Part shown: positions 1-64,000 of the stretch, in pieces
How the letters are laid out: every line of letters begins with the position of its first letter
Numbering within the stretch: position 1 is the first letter of the stretch
Origin: Eledone cirrhosa
Lineage: Eukaryota
Assembly: GCA_964016885.1 (NCBI GenBank)
Contig: OZ024741.1
Coordinates: forward strand, 51,398,001 to 51,462,000
Length of the DNA stretch: 64,000 nt
Direction: 5' to 3'
Position numbers and translations under genes: made by a program
The notes under the pieces: model-generated
Seen by the model: only the letters and a program-made list of their open reading frames with translations
What the model was told of the DNA's origin: nothing
Databases searched by the model: none

Positions 1-564
1 ATATCTAAATCTCAGTCAGTATTTCAATATATTTTCTATTACACCATCATGTGATCAGTATTTCAATGTATTTTGTACTACTAACTATTATACCTACATG
101 TGATTAGAGTGTAAATGTATTTCGTACTAACTATTGTATCTACATATGTAGATCTAGTGGTGCTTATTATGGACAGGTGAATTGAGGCAATGAAGGCAAA
201 ATAAAGTGCTCAGCTCAGAGACATTACAGACCATAGACTTGAACTCCCAGCCATTGAATATGTGGCCTCAATACTTTAACTATTCAGCTCACTGTAGTAT
301 ACTCCCACTCCACTATGCTGAACAGATAAACTTATGGCTAACTTCCAAAGAGGCCAGAGAGTGCCTCCTAATCCCAAGATAGATAGTTAAGTTAAGTAAC
401 AATCACAAGACAGTCATTTCAGATGGCCCACTGCACAAAGACGTCAAACATTAGCCACATATGTGACCTCTGCTTCCTCTGACACCACATGTGACAGGGA
501 GTTTAGGCAGCATTCATCACTAATAAACCAGTCAAGTGAATTGTTCCGTTATAGATTGTGTGGG

Positions 565-690
565 TTAGATATGTCTGTAGAGCAGGTGACCTGTAGGTTA
601 GATAGGTTTGTAGAGCAGGAGACCTGTTAGATAGGTCTGTAGAACAGGAGACCTGTTAGATAGGTCTGTAGAACAGGAGACCCGATCTAC
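565..690. repeat. Short tandem repeat, ~29-bp unit (gttagataggtctgtagaacaggagacct), about 4 copies
   Basis: Visible directly; a further partial copy lies near 755-780. Confidence 0.8.
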
Positions 691-789
691 AGAAAGAGGA
701 AAAGATGAGATACAGGTAGAATATTAATGAATGTGAATTGTTCTGTTAAAGATGGTGTGGGTTAGATAGGTCTGTAGATATATCTGCAA

Positions 790-1100
790 TCATCACTATT
801 AGCACCGTTTAAAGTCCATTTTCCCAAGCTAACATGGGTTAGTTGAGTAGTACCATTGTTAGACAAGTCAGAACAGATGACTGTGTCTTGCTCATATAGA
901 ACTGATTTTGGCTTAGGTTCTATGGCAAGATGCCCTTCCTAACGCCAATCACATTTACTGTGTGGACTAGGTGCTTTTTATCATGGCACCAAAACAACCA
1001 CTTTACAGTGTGGACTGGGTGCTTTTTGATGTGGCACCTAAATCATTTTACAGGGTGGACTGGATGCTTTTTGTCACTATCACAACCACTTTACAGTATT
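790..1100 (-). mobile_element. SINE-like repeat with AGGAAGGGCATCC core and RTE-type 3' tail
   Basis: The same module recurs at ~6815-6965(+), 10143-10280(+), 16475-16665(-), 24860-25098(+), 25111-25400(-), 31991-32215(-) and 51727-52140(-). Its tail CCCATGCTAGCATGGAAAA..ACGTTAAA(TGA)n matches the RTE 3' end at ~35990-36042. Confidence 0.75.
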
Positions 1101-1139
1101 GATCAGGTGGTATACATATATATCTGACATTTAACTTAC

Positions 1140-1250
1140 CTCACCACATAACAGTTTCAACAACGTTGATTTCCCAGCTCCGTTCGGTCCCACCAAGGCA
1201 ACTCTGGTGTCAAGATCAATACCAAAATCCAAATTTTTGTAGATATAAGG
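1140..1250 (-). CDS. ABCF2: ABCF2 coding exon 9 (NBD2 Walker A GPNGAGKS); gene continues beyond the left edge
   Basis: [37 protein letters not shown]; tgtag acceptor and GTAAGT donor. Confidence 0.96.
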
Positions 1251-1563
1251 CTACAGACAGACAAATTGAAAAATACAATCAGAAAATCAAAGACGTTAAA
1301 TAGAAAACTACAAACTACCTATATAATGTAACAAGTGTATATATGAGGATAGGCTGACTATGAAATCTTGCATGGATTAATTTCAACTCTTATTAATAAC
1401 TGCATTGTTTCTTCCCAGGAACTATGAAAAATAAACCTCATTTGGTCATTCAATGAGAGTAACTTGGTCAGCCTATGAACTATTCAGCCAGAAACAATAT
1501 GAAAGAATACATATTCAGCAAACATAGAGAGAGTAAAAAATACTGTCAAGGGACATAACTCAC

Positions 1564-1653
1564 CTTCTCTGGTTCGTAGCGAAAGTAGACATGTTGCACC
1601 ATGACAATAGGAGGTGGCAAAGTGCCACATGATGGAAAATAAAATGTCAGTGT
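1564..1653 (-). CDS. ABCF2: ABCF2 coding exon 8
   Basis: [30 protein letters not shown]; tttcag acceptor and GTGAGT donor. Confidence 0.93.
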
Positions 1654-2135
1654 CTGAAAGAGAAAACAGAAGATTCAAATCTCAAGCTTTGCCAATATTT
1701 CAGCCTTTATAATATAAACGTTAGGCCAATATAACAGCACCGTCTCTCCTACATGAAATGGTGAGTCAACAAAGCCTGCATACAGATGTAAGACAGACCT
1801 GTCTACAAGCCAATAATTCTTAAAAGACACCTTACAACAAACACACAAGATATTTCCAATTTTCACTTTCAGATAAATTGACAAAATAAACAGTTTCTAT
1901 GTTAATGGTAACTAAACCAATGACAGAACTGCTATATGGTCACTTGGCCAAATAGTCAAATCTCCCTCTGATCACACCATATCTGCTTAAAAGGGAAGGA
2001 TATTTAGAACATAGTCCTATAACTGTAAAACGTATGCCGAGTCAAAGGCTAAACAACAACCATAACAAGAGACTCATAAAATGCTGTTTACAAGAAATAC
2101 TAAGAGGTTAGTTCTTAATGATAAGGAAACTTTAC

Positions 2136-2255
2136 CTTGTCAGAAATTACTTTCTCTGTTAAACCACTATCAACCATCTTCTTCAAAGTTTTTTCCTTGC
2201 TCTGAGCTTGCCGAGCTAACTTGGCACTGCCATGACCAAAACGGGCAATGTAGTT
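2136..2255 (-). CDS. ABCF2: ABCF2 coding exon 7 (linker)
   Basis: [40 protein letters not shown], the conserved ABCF2 linker; read manually (absent from the ORF track). Confidence 0.95.
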
Positions 2256-2420
2256 CTAAATTGAAAATTAGAAGAAAACAGTTTACAGTGTGTAGGACAG
2301 GTTACATAGGTACAATCTAAAATTTCAAGTGGGTCACAATGCATTAATGTTGTTGTTACTTTATAAACCTTCAACGATGAAAACACAAGCTAAATATAAC
2401 AAAGATGATTAGTATTATAA

Positions 2421-2521
2421 ATAATTGTTTCTACTTTTGGCACAAGGCGAGCAATTACCCCAAAGCACCAGTAATGCACTAGGGTAATTACTGGCCTTGT
2501 GCCAAAAGTAGAAACAATTAT
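2421..2521. repeat. Fold-back inverted repeat with perfect 28-bp outer arms
   Basis: ataattgtttctacttttggcacaaggc (2421-2448) is the exact reverse complement of 2494-2521; pairing continues imperfectly inward. Confidence 0.9.
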
Positions 2522-3607
2522 TATATTTAAATTTTGTGGGATATAGCAATAGAAACCTAGGAGAATTATTACAAGACTGCTACCCTCCCATCTTTATTCA
2601 CCAGTCTTCAATATATACACCAACACTTTCAAATATATATTTCTCTCCAAATGAATGTGCATGTGGGGGATTTTTCCCCCCTCAATTTTGTTTTCCATTC
2701 CTTCCTCTTCTCACTCTTTATTTTTCTATTTCATCTTTTATTTCTTATTCTAGGTCCTGATGAAGGACTAGTGTCCGAAATATTAAGACTATTTTTCTGT
2801 AATTTCAAGTGTTAAACTAATATATTTCTTCATTGTACTGTGCCAATGCTTTGTTATTTGGTTAATTTTCACACACACACATTATATATATATATACATA
2901 TGTGTGTGTGTGTGTGTGTAGTCTGTGGTGCTGAGACAGAGGAGGCCACTAATCATGGGAGTACTCAACGCATGGGGATTGAAAAGGCTTGCTGAAAACA
3001 CAAGCCGAAACCACTTGGTACCACGGTCATGATTTTACATATCTATATACATATAAATTAGCAGTAGCTAATGCTAATGCATCCTAGATGGTCAAGTTCA
3101 CACTATTTGTAAATGAGCATCACCAGCCATGTGTATGTTTCATACACAAAAAAGTTTATTAACTATAACCCTATTGTCTTGGTAAGACGTGATTAAATGT
3201 CCCCACTAAAAATCCAGAAATACACGTCTGACATTCTCATATGGCTACTGACAGCTGAGACATGATCACAGCGGTCTCTTGTGTATTATACACAAACATA
3301 TTGTATATGCCCTCACATACACCCTTATGCTTTACTAACAATCTACCTGTTGGTGACTTTGTATAAGATATATATATATATACCCCCCCCCCCCCCATCC
3401 CAAAATCACTATGTACACCCAAGTCTTCCACAAGTACTCACATCAACCAAGTCTTCAACACGTACCCACAACAATTGAAATCTCTAATATATGTAGCCCG
3501 AACATGAACAAGTGTTAATATATGTAAACCCCAACATCAGCATTCAATATGACCAGCAAACAGCACAGCATAAACCACATAAAGGGGCCAGTGTGTGTTA
3601 TACAAAC

Positions 3608-3703
3608 CTTCATATGAGCTATCTGGTCTTGTTCCCATTTATATTTCTTCATTTGGTTCTCTTCAATTTCATTCCTTGTTTGAACATAAGCATCAAAATT
3701 GCC
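3608..3703 (-). CDS. ABCF2: ABCF2 coding exon 6 (interdomain linker)
   Basis: [32 protein letters not shown]; tgcag acceptor and GTTTGT donor. Confidence 0.95.
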
Positions 3704-5023
3704 CTGCAATATAAAAAACTAGGGTGGTCAGTACTACTGATGGGAGAGGGTCGGGGTAGTTAAGATAAGGCGAAGGTTTACATAGTAAAGCACAACTATG
3801 TTGTTAAAGGGATTAGCTCACTATCAAAGTCACACACAAAGTCATTTTCTATCTATCTCTACATGTAGAAGTAGTTTGAATCAATGGTTTAATCTTTTAG
3901 CAAATAAACTGGCCGTATCTGGCCAGAATTCTCTCACTTCTTTCTGTTCAAACCAGCCACTTATGCTGATGTTAAAGTATTGTTCTCAAAGTAAATAGCA
4001 AAATCTCATAGAATCGATATTATATGAGATAAAACCTTTACCACAAAAATACATAGCATTTTAAACAAACCTCATCTGATTACTACTACTACTACACAAT
4101 GACCAGCCTGATAATGCTATAGAACTGATGTAAGAGAATAAGTTAATATTAAGGATATTTCAAAGGCGGTGTATTGGCAGAAATCATTAGGGCATTTTGC
4201 TCTTCTTCACTCATACATATAAACAGAATTAATCTGGCTTCAGTCAATTGTGTTATCATGCTGACCACCAACAGCAAGGTGTAATGAGGTGTAATGAAGG
4301 GTGAATGATAAAGAGACACAGCAATGGAAGAAGAGAAAAGGGGACAGCAAATTTATGTTGAGTATGACAGATGGGAGTGAGGGACAAAGATAGGATAAAC
4401 CTAGTGTAAGAGTATTGGAGAAAATAATAAAAGGTGCAGAAGAAAAATGGAATAATAAAAAAAAAAGATTGTTGGTCTAGCGTTCCTTAATACTAATAGC
4501 AGCTGTGTATTATTAGTACCTGGGACAATGAGACTCTTTAATATATACACTATTACAGGGAACGTAAAAATATATCTTTTAAAACATTTACTTCATTGGA
4601 AAATAGATAGTGTGCGTGTTAATTCAACTTGCTATGGTGGAATGTCAGACCTTTTACATAAAACATCATTAGCCAGTTCTCAGGATTGAACCCTCTTCAC
4701 TCCAGATATTAGAGCAGTTCAGCTAAAAGCCTTCTAATACAGAGTAGGTACTTCTTGATCTTATAGTTGTTGAACTATAACAGTTATTCGGGTTAATTAA
4801 AATATTAACAGCCAAAACTTCAGAATCAAGCTTTAATATTTTATTTATTTACTTTTTTAAATGGGAAGAATGGGAGGGGGGGGGGGGGGCAATGGCCCTT
4901 TTCAAAACAAAAACTGATAAAAAGGAGCAAGGAAAGTATCCTCAATTTAGAGATCTGGATTAAATTCTTACAACAAAGTGAATTCTGTTAAAAGCATTCA
5001 AAGATGAGATAGTGACAGGTTAA

Positions 5024-5240
5024 CCCTTTAGTTACCAACCTGGCCAAAACCAACTCTGGTTCTATGAAATAAAACTACCCATTTTGAAAGTTTCCAATTT
5101 AAATTAAAATCTACCAACATAATTTTATATAAGAACCTTACCTTAAGTTGCTATCTTAATAATTTTAGCAAATCATTCGATATTCTTCACTAATTAATTG
5201 AAATAGAATGTATTTAATTAAAAATTCAGTCATGACAGGG
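5024..5240. mobile_element. piggyBac-like MITE (TTAA CCC...GGG TTAA)
   Basis: ttaaccc at the left end and gggttaa at the right end. Confidence 0.5.
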
Positions 5241-6242
5241 TTAAACCTCCCAATGAAGTAGACCACAGCAAGATTTGAAATCAAAATATACACTGCAAAG
5301 CATTTCATCCTACACTAACAACTCTGCCAATTTGCTGTCTTATATATTGTATCCAAACAAGTAGTAAGAGACTCTCTCTCAAGAGAGCTAAATAAGCAAA
5401 AGGTCTTCAGAGAAGAAACCCCTCTTAAGCAAGTGTTTCAGCTCTATCTTTTTAAACTAATGTAAATGCACACTAAAATTATGCAAAATAAAACAAAAAA
5501 GGAATGGAACTAGTGTTTCCCAAATGATATATTATGGTTGCTATGGCACCAGTCTTAATAGTAGTCAAATAAGCCAGTTTTCTAACTATATGCCCAAATT
5601 GAGAGTTAACCCTAGCCAAACAGTGGGAACCCTAGGTTTGTTACCATCACACTGACTTCAACATCACTACATCACAGTCAACAACAAGCAGTAACACCAT
5701 AGTAGTTTTAACATCCCTGCTAGTAAGGGTTGGGTTAGGGTTTCCTTCAGTTAGTTCACAGACACATACACACACTAACTTATAGACATGTTAAATTTAA
5801 CCAAACCAAACAAATATTTATTTTGATAACTAATCTAAATAAATTTTAATCTCAGCTTCCTGTTTCTAAAATTAATTTATTCTCACATTAACAGTATTGT
5901 GCCTGCTAAAAATAGCTAAATCTCCCTTAAATCACACCCTACCGTCTAAAAGGATGGACAAATTGGAATAAGAAGTCCTTAGACACTGCCTAAAGGACCA
6001 TAAAAGGAGTTGAGATGCTGTAAGACCTTACAAATCCATGTTAGCATCGAAACTACACTGAATTTTTATAATTTACGGTTTTTTTTTGTATGAAGCAGTT
6101 ACTAATATAGAAAAACAAAACAAAAAATTCAAAAGCTTCTAAACAAAACATTCCCATAGAATTCCATTTTTAATAAGCAACAATAGGCAGTTCCTGGCAA
6201 GAGTAAATAAGGAGTTTCTGAAGAAAACATGAAGTGACTCAC

Positions 6243-6345
6243 ACCATAGTAAACCAATTTACGAAGATGCATGTGAATGATATTGGTACAAACACCATTG
6301 AGAAAGTCCTGCGAGTGTGAAATTATAACCAATATTCTCTTGTAG
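6243..6345 (-). CDS. ABCF2: ABCF2 coding exon 5 (H-loop [14 protein letters not shown])
   Basis: [34 protein letters not shown]; tttcag acceptor and GTGAGT donor. Confidence 0.95.
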
Positions 6346-6654
6346 CTGAAACAAACAGAAAATCATGTCAGATGTGAAGAAGTTCAGTTTTCACAGTGGA
6401 AGCAATTTGGAATTTCATAAAGTAAAGAAATTTAAATTCATATATATATATATAGATATAAATACATACATTTATGTATATATTTGATAACCAAATGAAT
6501 AACGAACAATGAAGATAAAATGGAAATAATATGGTGCAAGTGTTTCTATTGGTAATATTGTCAACATAACCATCCCCAAATATATATATATAAATACATA
6601 TATTGAACAATGAAAATAAAACAAAAGTCAGAGATAGGTAGCTAATTAGTTCAT

Positions 6655-6786
6655 TGTTTTACGATCCTTTCGGAGAATTGATTGATCATGGTAGATCAAT
6701 ATATTGACTAGCAGGTAGTGGTTACATCACTACCTATTTCTAGTCTCGAAATCCCTGATCAATCTGACCGTCTTCATCAGAATACA
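6655..6786 (-). ncRNA. Degenerate type I hammerhead ribozyme motif with long stem II (Penelope-like relic)
   Basis: Minus strand reads tgtatt-CTGATGA-agacgg...~100 nt of nested hairpins...cc-GAAA-ggatcg-TA-aaaca. Confidence 0.5.
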
Positions 6787-7007
6787 TACAGTGTGTGTGT
6801 GTATATATTAAGGCGGTAAGGAAGAGCATCCAGCCGTTAAAACCAAGAGCCAGAAACAGTTCTGTATGAACAAGACAAGGTCACCTGACCCAACTTTCCT
6901 CAAACGAGACAACCTATCTAACCCATGCTAGCATGGAAAATAGATGTTAAATGATAATGACGATTATATATATATATATACATATATAATGTGTGTATAT
7001 ATATATA

Positions 7008-9248
7008 TCATCATCGTTTAAAGTCCATCTTCCACGCTAGCATGGGTTTGGATGGGAATTTTCCCACTTGAGGCAAGATTGGTTGTCTTGCTCGTATAGG
7101 ACTGTCTGGCAGGTTTTCTACGGCTGGATGCCCCTCCTAACACCAACCACGTTTACAGTGTGAACTGGGAGGTTTTGTCGTGACACCTACACGGCCACAT
7201 TACAGCGTCGTGACACCTACATGCCCTCATTTGTTTCGGACTGGATGCTGTGGTACCAACATAACTTTACATTGGAAGGGGTGGGGTAGTGGGGCCCGGG
7301 TGTATTTTGTTAGAGGTGCCTACTGACTGTAGGTTTCGCTTTGTACTTAGGCAAGGCGGGTCTTCTGTATTACTGTGTATCGCCAAAGATCTCGGTCCAG
7401 TGAGATTGTCTTGGAGAGGTGTAAATGTGTGGTCGGAATTTATCAAGTCATCCCAGGTTTTTCTGGGTCTGCCTACTCCGTGGCTACCGTCTATTTTTAA
7501 CGCCCTGCACTTTTTTATACAGCTGTCGTCTTTCATGCGCATCACATGACCGTACCAACGTAGTCTTCTCTCGAGTAAACAGCATCTGATCCCTCTTATT
7601 CCTAATTTCTCCCTTAGTTCGTTTATGCTTTGCCGTTCACGTATATTACTATTACACATCCAGCGGAGCATGCAAGCTTCGTTCCTCTCCAGTCTGTGTA
7701 TATCCTCTGCACACAATGCCCAGGTCTCACTGCCATGCAACATTGCTGTTCGTATGCAGGCATCATACAACCTGCCTTTCATTTTTAGTGAGAACCCTTT
7801 AGCGGCTAATAGTGGTATAAGCTCTCTGAACTTTTTCCATCCCGTTCTGACTCTAGCTACTGTACTTTCAGAGCACCCTCCACCACTGCTGATTTTGTCA
7901 CCCAGGTAACGGAAGGTGTCCACTATTTCTATAGAACCATCTGTGCAATGGAATGAGCTAGTATTCTGTGGGCACTTGCTGCTACTTATTGCACCGGCCA
8001 CATATAAAATCTATATTCTTAGTTAGCTTACCTGTGAAGAGCCCTGATGAACACCAACCTTTACGCTCAACTCTTCACGATATTCGTTAATTCTAACCTT
8101 GCTGACCGTTTCTTTATACATGGCTTGTATAGCTCTCACAAGCCATTCATCAACACCTAGTTTTCTAAGAGCCCACCAGATAATGGAGCAGGGGACTCTG
8201 TCAAAGGCTTTCTCCAAGTCAACAAAAGCTAAGTATAGGGGTTTACTTTTAGCTAGGTACTTCTGTAGTTGTCGTACAATGAAAAGAGCGTCTGTGGTAC
8301 TTTTACCCGACACAAACCCGAACTGCATTTCATCTAGATCAATTTGTTCTCTGATTAGTTGCGCTATCATGACCTGGTCAATTAATTTAATGCCTTTATA
8401 GTTACCCCTATCTAGGGCATCTCCTTGGAGCAGTTAATGATGCTGCTGCTACGCCAGTCCTTCGGAACGACCCCATTCTGTATGACTTGGTTTACTCTCC
8501 GGGTGACCATAGTGTCCCACCGTTCCAGATGCTTCCAGCATTTCAGCAACTATTTCCGAAGGCCCAGCCACCTTACCCGTCTTCATAACTTTGATTGCCT
8601 TACTTATTATACTACCTTCAACTAGCACTGCTGGTCCCTCGATTGGATCGATGTGGGGGAGACTGTCTTTCTCCGATTTATTCTCATTTAGTAGCCTTTC
8701 GTAGTGACACTTCCATCTTCATTAAGGACACACTTCTCCCCGACAATATCAGTTTTCCTTGACACATTGCCTAGCAATCCTGAACACCTCACGTTTTTGG
8801 TCCTCGCGTTGTAGAACATGCTTGAACTTTCTTTCCTCTGCTTCCCTTCTTGCGAAGTACATTTGTCTCCTAGCTTCCCCCATCCCACCATACTTTCCAA
8901 AGCCTGCTTTTTGGCCTTAATCGACTCCTCCACCACCACGTTACTCTCCTTCTGCCTATAGGCCTGCTCCAGCCACAGACATCATCTGCCGCCTTCAGCA
9001 GGTTAGCTTTCAGGAATTCCCACTGTTCCTCTATACTGTACAACTCTAATTGCTCTTCCTTACTGTCAAAAGCATCAAGTAATATGCTTTTAAATTTATT
9101 ACTGGCTGTGGGGTCCTTTAGATTCCATATTTTTCTCCCGAGGATAGTCCTCCTCTATCACGTCTTCTGGTAAGGATATAATCTATCTGACTGGCGTGTT
9201 CCCCTGATCTATAGGTGATCAAGTGATTGTCTCGTTTTTTGAAGTTAG

Positions 9249-9250
<2 letters not shown>
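7008..9250 (-). mobile_element. Internally deleted RTE-clade LINE (EN and RT remnants plus long 3'UTR) in an ABCF2 intron
   Basis: ORFs 8023-8370 (QFGFVSGKSTTDA...FVDLEKAFDRVP) and 7267-8001 (FRYLG...MLHGSETW...RLRWYGHV); ends in the SINE-like tail at ~7008. Confidence 0.9.
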
Positions 9251-9279
<29 letters not shown>

Positions 9280-9311
9280 CCAGCTCCAATTCTAATAACA
9301 TGTTAACTTAC

Positions 9312-9579
9312 TTGCGAAGTTCTTCTTCCAACCAGACACAAGCATCCAAATCAAGATGGTTTGTAGGTTCATCCAACATCAACAAGGCTGGTTTGATGTA
9401 CAAAGCCCTGGCAAGAGCAATTCTCATACGCCATCCTCCAGAGAAGTCCTTTACTTTTTTGCTTTGCATCTCTTTGGTGAAACCGAGACCATGTAAGATG
9501 TAGCCAGCCCGGGCATCAGCTTTATCAGCATCCATGTAATCCAGTCGATCATACACATCCAATAGGCGATCATGAGATT
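9312..9579 (-). CDS. ABCF2: ABCF2 coding exon 4 (signature FSGGW, Walker [13 protein letters not shown])
   Basis: ABC signature and Walker B motifs; 268 nt; phases match both neighbours. Confidence 0.97.
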
Positions 9580-9658
9580 CTTTTAAAAAAAAGTTACGCA
9601 AATGAGATCGCCATTGTTTGGCAAATGAAGTGAGAGTTAGTTGAAACTGAAGCAATTA

Positions 9659-9848
9659 CTGTATAGACTTGAATATAAGCCAAGGAATATGACCCATGCA
9701 CAAAAAAAAAAATCGATATATTCGGGGTGGGGGTCAATATTTTGATGATTTTCACCAACTTCAGATTCTATGTAAATATGGTTTGGATTTTAGCCCATTT
9801 CTCAGGCATAAAATAGTGGGGTCAGCTTATATTCGAGTATATATATAG
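9659..9848. mobile_element. Tc1/pogo-like MITE
   Basis: Imperfect TIRs ctgtatagacttgaatataagcc / agcttatattcgagtatatatag flanked by TA; a related copy lies at ~24060-24238. Confidence 0.55.
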
Positions 9849-10562
9849 TACATCATACAATTATAGCAATTTAAAAAACAAAAAAAAACTTATTCATTTT
9901 TCATATATTTTGTGAATAAAAGGTAAATCTATCAGTTTTTGTATGTTTTAAATGATTAAACTGTGATATAATTGCTAGGCCAGTGATAATCTATTAACCT
10001 TTAACCTTTCAAATCACATTAGAACTTGGGAGTTTTTAGTAGAATATATCCCAACACCAAACTACAGCTAAATATCTTTATATTCATTTTGACAGTATCA
10101 AGTTTTTCAAATTTATTTTAGTGTAACCGTTTTATAACTATTGTAAATGTGGTTGGTGTTAGGAAGGGCATCCAGCTGTAGAAAACCCGCCAGACAACCA
10201 CTCTTGCCTCAAGTGGGAAAACCTCCGCCAAAACCCATGCAAGCGTGGAACAGGGACGTTAAACGATGATGATGATGATATATTTCTTATGAAATATACT
10301 GCGCCTGGATTATATTTAGATTTAAATTTCAGTTAAAATCTCAGTTACCTACAAGAGCCAAATCATTAATGCCATAAACAAGCTTATTTTATTAAACCCA
10401 GCCCAATTCTTAAGTGAAAATGAATTGAAACCCATAGATATTAGAATATGATAATCACAAATGGGTTATCAATAACCTAACACATCTGCAAAAAGATATG
10501 GGATGAACCAGATGTGGGAGAGAAATCATTAATACCCAAAATTTAAAGAAATCTCAACTTAC

Positions 10563-10751
10563 CTAAGTCATCCATAGCTGCTAAGGTTTCTGCTTCTTTC
10601 TCTAGTCTGAAACGTTCTGTATCAACCTCAATGACGCATTCAAGAGCTGACTTGTCACTCGGTGGCATTTCTCGACACAATAGGAATGTGTCGATATGTT
10701 TGGGAATTGGAAACTCTCGCAGCTGGATAGCTGACAACAGAGAGGTCTTAC
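10563..10751 (-). CDS. ABCF2: ABCF2 coding exon 3
   Basis: [55 protein letters not shown]; GT-AG borders; phases consistent (189 nt). Confidence 0.95.
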
Positions 10752-11224
10752 CTGAAATAAAAGAAGACATTATCAGACCAGCTTTTCACAAAATGGATTC
10801 CAAACAACACTCAGGGCCATGAAAAAATTCAAGGATTCTACATAAGGTGTCTTAACAAAGTTTAATAAACGTTAGCCATAGAAACCAAGCCAAAATCGGT
10901 CCAGTGTGAGCTGGAGACTCATCTGCTCTGGCCTGGCTCACATCTGGACAACTTGTCTAACCCATCCTAGCATGGAAAAATGGACATTAAAAAATGAAGA
11001 TGGAAATTTGTTGTTTTGCTAAAATAAATTCTCTCTAAAACAATTTTTAATTCATTTAATGTCTTATTTAAATTAGGGTGGTGGAGACTAAAATATAGAT
11101 ATGGGGGGTTCTGATTTGAAATATCATAAGTGTTCAACAAAATAAGTTTGGCAAGCACAGCTCTAGATAATTACCTAAAATATGATGCATGCCAAACATC
11201 TTATAGCTAAAATTAGACAAGTAA

Positions 11225-11365
11225 CATGGCTGAGTGGTTAAGAGGTTTGCTTCACAACCACATGGTTTGGGGTTCAACCCCATAGTGCAGAACCTTGGGA
11301 AAATGTCTTTTACTACAACTTCAAGCCAACCAATGCCTCAAGCGTGAAGTTGGGAGAAACTGTGT
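11225..11365 (+). mobile_element. tRNA-derived SINE head followed by (TA)/(TG)n microsatellite
   Basis: A box TGGCTGAGTGGT and B box GGTTCAACCCC; related minus-strand copies at ~30690-30830, 48690-48780 and 54150-54430. Confidence 0.65.
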
Positions 11366-11414
11366 GAATATATATGTATATAGATACATATATACATTTG
11401 TATATGTAGATATG

Positions 11415-11503
<89 letters not shown>

Positions 11504-11691
11504 GCTTCAGTTTGTCCTTATATCAACACTGTTTAAAAATAAACAGTGTTTATGCCCCAGTTTTGGTTCAATGAAGGCTAGCAATACATCCAATATTTAG
11601 ATATAGTATGGTTTGGCATAAAAAAAGGTGTATTTGACCATTAAAAAATGCTGCAACAAGCAAGAAAACTAGAACACTGATGAAGACTTAC

Positions 11692-11898
11692 CACAGCCAT
11701 TTAATCCAATCATACCATAACGTCTGCCAACATTAAGCTCTAGTTTTGTGTCAGTCAGTAACTCTGCTCCATGGAATGTGATGGACAGATTGTCAATGTG
11801 AACATCCCGACTGTCTGGATGGGAAGTAAGGACACCAGTACAAGAGCGATGCTGAGAGATTAGTTCTAGCTCATCCAGTTGCTTACTGATGTTATCAA
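11692..11898 (-). CDS. ABCF2: ABCF2 coding exon 2 (start of NBD1, Walker A GLNGCG)
   Basis: tttcag acceptor and GTAAGT donor; encodes [52 protein letters not shown]. Confidence 0.95.
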
Positions 11899-13436
11899 CT
11901 GAAACAAGAAAAAAACATTTCAATAGAAACAATAACACAAAACACAACTGGAATGGATGGATACATGTGGTTACTCTTATGAGGGAAAAACAGTTATTTC
12001 AGCAGAAGGCCAGAAATCTGGGGCAAGGGAGCAACAGTTGATTTATCAGTACAAGAACGTCACTGGTGAGTAATTATTATGATGATGATTGGAGAGGGCA
12101 GTGGATTAGCTACAACTATTTGAGATAAAAACTGGACAGAAGAGGAAGATTTGTTCCTGCTTTTTATATTGGAAGTTAAAATTTGCCCTTCATCCTTGCG
12201 GGTCCAATAAAATAAAGTACCAGTCAAATACTGGGATTGATACAATTGACTTTCCCTTCTACACAAATTGCAGGCTTTGTGCCTGGATTAGAAATCATTA
12301 TTATTATTATTATTGAAATGTTGGAGTCAGAGATATAGAAATATCGCTTCAAGGTTTCTGAGCACCGTGGAAATTCAATTCCTAGAAGGAAGAACTCACC
12401 ACTCTACCTCGGCCTTTTATGTCATCATTCTCCAAACATCAAAAACAAGCAAAGCTAACGAGCTATGACAACATGTAAACAAGAACAGCTGGTTAACTAC
12501 CCCATACTAGGAAAGCTGAGCAACTAAGAAAAGAACAGCTGGCTAACTACCCCATACTAGGAAAGCTGAGCAACTACAACAAAAACAGCTGGCTGGAAAG
12601 CTGGGAGACTGAGTTATCATGGAACCAAGGATAGCTGACCAGTTGTGTTCTTGTTCTTGAGCAAGACATTCATTTCATGTTAGGATGAAGTCCTCTATCA
12701 TTAAAATATCCAACAACCCTCCTAAGATGCAACCACGAGGGTTTGAGGTCCCCTATCATTAAAATACCCAAGAAATCTACTAAGATGCAACCTACAAGAG
12801 CATGAGCTGTGGATTTCAAGTTACATTTTACTTCAAACAACATAAGCTGCAGGCAAAACCTGTTTCTATTACTTGGTCACAGTTGTACAGTTTAACATCA
12901 GCTAGTTAAACCAAAGTACATTCAATGGCCACATATCATCATTGTTTAACGTCTATCTTCCATGCTAGCATGGGTTTAGACATTTAGCTATTTGGATATT
13001 AGAGACTTCCACATGGAGATTTTGTTGACGCGATACAGCTGGAATTCCTCTCCATTGCCTGTGATATGGGAGATAACTGTAAAATCTAGGAGCAACTAAC
13101 TCTAGCTTATTGAAGAAAGTGAAATTGAAAAATTTATTTTTATTTTATTTGCTGGTTATTGCAATTTTTCCTACCTACAGATTAGTCTTTTACGAGTTCC
13201 AACTGACAGGCAGAGGCCATGCTGGAGCACTGTCATTGTACATTTAAAAACAGATCCACAAATTCAAAATGTAATAACTGTGCTGAAAAGTTCAGCCATT
13301 AAAATAATATATCTAAACAAAGCAGGGAAAATCTTTTTTATGGGGGGGGGGGGGTTAAAAGGTTAGGAAAGGCCAGCATAGAATGGACAAACAAGCTTTT
13401 ATCTTCACACTTGAACCAATAATAAACCATTCCTAC

Positions 13437-13554
13437 CAAGTTTGTCACCAGATTCTTTTGAAGATGGACCATTCTGAGTCTTCTTTTTATTGCTGGACTT
13501 ATTGGCCGCTGCCTTCTTTTGTGCATCACGTCTCTTTTTCGCATCTGAAGGCAT
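13437..13554 (-). CDS. ABCF2: ABCF2 (ABC-F family ATPase) first coding exon
   Basis: ATG at 13554 gives MPSDAKKRRDAQKKAAANKSSNKKKTQNGPSSKESGDKL, resembling the Lys-rich ABCF2 N-terminus (MPSD..KK). The phase-1 donor G|GTAGGA matches the next exon. An acceptor AG at 13570-13569 implies an upstream 5'UTR exon. Confidence 0.9.
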
Positions 13555-13830
13555 CACAAAATTTATTCCTGTTTGAAGAAAAAAAATGTTTATAAATAGT
13601 TACAATAGCAAAAGAAGAAAAGAAGACCACTTATTTTCTATAAGTTCTTTCACTTTTCTTGTTGTAGTTAATAAAATAGAGTAAAAGTCCAGGGCAAGAG
13701 AATTGACTGAACATCAGACAAGATGTCTAGCGGTATTTGTTCCTGCTCTCTCAGTACTTGGGTGGCAGACTTAATCCAGTGCCTGGCTAAACACTAGCAC
13801 CACCTCGGCCTTGAGTTGCCTTTAATTTAA

Positions 13831-14043
13831 CCCTTTAGCATTTAAACCAGCTGTATCCAACCAGAATTCTCTCACCCTTTTCTGTTTGAACAGGCAGTAA
13901 CTTGCTACTCATACTGACGTTAAGGTATTGTTCTCAAAATAAATAAACATCAAAATTTCATAGATTCGATATTATGTATGTAAGATAAAGCCTTTACTAT
14001 AAAAATACAATAGTATATATAGAGTAATGTAAATGCTAAAGGG
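13831..14043. mobile_element. piggyBac-like MITE
   Basis: ttaa|ccctttagcattt ... aaatgctaaaggg|ttat: 13-bp TIR and TTAA-type site; a partial relative lies at ~3890-4060. Confidence 0.7.
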
Positions 14044-17000
14044 TTATGTTGCAAACATTTAGAACAGATCTCCAGTTTAAAATTGATTTCTTTCCTCCCA
14101 TCAATCTCAGATTCCCTGAAAGAAAATGTATTTTAAGTGCTGCCTCTGCCTCCCTGACTAAATGCCAGCAAACAAACAAAAAAAGTCAGTTTGCCATCTA
14201 CTTCTATCAACACAGCTAACCATTAATAGATGAACAAGCTGTGATGTGATCACTAGACCTGTTAGAAGTAGCAGTCAAATCTAGAAATTACATCCTACCT
14301 TCTTTAAAAAAATAAAAAAGGACACTAGATAACTATCACTCAAAACATGACTGAATAGTCATGTTTGGAACGTCTGCTCAATCAAGGCTGACCAGGGGTT
14401 AACTCTGAACATCCTGTAATGATTTAGCCAAAAATATCTAACAGGTTTGTTAATTCAAATATTTATAGTATCTTTACTAGTGGACAGATATTTGTGAAAA
14501 TTCGGCAGTTCCTTGTGATACAGGACATCAAAAGTAACAACAGGAATGAAAACACTAAGTTCATGAATTGAAATGTTTCCTTCTATCTACTTCTCATTCA
14601 CCCATTGACTAAGACATAGACATCTCACAAATGTACACACTATGGCATGAATCAACAAGTAACAAAAGGGGGCAGGTGAAAAGCTTAGATAGGCAGTGAG
14701 CTCTGTCACTCTGAAATCAATACAAGATTAAGAGATAGAGAACACAGCAGCTGAACAAACTGGTTCTTCACTAAGGTTTCAGTTAATTTTCTTCTCTGCA
14801 CCAAATACTATTTACTATGTGACCTGTTTCATAAATCTACCCTCCATACAAACGACCTCACCAGCATCTCACCTTCAATCCCAATATCTCATTCGCATGC
14901 TAACATCATTTGCCCTCAGTCATGCACATAACCTGTCAGCAATTCCATATGCCACATCTTTCAAACACAAATATAAAAAATCCCTTCACAATATATCTGC
15001 TACCACTTATTTTTCTTGGAAACCTCATATATCTATTTTAAACACCATCATTCCTTCGAAACCAACAGGCTCTCCATTGAAAACCATGAAGCTGTGTTCT
15101 CTAACTACTTTAATAGACCTTTCTCTACAACCCACCATCTTAACATGTACTTCATTCTGAGCGCAATGGATCGTCAATTTTACAACCACTTTTCCATGCT
15201 TGCATGAGTTGGATGGGTTCCTTCTATGAGCTTCAATGATTTCAGCTCTCACCACATTAACCCAAATCATCCTTGGTTTTCCTCTACTGCAGCTTGCTTC
15301 CACCAGGATTTTTTGACACTTCAACCAGCAATCATCATCTATGGAGACGTAATCCATTCTAATGAGGTATGTCTATTGTAAGCTTAACAAACATAGGAGT
15401 TTATTTTAAGTACAACAGACCTACAAGTTCACTACAACTTTCAAGACCAACTATATCAACTTTATCCACCAGAGACTCTTTATGATCCCCTATCTGATTA
15501 GAAATACAAACTACAAGATAAACAATTTAGAGAGGACATGTAAAAACTGAAAACTAGTGGACCATCATCATTACCGTTTAATGTCCTCTTTCCATGCTAG
15601 CATGGGAAGGACATTTATACTCAGTAGCAACAACCTATGGTTTGGTTAGTAAGGAACCCTCTATGCAGTCACTTAACCTATTAGAAATAGCAACAAAATC
15701 TCTCCTGTCTTTAAAAAAATAAAGCATTGGCTAATGTAGAGGCAGATACATTGTTTAAAAGAGCATAATTCTATTGAATCAAGGCTGACCTAGGGCTCCA
15801 CATGGGTATGTTATCTAGAATAGTCCTAGATGCACCATGTCTGTATAAAAGATGGGATATTCATGACTGGAGAGCAATGATAGGACAGGCCTGAGGTTAG
15901 ACAGTAACATCAACACACTATAGTCTAACAAAAGAACACCAGTGAAATGACAGTAAGAGACAGTGACACAACTGTTGGTGTTAATGTGATTCTTGACTAA
16001 TTAAATATTTACATAGCTGATGTGTGTAGTGAATCAGATTCAGTAGACGATCTAGAAGTGACACGATTCAACCATTTATCTGCATCTCATGCATCTGTAT
16101 ATATATATATATATTTAATTCTATTAGTGGTTTCAGTTATTTGACTGAAGGCATGCTAAGGCACTGTTGAAGGGATTTAGTCAATCACATCAACCACAGT
16201 ACATTTTTTCTTTAAGTCTGGTACATTTTATCAATCTCTTTGTTGAACCACTAAGTTACAGGACATAAATACAGATACATTCACACACAATATATATATA
16301 TAATGGGCTCTAGCAATTTCTCTCTACCAAATTTTACTCACAAAGCATTGGTCAACCCAAGAGTAATACTTGTCCAAGGTGCCATGCAGCAGAACTGAAC
16401 CCCAAATCCTCTTTATATTATAAACATTTAAGCATCTTCAAATTAGTCATCAGTCATTTACTATTACTAGTATTCATCATCACCGTTTAATGTCCATTTT
16501 TCCAAGCTAGCATGGGATAGACAAGTTGTCCTGTAGTGAGACAAGTCAGAACAGATGGCTTTTGCTCATACAAAACTTTCTGGCTCGGTTTTTATGGCTG
16601 GATGCCCTCCCTAATGCCAACCACATTTACAGTATAGACTGGGTGTTTTTTACAGTGTGGACAAAAGCTGGGGCGAGGAATTATTCTAAATGCACTGAAG
16701 TGACAGAAAGTATGGGAATAATTTATATGTAATAATTACGTGACTTAATGAACCAAATTAAAATCCTATCAAAATCTGCAATGACCTTTAATCCCTTGAG
16801 GGACAGTAAAGCAAATACCTGAATATATACGGAACTAAATCTTATCTTCCCATTTCTTAATGATTTTTCTAAATAATCTACCAACCCATGTAGGTTAGCT
16901 CATCTATTTAGCCTTTCTTTAAAGCCTATCCCCAACCCAGAGGCTCGTCAGACAGTTTATATCCGTTTTATTGGAATTGCGAGTACGTCGCAATCTTAAC

Positions 17001-19962
17001 GCCTAGCCGTTGTTGCTACCTATTTTTTCGGCTGAATAGAAAGTCTCTCTCTTCCTCTCTCTCTGTATTAGATTGGTGGAAATGCTAGAAAGTCAGACAC
17101 AGTGTTCTGCAGTATCTGATTCGGCTCTGTGCCTTTTAAATCCAAATCTCGCTTCTTTCTGTTGGGAGTTGTGACCGGCAGACAGTATCAACAATTGAAA
17201 ACTACTGACGATCGGCTCCTTTTCCTTTGTACACACACACAATATGCGTGTGTGTGTGAAGAGGACAAAAAAGGACGAGAACAGTTATAACGTCAGTTTA
17301 AAACAGTAAACATAACATTTTTAAAAGGCACTTCGTTGACAAAATATATGCACAAAAATATTTATTAACAATGAGTGAAAGGTGAAAATAATTACACCGA
17401 ATAGAAAGAGAAGATATCTGACATTTGGAGATTAAACCCTTCATCAAAATACAGTAAGAAAATAAAATAAGAAACAAAGTGTAGCAACGATAGGAAATAA
17501 ATGACTAGAAGCGTGTAATGTATTATCTACTTTTGTAAGCCGGTGGCCAGACCTGATCCAGTGAAGTCTATCATCAAAGACGTTTCAGCTGTGATCATAG
17601 CTACTTTTTTTTTCAGACATAGTATATCTAAAATCACAATACCCAATGTATCCTTACTTTTTTTAAAGTAATACTATAGTTTTATTCAAGAGAAATTCGA
17701 CTGTAATTTCTAACAGGTCCCAAGTTACCGGTAAAGATATTTATTCTTTCTTCGATAAAGTATAGCACACAGCTGTCACGTGGAGTATGTGAAATGGCGG
17801 TAGATATGTGAGTGGGAAAAGAGATAAGCAGATTTACTCACACCATCTGTGGCGGGAGAGAAATAGATAGACAGATAGAGTAAGGGGAGTAAAAAGACGA
17901 TTTCCTGAAGACAGAAAGAGAAAGTACACATCACCTATACCAGCCGAAATCTCGACCGGTTTGCTGGAAATAGCAGCCAAATTTCCCTCAAATCACATCC
18001 TACTATCAAGACACTGAACAATGTTATAATCACTGACATACAATTGGACAGGATGGTCAAAGCTGGCACGTCTGGCCAATCAGAAATAATTAGTAATACC
18101 ATTTCAATGAAATCGTAGCCGGTCAATAATTAAAATGACCCGAAGTACCTAAGCCGATGTAGAAACATTCTAATATTTATTATTAGCCTTTCCCTTCTCC
18201 AATGATAAATGATATTCTTTATTTTGTCCACTTCATCACGCGACAATGTGTGAAAGGTTTATTTTATATAAAAAAAATATCAGTTCCAGCACTTCGGGCA
18301 GAAAAGACTAATCGCTCATCGCCATACATCAACTTAAATTACCATATACATATCAATGGTTTCCTCGTTAGTTTTCTACACACACAAATGAGTAATGTAT
18401 CAACTGGAATGTGTCCATAATCTATGAGACGTAAAAGTAACAAATACCGCCATTTCACTTTATGTATAAAGGTATGGGAATATGGCACAAGTTCAATCCG
18501 GTTGTCTATAGTAGATCTTAACTTTCATTTAAAAAAATAAATTAAGACAATTATGACTTATACTCACTGACTTAATCAACAGCTGCTAGCAAAAGAATTA
18601 ATTATATAATTAGCAGGCACGAATTTTTTTTCCATTCAAGGAGATGGCTGCTCGTTTTTTAGCCGTATCTAGTTGGGTTTTTCTTTACAGGCCGACTTCA
18701 AATTGTACCGAGGTAAACTTTTGTCAGCCATATCTCCGAAGACTGATAGAATAAAATATCCGTCATCCAGACATCGATTTCAATCAATTACGCCGCTCCT
18801 TTATATATTTTTAATTATCCTGATGTTGCCCAAGATTGGGTCTTTCGATTTACTAGGGTCACATTCCAAGCAAATGTTCGTTCTCTCCGAGCTATTCTAA
18901 CCGTGGTTGGTGTTTAGTTAAAAATGGATGTTTCTTTCTCTGCCTGAATACGAAGACATTACTAAGGAGTGCCGTAAATCACCATTATATAATATCATTA
19001 GTTATATGCACGTAATAATTAAAAATTGTCAATTTTTCTCAGGATACCAACAAGAATGTCCAACAACACTGTCCCAGGTGCCACATTAGGCAGGATATGG
19101 GATTCTCCCCTAAATCTAAAAAACTACAGGTGGGAACAGCAACACGGTATCAAATTCTACTCAGAGCTTCTCCTTAATATCCGCCACATAAAATCTCGTA
19201 GTTTTTCTCCGTAATACTTGGTGATCATTACAAATTCCCATTCACCTTTCTATATTTTATTGGACAAACCAGAGATCGGCCGTTGATTTGTAAGAAATAT
19301 AGAGAATGGCGAAAGAAGACGAGTTGAATAGCATGGGAACCATACTTTATATGGCGGCATTCGGCTCTTCTCACTCTCTTTTCCTAAGTCTTATATTCCC
19401 CAATCTCATATCCATTCTCTCAAATTCCTTTCTCGTCCCTAAAATCTTCAGTTTCTCGAATATTCTTCCTCTAATTTTATTACTCATTCCCTTTAATCCC
19501 CCACATATTCTGTACTAATATCTCATTCAATATCATTGACTTTCCTCTTCTTTATTTCTCTATAATAGCGCTTTCTTCTTTCTATCCCCTCTACACCATC
19601 TCTCTCCATATATACACACACAATATATATATATGAATTATATACATATATACACACACAATATATATATATGAATTACATACATCTGACATTCTTCACC
19701 CGTCTCTACCTCAATATATCTCCCTCCCTCTCTGATTCATTCATTAACTTCCTCCCTCGCTAACTTTCTCCCTTTCACTACCCCTCAGTTCATCACTAAT
19801 TAACTCTCCCGCCACTTTAAAATGTTATATAAAACATTCAATCCAGCCGGCTGGGTTGAATAACAAAAACGATGACAATAAAATATAGTAAAAATACTAT
19901 GGCGTAGAATATAAACTTAAACAAAAAAAAAAATCAATGAAATATGAGACCATTAGACTTAC

Positions 19963-20155
19963 CGGCTTTTTTTTTTTTTTTTGTTTTTGAAGACGACAGG
20001 AAAAGAAATATCAGGAGGTTTTTTTTTATTCAGACTTGAGGTATGCAGCGTATTCGTTATATATAGATATATCTACAATTCTCTGTATAAATATATGTCT
20101 GCCTATGTCCGTCTAGAAAGTTCCTGCTACCGACACAGACTGCTACCGGTGAGTA
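19963..20155. promoter_or_regulatory. Candidate ABCF2 promoter / 5'UTR exon, possibly bidirectional
   Basis: Strong minus-strand donor CCG|GTAAGT (exon end 19963) and plus-strand donor CCG|GTGAGT (exon end 20148). They lie in a zone (~16.9-20.8 kb) that retains visibly more CpG than the ABCF2 body. Confidence 0.4.
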
Positions 20156-20829
20156 TGTCTGTGTCTACACGAAGAGATGGACAAAGCCGCACTTAATGTT
20201 ACTTCGACTGGCGAGTGGGTGGAAATTCCTATACCAGCGAGTAGACATTGAGACGGCGAAAAAAAAAATATAATTCAATGTTGATGAGAGAGTACAATGA
20301 AGAAAAAACTTGCTGCGAGTAAAAATAAAATATTAGTATTAAACTTGTATTTTATTTATTAATATTTTCCTATGTGACTGTCATTTTCGGCGTCTCAGTT
20401 GGCGGTGATTTGTTTGAATGGCCGGTTCTAGTCATGTGATACAAGACACGCAGCAAAGCACGCAATAGCCTTTCGCTATGTACATTGCGTAATAAAATTA
20501 TTGCGCATTTAAGATATTCTAATTGTTTGAACACGGCTATGATCCCTCTTGCTATATAATAATATTTCGTATGTGTCTTAAAGGGAAATCTAAGTTATAA
20601 AACCTAAATATGTAATATATATATTATGATGATGGATCCTCCGTCGCTTTCGACTATGAGCATTCTGTTGTTCGATTAATTGAACAGCTTTCACATTAAA
20701 TCAATGAGCAGGTTGCTATGTATTCCACAGACACGTGTACCCGATAACGTAATTCCAAAGCCGAAACAGCGTGATACAATATGTAACAAGACTGAACCTT
20801 TGTATTAAAAGTCCATCCGACGAGCTTCC

Positions 20830-23800
20830 ACTGGGATTTCTCGGCACTTTTTAATCCTACGATCATTATTCATATGCATCACATGTCCATACCAGGGCAG
20901 TCTTCTCTCTTGCACTCTACATCTGATTCCTCTTATACCCATCTTTTCTCTCGGTTCATCCATGCTTTGTCTTGCATGCATCAAAGCATGCTCACTTCAT
21001 TCCTCTCCAGTCTTTACATATCCTTTCCATTCATTACCCATGTCTCACTACCATGCAACATCACACACAGACATCATACAGCCAGCCTTTCATTCATAGA
21101 GAGAAACCTTTTGTTGTCAACAGAGGTACAAGCACCCCAAACTTCTTCCAACCTGTTCTAGCTACTATTCTTTTAGAACAAACTTCTCTACTGCTAATCA
21201 ACCACTTCTATGAATTCTTCCTGGGATTGGAGAATGTTTATTTCACTGATGGTCTTACTACCAACTATCCCTGTGCATCTGCTACTTATAAAATCTACCT
21301 TTTATTTTAGTCTACTATCTCATTACACCTCTTGTGTACCCAAGACATTGTGTAAATCGTGTAGAGTTTCTACTAACACCTTTTTGACATATCGAAGAGG
21401 GCCAATTTCCTGAAGGGATCAGAGTCCTGTCTCCTTTCCTACTTGTTAAAACTTTAGTTTTTCCTAAGTTTACTCTATGCTCTTTTTTATTCTACTTTCT
21501 ATTTCCAAAGCTAGGATTTCTTCTCTAACTTTTGTCTTAGCAGATATGGCATATGATACAAAAATAGGCTGTACTTTCCTACCATAGCAAATTTAATCTG
21601 AAAGTCACTCTAGATAGAGCCACTACTTCTCCAAATTAATAGATCAGAACTGTTATACTATAGACATGTGGTTAGAATATCTCAGGAGTCAACCCCGAGC
21701 AAGATGGTTGGATAACATGCATGAGCTTGGCTGGTCTCACTTAGGGATCCAGCCAAATCAGTTAGAGACAGTTGCTTCTGACTGGACCCACTGGAAGCAG
21801 TGTTTCAGGACTCTGCCCTCACGACCATCTCAGGAATAAGTGAGCAAACTCTTCTCCAAACTATAATAAACAGGAGGGAGCTGAAGACTAAGCCCTGCTG
21901 AACACATACCTGCACATTTAATTCCTTACTAAACTCATTACCTACTTTCACTTTACTGACAGCTCTTCTGTACATGAATAACACAGCTCTCACAAACTTT
22001 CTTCTATACCCTGTTTCTTTAAAGACCACCAGATGACAGATCATGGTACTTTGTCATAGGCCTTCTCCAGATCAACAAAAGCTAGATATAGTGACTTACA
22101 CTTAGCTAAGAACTTCTCTTATAGTTGCCTCACTAAGAAGAGGGCATCTGTTGTGCTCCTCTCTTACACAAAACATCTCATCTAATTTGACTCTTTCTCT
22201 AATTAGTTGCACTAAATCTCTTTCTGTCACTTTCATAACTTGGACCATTAATCTTATGCCTCTGTAGTTGCACCTTTCTAGAGCATCATCCTTTCCCTTG
22301 TAACAATTAATGAGTATACTACTACACCAGTCATTGGGTATAATCTTATGTATTACCTGATTATATAGGTAACTAATTTAACTCCTACTTCTTCAGATTT
22401 CAGTATCTCAGCAACTATCTCTCATGGAGCAACAACTTTTTCATATCCTTGATTTCTTCTTTGACCCTATAACTGTTAATTTCAATAGTTGGTCCCTTTG
22501 TTGGGTCAGTTGAGGGTAGTCTCTTTTTCTCCCACTCATTCTCCACATTCATAAAGCTCTTGTAATTGCATTTCCAGACTTCTTTCCCCAACAACATTCC
22601 TGACTCTCTGCTTTGTGAAGCAGAACACCTCACATCATAAGATATTGGCAAACCTACTTTCAGCTTCTTTGTGTGCTAAGTATACTAATCATCTAGTGTC
22701 TCTCTTAGCTACTTGGCTTCCATACTACCTTTCTCCACATATTCCTACATTTACTTGTGCCTATTCTGATGTCACTAATAACTAACTTATGTTGTGTGAT
22801 GTATTCTTCTCCAGGGAAGACTTAGCATTTATAACAATCTGCCTATCCTGTTTTCTAACAAGTAAGAAGTCAAAAGTAGCTTGTGTGTTTACCTGTTTGG
22901 TAGGTGATAAGGTGGCTGACCAGCTTCCTGTAGTTAGTGCTGCAAATAGTTAGCTCATTTGCTATCCCAGAATTCTAGGAGCTGCACTCCCTCTTCATTT
23001 TTTTGTATCATAACTACATCTGCTGTGTACTCCAGTGTAACCATTTTCATGCTGCCCAATATGTTTACTGATGTCACCATCTAGGTTGATAAGGTCTTTG
23101 TTGTTCATATTTAAAGTTGTTTGTATGGGTTCCTCGAAAAAACAGCCCTTTTGTTCATTATTCAGTCCTGATTATGGGGCATATCTAGAGATAACTGTTA
23201 TCATTCTGTTGCCTGTAACTATTCTGTCATTCTAACCACCTCAGTTATCTATCCACTTCTCAGCTAATAGAATGCCAACTCCACCTGCCCCTTCTTCATT
23301 TCCTACCCAGAAAAGCTTATATCTATGCTGTCTATCTGTGAGTAGTCATGCTAAGGCACCTCTTCATCTCATATCTTGAATGCAGCACATATCCACTACA
23401 CACCTCAAGCATCTCCACAATATCCCCAGACATACTTTTCCATGTGGACCCCATTATGAGTGGTCCCATCCTGAGATGTCTTACCTGACTGCCGTACCAG
23501 TCAGCTGAGTCCTTTTATAATAGCTTTCTGTACCTGAAAGGGAAAGTGGTTGTGTAATTGCTTGATAATGATTGCTGGGTTTTCACACATGTCTACATTA
23601 ACCAACACAGTACTAAGATGACTAATGTTGGACCTGTATACAAAATTAGTATGAATCTTGTATGTTGTGTTTTCCATAGTTTTTGGCAGGGTCAATATAA
23701 TAAGTAACACATGATAGGGAAAACTCTTTAGTCCTGTCAGATACATTTTCTAGTGCTCAGGGTCTGTTCCTGGGTCTCCTGCTGGTTGGGTTTTGCCCGT

Positions 23801-23950
23801 AAAATCTGTCCAACAATTCTTTCCTGTGACATTCTAACCACATGCTCATATTATCGAAGCTGTGATCTCTCAATTCAGAGAAGTATTGGCTCTACTTGGA
23901 GTGATTCTCTCATCTCCAAGCTACAGTGAATGCCATTAACAAAAATTTTT
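20830..23950 (-). mobile_element. Old, degenerate RTE LINE
   Basis: Remnant ORFs 21805-22044 and 22415-22651 (FMNVENEWEK..KGPTIEI) and EN-like sequence to ~23460 are colinear with the RTE at 32300-36042; another EN fragment lies at ~24240-24490. Confidence 0.8.
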
Positions 23951-25537
23951 CACAAGTATATTTTAGTTTCCATGCTTTTTAGTTTCATTGCTCTACCTCT
24001 CCAAATCATCCTGCATTTCTGATTTTATCTGATTCTTATTTTGATGCTACTAACAACTACAGTATATACTCAAATGTAAGCCAATCCAAGTATAAGTCGA
24101 CCTCCATATTTTATGTCTGTTTATAAGCCAAGGCAGCTAATCAACACATTGTTTAGAGGCATGTATAAGCCGACTCCCTCATTGTACTATCGATTTTTTT
24201 GGTCACTTATTCCTTCGCTTATATTCAAGTATATGCAGTAATTTGTATTTGGTTGTGTATTCCTCACCAGGAAAAGCCTTAGTATTCATAACCATTTGTC
24301 TATCCCATTTTTAACTAACATAAAGTCCATCTTGCTTGTAAGGTTGTCTGATTGATAGGTGATTAAGTGTTTCATCATTGATTCCTCTTCATTTCTGGAG
24401 TCATATCCATAGACCTGGTGTACTCCAGTGTAGCCAACTTGTTGATGTCCAACATGACTATGTAAGTCAACCACCTGAATAATGAGGTCTCTAATATGTT
24501 AACTTGTTTGGGGGTTCAATATAATCCTGTTATATAATTCCGCAAATAACACCTGATGAAATCGTCAAGTCTTACATCATAACTGGATGATAGAGCTGGG
24601 TCATCGAAATATGTACAGTGCTTTCACAGAATTAAAATTCTAAAGTAAATTTTCCAGTCTGGCCTTCTGTTGTTGTTTAAATGAATACTTAACTCTGTTC
24701 CTGCTCCAGTCACTGGATACCACATCTATGATTTGTATAACATTGAGTGCTTTAAGTAATTTGTTGCATCATTGTTTACCAGCCACGAACCACCAAGTCT
24801 ACCTATTAATAAACAGCCTAACATAAATGTTTTATATACAGTATATATATAACACAACAAAAGTGCCCAGCCCATACTGTAAAGTGGTCATGGGGTGTCA
24901 TGACAAAAAGCACCCAGTCCACACTGTAAATGAGGTTGGTGTTAGAAAGGGCATCCAGCTGTAGAAACCAAGCCAAAATCAGTTTTGTATGCGCAAGACA
25001 TGGTTATCTGACTCAGTTTGTCTTACAGCAGGACAACTCATCTAACCCATGGTAGCTTGGAAAAATGGACGTTAAATGCTGCTGCTGATGATGAATGATA
25101 TATATATATAATCATCATTATCATCTGTTTTCCATGCTTGCATGGGTTAGATGGGTGGTCATGTTATGAAACAAGTCAGGTCAAGTGACCACGTCTTGAT
25201 CATACAGATTTGTATTTTGGCTTGGTTTCTATGGCTGGATGCCCTCCCTAATGCCAACCATATTATAATGTGGACCAAAACGATCATCTAACAGGGTAGA
25301 CTGGGTGCATTTTGTGGTGTCACCAGCATGACCACCTTTCAGAGTGGACTGGTGCTTTGTTTTTGTCATGTCACCAGCATGAGCACCTTGCAGGATGGAC
25401 TAAATGTATTTTTTTGGTTTGAGTGTATATATATATATACCATTATATATACTCTGCCTGTGCATAGAGTGCTTGATTTGGTACCAACAGCAGTAATTCA
25501 CTGTACTACCCACACTATATATATATATATATATATA

Positions 25538-25958
25538 TATAGCAAGAGTTGCCTCCCTTGTTATGACGATCACATCACCAGTAGCGCTCTCTAGGCAGGA
25601 AGTAGCTGGAGTTACTTCCCGTTGAGGTGGCAGAACCTTCTTTGTCACTTCCGTCCAGGGACCCTATAAAGGAGAAAGCTGAAAGCAATATGTCTCTCTT
25701 TTAACCTGCCTGGCCCTTCGGCCACGCGTCTTCCGCCGAGGGTATACTCTCTGGCAACCTGAACATGGTAATGAAAAAAACCTCTTGGTCTCTTGCGAGC
25801 TGACTTCAAAAAGGGTAAACAACTAATTTTAATTCATCCTTTCATCTCTCTTGGCATGTCAACTATTCTGCTCTACATAGCTCAACCTTGTTAAATAAAT
25901 ATTGTACATACAACCGAGTGTCTTGTTATATTCATACAACCTCAGTGTCCCTGTTATA
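25538..25958 (+). repeat. 5' LTR
   Basis: Direct repeat of 29973-30392; TATA box (CCCTATAAAGG ~25662) and AATAAA (~25894) on the plus strand; followed by the PBS. Confidence 0.93.
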
Positions 25959-25960
25959 AT

Positions 25961-25972
25961 TGGTGACCCCGA
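25961..25972 (+). promoter_or_regulatory. Primer binding site complementary to the tRNA-Trp 3' end
   Basis: TGGTGACCCCGA is the complement of ...UCGGGGUCACCA; a tRNA-Trp PBS is typical of CsRN1-clade Gypsy elements. Confidence 0.8.
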
Positions 25973-26214
25973 TGTAGAAAAACCGATTAGCAACCATCAA
26001 CATTCCCAAACCAAGGAGCAATCAGCCCAACCGAGCATGAAGGGCACAACAAATTTCAAAAATACATATTAAAAAAGCATGCAAGAACGTAAAAGAAAAA
26101 AAACAAAAAAAAAACAATGTCATGAGATGTAAATACAATTTCCTAAAAGTTCCAAAAGTCACTACAGGATTAAAGCACCGCACAATAGCAGTTTAAAAAT
26201 ATACCGTGCTACAC

Positions 26215-28887
26215 AGTTTTTGGGGGCCAATGAACCCTCCGACCGGAACGGGTCGTAGTCTTATATGGGGGGGGGGGGGGGGGGCGAAGAAGCAGCTGTG
26301 TATGCGAAAGAAAAAGCCGGGGGCTTTTGTGGCTCAGTGGTGATAGCATCTGTATCCAAATGTGCTCGTTTGAGTCTATCAATCGAAACCGTCTCTCTGG
26401 AACCCTTAATGTCTTCAGTGAAATGTTTCTCTGAACGAGCTAACACACGGTAGGGTCCAGAGTATGGTTGTGTGAGAGGTGGTTTAACAGCATCGTTTCT
26501 CACAAACACATGGGTCCACGAAGCAATATCCCTCGGGACTGCAAATTGTACAGTTTGCTTCCTCATATCCATCGGCGGCAGGTCCTGAAAATAAGAACGC
26601 AGATGGGATACGTAGGAAAGCGGATCTTGTTCAGCAAAATCGACAGGGGCAAGCATTTGCCCAGGTAACGCTAGAGGAGCACCATATAACAATTCGGCTA
26701 GGGAGAACCCAAGGTCCTCCTTTATTGTTGACTGAATCCCAACAACACAATAGGGAGGTACTCACTCCAGCGCGTAGAGTCAGGAGAAGTCCGTATAGCG
26801 GCTTTCAGTTGTCGGTGGAAGCGCTCCACCATTCCATTAGAGGCAGGATGATATGCTGTAGTTCGGATGCGTTTAGCGCCGATGATCTTCGTCAACTCAT
26901 GGAAGAGGTTCGATTCAAACTGTCTTCCACGGTCCGTTGTAATCGTAGTTGGCACTCCATATCGAGCGATCCATCCAGACACAAGGACACGCGCTGTGGT
27001 CTCAGCAGTGATATCCCTCAAGGGGATGGCTTCAGGCCATCGCGATAAACGATCGATTACAGTCAATAAGTAATTGTAACCACTGCTGATGGTCCAAGGT
27101 CCCACGATGTCCACATGGATGTGGCGAAACCGGGCGTCCGGGTTACTAAAAGTACCAAGGGGAGTCTTAATATGTCTATGAACTTTCGATTTCTGGCAAG
27201 CAACACAGGAACGGCACCAGACAGTAATTTCACATCTCATATTTGGCCAGAAGAATCTAGCCGTTATGAGTTTTACTGTGGCAGAAGATCCAGGATGTGA
27301 AATGCCGTGCAAAACAAGAAACAGATCCGTCCGTCTGCGGTCGGTAAAGGTAGGTATTTCATCCTGCAATTCACAAATTCAGGTGATGTACCATCCAACG
27401 ATTCGAGGGTAGGCTGATCGGCTGCCAAGTGATTCAAATCTATGTCATCGGGCGACGAGATTGAAGTAATCTGTAAACGAGACAGGGCGTCGGCCGCTGT
27501 ATTCATAGAACCCGGAATATGTTGAATGTCATTCGTAAACTGAGAGATGAGGTCAAGATGTCTAGTTTCTCTAGGTGAGTATTTGTCTGCCTTAGCTTGC
27601 AAGGTGAATGTCAACGGGTTATGGTCCGTGAAGATAGTAAACGTTCTTCTCTCAAGCATGTGCGAAAAATGTTTCACCGATAAATATATTGCTAGCAACT
27701 CCCGTCCAAAGGTGCTGTAGCGGGTTTCGGCAGGTTTCAGCTTCCTGGAGAAAAATTCCAACGGTTGCTGTTGATCGTTTCTACTTTGCTGCAAAATCGC
27801 GCCCACGGCAGTATCCGACGCATCAACACAAAGCGAAAGCTTAGCGTTGGACACTGGGTGAGCCAGCAAAGATGGATTGGCTAGAACAATTTTCGCAAAA
27901 TCCTGGAGCTGAGTTTCATTCAAAGAGTTTCTTTCGACAATTTTTCAAAATTTCCGTCAAGGAGAAAAGTAGCTTAGCACAATTAGGCACAAACTGCCTA
28001 TAAAAATTAATCAGCCCCAAGAATTGGCGCAACTGACGGAGTGAGGTTGGTGGAGGCAAATCCTCTATAGCTTTAACTCTCTCAAGAATAGGTCGAATAC
28101 CGTCAGAGTCAATGACGTGGCCCAAAAAATTCAAAGATTCGGAACCAAAAACACATTTTGACGGATTAATCCGAACATTGTAATTCTTTAAACGACAAAA
28201 TAGTAGTTCCAGATGGCGCAAATGCTGCTCTGGGGAAGAGCTCGCAACAAGAAGGTCATCAATGTAGGTGTATACAAAGTCGAGGCCGCGAGTGACCTCA
28301 TCCATAAAACGCTGGAAGGTGCTAGCAGCATTCCTTAACCCGAAAGGCATGGTGAGAAATTCGAAAGATCCAAATGACGTAGTTATAGCCGTTTTCGGGA
28401 TGTCGTCTCTATTGACAGGAATTTGGTTATCGGCTCGTATCAAATCGAGCTTCGAAAAAATGTTGCAACCTTGCAACGAGGATGAAAAATCCTGTAAATG
28501 AGCGATAGGATACCGATCCGGAACGGTCATCGAGTTCAATCTTCTATAATCTCCAGTGGGTCTCCAATCACCAGAAGATTTTGGCACCATATGTAATGGA
28601 GATGCCCACCGGCTCGTGGAAGGACGAATAATTACGAGCTGTAGCATATGATCGAACTCGGACCGTGCTGCTTTCAATTTGTCCGCTGGCAATTGGCGGG
28701 GACGCGAAAAAACCGGAGCGCCAGTTGTAGTAATAAAATGTTCCGTAGCGTGGCCTGGATCAGTGACTCTAAACATTTCATGAGTCAGTTGCGGGAACGA
28801 TTTCAACAGTCCATGATATAAGTTTCCAGAGTTAGCAATAAAGAAAGTCGGGCTAATTGTAGAAAATCCCGCCGTCCTGCCACACAA
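26215..28887 (-). pseudogene. Frameshifted Gypsy pol: RT - RNase H - integrase (protease and gag absent)
   Basis: [29 protein letters not shown] (27916-28887); RH DASD..YSTFGRELLAIY..FTDH (27273-27923); [33 protein letters not shown] (26722-27369); GPY/F and terminal TTRSGRRVHWP (~26225-26260). Confidence 0.93.
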
Positions 28888-29972
28888 CGAACACTCAAAA
28901 AGACTTGGACTCTTGTATTCCTACATTCAACTAAGCCTTTTTCGCTACTTTTTCATCACTTTAAAAAAAAAAAAGTTGAACTCTCGCCATATATATCTTT
29001 TTCATCATATTATCACGTTCACACACACATTTTTCAAAATGGCTGCCAACGACTTGTTGCACTATCATTTTCTCGCGCAATAGAAATATTTTTTTTAAAA
29101 ACTTGACTTTAACCTTGTTTCGGAACGTGTGGGGGCACACGTTTCGACTCACTGAGATAACACACGCCATATATAATGTTTCTTGCCAATTCTCCAGCCT
29201 TAAGCTATATTCTCCTATTTGCCGGTTTAAAAATTTACCACCTAAATTTGCTGTTGAAAACTGCGCATTTATTCAGAATGCTTATTTCTTTAGTCGCTGG
29301 CCTCTTGACCCTTCCAGGTCAACGCATTCTCAACATCGACCATCAACTTTGGCTGTTATTTCTAGCACTTTGCGCAACTCATTTTTTTCTGGGAAACCTT
29401 TTACTGTGAACGGAAACAACATCGAATAGGCTCACTCCGCGAGACAACAACAACAAAGCTTCATCTTTGTTTTATCAACAACCAAAAACACAGAGAATTT
29501 ATTTTTGCAGCACTCTTCCTGTGAGAAAATCCCACCAGCCTTCGGAGGTTGGGAATTTCACGTTGTACCACAGTCCAGAAACCATCTGCATACATTCTCT
29601 GGAGGACACACTTTCTTTCCTGCTGTCATGTGATTGCATGCTCACCTGTGAACTGTATTTTGAACATTTGAACCCTTTTTTTTAATAACTATGTTCGAGC
29701 ACGTTTCTTTGCTCCGTTGACCTCTTCTTTTGATTACATTTTATCTTTGTGTGATGGATAGATAGATGTCCAGTCGTTCTCTGGCCAAGAGCGGTTGGCT
29801 ACCTTGATATCTATCATTAATTTTTGCATGCTTATACTTTGCTGTTTTGCTTTTATTGCAAACATTATTTTTTTGTAATTTTCATGCCTGGACTTTGGTG
29901 TTACATGCTCGCCATCTTACTTCATACATGGTTTATTCGATTTTTATGTTTTAAAGATCTGGCGGGGGATAA

Positions 29973-30387
29973 TGTAGCAAGAGTTGCCTCCCTTGTTATG
30001 ACGATTATATCACCAGTAGCGCTCTCTAGACAGGAAGAAGCTGGAGTTACTTCCCGTTGAGGTGGCAGAACCTTCTTTGTCACTTCCGTCCAGGGACCCT
30101 ATAAAGGAGAAAGCTGAAAGCAATCTCTCTCTCTTTTAACCTGCCTGGCCGAAGGGCCAGGCATCTTCCGCCGAGGGTATACTCTTTGGCAACCTGAACA
30201 TGGTAATGAAAAGACCTCTTGGTCTCTTGCGAGCTGACTTCAAAAAGGGTAAACACCTAACTTTAATTCATCCTTCCATCTCTCTTGGCATGTCAACTAT
30301 TCTGCTCTACATAGTTCAACCTTGTTAAATAAATATTGTACATACAACCGAGTGTCTTGTTATATTCATACAACCTCAGTGTCCCTG

Positions 30388-30392
<5 letters not shown>
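29973..30392 (+). repeat. 3' LTR
   Basis: Starts TGTAGCAAGAG immediately after the PPT and ends CCTGTTATA in a long (TA)n tract. Confidence 0.93.
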
Positions 30393-30450
<58 letters not shown>

Positions 30451-30894
30451 TATATATATTTCACTAAATCATATACACTGTATATATATATATATATATA
30501 TCATCATCATCATCTTCATCATCATCATTTTACGTTCGCTTTTCCCTGCTTGCAAGGGTGGGACAGGAACTGATTCTGGCTTGATTTCTACAGCTGGATA
30601 CCCTTCCTAACACCAACCTCATTTACAGTGAGTGTTTTGTGCTTTTTTGCCGTGGCACCTCCACGACCACTTTGCAGTTCCTATCATCTCATTTCTACAG
30701 CTGAGTAAACTGGAGCAATGTGAAATAAAGTGTCTTGCTCAAGGAAACAACACATCACCCGGTCTGAGAATTGAACTCACAACCTTTCGATTGCAAAGCC
30801 AATGCTCTAACCACTAAGCCATGTGCCTCCATATATATATGTATATTATCATCATCGTTTAACATCAATCTTCCACGCTAGCATGAGTTAGTGG

Positions 30895-31918
30895 GATCTC
30901 AGGAAGCTTAAGTAAGAATGTAGGCTTCACATGTAGCAGCTGTGCTGGGACAGCAAGCAGCAAACAGCCACAGGAAACAAGTACCACCAATCTCTGGGAG
31001 GGCTCTGTAGAAACAGTAGACAGCTGCTGCTACCTAGGTGACCGAATTAGCAGCGACGATGGGTGTTCGGAAAGTACAATAACTAGAGTAAGAACGGGAT
31101 GGAAGAAGTTTAGGGAGCTACTGCCACTACTAGCTGCAAAAGGCTTTTCCCTCAAAATGTAAGGCAGACTGTATGATGTGTGTATACGAACAGCAATGTT
31201 ACATGATAGTGAGACCTGGGCGCTGTCTGTAGAAGACTTGTGTAGATTAGAAAGAAACGAAGCCTGCATGCTCCGATGATGTGTAATAGTAATATAAGCG
31301 AACGGCAAAGCATAAATGAATTGAGAGAGAGACTGAGCACAAGAGGAATCAAATGCTGTGTGCAGGAGAGGCGGTTGCGCTGGTATGGACATGTGATGCG
31401 TATGAAGTATGACAGCTGCATAAAAAGGTGCAGAGCACTAGAAGTTGATGGAAACCGTGGAGTGGGGAGACCCAAGAAGACCTAGGATGAGGTGATAAAA
31501 GCTGACCTTACCCAATTACACCTCTCAAAGACGATGACACACGACCGTGACCTCTGGTGTCACGCAGTAATATCCCCCCCCCCCCACCACGGGTACAAGC
31601 CGAAGCTGAAGCATATAGACAATATGCCCCCACACCCTCCCACTGCAAAGTGGTCGTGGAGGTGCCACGGCCAAAAAGCACCCAGCTCACACTGTAAAGT
31701 GGACGTGTAGGCGCCACAGAAAAAAAGCACCCAGCACTCACTGTAAATGAGGTTGGTGTTAGGAAGGGCATCCAGCTGTAGAAATCAAGCCAGAACCAGT
31801 TCCCGTATGAGCAAGACAAGGTCAGCTGACCGGACACTGCCCACAACAGGACAACCTGTCTAACCCATGCTAGCGTGGAAGAACGGACGTAAAACGGCTA
31901 TGAAGATGATAATGATGA
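30895..31918 (+). mobile_element. 5'-truncated RTE LINE with long SINE-like 3'UTR
   Basis: ORF 31276-31485 (RERLSTRGIKCCVQERRLRWYGHV) belongs to the same family as 7267-8001; the 3'UTR carries the AGGAAGGGCATCC core and (GAT)n-like tail. Confidence 0.85.
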
Positions 31919-31947
31919 TATATATATAATTCACTAAATCATATACA

Positions 31948-31993
<46 letters not shown>

Positions 31994-32299
31994 TCATCAT
32001 CGTTTAACGTCCATCTTCCACGCTTGCATGGGTTAGACGGTTTTGTTCCATTTGTTGCGGGAATGGTCAAGAGACCGTGTCTCGCTCGTACGGAAGTGTG
32101 TCTGGCAGGTTTTTTTACAGCTGGATGCCCTTCCTAACACCAACCATATTTACAGTGTGGACTGGGAGCCTTTTTGAAGTGTCTCCTACACGACCACCTT
32201 ACAGTGTGGACTGTTGTGTCATTGACACAGTGGACGGAACGGGAAAGGGAGGGTGTGTGAGGTTATGTGTGTATGTGACGTGTAAACTGTGTTAAAAAT

Positions 32300-35200
32300 T
32301 CTATGTATCAGCCATTACGGTTCTCACTTCCACCACATTCGGTATACATGTCTGACGCTGTATGATAACCACTCCCTCGTGAATATATCATAGAAAAGAC
32401 AAGGGGCGGACAGAGGTTCCGTAAGCCTTAATGCAGGCAACTCGTCTAGGAGAGCTACCACTCCGAATAAATAGGTGCGGGTTAGAGAAGTCCCCTAAGT
32501 CCAGTAAGACAACTTCTCTAGTGCTGGTGGCACGAATAAAAGCACCCAGTCCATGCTGTAAAAATGGAAGGGTGGTTAGGGCCCCTGAGTCCAGTAAGAT
32601 AACCTCTCTAGTGCTGGTGGTACGAATAAAAGTACCTAGTCCATGCTGTAAAATGGAGGGGTAGAGAGGGCTCCTGAATCCAGTAAGACACCCTCTCTAG
32701 TGCTGGTGGCACAAATAAAAGCACCCAGTCCATGCTGTAAAGTGGTGCTGGTGTTAGGAAGGGCATCCAACCAGTATAATAAATGCCAAAATTATGAGCA
32801 CAACAAATAAGAATTGCAACAACTGCGTCAACACAATAACACCAACCATGTTAGGGCTGCACACAGTAGAGGGGTAGCTGGTGCGGCCATGTGCGAGAAC
32901 TCCCCGACCGTCATCAAGCAATCGCACTACAGGAACAGGAAAAGGAACAAGAATATGAAGACGTCACATCGCAGAGTTGCAACACTTAATGTTGGCACTC
33001 TCACAGGTAGATCTGCTGAAATAGCGGAGATGCTGGAGAGAAGGCATATGGATGTGGGCTGCGTGTAAGAGGTGAGATGGAGAGGTGCCTCTGCAAGACT
33101 AATCGCAGGCAAACATTTTACTTATAAGCTCACTTTCTGGGTGAGTAATGATGATGGGTTAGGGGGAGTAGGCATTTTCCTGGCTGAGAGATGGATCGAT
33201 AAGGCAATAGAGGTAGTTAGAGTTAGTAATAGAATAATTAAGCTTAGATTAGTTGTAGGCAAGAGACTACTGACAATCATCTCTGCCTATGCTCCCCAGG
33301 CAGGCCTAGGTAAAGAAGAGAAAGACTGCTTTTACGAGCAACTTTTACAAACAGCCGCAATGACAGAGGACGGAGACATCGTTATGCTAGCAGGAGACTT
33401 CAATGGACATGTTGGACAGGTCCAGGATGGTTACACTGGGGTACATGGTGGGTATGGTTACGGCTCAAGAAATGAAGAAGGAGTGAGACTTCTTGAATTT
33501 TGTGATGCAAGTGCACTGACTATTTGCAACACTATCTTCCAGAAACCTGCCAATCACCTAATAACCTACAAATCAGGCGAGCACATAAGCCAGATTGACT
33601 TCTTGCTAGTTAGGCAGCGGGACAGAAAGATGGTGTCAAATACCAAGGCATACCCCAGGGAAGAATGTACCCCCACAGCATAGGTTAGTCGTTAGTGATA
33701 TCGCAGTAAGCAAGACACGGAATGAGACATACAGGAAGGTGTGGAGAAGAAAAGTCTGGAAGTTAAAAGACTTTTCACTAAAATACAAATTTAGGAAAGC
33801 CCTTCAAGATGTGTATGACGAAAAAAAAGACGATTTAGAGTCGTATGACATAGATGATAGCTGGAATTCTTACGTGACAACTTACTGCAGGCTACTGAAG
33901 AAACTTGTGGCTGGAAAGAGCTCCAACCAGACAGAGAGTGACTTGGTGGTGGAGCAGCACGGTAGATAGGGCCATTAGAGACAAAAGATTGGAAAAATGC
34001 TTGGAAAAATACTTGGAAAAATGGTGGGAGTAGAGAAGGATATACAGCCGCTAAGAGAGAAGCTAGACATCAAGTGTACTTAGCACGCAGGGAGGCTGAG
34101 AGTAGGAGGTTTGCCAATGTTCTGCGACGGGAAGATCAGAGACGTATGGTGTTCCGCATTACAAGGCAGTGTGTCAGTGCAAATCAGGATGTTGTTGGAG
34201 ATAAGTGTGTCCGGAATTATGCCGGTGTACTTAGTGTCACGAATGATCAGAAAAAGGAGGCCTGGAAATGTCATTATGACAGACTGATGAATGTGGAGAA
34301 CGAATGGGAGAGAGAGAAATTACCTCCAGTATATCCGACAGAGGGACCAGCTATTGAGATTGACGAATATAGGGTCCAAGAGGCGATTAAGGAAATGAAA
34401 AATGGTAAGGCTGCTGGACCGTCGGGGATAGTTGCTGAGATGCTGAAGGTATCAAGGGACGTAGGCACTAAACTGGTTGCACGCATCATCAATCAGGCTA
34501 TATACGGTGGTGTCATACCCAAAGACTGGTGCAGCAGTATTCTCATAAATTGCTACAAAGGTAAAGGGGATGCTCTGGAGAGGAGCAATTATAGGGGCAT
34601 AAAACTAATGGATCAGGTCATGAAAGTAGCAGAAAGGATATTAGCGCAACTAATTAGAGAAAGGTTCAAACTAGATGAGATCCAGTTTGGTTTTGTGCCT
34701 GGGAAAAGTACAACGGATGCCCTTTTCTTAGTGAGACAATTACACGAGAGGTTCTTAGAGAAGAATAAGCCACTATACTTAGCTTTTGTTGACTTAGAGA
34801 AGGCCTTTGATAGGGTACCCTGATCTGTCATCTGGTGGTCCCTAAGGAAGCTGGGTGTTGAGAATGGCTTGTGAGGACAGTGCAAGCTTTGTACAGAGGT
34901 GCTGTCAGTAAAGTGAGGGTAGGAATGGAGTTTAGTGAGAAATTCCAGATACAAGTAGGAGTACATCAGGGTTTGGTCCTCAGCCCACTCGTGTTCATTA
35001 TAGTCCTCCAAGCCATAACAGAGGAATTTAAGACTGGCTGTCCATGGGAACTTCTCTATGCTGACGATCTGGTTCTTATAGCAGAATCAGTAGAGGAGAT
35101 GGAGAATAAATTCTGGCTATGGAAACAGCAGTTGGAATCAAAAGGATTGAGAGTGAACCTAGCTAAGACAAAAGTGTTGATGAGTAGAAAAGAGGACAAA

Positions 35201-36042
35201 ACTCTGATTCCGCCAAGGAAATGGCCATGTTCGATATGCAAAAAAGAAACTGGCATAAATTCTATAAAATGTACACAATGCAGATCTTGGGTATACAAGA
35301 GATGTAGTGGGATAGCAGGCAAACTAACAGGTAGGGAGAAATACGTATGCAGTAGATGTACAGGGAAATTTGACAGTAGAAGTCGCATTGATAATGCAGG
35401 TGGGTGCTATAGAAGTGGTTGATAGCTTCCGATACCTAGGTGATCATATTAGCATGGGAGGGGGGGGGGTTCCAAGGCCATAGTATATAGAATAAGGACA
35501 GGTTGGAAGAAGTTTAGGGAACTGCTTCCTCTGGTGACGAAGAAGGGTTTCTCCCTGTGTATGAAAGGCCGGTTATATGATGCCTGTGTGAGGAGCGCGA
35601 TGCTGCATGGTAGTGAGACATGGGCAGCAACTGCAGAGGATATGCAACGGCTGGAGAGAAATGAGGCAAGCATGCTCCGTTGGATGTGCAATGTCAATGT
35701 GTGTGAACGGCTGAGCATGGATGTGTTGAGAGAGAAACTGTGTCTGAGAGGGATAAATTGTTGTGTGTGGGAGAGGAGACTGCGAGGGTATGGAGATGTG
35801 ATGCGCATGGAGGATGACCGATGGGTGAAGAAGTGCCAAGAAATGCCAGTTGAAGGAAGACGTAGTAGAGGAAGACCACAAAAAACATGGGCGGAGGTGG
35901 TGAGAACATACCTCAGATCGCTGAAGCTCACGGTGGAGATGACAAAAGACCGTGACAAGTGGAGAGATGCTGTGCTGAATAGGACCTGTCCCACCCTTGC
36001 AAGCAGGGAAAAACGGATGTAAAATGATGATGATGATGATGA
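32300..36042 (+). mobile_element. Near full-length RTE-clade LINE (single APE-RT ORF, disrupted)
   Basis: EN ATLNVGTL..GDFNGHVG..SQIDF (~32950-33680); RT QFGFVPGKSTTDA, DLEKAFD, GVHQG, LLYADD (34074-35422); C-terminal part 35534-36022; (TGA)n tail 36024-36042. The 5' limit is approximate. Confidence 0.93.
32491..32770 (+). repeat. About 3 tandem ~90-bp units in the RTE 5'UTR
   Basis: Repeated (c)cctgagtccagtaaga..ctctagtgctggtggcacgaataaaagcacccagtccatgctgtaaa; the last unit runs into GGTGTTAGGAAGGGCATCC. Confidence 0.85.
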
Positions 36043-36050
36043 CATAGATA

Positions 36051-39000
36051 TGTTTCTTTATTAGCCACAGGGGCACAAAAGAAGGGGACAAATACAAAGG
36101 GGGAAGTTTACATACAATAAAAACGTGTAAAATATTATCACAAATGCAATTTAAAAATGAATCGATTTTCCCCAATAGGGGGAGACATTACATATGGGTA
36201 ACACATACCCCCGAAAAAAAAATGTGCAACCCTCATCTCCAGGAGTACGAAGAGTTTGTACCGCTTTCCTCTCCTCCTCTTTTTCCTCAACCTACAGGCT
36301 GATATAGAGAGAAGGCCCATTCACTCGGGCCATTCTCGCCACTTTCACCCACCTTTCATAAAACTTGCTGGGGTACAGCACCTCTCTCTCCATCCTGCTT
36401 CTTCTTCCAAAGTGGTATTTGAAAAAAAGAATCAGTTGTTGGCCGGAGAGAAAGGTGTCTGACCTCAGCCCTTTCAACCTTGTCCACCATACAACCTCTT
36501 TCGCCATAGCTATCACACAAAGGAAAACCGCCTCTCCTTCGTTTTTGAAGGAGGGTGGCGGTTTGATCATGCCAATGGACTCGGTGGTCAACCGGATTGG
36601 TCCCACCCGCGACTATTAGTCGTTCTACATAGCCCCACAGGTCGGTGACGCCCAGGCAGTGTATTAATGCGTGTGCGACGGTTTCTTCGTCTCGCACGCA
36701 CCTCGGACAGATCTTTTTTGCAGGGTCCCTGCTCGGGCGCCCATGTCTGTAGAGCTTGTCTCGAACTGGTAGAGCTCCTCGGTAGCACTGCCAGGCCAGG
36801 GACTTTTGGAAGTTGTCCATCGGTCCCGAGCGGAAGGTTCTACCGAACAGACTGGCCAGTTCGTCTTCCCCTACGCCCAGAGTTTCACCGAGCACGTCGT
36901 CGCACTTGCTGCGAATCAACCCTCTATAGAATGACGAAGTGGAGTCTCCACTGATCGCCGGGTCCGTTTGCCAGAGGGCTGTGAGCGCCTGAGCACATTC
37001 GATGTGCCAGTCGCCCATTTTCCTCGGTCTTTGCTTGACCCAGGACTGCAGCTCGGTCAGCGAGACGAGTCGTGGGAAGGCTCGCCTCACGAACGGGGCC
37101 CACACTGGTTGTCCGGTGAGGAATACGTAGAGATGCCGCAGCCTGAGCGCGTGTTTGCGCATCGTCAGCCACGGCATCCCCAGCCCTCCGTTGGAAGGGC
37201 GTTGGCAGCAGATGGATCTTCTCACCAAAGGAGCCCGCCTCTTCCAAAGGAATTGGAAGAGCGCGCGCTCCATTTTGGCGAGCGTTTTGGCTGGACAAGG
37301 CACGACGGTCAAGCGGTAGTAGATGGCGGATGCTATAAAAGTGTTCGCCACCTCCGCTCGACCTTTCAAGGATAGTTTGCACTCCGCCCACTTCTGGGTG
37401 AGTGCAAATACCTTGGCCGACACCTCGTTCCAGTTCTTCTCCACCTGGAGGTCCGGACCAAACCAGACCCCGAGCAGCTTTACTGGTCCTTCCGTCCAGC
37501 GTCCGACGACGCCATCGGAAGGCATCGGTCTGCCTCTCCACGATCCGAGTTGCAAACCGATGGACTTGTCCCGGTTCAGCTTCGCTCCTGTGAACCTTTC
37601 GTATTCCTTCAGTAAGGTGCCGACTTCCTCAATTTGCGAGGCGCTCGACACCATTACTGTCACGTCGTCGGCGTAGGCCGACGCCGCTTTCCGCAGTCCC
37701 GGTTCCAGAGGGATGCCCTGCAAAAGCTCCAACTTCCGCAGTAGTGGCTCGAGAGTCAATACGTACAGAAGGGAGGAGAGAGGGCATCCCTGTCGAATGG
37801 GTCGCGTGATATGGAACGGCTCCGAGAGGTAGCCGTTCACCTTAACCCTTGAGCAGATGTTGCTGTTATGAATTGCAGCAATCCAGCCCCTGAACACGGG
37901 TCCGAAGCACACATCTGCTTCGGCTCACGTATCACGCGTCCGTTTTGTTCCTTCAAAGACAGAATCGTGGACTTGTTGCCACTTTTTGCCTCCGTCACTC
38001 GGGCCCAGCTAACAGCTTTGGTACCCTCGTTTCCCAGAGCACGTATTTTGCTTCTGACAACGCAGCCCTCATGCTTTGCGTCGAAGAACTGGTCCAAGGC
38101 CATTCTCGTTGCTAGCACGCTGGCTACGTTGCCACTTCTAATTGCCTCTTCTACTTTATCTACCAGTTCTTTCTCGGTTCTATTTCTATCTAACGCTAAT
38201 TCTTTACTAAAAACTAACGAGTCTAATCTAACTGCCCTCTTGAGAGAGTACCACCATCTGTTGTTGACAATGGCCCCTGTCAAATGCTGTTTAACTAAAG
38301 TGCTAATCCGTCTACTGTAGGCTTTGCATGTCGGTAACGACAAGTTCAGCTTCCAGTAGCCGGGTCCTTGTCTATGGGTTCTATCAAAGTTGACCATGCA
38401 GGTCATTAGTTTGTGATCTGAATAGGCAACCATGAACATTTGTGGACAGCTTAACATGTCCCTATCCTTATTTCTAGCAAGAACCCTATCTAGGTACGAT
38501 CTAGATGTTCCGCTACGATTAGTCAACGTCCACAGTGGCACAGTCGGAAAATCTAGTCGATATCTATCGGCCAGGTCAAATCGGCCGATTAACTGTTTGA
38601 GGATGTTACACCCCCCCCTTTATCGGGACATGCTCCCACATAGTCCCAACGTGCATCTAGGATTCCATTCCAGTCCCCCACTAAAAGCAAGGAGCGGGAC
38701 GTTCCCAGAAAAGTCTCTAGACGTTTGAAGAAGTCTGGCCGCGGTGTCCCGGATGGGGCATATGCGGCCACCATCCTGAAAGCTCCACCTTCACTACCGT
38801 CAACGTCTAGGACCACCAGTCGACCCCCCGGGTCCAGATGTACCGTCTGTGTTACGAGGCCCAGGTGTTTCCGCAGCAAAACGGCAACTCCGCCCTCACC
38901 CCCTGGCTGACAGAGAGATGCGTAGATCTCAAAGTCATCGAAGATGGGGGCCAGCTGTCGCTCGCTGTGGATCCTGGACTCGCAAATGGCTACTACATCC

Positions 39001-40977
39001 ATACTGTGCGACCTGAGGTCGTTTAAGAGTTTGCCCTGTTTCCAGGGCATCCCCAGGCCGCGTACATTCACACACCCAACTCTTATCTTGGCCATGTTGG
39101 TTCTGAAAAATTAAAAGAGAAGAAAACACTCACCTCTTCGTCTCCCGGGGATCAGGCCGCACGATTTCCATGAAGGGTCTTAGAGGAGTTGTCTGGGTGG
39201 ATGGTGGTTTCCGGCGGGGTGGGGATGGAGATGTTTGGTGGAGTGGGGGTGTCTGGGGTGGGGGTGTCTTGGGTGGGGGTGTCTGGGGTGAGGGTGGGGA
39301 AACATTTTAAAAGGACGCGGTTAATGGGTTTAACACAAGGATTACCCACGTCCTTAGGAAAGTTTTCCTTTAAAGACTTATAGGTGTCCGTAGGGACCCT
39401 AATCATATTTAAATTAGGTTTGTCTACACAGTTTGAAAAAGTTTTCCCTTCGGTTTTCACCGAAGGGTCGTTAGAGATGACCTCCATTAAAGTTTTGTTT
39501 TTACTGTTTATGTATGTGTAATGTTCTTGTTGTGTTGCGGTGGTTTTTGTCTGTTGTTCTTGTGGGAGCTTTCGTTTTGTTGTAGGTGTTTGTGTTTGGA
39601 GTGATGTCGTGGTTTTGTTTTCGGGACGGGGGGTTTTTGTTTGTAATGTTTGTGTTGTTTGTGTTGGTGGTTGTATGTTTGTAGTGATGTTTGTTGTTTT
39701 TTTGTTCTTGTGGTGTCTGTTCTTTTTTCTTTTCGAACGGAGAGGCTCTCCCTCATCATCACTTGGTGATGATGTGGGGGCCTCGTCCGTTGTGGTGTCT
39801 GTGTTATTTGGAAGGGGTATGTTTTGGGGAGCTGTTGTGTTTGTGGGTGTTTTTGCAGTGGTTTTAGGTGGAGTGGGGTTGGGTGGGACTGTGCTTGCAG
39901 GTTGGTTTGTTGTTCTTGTTTTGGTTGTGTTTGCGTGTTGTTGTTGTTGTGGTGGTGGTGGTGGTGGTTGTGTTGTTGTTTTGGGTGTTGGCAGTAGTGC
40001 CTCTTTTTTTTTTAGTTAACTAAGGACAGTAAGCCTTCAGGTGACCACTGCTTAAACAGTGGTAACATGAAGGCCGCCTACCCTCAACAGAAATGTTTAT
40101 GTGTGAAATTCCATCCAGAAGCACACGTTGGGGTATTTTAGCTATCCGTTCTGGCCTCATTTGGACCAGAACTTCCATGCTTGTACCATTGAATGTGCCT
40201 CTGGAGGACTTTCCCACCGAAATGATGGTGTCTTCGTCGAAATCGATGAAGTCAGTTAAAATCCACCAGACGTTTACATTTGGTGCAATGTTCAAAATTT
40301 TTATTTTTTGAGTTCTTTTTCCCATATATGTGGGGAAAAAGGTGTAAAGGGGACACACAATCGGCGATACAGAATATTTTTGTGCTGTCAATTGGTCTTT
40401 CAACAACACCGAAATGCTTCCAAAAAGTTTCCCTTTTTGGATGAAGGCAATATCCTTCATGGAATTCTTCAGAACCAGTTCAATATCGTTTTGGGATAAC
40501 TGAACTGGTTTTTTCGACACATTTGAAGCAGTCCTAAAAATTACTGTTTTTAGAACAGTTTCTCTGCGTAACTGTTGAGGAGAAGTGATGCTGAAAGCAC
40601 CACTCTCACCAAAAGTTACGTACTGTTTTGCATCGCTTAACATTTCCCTAGCATTGGAAATGTCAAGGTATGTGAACAGTTCCGTCTTTTGGACGGTTTG
40701 AGCAAAAGAAATCTTTTCCTTGTTCGTGGAGTTGTACGTGTTGCTGCTGTTGGTGGTGGTGGTGGTGTTGTTATCATTGTTGTTGTTGTTGGTGGTGGTG
40801 TTGTTGTTATCATTGTTGCTGTTGTTGTTCTTGTTGTCATTCTTGTTGTTGTTGTTGTTGTTGTTGTTGTTCTGGTTGGTGTTGTTTATATTTTGCATGT
40901 TATTGGTGTTTGTGTTAGTGTTGATGTTACAATCAACGTCCAACATCGTGTTTTCAAAACTGACGACATTTTCGATG
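36051..40977 (-). mobile_element. Tx1/L1-clade LINE copy A (5'-truncated, internal RT deletion)
   Basis: ORF1 remnant with CCHC knuckle CYHCLSSGHLKAYC and a poly-Asn tract; ORF2 APE start MAKIRVGCVNVRGL (39095), RT AYADD, terminal CPRC..ETVAHALIHC; 3' end AATAAAGAAA without poly(A). Confidence 0.92.
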
Positions 40978-41000
40978 TAGATAGATAGATAGAGATAGAT

Positions 41001-44000
41001 TTCTTTATTTACCATAAAGGCATAAAAAGAAGGGACAAATACAAAGGGGGAGTTTACATATAATCGAGTAAAAAGAGTGTAACATGAAAATAATCGAAAA
41101 TAGCCCCAAAAGGGAGGGGCGTGATGGGGGTTGCACCCCCCCCCCCGAAAAAGTGTGCAATCCTTTGCCCGGGGAGCACATGGAGAAGGTGCTCCCCTCT
41201 CCTTTACTTCTTTACCTACAGGATGGTATACAGAGAAGGCCCATTTACACGAGCCATTCTCACCACTATCACCCACCTTTCATAAAACTGCCTGTGACCA
41301 AGCACCTCTCTCTCCATTCTTATCCTTCTTCCGAAGTGATATCGGAAGAAGTAGACCAGATTATGGCCAGAGAGGAAGTTGCCTGACCTCAGACCTTTCA
41401 ATCGTGTCCACCAAACAACCTCTTTCAACATGGCTATTACGCACAGAAAAACCGCCTTTGCTTCCTTTGTGAAGAGGGGAGGCGGTTTGATTGTCATCAC
41501 GGACTCGGCGGTCAATTTAATCGGCGCCACCCGCGACAGCAGTCGTTCGGCGTAGCCCCACAGATCAGCCACGCCCGGACATTGCACCAATGCGTGCGCA
41601 ACGGTTTCTTCGTGACGCACGCATCTAGGGCAAATCTTTTTTGAGGGATCCCTGCCCGGGCGCCCGTGTCTGTAGAGCCTCTCTCGAACGGGTAGAGCCC
41701 CCCGGTAGCACTGCCAGGCCAGTGACTTCTGGAAGTTGTCCATTGGTCCTGGGCCGAAAGTCCTACCGAACAGGCTGGCCAGTTCGTCTTCTTCCATGTC
41801 CAGCGACTCTCCAAGGGTGTCATCGCCCCTGCTAGCCACCAGCCCTCTATAGAATGATGAGGTGGATTCTCCACCGATGGCCTGGCCCGCTTGCCAGAGA
41901 GCCCTGAGCGCCTGAGCACACTCAGTGTGCCAGTCTCCTAGTTTTCCGGATCTTTGCTTGACCCAGGACTGTAGCTCGGTGAGCGAGACGAGTCTCGGAA
42001 AGGCTCGTTTCACGAACGGAGCCCACACCGGTTGACCAGTGAGGAATACCTGTAGGTGCCGTAGCCTTAATGCGTGCCTACGCATCATCAACCACAGCAT
42101 CCCCAGCCCTCCTTTCGAAGGTTGTTGGCAGCAGATGGATCTTCTCACCATAGGAGGGCGCTTCTTCCAAAGAAATTGGAAGAGCATGCGTTCCATGGTG
42201 GTGAGTGTTTCCTTAGGGCAAGGAACGACAGTCAGGCGGTAGTAAGTGACGGACGCTATGTAAATGTTTGCCACCTCCGCCCGGCCTTTTAGGGACAGCT
42301 TACACTTGGCCCATTTCTGGGTTAGTGCAAACACCTTGTTCGTAACCTCGTTCCAGTTCTTTTCCACCTGGAGGTCCGGTCCAAACCAGACCCCAAGCAA
42401 CTTTACCGGGCCCTCCGTCCAGTGTCCGACGACACCGTCAGGAGGCATCGGTCTGCCTCTCCACGTTCCGAGTTGCAGCCCGATGGATTTTTCCCGGTTC
42501 AGTTTCGCTCCTGACAACCTTTCGTACTCCTCCAGTAAGGTACCGATCGCCTCGATCTCCGAGTCGGTCGATACCATTACTGTTACGTCATCGGCGTAGG
42601 CCGACACCGCTTTGCTCAATCCTGGTTCCAGGGGGATACCCTGCAACAACTCCAACTTCCTCAGTAAAGGCTCGAGAGTCAATACGTACAGAAGGGAGGA
42701 GAGAGGGCACCCCTGTCGAATGGATCGTGTGATTTCGAACGGCTTCGAAAGGTAGCCGTTCACCTTGATCCTAGAACAGATGTGGTTGCTATGTAAGGCA
42801 GTTATCCAGCCTCTGAAAACAGGACCGAACCCAGCCGCCGCTAGCACCGCATCCAGGTAGCCATGGTCGATCCTATCGAAGGCCTTAGACTGATCCAAGT
42901 TGATCAGGGCCCCACCGAAGCCGGGTTTGTTGCCAACCCTCTCTATGATGTATCGCATGAGGTGGAGGTTATCGTGAATGGACCTGGATGGGATAGCACA
43001 TGTCTGCGCATCTCCCACCAGGCCACCCACGACAAGCGCCAACCTCTTTGCTAACACCTTGGCCAAAATCTTTAACTCTGTGTTTAGCAGGGTTATGGGC
43101 CGAAAATTATTTATACTATCTCCCTTGATCTCGTCCTTCCTCACCAGCGTGACTACGCCCTTGGCTACAGAACAAGGAATTCTCCCGTTCTGCTGCCAAT
43201 TGCAGTAGACCGCTTCGAGGAGTTCGGAGAAGAAGACCGGCATTGCTAAATAAAGTTCGTAAGGTATACTATTGAGACCTGGAGATTTGCGTCTGCTGCA
43301 TTGGCTCAGCGCATCTCCGATCTCATCAGCCGAGATTGGTCCCTCGCAGGACTCTGCCTCTTCGCTCGAGAGACGCGGTAGGCCGTCGAGGTATGGACCG
43401 AAATCCACGCCCCCGCCCGGACCCCCGCCTCCCCCGAACAATCGGGCAAAGTGTCTTTGAAAGGCCTCGCACATCTGCTTAGGCTCCCGGATCACCCGTC
43501 CATCTTCGTCTTGCAACGACCGGATGGTGGATCGATTTCCACTCTTAGCTTCTGTCACGCGGGCCCAGCCAACGGCTTTGGCCCCCTCATTACCTAGAGC
43601 ACGTATTTTACTTCGAATGACGCAGCCTTCGTGCTTTGCATCGAAAAACTGGTTCAAGGCCGTCCTCGATGCCAGCACTCTGGCCACATCTTCGCTCTTG
43701 ATTGCCTCTTCTAATTTACCTGTTAATTCTTTCTCGTTTCTATTCCTATCGGCAGCTAACATCTTGCTATAACTTATTGATTCTGTTCTAATCTCTCTTT
43801 TGAGAGATGCCCACCATTGGTTGTTGACGATTGCACCCGTCAACCTCTCCTTAACTAATCTGCTAATCCGGTTTCTGTAAGTCTCTTTTGCCGGTAAAGA
43901 CAAATTAAGTTTCCAGTAACCGGGACCCTGTCTATGTGTTTTCTCGAGATTGACTACGCAGGTCACTAATTTGTGATCCGTGTAGCCAACCGTGCGCATT

Positions 44001-46823
44001 TCTGGACAGCTTAATATGTCCCTATCCTTACTTCTAACTAAGAATCTATCTAAGTACAATCTAGATTGACCACTGTGGTTTCTCCAAGTCCAGGTAGGGA
44101 CAGTTGGAAAATCTAGTCGATATCTATCGACCAAGTTAAAACGGTCGAGTAACCCCTTGAGGCTGTTACACCCCCCTCTATTAGGTCATGCTCCTGCATA
44201 GTCCCAACGTGCATCTAGGATGTCATTCCAATCCCCCGCTAGAAGCAGGGAACGCGACGTTCCCAGAAAAGTCTCCAAACGCTGGAAGAAGTCGGGCCGT
44301 TCAGCTCCGAAAGGGGAGTAGACGGCGACCAGTCTCAAGGCCGCACTTTCACTACTGCCAACGTCTAGCACCAACAAACGACTCTCCGGGTCCGAGTGCA
44401 CAACCTGTACGGCAAGACCCAGGTGTTTTTGCAGCAGTACGACAACCCCACCCCCACCTCCAGGTTGACAGAGAGATGCATGCACCTCAAAGTCATCGAA
44501 GGTGGGGGGGGCCAGCTGCCGCACGACGCTGATTCGAGTCTCACAGATAACCATTACATTTATACTACATGACCTGAGGTCATTTAGAAGCTTTGCTTGC
44601 TTCCAAGTTGAGCCCAGGCCACGTGCATTCAAACATCCTACTCTTAACACATCCATGTGGGCGGCAGAGCCAAAGGAGAGTGTAGAGACCTACCTTTCCG
44701 CTTCCCGGGGTTCGGGTTGCACGACTTCCATGGGGTCGGGGGTGTTGGGTGAAGGGGTGTCTTGTGGTGGTGTGGGGTCGTCAGTGTGTGGTGGGGTTGG
44801 GGTGTTTGGAGTTGTGTTGGGGAGGGGAAGGGGAGGGGGAAAGCTTTTTAGTAGGACGCGGTTTATGGGTTTGACAGAGGGTGGTCCTACGTCCTCCTTA
44901 AAATCCTTTTTTAGTTTTTGGTAGAGGTTCATTGGGATCTTTATTAATTTTAAATGTGGGTAGTTTTCTGAAAAAACAAAGTTTACACCTTCGGTTTGTA
45001 CCGAAGGATTATTGTATATGAGTTCATTTAATTTATTATTGTTTCTGTTGATGTAAGTATAGTGTAATGTCTTTTTTTTGGATGGTGTGAGTGTTTCGAA
45101 GATGGGAGGGGCAGGTTTGGTTTTGTTTGTTGCTGGAGGGGTGTTTTCTGTTTTGTTGGATTGTGTTGAGATTTGGGTGGGGGTTGTTTGGCCTTGTGTG
45201 TTTTGCACATGTTTTCTTTTTTTCCTTTTAATCTGTCTGAAGGACTCCGTTTCTTCCTCCGAATTCGTTGGGTTATCTTCACTGTTGGAGGGAAGAGGTA
45301 TGTTTGCTGGTAATGTTTCCGTGTTGGTTTTCTTTGTGGGGGAGATGGATGTCACTATGTTAGACTGTGTTGTGTGTTGTATCTGCGGTGGTTGTGTTGT
45401 TTTATTGAGTGAGAGGTTGGGTGGGCCTGTATTTTGTTTTGGGGTAATGTGTTGTGACTGTTTGTGTTGTGGTGGTGGTGTGGTTTTACTGAGGGACGGG
45501 TTGGGTGGGACTGAGTTTTGTTGTTTGTTTATCTGTTGTGGTAGTGGTGGTGGAGCTGGTGTTGGTAGCAGGGTTTTCTTTTTGTTGAGTTGGGGACAAG
45601 CGGCCTTCAGGTGCCCTCTTCCTGCACAGATATGGCAGGACGGCCTTCTCCCCTCCACGCTAATGTTTATATACCCGTGGTCCTCTAATAGGATTCTGTC
45701 GGGTATTTGGGCGATGCGTTCAGGCTTCATTTGCACTACCAGCTCTATACCTGTTCCACTGAACGCATTGCCTGTGGTTTTTCCCAATGGAAATCACGTT
45801 GTCATTCACTGGATCGATGAAGCCAGCTATGAGCCAGCAGTAGTCCACATCTGGCATCATTGCATCCAGCCATATGCGTTGAGTTCTTTTCCCCATATAA
45901 GATGGATAAAAGGTAAAATTTTTCGAACGAATCGGTGACAAAGCACATTTTTTTGCCGCCGATTCGTTCTTCATGATAATTGCTAGGCTTCCATACAGTC
46001 TGTCTTTTCTTATGAAAGTGGTTTCATTAAGTACTTCTGTGAGTACTGTTTTGATATCTGCTTGAGAAGGCTGTTCAGGTTTTTTTGTACTGTTGTTGAT
46101 GGTCCGAAACTTGACCGTTCGGCTTTCAATGTCTTTGGTGAATTCTTGAGGCATTTTTACAGATAAAATACCATTCTCTCCTTCACTTATGTATTGTTTG
46201 GCGTCTGTGATCCTTCGTGCCACATCTGAAATATTTTCCGGTATATAAGTCAAAGATTTCTTTGTTTTCTGTGCAAATGAAATCTTGTCGTCTGCTTTGC
46301 TTTCTGTTATGGTGTTATTTTCAAATGTTATTTTTGTGTTTGTTGTGTCTTTGTTTGTGTTATTAGTATTGTCATGCAATTTTTCAAATTTTTTTTTTTC
46401 GTTGTTGGAATCCATGTCCAGATTTGTGTTTTCGTCATTTTTTTTCTCCGCAGATTCGTCTGTTTTTATTTTAATTTTTCCTTCCTTCTCCATGACGTTA
46501 GTTGGGAAGGAAGGGGGGGACTAAAGCGTGCGAGCTTACAACTCTTACCGCTGTCCCCCCACCACTATTTTCGTTCGCTGCGTTTAACATTTCTGTTAGA
46601 CGATTGAAATTTTTTTGCCACAAAATTTTTTAAAACAGGTTTTTCACCTCTAGGAGGGGTAAAGATGAGCTGACCCACCGCCTGACAGTTCAGACGAGGG
46701 GTCAAGCTACACAATTGTATCAAAATTAAGTTTGAACTCACAAAATTTCCTCAATAAATTTGAACAAAACTTCTGCGCGAAGTGAATTACATCCACACTG
46801 TAGAACAGACGACAGCTAGATTA
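41001..46823 (-). mobile_element. Tx1/L1-clade LINE copy B, apparently full length, 20-bp TSD in (GATA)n
   Basis: ORF1 46493-44690 (one frameshift near 45785; knuckle CHICAGRGHLKAAC); ORF2 44656-41216 (break near 44150-44186; 972-aa open RT portion). Identical atagatagatagagatagat at 40981-41000 and 46824-46843. Confidence 0.95.
41216..44656 (-). pseudogene. Tx1 copy B ORF2: APE endonuclease - RT - CCHC zinc finger
   Basis: VGCLNARGL, AGDWN, YTDH, KSPGLNSIP, RPITLLNTELKILAK, LDQSKAFDRIDH, RQGCPLS, AYADD, CPRCVRHEETVAHALVQC. Confidence 0.92.
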
Positions 46824-46888
46824 ATAGATAGATAGAGATAGATAGATAGATAGATAGAGAGAGGTGGAAATATTTTGGTTTAAATTTA

Positions 46889-46979
46889 CTCATCTGATGA
46901 GCAGATTGATACTGAAGTCAGGTCTATTGTATTGATTAAAACCTTGAGCCGATCATCTGTGAAACATATGTCATGTGAG
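46889..46979 (+). ncRNA. Type I hammerhead ribozyme with intact core (Penelope-like)
   Basis: ctcat-CTGATGA(46894-46900)-gcagat...atctgt-GAAA(46961-46964)-CATATG-TC-atg; GUC triplet, predicted cut after C46972; palindromic minimal stem III. Confidence 0.7.
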
Positions 46980-47551
46980 ATATAGAAAAGCATTTTCAAG
47001 TGAAATTTTGTTATCTCATACATAATATATACATATATATGTAAATACAATCTGACCCTCACTTCATACATGCCCTCCTCCCAGTATCACTTCTTAGCTA
47101 TTCCTTCTCTTCTTCCCTCTAAAGTCCTTAGACATCCTCTCTATTGAACCCTAGTAGTTACTCCCTCCACCCCTGTGCACCTCACTCTGTCAGTGCCCTT
47201 TCTGCTACCACTTCTTAGCTATTCTGTCGATTAGAGATGATTATAGCAATCGATGGGACATGCGAAAAGGGCAAACCTGGGAAGACATCGGATGAAGTTG
47301 TGAAGATTAACCTTAAGAAACTGATGAAAGATTAACGAATCTTGAAACAGCACTGTCTGGCATTCTCGACTGTTACTGACATATCTGTAGCGTCTTCATA
47401 AAACAAAAGAGAGGAAAAATTTTTTTTTATAACGAAACAATATTTTTTCTTTGATAGAGAGACTCTCATATGATAAGTTTAATGTATATAAACATATAGG
47501 CTTTCATATAAAACCCCATTATGCTTAACGCTATCTTAGTGATACTGCCAA

Positions 47552-48520
47552 TCTATATATATAAAACTGTGGTTGTCTGTCTGTCTATCGATTTTTGGCA
47601 CACATCTCCTCTTAGAATCTCTCACGGAATTGCACCGAAATTGCTATACTTGTACATTGAGCCCTAGCGAAGACATCGGAAAAAAAATATTTCAAATTGA
47701 CCCACCCTATGTGACGAAATCGAATATAATGTATCGATTTTTGAGCGTAAGTTATCAGTTATTTCCCTTTGTTCTGTTTACATTGAGCGTCTTACGTAAA
47801 AAATTACGCTGGCTTTCTCAGCTTTTAAAATGACATTAACACAATACACGAACAGTTGTCGAGCCAGCAAAATATTGACCTGCAAAATTCATCAGTTCGA
47901 ACATTAAGCTTCCGTTTTGCTTCATTTCCATTTAAAAGCATTTTAAAACAATATTTTTACTTGAAAACAAGTCTATTTAAAGACTACGTAAAACAAGCAA
48001 ATATTTCGTCGTTAGGCGTGCAGACAGATAGTCGTGCAGAGAGGTGATATACGCGTGCAGACAGATAGTCGTGCAGAGAGGTGATATAGGCGTGCAGACA
48101 GATAGTCGTGCAGAGAGGTGATATAGGCGTGCAGACAGATAGTCGTGCAGAGAGGTGATATAGGCGTGCAGACAGATAGTCGTGCAGAGAGGTGATATAG
48201 GCGTGCAGACAGACATAACTGATAATTTGGTTACGCTAATGTTTTTCTCTGCGTTGCAGTGTTTACATTTTCGATCTTTGTTAATAAATAACCAGTGCAG
48301 TTTCTATCCCCAGCATCCTCTTTTGTTATAACATTCGGGTTATCGTTATGTTTTCTTAACTTCATAAGGCATATTGTTGGTTGAGGGAATATTAATCAAA
48401 AACACCACATGCAAGTCTGCACAGTAGACACTACAGTTTTTAAGCCAAGAAAGAAACTTAACATTGTAACTTTAACACAGCTACTGAGCGACCCCGAGCA
48501 ACGCCGGGCTTTACTGCTAG
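47552..48520 (+). mobile_element. Non-autonomous Helitron
   Basis: Inserted between A and T; 5' TCTATATATATAAAA..GTCTGTCTGTC; 3' hairpin CCCG-agcaacgc-CGGG shortly before the terminal CTAG. Confidence 0.8.
48013..48213 (+). repeat. 37-bp minisatellite (~5.4 copies) inside the Helitron
   Basis: Unit taggcgtgcagacagatagtcgtgcagagaggtgata, with internal cgtgcaga sub-repeat. Confidence 0.95.
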
Positions 48521-48954
48521 TATATATATAGAGAGATTCCCCTTCGATCACGAATGACCAAAGTTCCCCTCCGATGTACAAGTCCAGGCAAAGTTGTTTG
48601 TGGAAGACTAGTAGTCGCCCATACACACTAGTCTCCTCTCTCCACGCCACCGATGTTGTTCAAGGGAAAGGCAATAGCTGATAGAGCAGAAAATAAAGTG
48701 TCTTGCTCAAAGATACAAACACCACCCGGTCCGAGAATCGAACTCACAATTGCAAGCCCAACGCTCTAACCACTGAGCCTTACACACATACAGACAAATA
48801 TTTCAGTCTTGTGTTTTAACTTTAATCTAAGGAGCTTCCGATTTTTTTTTTCTTTATTCTTGAAGTATGCAAAGAATAAAAATACTGAAGCTGGAAAGAA
48901 GACTTTGATAGGTCATTCTCGATTTTTTCTGCGGACCTGCTAATGCTGCAAAAC

Positions 48955-49140
48955 ATTACTTCCGGCTCCTTGCCTAAGCAAAAGATGGCGTCTTCAGATG
49001 CAAAAGTAAATATCTGTTCACGTTGGCCTGCCTTTCACCCTTTCCCCCCCTGCAGCGGTTTCGTATATACTTTCCGCTTGGGTCCTCACCGGCTTTTATG
49101 ACCCAACGAGCCCGGCTAGATACGCCAAAGGCCTCTTAAT
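48955..49140 (+). promoter_or_regulatory. Candidate housekeeping promoter of the USP40-like gene
   Basis: ETS-type ACTTCCGG (~48959) and YY1-type AAGATGGCG (~48982) motifs in a CpG-retaining patch about 0.4 kb upstream of the ATG. Confidence 0.5.
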
Positions 49141-49455
49141 TGTTGACGTTGACCATATATACACAACATATTGTATATATATAATATATATATATAAACT
49201 CACACACACACATACATATGCATATATGTATATATATATACATAACATTGTTGGTATATATACATACATATATATATAATAATAATAATTTATATATATA
49301 ATACGCTTTAATACTTTTTTTAAAGTATAAATTAACTAAACTGAGTTCGATCTCCTCTCCTAATCAACCACTATACTTAAAAGAAAAGAAATAACGTTTG
49401 TTTATAATTCTCTTCTAACTCGGAGTTTACTTCGGACGCCGAAATTAACGCAACC

Positions 49456-49690
49456 ATGTTTGGAAACTTATTCGAGGAAGACAATTACCAACAAACACAG
49501 ACCTTTAACCAAATAACATCTTGCTCAGTTGCTGCAGTTTCGGGTGATATCGAACTCAAGGCTCCAGCAGTAACTTCACCACCACCTTTAGCACGGCCAC
49601 AATGTCGTCTGGCTGGACTTGGTAACCAAGGAGCCACCTGCTATCTCAATTCTCTCTTGCAGACTTTGTTTCTCACGCCGGAATTTAGAG
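49456..49690 (+). CDS. USP40: Ubiquitin-specific protease USP40-like, first coding exon (Cys box)
   Basis: The MFGNLFEED start and LAGLGNQGATCYLNSLLQTLFLTPEFR resemble vertebrate USP40 (MFGDLFEED...NQGGTCYLNSLLQTL..TPEFR). Phase-1 donor AG|GTAATA at 49691. No later exon recognised in the window. Confidence 0.85.
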
Positions 49691-49890
49691 GTAATACATC
49701 TACTGCTCTCTCCCTCTCTCTCTCCCCGCTGTCGAAAAGGCAAGAGCTCAGCCGTCGGGCCCTGACTCTCTACTAATATTTACACTCTACCTCCCAAGTA
49801 TCGAGTACTCTGCTGAAAAATGGTCTTACTAGTTTAAAACTGGTATATTCCTGATATATATATATATATATGTATGCACTTATACACACA

Positions 49891-49969
49891 CAGGGTGTCC
49901 CCCAAAAATGTATATACACATTTATTAGAATGCTGTTGAAGTGTGTATACATTTTTTGGAGACACCCTG
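49891..49969. mobile_element. Tiny Tc1/mariner-like MITE (hairpin)
   Basis: TIRs CAGGGTGTC..CAAAAATGTATA / TATACATTTTTTGGAGACACCCTG followed by TA. Confidence 0.75.
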
Positions 49970-50399
49970 TATATATATCTATAATCATACGGATTTTTCC
50001 ATAGGGTTGTATAGGTAGACTACGTCATACTAAATGTTCATATCGTGTTAATTTGCGTTTTATTTCACTTTCTATAACCACGAATCTATGTGTGAATGTG
50101 TAGATATATTACACAAATTCTCAGAAATATATCGCTCTATTATCTAAATTTTTTGTCATTCTATTTGCGTTAATTACCTCAGTTTATTTTTACTATACAC
50201 ACATACACCCAAATATGAATCAACCGAGCTAAAACTTCGATGTCACTGCTACTTTTTTCTACTTAGATAATATAATATACACTCTGCTGTTTGTTACATG
50301 CTCTCGGTCTCATGAGTCAGTCCGCATAGCGAAATGAGGAAAAGCCGGGTATGTGTTATCCCCCTTCATACATAAACATATATTTTTTTTCTACGTACA

Positions 50400-50742
50400 T
50401 ATGATGGTCTGCTGAATAGTTCATAGACTGACCAAGTTACTCTCATGGAATGACCAAATGAAGTTTATTATTCAACATAGTCCCTGGAAAGAATCAAGGC
50501 AGTTATTAGTGAGAGTTAAGATTAATGCATGCAAGATTTCACAGCTCTAACATCACTCTTTCATATGGTGATCAAGATACTCTCATGGAATGACCAAATG
50601 AGGTTTATTTTTCAACGTAGTCTCTGGAAAGAAACAATGCAGTTATTAATAAGAAGAATTGAAATTAAGGCATGCAAGATTTCACAGCTCTATCATCATT
50701 CATTCATAGTCAATCTAAAATTATTTCAGCCTACCCTCTTAT
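50400..50742. mobile_element. Mariner-like MITE with internal duplication
   Basis: Homologous to 54806-54996 and ~1345-1490; the block tactctcatggaatgaccaaatga..gcatgcaagatttcacagctct occurs twice. Confidence 0.65.
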
Positions 50743-51455
50743 TTACATACACCCATGTTCAAGCTATCCCTCTCAGATCCACCATTAACCGGTGTCAAAG
50801 AAAATATAAATAGAACCCCCTTATGCTAACACAGATATGTTATCAAACGATTGTCAACATTAGTGGACCCTAAACACGATCATGGTATTTTTTAAATGTT
50901 TTCTGCTTAATGTAATCAACTGGTTACTGTTGTATATAATAAGTCAGTCACAAAGTGATCACAATAAGTGTTCAATTCCTCAATCCACGAGGCCCTCGCT
51001 TATACAGACATTTTTCTAAAAAACGTAGAAAACCAAACCATTGAGGACTAAAACCGGACGTAACTGATTCCAGTTGTTATTGGTACATTGAAAGTGAAAG
51101 TCAATTGACGACTGAAAATATTTTGTATTTTGCGCTGTTCAAATTATTCGATTGACCGTGAGATGGAAACATTTTAACAACATAAATTACAAAATACTTT
51201 ATTATACATATATTATTGTAATACCGCAAAATCTGTTATGTTAAACTATATAATATACACTTGACCGAATTAAATAAATTACTCTAATTTTAATGTCAGA
51301 ATGTAGAAAATACAATCCATTTTTATTTTCAGCGTAACAATGACATTAATAAAACATTTCCTTTTTTAAGGATATATATAATATATATATATATACACGT
51401 ATGTGGTTGACGACTGGGAGAAAAGTGTACTCAATACCGAAGTATAATTTTAATT

Positions 51456-51587
51456 ATATTAAGGCTAAATAGTGACTCTTGTTACTCTGGAGTTTCGCCT
51501 TGTTTATCACAGGGTCATCTTGTCTGATGACACTGTGATAAACAAAGTGAAACTCCAGTAACAAGAGTCACTATTTAGTTTTAATAT
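51456..51587. repeat. ~130-bp palindrome built from two inverted copies of a hammerhead-bearing sequence
   Basis: Arms aaatagtgactcttgttact..ggagtttc..gtcatc / gatgac..gaaactcc..agtaacaagagtcactattt around a 6-nt loop. Confidence 0.9.
51518..51566 (+). ncRNA. Type I hammerhead ribozyme, sense to USP40 intron 1
   Basis: Stem I tcttgt/acaaga (6 bp); CTGATGA 51524-51530; stem II act..agt; GAAA 51549-51552; C-tcca-G; GUA triplet with predicted cut after A51560. Confidence 0.7.
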
Positions 51588-51726
51588 GATGAATATATAT
51601 ATATAATCACAGTTTAACGTCGATTTTTCCATAAGCCGTAACTTGCTCAGACGGAACTAATTTGGCTGGGATTTTTGCAGCTGGATACCCTTCCTAATAC
51701 CAACCACGTTTACAGTGTTGTGTGTG

Positions 51727-52480
51727 TCATCATCATCATCATCATCATCAGGTTTAGCGTCCGTGTTCCACGCTTGCATGGGTTTGGACGGGGGTTTTCC
51801 CACTTGAGGCAAGAGTGGTTGTCTTGCTCGCATAGGACTGTCTGGCGGGTTTTCTACAGTTGGATGCCCTTCCTAACACCAACCACATTTACAGTGTGGG
51901 GCTGGGAGGTTTTTACCGTGTTGCCTACACGGCCACATTACAGCGTGGACTGTCTGGCGGGTTTTCTACAGCTGGATGCCCTTCCTAACACCAACCACAT
52001 TTACAGTGTGGGGCTGGGAGGTTTTTACCGTGTTGCCTACACGGCCACATTTACAGCGTGGACTGTGTGTTTTTTTGTCGTGACACCTACACGATCTCAT
52101 TTGTTTCGGCCTGGATGTTGTGGGACCAACATAACTGTATATATTTTCACCAGGTTAATTTTAAGGCCTTTTGATTCTAGGCCGTGCTTCCATGTTTGGA
52201 ATTTCTTCTCTAGTTCGGTCATTGATTCAGCTATGAGCGTTAGATCATCTGCGTATAGGAGTTCCCATGGGCAGCCGGTCTTGAACTCCTCTGTTATAGC
52301 CTGAAGGGCAATAATAAATAGTAGGGGGCTAAGAACAGAGCCCTGATGGACACCAACTTTTACGCTAAACTCTTCACTATATTCGTTGTTAATTCTAACC
52401 TTACTGACTGTTTCTTTATACATGGCTTGTATAGCTCTCACAAGCCATTCGTCAACACCTAGTTTTCTAAGAGACCACCA
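51727..52480 (-). mobile_element. RTE fragment (RT core joined to long 3'UTR)
   Basis: ORF 52097-52441 (GVHQGSVLSPLLF..LLYADD) is nearly identical to the overlapping part of the 7008-9250 copy and has the same 3'UTR. An older RTE remnant follows at ~52800-53620. Confidence 0.85.
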
Positions 52481-53715
52481 TTTTCCGAATATATATATAT
52501 ATTCATCATTATCGTTTAATGTCCATTTTGCCTGTTAGCAGGGGTTGGACATGTTACAGACCGATCAGTACTCAAGCCGGGGCTCTGACTTCCAGGTAGC
52601 TCTTGGGGCCTGACGTACGATTCCACATTCTATCCAGTGCATTTTATCGTGGCACCCACACTAGGGAAGTTGTCATGTATTTGGCATAGGTAAAGAGTTT
52701 TCCTGGCCCTTAGTTTGGAATGTTTTCTATGGTTGGACAGCCTACCTATCATCAACCACTTTACAGAATATTCTGGGTGCATTTATTGTGTAGTTCACCA
52801 ACACTAAAAAGGTTGTCACGTAGACGGATTTTCACCAGCACAACATGTTGCTGAAATCCTTTGACATTTTTTGCGAGGCTCAGCTTCTTAAGGCCAGCCT
52901 TTATTACCTCATCACATATTTTAATGGGTCTGGAGTTCCCTCCACAGAGATTTATGCATTTCTTTATACAGCTATCATCTCCATATGCATCACATGTCCA
53001 TATCGCAGTCTTCTCATGTACACTACATCTAATTCCTCTTATGCCAAGTTTTTCTCTCAGCTCACTCATGCTACATCAGTCATTACACATCCATTGGAGC
53101 ATACTTGATTCATTTCTTCTTAGCCTTCTGCAGTCAAGGCCCATGTTTCACAGCCATGTAGCATTGCTGTTCGCATGCAGGCGTCATAGTCTATCCTTCA
53201 CAGTGAGAGAGGGTTTTGTTGTCAGCAGGAGTACCATCTCTCTAAACTTCCAGTCTGTTCCTACCCTGACTATTACACTTTCAGGGCACTGCTGATTATG
53301 TAACTTGGGTAACAAAACCTTTCAACAACTTCTAAGGAGCCTCATTTGCAATTGTGGGTAATCCTGTTAGTATTAGCTTCCTACTTATCAGAACTTTAGT
53401 CTTTAAGTTTACTTTCAGGCCTTTTGTTTCTAGGTTTTTCTTCCCTGCCTAGAATTTTATCTAATACCCGCACAGATTCAGCTATAAGGATTAGATTATC
53501 AGCATACAAAAGTTTCCATTGTGTACCAATTTCATACTCCTCCATAATAGCTTGAAGGACAATGATAAACAGAAATGGGCTCATGACTGACCTCTGGGGC
53601 ACCCCCACATTCATTGCCAGTTCTCACTTTGCTGGTTGTACCCTTATGCATGGCCTTCACGAGCTAACCTTGTGTTCTTGTAGCGGTGTATATACACAAT
53701 CTAATTATATTACTT

Positions 53716-53756
<41 letters not shown>

Positions 53757-54805
53757 TTATATATATAATGTCAAGTATCGTCATTACCAACTGCTATTCA
53801 GTCAAAGATACTCTAGAAAGAAGCAACTACAGAGGCACCAAAGCAATGGATTATGTTATGAACTAACTGTTTATATTTTCATTCCACAATAGCATCTCTT
53901 CCTCACAACCGTATCATGTTTATATTTATACTCCACAACACTCACTATCTCACCTTTCTCTTCATATTTTCACCTCACAATAACATTGCTGATAGTTCAG
54001 CTTCATAAATTATAACTATGGTGCAAAACAATGGCTTTTATTATTATTATTTATGTTTAGAATTCAAATCTATTGTTGGTGAACTTTGCCGTGTTTGATA
54101 GTGGTGTGTCAATAAAACATTTAGCAGTAGGGTTGCTTTAATTGAATGTTCTAAGTCTGTCTGAAGCCGGGTGGCTCATCAGGCTGGTACTTATCCTGGT
54201 TTCCATGGTGTTAAGCAACTGAGAATACAAGACTGTCCCCCCTGCCTGGACAGGACACCAGTCCATTGCAGGGTTAAACCCCCAGCTACTGCTGGTACTC
54301 ATTTTCAGTTGAGTATACTGGAGCAATGTGAAATGAAGTGTTTTGCTCAAGAACACAACACACAGGTTCAGGAATCGAACCCACAACATTATGATTGTAA
54401 ATCCAACACCCTTACCACTAGGCCATGCACCTCTACTCTAATTGAATGTATTGTCACCAAAATATTTTCGACTTTGTTGCCTAGTTTAGATATTAATGTA
54501 ATTGTTTAATCCCTGATGGAGGACAGAGCCTGGGACCTTTGCAGTTCCTCCTTGCTTTGTGTGCTTAATATGGTTGATGTGCTGTGTGTGTATGGTGAGA
54601 AATCGGGTGGGTAGATAGTGAAAAGACAGTTTAAGTGGGGGTGGATAAGGGAAGTAAAATGGATGGCATTGGTGAAGGTTAGGTGACAGCATAAAGAGTA
54701 GTGATTGGAAAACTTGTCTAACTGCAGGTCAACCATAGTTGAGCTGACCTATGATAAAATATGTTATTGTCTTGACCATCCTACCTTGTCTTTGTTTGAG
54801 GTATA

Positions 54806-54996
54806 TGAAGGTTGGTTGAAAAGTTCATAGGCTGAGCAAGATACTCTCATGGAATGACCAAATGAGGTATATTTTTCAACATAGGCTCTGAAGAGAAACA
54901 GTGCAGTTATTAAGAGTTGAAAAAAATGCATGCAAGATTTCACATCCCTCACATCACTCCTTCATAGTCAGCCTATGAACTTTTCAGCCAACCTTT
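54806..54996. mobile_element. Mariner-like MITE
   Basis: TIRs aaggttggttgaaaagttcataggctga / tcagcctatgaacttttcagccaacctt with TA flanks. Confidence 0.8.
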
Positions 54997-55732
54997 TATT
55001 CTGGATATTCATGTCTCCTGCTGTACAATGGTTGAGTGTGATTTAAGAAGGATTAACTATTGTTTCTAGCATGTAGAAACTCAAAGATTTTATAATTGTG
55101 TGTTACTTACAGAGTTGTGTTAGTTGAGAAGGGGTGAGTTTATCAATCGTTCGAGTAGGAGAGAGTTTATCAATCGTTCAAGTAGGAGTGAGTTTATCAA
55201 TTGTTTGAGTAGGGGTGAGTTTATCACCTCTTTAAGCAGGAGGGGTGGATAATTAGTAAAGATTCTCTTGGTAAGAAACCAGAGAGAGCTGTTAAAAGGT
55301 GAGGGGTGTGGCACAAAACCATTGGCTGTTTATCTAATGGTCAACATCGCACTGTGTAATGGTGGACTACTTGCTTGGATAAGTATTTGTTCTTTATATA
55401 TGTGTGTGTGCTTGTCTGTATGTCTATTTCTATAACTGTTAGACTACATACATATCTATCTATTTTTATCTGTTGCATCTGACTGGCTATCTAGATGTCC
55501 ATCTACTTTTTTATCTCCCATTTCTCTCTGTCTGTTTGTCTATTTTACTGACTTTAAATGTCTGTAATTCTTTCTGTCTGTCTCTTTACATATCTATCTA
55601 CTTCTCTGTTTTTGTCTCTGCTTACCTATCTAAACAACCCCTCCTCCTCACACAACCATCACTAAATATTTCCTGTCTCAGTATTAACCATCAAGTTTGT
55701 ATGAATGCCACCAACTCTCATCTTCCTACCAT

Positions 55733-58700
55733 AATACACATATATCATGTCTACAATACACATATATCATGTCTACAATACACATATATCATGTCTACAA
55801 TACACATGTATCATGTCTACAATACACATATATCATGTCTACAGTACACATATATCATGTCTACAATACACATATATCATGTCTACAGTACACATATATC
55901 ATGTCTACAGTACACATGTATCATGTCTACAATACACATATATCATGTCTACAATACACATATATCATGTCTACAGTACACACATATCATGTCTACAATA
56001 CACATATATCATGTCTACAATACACATATATCAAGTCTACACTACACATATATCATGTCTACAATACACATGTATCATGTCTACAATACACATGTATCAT
56101 GTCTACAATACACATGTATCATGTCTACAATACACATGTATCATGTCTACAGTACACATCTATCATGTCTACAGTACACATGTATCATGTCTATAATACA
56201 CATGTATCATGTCTACAGTACACATGTATCATGTCTACAGTACACATGTATCATGTCTACAGTACGCATGTATCATGTCTACAATACACATGTATCATGT
56301 CTACAGTACACATGTATCATGTCTACAGGACACATGTATCATGTCTACAATACACATGTATCATGTCTACAGTACACATATATCATGTCTACAATACACA
56401 TATATCATGTCTACAATACACATATATCATGTCTACAATACACATATATCATGTCTACAGTACACATATATCATGTCTACAATACACATGTATCATGTCT
56501 AAAGTACACATATATCCTGTCTACAGTACACATATATCATGTCTACAGTACACATGTATCATGTCTACAATACACATGTATCATGTCTACAATACACATG
56601 TATCATGTCTACAATACACATATATCATGTCTACAATACACATGTATCATGTCTACAGTACACATGTATCATGTCTACAATACACATGTATCATGTCTAC
56701 AGTACACACATATCCTGTCTACAGTACACATATATCATGTCTACAATACACATATATCATGTCTACAATACACATATATCATGTATACAGTACACATATA
56801 TCATGTCTACAGTACACATATATCATGTCTACAATACACATATATCATGTCTACAATACACATGTATCATGTCTACAATACACATGTATCATGTCTACAG
56901 TACACATATATCATGTCTACAGTACACATATATCATGTCTACAATACACATATATCATGTCTACAGTACACATATATCATGTCTACAGTACACATATATC
57001 ATGTCTACAATACACATATATCATGTCTACAGTACACATATATCATGTCTACAATACACATATATCATGTCTACAATACACATGTATCATGTCTACAGTA
57101 CACATATATCATGTCTACAGTACATATATCATGTCTACAATACACATGTATCATGTCTACAATACACATATATCATGTCTACAATACACATGTATCATGT
57201 CTACAGTACACATATATCATGTCTACAGTACATATATCATGTCTACAGTACACATATATCATGTCTACAGTACATATATCATGTCTACAATACACATGTA
57301 TCATGTCTACAATACACATCTATCATGTCTACAGTACACATGTATCATGTCTATAATACACATGTATCATGTCTACAGTACACATGTATCATGTCTACAG
57401 TACACATGTATCATGTCTACAGTACACATGTATCATGTCTACAATACACATGTATCATGTCTACAGTACACATGTATCATGTCTACAATACACATGTATC
57501 ACGTCTACAGTACACATATATCATGTCTACAGTACACATGTATCATGTCTACAATACACATATATCATGTCTACAATACACATATATCATGTCTACAATA
57601 CACATATATCATGTCTACAGTACACATATATCATGTCTACAATACACATATATCATGTCTACAATACACATATCATGTCTACAATACACATGTATCATGT
57701 CTACAATACACATGTATCATGTCTACAATACACATGTATCATGTCTACAATACACATGTATCATGTCTACAGTACACATATATCATGTCTACAGTACACG
57801 TATATCATGCCTACAATACACATATATCATGTCTACAGTACACAGTATCATGTCTACAATACACATATATCATGTCTACAATACACATATATCATGTCTA
57901 CAATACACATATATCATGTCTACAGTACACAGTATCATGTCTACAATACACATATATCACGTCTACAATACACATATATCATGTCTACAATACACATGCA
58001 TCAAGTCTACAATACACATGTATCATGTCTACAATACACATGTATCATGTCTACAATACACATGTATCATGTCTACAATACACATGTATCATGTCTACAG
58101 TACACATCTATCATGTCTACAGTACACATGTATCATGTCTATAATACACATGTATCATGTCTACAGTACACATGTATCATGTCTACAGTACACATGTATC
58201 ATGTCTACAGTACGCATGTATCATGTCTACAATACACATGTATCATGTCTACAGTACACATGTATCATGTCTACAGTACACATGTATCATGTCTACAATA
58301 CACATGTATCATGTCTACAGTACACATATATCATGTCTACAATACACATATATCATGTCTACAATACACATATATCATGTCTACAGTACACATATATCAT
58401 GTCTACAGTACACATATATCATGTCTACAATACACATATATCATGTCTACAATACACATGTATCATGTCTACAATACACATGTATCATGTCTACAGTACA
58501 CATATATCATGTCTACAGTACACATATATCATGTCTACAATACACATATATCATGTCTACAGTACACATATATCATGTCTACAGTACACATATATCATGT
58601 CTACAATACACATATATCATGTCTACAGTACACATATATCATGTCTACAATACACATATATCATGTCTACAATACACATGTATCATGTCTACAGTACACA

Positions 58701-61700
58701 TATATCATGTCTACAGTACATATATCATGTCTACAATACACATGTATCATGTCTACAATACACATATATCATGTCTACAATACACATGTATCATGTCTAC
58801 AGTACACATATATCATGTCTACAGTACATATATCATGTCTACAGTACATATATCATGTCTACAGTACACATATATCATGTCTACAGTACATATATCATGT
58901 CTACAATACACATGTATCATGTCTACAATACACATCTATCATGTCTACAGTACACATGTATCATGTCTATAATACACATGTATCATGTCTACAGTACACA
59001 TGTATCATGTCTACAGTACACATGTATCATGTCTACAATACACATGTATCATGTCTACAGTACACATGTATCATGTCTACAGTACACATGTATCATGTCT
59101 ACAATACACATGTATCATGTCTACAGTACACATATATCATGTCTACAGTACACATGTATCATGTCTACAATACACATGTATCATGTCTATAATACACATA
59201 TATCATGTCTACAATACACATATATCATGTCTACAATAGACATATATCATGTCTACAATACACATATATCATGTCTACAGTACACATATATCATGTCTAC
59301 AATACACATATATCATGTCTACAGTACACATATCATGTCTACAATACACATGTATCATGTCTACAATACACATGTATCATGTCTACAATACACATGTATC
59401 ATGTCTACAATACACATGTATCATGTCTACAATACACATGTATCATGTCTACAGTACACATATATCATGTCTACAGTACACGTATATCATGCCTACAATA
59501 CACATATATCATGTCTACAGTACACAGTATCATGTCTACAATACACATATATCATGTCTACAATACACATATATCATGTCTACAGTACACAGTATCATGT
59601 CTACAATACACATATATCATGTCTACAATACACATATATCATGTCTACAATACACATGCATCAAGTCTACAATACACATGTATCATGTCTACAATACACA
59701 TGTATCATGTCTACAATACACATGTATCATGTCTACAATACACATGTATCATGTCTACAGTACACATCTATCATGTCTACAGTACACATGTATCATGTCT
59801 ATAATACACATGTATCATGTCTACAGTACACATGTATCATGTCTACAGTACACATGTATCATGTCTACAGTTACACATGTATCATGTCTACAATACACAT
59901 GTATCATGTCTACAGTACACATGTATGATGTCTACAGTACACATGTATCATGTCTACAATACACATGTATCATGTCTACAGTACACATATATCATGTCTA
60001 CAGTACACATGTATCATGTCTACAATACACATGTATCATGTCTACAATACACATATATCATGTCTACAATACACATATATCATGTCTACAGTACACATAT
60101 ATCATGTCTACAGTACACATATATCATGTCTACAGTACACATATATCATGTCTACAATACACATATATCATGTTTACAATACACATGTATCACGTCTACA
60201 GTACACATATATCATGTCTACAATACACATATATCATGTCTACAATACACATGCATCATGTCTACAATACACATGTATCATGTGTACAATACACATGTAT
60301 CATGTCTACAATACACATGTATCATGTCTACAATACACATATATCATGTCTACAATACACATATATCATGTCTACAATACACATATATCATGTCTACAGT
60401 ACACATATATCATGTCTACAATACACATATCATGTCTACAATACACATGTATCATGTCTACAATACACATGTATCATGTCTACAATACACATATATCATG
60501 TCTACAATACACATGTATCATGTCTACAATACACATGTATCATGTCTACAGTACACATATATCATGTCTATAGTACACGTATATCATGCCTACAATACAC
60601 ATATATCATGTCTACAATACACATATATCATGTCTACAGTACACAGTATCATGTCTACAATACACATATATCATGTCTACAGTACACATATATCATGTCT
60701 ACAATACACATGTATCAAGTCTACAATACACATGTATCATGTCTACAGTACACATGTATCATGTCTACAATACACATATATCATGTCTACAGTACACAGT
60801 ATCATGTCTACAATACACATATATCATGTCTACAGTACACATATATCATGTCTACAATACACATGCATCAAGTCTACAATACACATGTATCATGTCTACA
60901 ATACACATGTATCATGTCTACAATACACATGTATCATGTCTACAATACACATGTATCATGTCTACAGTACACATATATCATGTCTACAATACACATATAT
61001 CATGTCTACAGTACATATATCATGTCTACAATACACATATATCATGTCTCCAGTACACATGTATCATGTCTACAATACACATGTATCATGTCTACAGTAC
61101 ACATGTATCATGTCTACAATACACATGTATCATGTCTACAGTACACATGTATCATGTCTACAGTACACAGTATCATGTCTACAATACACATATATCATGT
61201 CTACAGTACACAGTATCATGTCTACAATACACATATATCATGTCTACAATACACATATATCATGTCTACAGTACACAGTATCATGTCTACAATACACATA
61301 TATCATGTCTACAATACACATATATCATGTCTACAATACACATGCATCAAGTCTACAATACACATGTATCATGTCTACAATACACATGTATCATGTCTAC
61401 AATACACATGTATCATGTCTACAATACACATGTATCATGTCTACAGTACACATCTATCATGTCTACAGTACACATGTATCATGTCTATAATACACATGTA
61501 TCATGTCTACAGTACACATGTATCATGTCTACAGTACACATGTATCAGGTCTACAGTATGCATGTATCATGTCTACAATACACATGTATCATGTCTACAG
61601 TACACATGTATCATGTCTACAGTACACATGTATCATGTCTACAATACACATGTATCATGTCTACAGTACACATATATCATGTCTACAATACACATATATC

Positions 61701-64000
61701 ATGTCTACAATACACATATATCATGTCTACAGTACACATATATCATGTCTACAGTACACATATATCATGTCTACAATACACATATATCATGTCTACAATA
61801 CACATGTATCATGTCTACAATACACATGTATCATGTCTACAGTACACATATATCATGTCTACAGTACACATATATCATGTCTACAATACACATATATCAT
61901 GTCTACAGTACACATGTATCATGTCTACAATACACATGTATCATGTCTACAGTACACATGTATCATGTCTACAGTACACATGTATCATGTCTACAGTACA
62001 CAGTATCATGTCTACAATACACATATATCATGTCTACAGTACACAGTATCATGTCTACAATACACATATATCATGTCTACAATACACATATATCATGTCT
62101 ACAGTACACAGTATCATGTCTACAATACACATATATCATGTCTACAATACACATATATCATGTCTACAATACACATGCATCAAGTCTACAATACACATGT
62201 ATCATGTCTACAATACACATGTATCATGTCTACAATACACATGTATCATGTCTACAATACACATGTATCATGTCTACAGTACACATCTATCATGTCTACA
62301 GTACACATGTATCATGTCTATAATACACATGTATCATGTCTCCAGTACACATGTATCATGTCTACAGTACACATGTATCATGTCTACAGTATGCATGTAT
62401 CATGTCTACAATACACATGTATCATGTCTACAGTACACATGTATCATGTCTACAGTACACATGTATCATGTCTACAATACACATGTATCATGTCTACAGT
62501 ACACATATATCATGTCTACAATACACATATATCATGTCTACAATACACATATATCATGTCTACAGTACACATATATCATGTCTACAGTACACATATATCA
62601 TGTCTACAATACACATATATCATGTCTACAATACACATGTATCATGTCTACAATACACATGTATCATGTCTACAGTACACATATATCATGTCTACAGTAC
62701 ACATATATCATGTCTACAATACACATATATCATGTCTACAGTACACATATATCATGTCTACAGTACACATATATCATGTCTACAATACACATATATCATG
62801 TCTACAGTACACATATATCATGTCTACAATACACATATATCATGTCTACAATACACATGTATCATGTCTACAGTACACATATATCATGTCTACAGTACAT
62901 ATATCATGTCTACAATACACATGTATCATGTCTACAATACACATATATCATGTCTACAATACACATGTATCATGTCTACAATACACATGTATCATTTCTA
63001 CAATACACATATATCATGTCTACAATACACATGTATCATGTCTACAATACACATATATCATGTCTACAGTACATATATCATGTCTACAGTACATATATCA
63101 TGTCTACAGTACACATATATCATGTCTACAGTACATATATCATGTCTACAATACACATGTATCATGTCTACAATACACATCTATCATGTCTACAGTACAC
63201 ATGTATCATGTCTATAATACACATGTATCATGTCTACAGTACACATGTATCATGTCTACAGTACACATGTATCATGTCTACAATACACATGTATCATGTC
63301 TACAGTACACATGTATCATGTCTACAGTACACATGTATCATGTCTACAATACACATGTATCATGTCTACAGTACACATATATCATGTCTACAGTACACAT
63401 GTATCATGTCTACAATACACATGTATCATGTCTATAATACACATGTATCATGTCTACAATACACATATATCATGTCTACAATAGACATATATCATGTCTA
63501 CAATACACATATATCATGTCTACAGTACACATATATCATGTCTACAATACACATATATCATGTCTACAATACACATATCATGTCTACAATACACATGTAT
63601 CATGTCTACAATACACATGTATCATGTCTACAATACACATGTATCATGTCTACAATACACATGTATCATGTCTACAATACACATGTATCATGTCTACAGT
63701 ACACATATATCATGTCTACAGTACACGTATATCATGCCTACAATACACATATATCATGTCTACAGTACACAGTATCATGTCTACAATACACATATATCAT
63801 GTCTACAATACACATATATCATGTCTACAGTACACAGTATCATGTCTACAATACACATATATCATGTCTACAATACACATATATCATGTCTACAATACAC
63901 AGTATCATGTCTACAATACACATATATCATGTCTACAATACACATATATCATGTCTACAATACACATGCATCAAGTCTACAATACACATGTATCATGTCT
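55733..64000. repeat. 22-bp satellite array (consensus ARTACACATRTATCATGTCTAC), >8.2 kb, runs off the right edge
   Basis: Hundreds of near-identical monomers, occasional 20-bp variants and recurrent diagnostic point variants. Confidence 0.99.

Follow-up and report, generated by a model that had tools for sequence, protein, structure and literature searches.

Evidence for two sister L1/Tx1-type LINE families with a preference for (TCTA)n/(GATA)n tracts in the octopod Eledone cirrhosa

Background

In the genome of Eledone cirrhosa, two LINE copies lie head to tail in a single (GATA)n tract, within a 64,000-nt stretch of contig OZ024741.1 (hereafter the window, to which all coordinates refer). 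The initial annotation proposed that they belong to two Tx1 elements with a new microsatellite specificity. Do these elements choose the repeat, and what would do the choosing? It is not settled how the APE endonucleases of LINEs come by a sequence specificity or switch it; an L1 endonuclease given the hairpin of Tx1L did not take on its specificity (PMC1950540).

Results

Two copies in one tract

The features of copy B, and what remains of the tract upstream of it, are:

41001..46823, minus strand: copy B, full-length LINE of 5.8 kb (5' UTR, ORF1, ORF2, and 3' UTR with terminal AATAAAGAAA)
44690..46590, minus strand: B ORF1, with one CCHC knuckle, a Pro/Thr/Asn-rich C-terminal half, two frameshifts (near 46513 and near 45778) and no Pfam match
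41216..44656, minus strand: B ORF2, with APE endonuclease, RT and zf-RVT (Pfam PF03372, PF00078, PF13966), 98% identical to the intact copy L097
40981..41000, no strand: 3' copy of the 20-bp target-site duplication of B
46824..46843, no strand: 5' copy of the same duplication
46844..46862, no strand: the part of the (GATA)n tract left on the 5' side of B, read from the window

Copy B starts where 43 of 58 unselected B copies start, and 44 full-length copies have a median identity of 97.6% to it. One in-frame stop (44186-44188) interrupts its ORF2, where the zf-RVT motif scores 26.9 bits, just under the Pfam cutoff of 27.5. The exact 20-bp duplication first noted around B is confirmed: 40981-41000 repeats 46824-46843, contains the GATAGAGATA interruption and is not extendable on either side.

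Copy A and its surroundings comprise:

36053..40977, minus strand: copy A, of the sister family to B, 5'-truncated by about 290 nt and missing about 640 nt inside ORF2
39152..40949, minus strand: A ORF1, with a frameshift near 40020
36292..39095, minus strand: A ORF2 remnants, residues 1-161, 159-395, 609-1039 and 1040-1145 of the B protein
36045..36052, no strand: A 3' junction, with CA (36051-36052) borne by the element, then target TATCTA (36045-36050)
40978..40983, no strand: TAGATA at the truncated 5' end of A, overlapping the duplication of B and likely the 5' member of a short duplication
36024..36042, plus strand: (ATG)6 tail, read from the window, of an unrelated opposite-strand LINE (presumably RTE-like), which bounds the tract

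Copy A lacks ORF2 residues 396-608 (junction at 37907/37909) and carries frameshifts. Its 3' end reads CA, TATCTA and TG, then the (ATG)6 tail; CA, TA and TC variants are all found at A-family ends in the genome. TAGATA adjoins both ends of A, as annotated, and the duplication it would represent is atypically short in the window, at only about 6 bp. A and B share the minus strand, end in AATAAAGAAA and lack poly(A), which agrees with the first description; the (TCTA)n-like sequence that it placed after both amounts, 3' of A, to 1.5 units (TATCTA) rather than a tract. A and B share 45% identity over 232 aa of ORF1 and 71-82% in the ORF2 pieces, so they are not a tandem duplication, again as proposed.

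Judged from the junctions, the site without the two elements would be a single TCTA tract of about 10 units, the last of them holding A. It is likely that A inserted at that unit and that B came later into the same tract, an order suggested by the decay of A.

Ends of both families across the genome

The proposed check was whether genomic 3' ends share flank, phase and strand, and most do. Among B 3' ends, TMTATM comes next in 1429 of 1483; among A 3' ends, NNTATM follows in 5502 of 5846. At least two TATC stand in 22/30 of the B and 25/30 of the A 3' flanks. On the 5' side, TATCTAT lies at most 12 nt upstream of 267 of the 358 minus-strand B starts; plus-strand matches were left out of this count because elements were multi-counted there.

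As an unselected set we took the first 60 B ends on one contig and dropped two. A TCTA tract (at least four TATC in the 40 nt upstream) precedes 35 of the 58 copies, more than the 27% expected under equal use of any TCTATC hexamer (p 8e-8). Such windows make up 0.058% of the background, which is 200 kb with 8 TCTA tracts, so that fold-enrichments are rough. Reverse orientation was found in 0/60 B ends and 0/25 A-type starts. The other 23 copies have one to three TATC (15), lie in (TA)n (6) or have neither (2).

Both families thus show a strong preference for TC|TATC that is enriched in tracts. The (GATA)n specificity first suggested gives way to a graded preference for this short site, while the one-oriented enrichment stands, and copies elsewhere did not prove to sit in diverse flanks.

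Tract insertions account for 29/43 full-length and 6/15 truncated B copies, and for 8/11 full-length and 4/14 truncated A-type copies; the lower share of truncated copies may come partly from later deletions. A bias toward one tract end is unsupported (median 32 nt left and 20 nt right, p 0.14, n=35). Now and then, (TC)n flanks occur (L098, L110, L173). A GGCGGGTAAAATT-initial repeat adjoining TCTA tracts was considered as a partner SINE and rejected, since it seems to belong, as the 3' end, to a different LINE lying on the opposite strand.

Proteins and classification

The best solved-structure match of ORF2 is human L1 ORF2p (E 1.5e-50). The endonuclease model (pLDDT 94.8, built with a 58-row alignment) finds its best fold match in the L1 endonuclease (TM 0.79), and the predicted hairpin T189-S199 has the L1 length. 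With an APE endonuclease, RT and a C-terminal zinc motif in ORF2, a separate upstream ORF1, target-site duplication and 5' truncation, these are APE-type LINEs of the L1 superfamily.

The ORF1s of B, of A and of an (ATT)n family described below share a C-x2-C-x4-H-x4-C knuckle, without a Pfam match. A CCHC zinc knuckle is carried by ORF1 of the Tx1 clade. The RT matches named turtle and fish proteins at 28-40% (277-429 bits), and one fungal match bears the name TX1. Over ORF2, human L1 scores 175 bits, with 150 other proteins above 306. Tx1 membership is consistent with these data, which fall short of proof; the rows of the RT tree are unnamed homologs, none of them L1. A metagenome scan for homologs gave 54 loci, mostly 22-34% identical, and a TCTA or ATT tract in 0/9 of those inspected.

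A sister family on (ATT)n

The same genome holds a sister family with 7210 ends and (ATT)n as target: its 3' flanks are (ATT)n in 28/30 and TCTA in 0/30. The endonucleases of the two lineages are 60-62% identical, and 33 of 235 residues show fixed differences, including S194 to I at the tip of the hairpin. Intact ORF2 copies exist in both (L097 for TCTA, L237 for ATT). A generic 3' pattern, used to look for a third class of target, matched 522 ends. Of 30 examined, the majority proved to be TCTA or ATT junctions altered by mutation; one was a (TG)n case and another a (TTC)n case.

Discussion

We consider it likely that A and B are copies of two sister L1/Tx1-type LINE families that insert into (TCTA)n/(GATA)n preferentially and with a single orientation, and that they do so by an APE endonuclease nick at 5'-GATA|GA-3' on the GATA strand. 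We infer that the endonuclease causes the targeting, to which RNA-DNA pairing probably contributes. After the nick, a transcript that runs beyond AATAAAGAAA into the TCTA flank of its donor would offer a UAUC stretch, with which the nicked DNA end could pair and prime reverse transcription; priming there would leave no poly(A) to be copied. The duplication would come from a second cut, placed about 20 bp from the first. Target repeat would remain on both sides of each insertion, so that later copies of any sister family could stack head to tail.

The junction bases bear on this. Unambiguous duplications in 14 B copies measure 16-23 nt, and in 12 of them TC precedes TAT in the target. An element passes on the two bases that follow AAAGAAA: their TA/TC state is clustered on the tree of copies (8 changes vs 15.6 when shuffled, 0/500 as low). 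Where the element's own end is TA, the target still has TC in 8/10 B copies, set against 4.8% of comparable background TATC sites. Inherited bases together with TC kept in the target suggest enzyme recognition plus priming by read-through RNA.

Pairing could instead be the main chooser, with a weakly specific endonuclease nicking broadly and efficient priming limited to ends that complement the UAUC repeats terminating the RNA. All families terminate in target-identical sequence, with the two inherited bases just described; some sites match merely 4-7 nt right of the junction, and in one copy (L102) the 3' junction reads TCTATC and an (ATT)n run follows. Pairing of the RNA 3' end with target DNA has been proposed for SART1Bm and R1Bm (PMC7265360). 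However, the TA-ended copies took TC targets on the side that is unable to pair, and (TA)n, which pairs with UAUA and outnumbers (TCTA)n about 30-fold in the background, received only 6/58 B copies. The Tx1L endonuclease by itself also nicks almost solely its own site (PMC1950540). We therefore regard this explanation as unlikely, and keep the endonuclease as the likely main determinant. Among the points against our preferred explanation is a short minimal site, since only 3/17 of the sites with a short match to the right carry a tract to the left.

Could (TCTA)n be an element-made tail, the apparent target consisting of earlier copies' tails together with purifying selection or repeat clustering? 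Stacking is frequent, a sibling end adjoining 34/58 B copies by a crude motif count, and microsatellite-rich regions tolerate insertions. Yet 24/58 have no sibling motif nearby, only 1/8 background TCTA tracts follows such an element, and selection explains neither the 35:0 polarity nor the fixed phase. TCTA is also found in 5' flanks, those of some truncated copies included, and in reconstructed empty sites. At five non-repeat sites (L092, L110, L121, L124, L146) the 3' side equals the 5' duplication, with zero units added. The tail explanation is largely refuted, and we give it very little probability.

Least credible of all is that the A/B stack arose by local duplication or through misassembly: the region is repeat-rich, and among the contigs of four sequencing runs none bridges the locus or shows an empty allele, but A and B are 72-79% identical in DNA, each has its own dispersed family (5846 and 1483 exact ends) and the B duplication is exact.

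The sister lineage, with its 60%-identical endonuclease, behaves likewise on (ATT)n. More tentatively, and at somewhat less than even chances, we may be looking at a radiation of Tx1-type LINEs in octopods that has gone undescribed, split onto (TCTA)n and (ATT)n through few endonuclease changes and read-through RNA carrying the donor's own target; with about 20 bp duplicated per insertion, landing sites would multiply and mixed head-to-tail stacks arise.

Two young, high-copy sister lineages in one genome share one 3' architecture and use different repeats, which makes them a natural pair far closer to each other than L1 is to Tx1L. If the radiation is real, the naturally intact copies of both lineages allow a recent switch of target to be tested directly. 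Repeat targeting would explain the LINE stacks in this genome, and octopod GATA markers may often adjoin mobile LINEs.

Comparison with known systems

Among Tx1 elements, Kibi (TC)n and Koshi (TTC)n occur in teleosts, and crocodilian families target (TTCC)n/(TTTC)n (PMC4494074, PMC3812793). Those, like ours, are two-ORF APE-type LINEs in microsatellites; here the repeats, (TCTA)n and (ATT)n, are not pyrimidine-only, the host is an invertebrate, and sister lineages in one genome have two targets. We found no GATA or ATT target in the literature on Tx1, although Repbase or the supplements or figure of PMC4494074 may list one. Target-specific Tx1 families have been recognized by one sequence type in >20% of flanks (PMC4494074), a share exceeded by B at 5' (35/58) and by B (22/30), A (25/30) and the ATT family (28/30) at 3'. 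The target of A and B is (TCTA)n, neither the (TC)n of Kibi nor the (TTC)n of Koshi.

Tx1L of Xenopus laevis makes a duplication of about 20 bp and has no poly(A), both as in the A and B families. It likewise has an L1-group APE endonuclease, which nicks sequence-selectively; its target is a single site in the Tx1D transposon, and the tip of its hairpin exceeds that of L1 by two residues, unlike the L1-length hairpin here (PMC1950540).

SART1Bm, TRAS1 and R1Bm, of the R1 clade, are also directed by their endonucleases into short repeats, with pairing between RNA 3' end and nicked target proposed; they differ in clade, in their telomeric or rDNA targets and in the poly(A) on SART1 copies (PMC7265360, PMC1919474). 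Dong (TAA)n, Waldo (ACAY)n and Mino (AC)n are microsatellite-targeting LINEs of other clades (PMC3812793). GATA/TCTA, absent from the list in that paper, joins these microsatellite targets, and the repeat of Dong is that of the ATT sister family.

The two elements in the window

The initial annotation described two LINEs head to tail in one (GATA)n tract. Our analysis places them as follows:

41001-46823, minus strand, copy B LINE, bounded by an exact 20-bp duplication
36053-40977, minus strand, copy A LINE, 5' end ~290 nt inside the full-length start of other copies

The description holds, with a correction: the two do lie in a row on the minus strand, but directly beyond the 3' junction of copy A (AATAAAGAAA-CA-TATCTA-TG) comes another LINE's (ATG)6 tail. 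The 3' flank of copy A is therefore only TATCTA and no tract. For copy B, comparing the window junctions bore out the exact 20-bp duplication, which cannot be extended. Copy A lacks ORF2 residues 396-608. DNA identity between the copies is 72-79%, and ORF1 identity is 45% over the alignable part.

On the plus strand (about 32900-36042), the copy A target site is adjoined by a decayed, presumably RTE-like LINE that ends in (ATG)n. At 55733-64000, a 22-bp unit is repeated in tandem at least 378 times, and the array continues past the window end.

Target preference

In the 3.0 Gb genome searched, the exact 25-mer of the B end occurred 1483 times, with TMTATM next in 1429, and the exact 28-mer of the A end 5846 times, with NNTATM next in 5502. 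Several further 3'-end types, with an ORF2 C-terminus 52-86% identical to B, likewise finish in TATC. These 3'-end counts alone do not separate a target from a tail.

For the 5' flanks, we turned to contig C1 and took its first 60 B ends, the flank not being a selection criterion, left out a chimera (L113) and an identical duplicate (L122), and corrected the junctions of L105 and L108 (n = 58). The 40 nt upstream contained at least four TATC (a tract) in 35 copies, one to three in 15, (TA)n in six, and none in two. Tracts preceded 29/43 full-length and 6/15 truncated copies, and none of the 60 B copies was inserted in reverse orientation. Background tract frequency was 0.058% of windows (20 stretches of 10 kb); equal use of any TCTATC would give a tract share of 27%, lower than the observed 35/58 (p = 8e-8). 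Genome-wide, TATCTAT lay at most 12 nt upstream of 267 of 358 minus-strand B starts. Among 25 A-type starts, window copy A included, tracts were present in 8/11 full-length and 4/14 truncated copies; six truncated and one full-length lacked any TATC.

Could TCTA be only an element-encoded tail? The tracts in the 5' flanks argue against it, and so do 14 B copies with a duplication (16-23 nt) extending into non-repeat sequence: from TAT on, their 3' side equals the 5' duplication copy, with zero units added. Thus, the TCTA tract is target, not tail. TCTA/GATA repeats are a real, strong, and oriented preference of a known kind of element, but no strict rule, as 23/58 B copies lie outside tracts.

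L121 and L122 are identical B copies within a ~30-bp satellite whose unit contains TCTATCTAT, with a 22-bp duplication. At five loci (L172, L075, L197, L200, and L238), we observed the short (TAGA)n tail of another LINE on the opposite strand, which we take to be RTE-like. It adjoins 2/8 background tracts and may seed GATA repeats later used by the A and B families.

A sister family in (ATT)n

Among the fetched loci, and once in random background, we met a family whose end occurs 7210 times genome-wide. Its 3' flanks were (ATT)n in 28/30 and TCTA in 0/30, and its 5' junctions (ATT)n in about 17/20, scored by eye. It also stacks and has the same 3' architecture as A and B (L237, L102, and L189, for example). 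Some copies retain an intact ORF2, among them:

G000:C1:11286122-11293022, L237, ATT family

The L237 ORF2 is 67% identical to that of B (endonuclease alone, 60%), and endonuclease identity among A, B, and a third TCTA family is 73-78%. A 67-row RT tree, built with a quick method, placed the TCTA families and an Argonauta protein in one starred group, adjoined by the ATT family. The TCTA and ATT groups have 33 fixed endonuclease differences. One of them, S194/I, falls at the L1 hairpin-tip position, located from the loop anchors in PMC1950540 and our alignment. Since the same paper reports that the hairpin by itself fails to transfer specificity, S194/I is a lead only.

Possible mechanism

On a tree of 48 B copies, the two bases directly after AAAGAAA (TA or TC) cluster, with 8 changes vs. 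15.6 when shuffled. Related copies share these labels, so clustering demonstrates inheritance only; being inherited, the two bases are templated by the RNA. The target nevertheless has TC there in 8/10 TA-type copies with a located duplication, whereas TC precedes 4.8% of comparable background TATC sites. The RNA does not pair with this target C, suggesting that a protein recognizes 5'-GATA|GA-3' in the cut strand.

The poly(A) signal sits 4 nt ahead of the element end, so the implied transcript extends into the TCTA flank of the donor. In such read-through RNA, this flank could pair with the nicked target end. Every insertion would keep the repeat on either side of the element, and by a crude motif count, a sibling end adjoins 34/58 B copies. 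A small hairpin, similar in A, B, and the ATT family, is predicted for the last 40 nt, without a shuffle control.

Proteins and affiliation

The full-length share among unselected B copies (L091-L150) was 43/58, high for a LINE, and both ORFs were open in L097, L106, and L123. L097, an intact copy, encodes a 626 aa ORF1 with one CCHC knuckle and an 1145 aa ORF2 with endonuclease, RT, and zf-RVT domains. The nearest named homologs are Argonauta hians proteins (63% and 67%), making it likely that the host is an octopod, and the predicted endonuclease model best matches human L1 endonuclease. Tx1 membership of both families is consistent with, though not proven by, these sequence comparisons.

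A-type 3' halves carry more than one 5' UTR/ORF1 type: upstream identity to window copy A in L256, L258, L265, and L266 was 81-83% in one type vs. 92-94% in the other, which suggests 5' module exchange. A far more distant APE-RT element from random background (L198, G000:C9:20000001-20010000), 27% identical to B, has a long tree branch.

Comparison with known systems

No GATA/TCTA or ATT target was found for any Tx1 family in the literature searched, a search that Repbase lies outside. In its available text, one review lists ACAY, AC, TC, TTC, and TAA as targets, GATA being absent (PMC3812793), and that of a survey of gastropods names no targets (PMC11203168). For Octopus vulgaris, the annotation of repeats describes, in the part available, 13 recently active L1-Tx1 families, and a term search of that paper returned zero occurrences of "target" (PMC13282606). 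GATA/TCTA and ATT are probably new as Tx1 targets.

Pairing between RNA and the nicked end was proposed for SART1Bm and R1Bm (PMC7265360); here, we infer it. Tx1 families using (TC)n, (TTC)n, (TTCC)n, and (TTTC)n have been described (PMC4494074). The families reported here are elements of a known kind that likewise use microsatellites: TCTA repeats for A and B, and ATT for their sister lineage.
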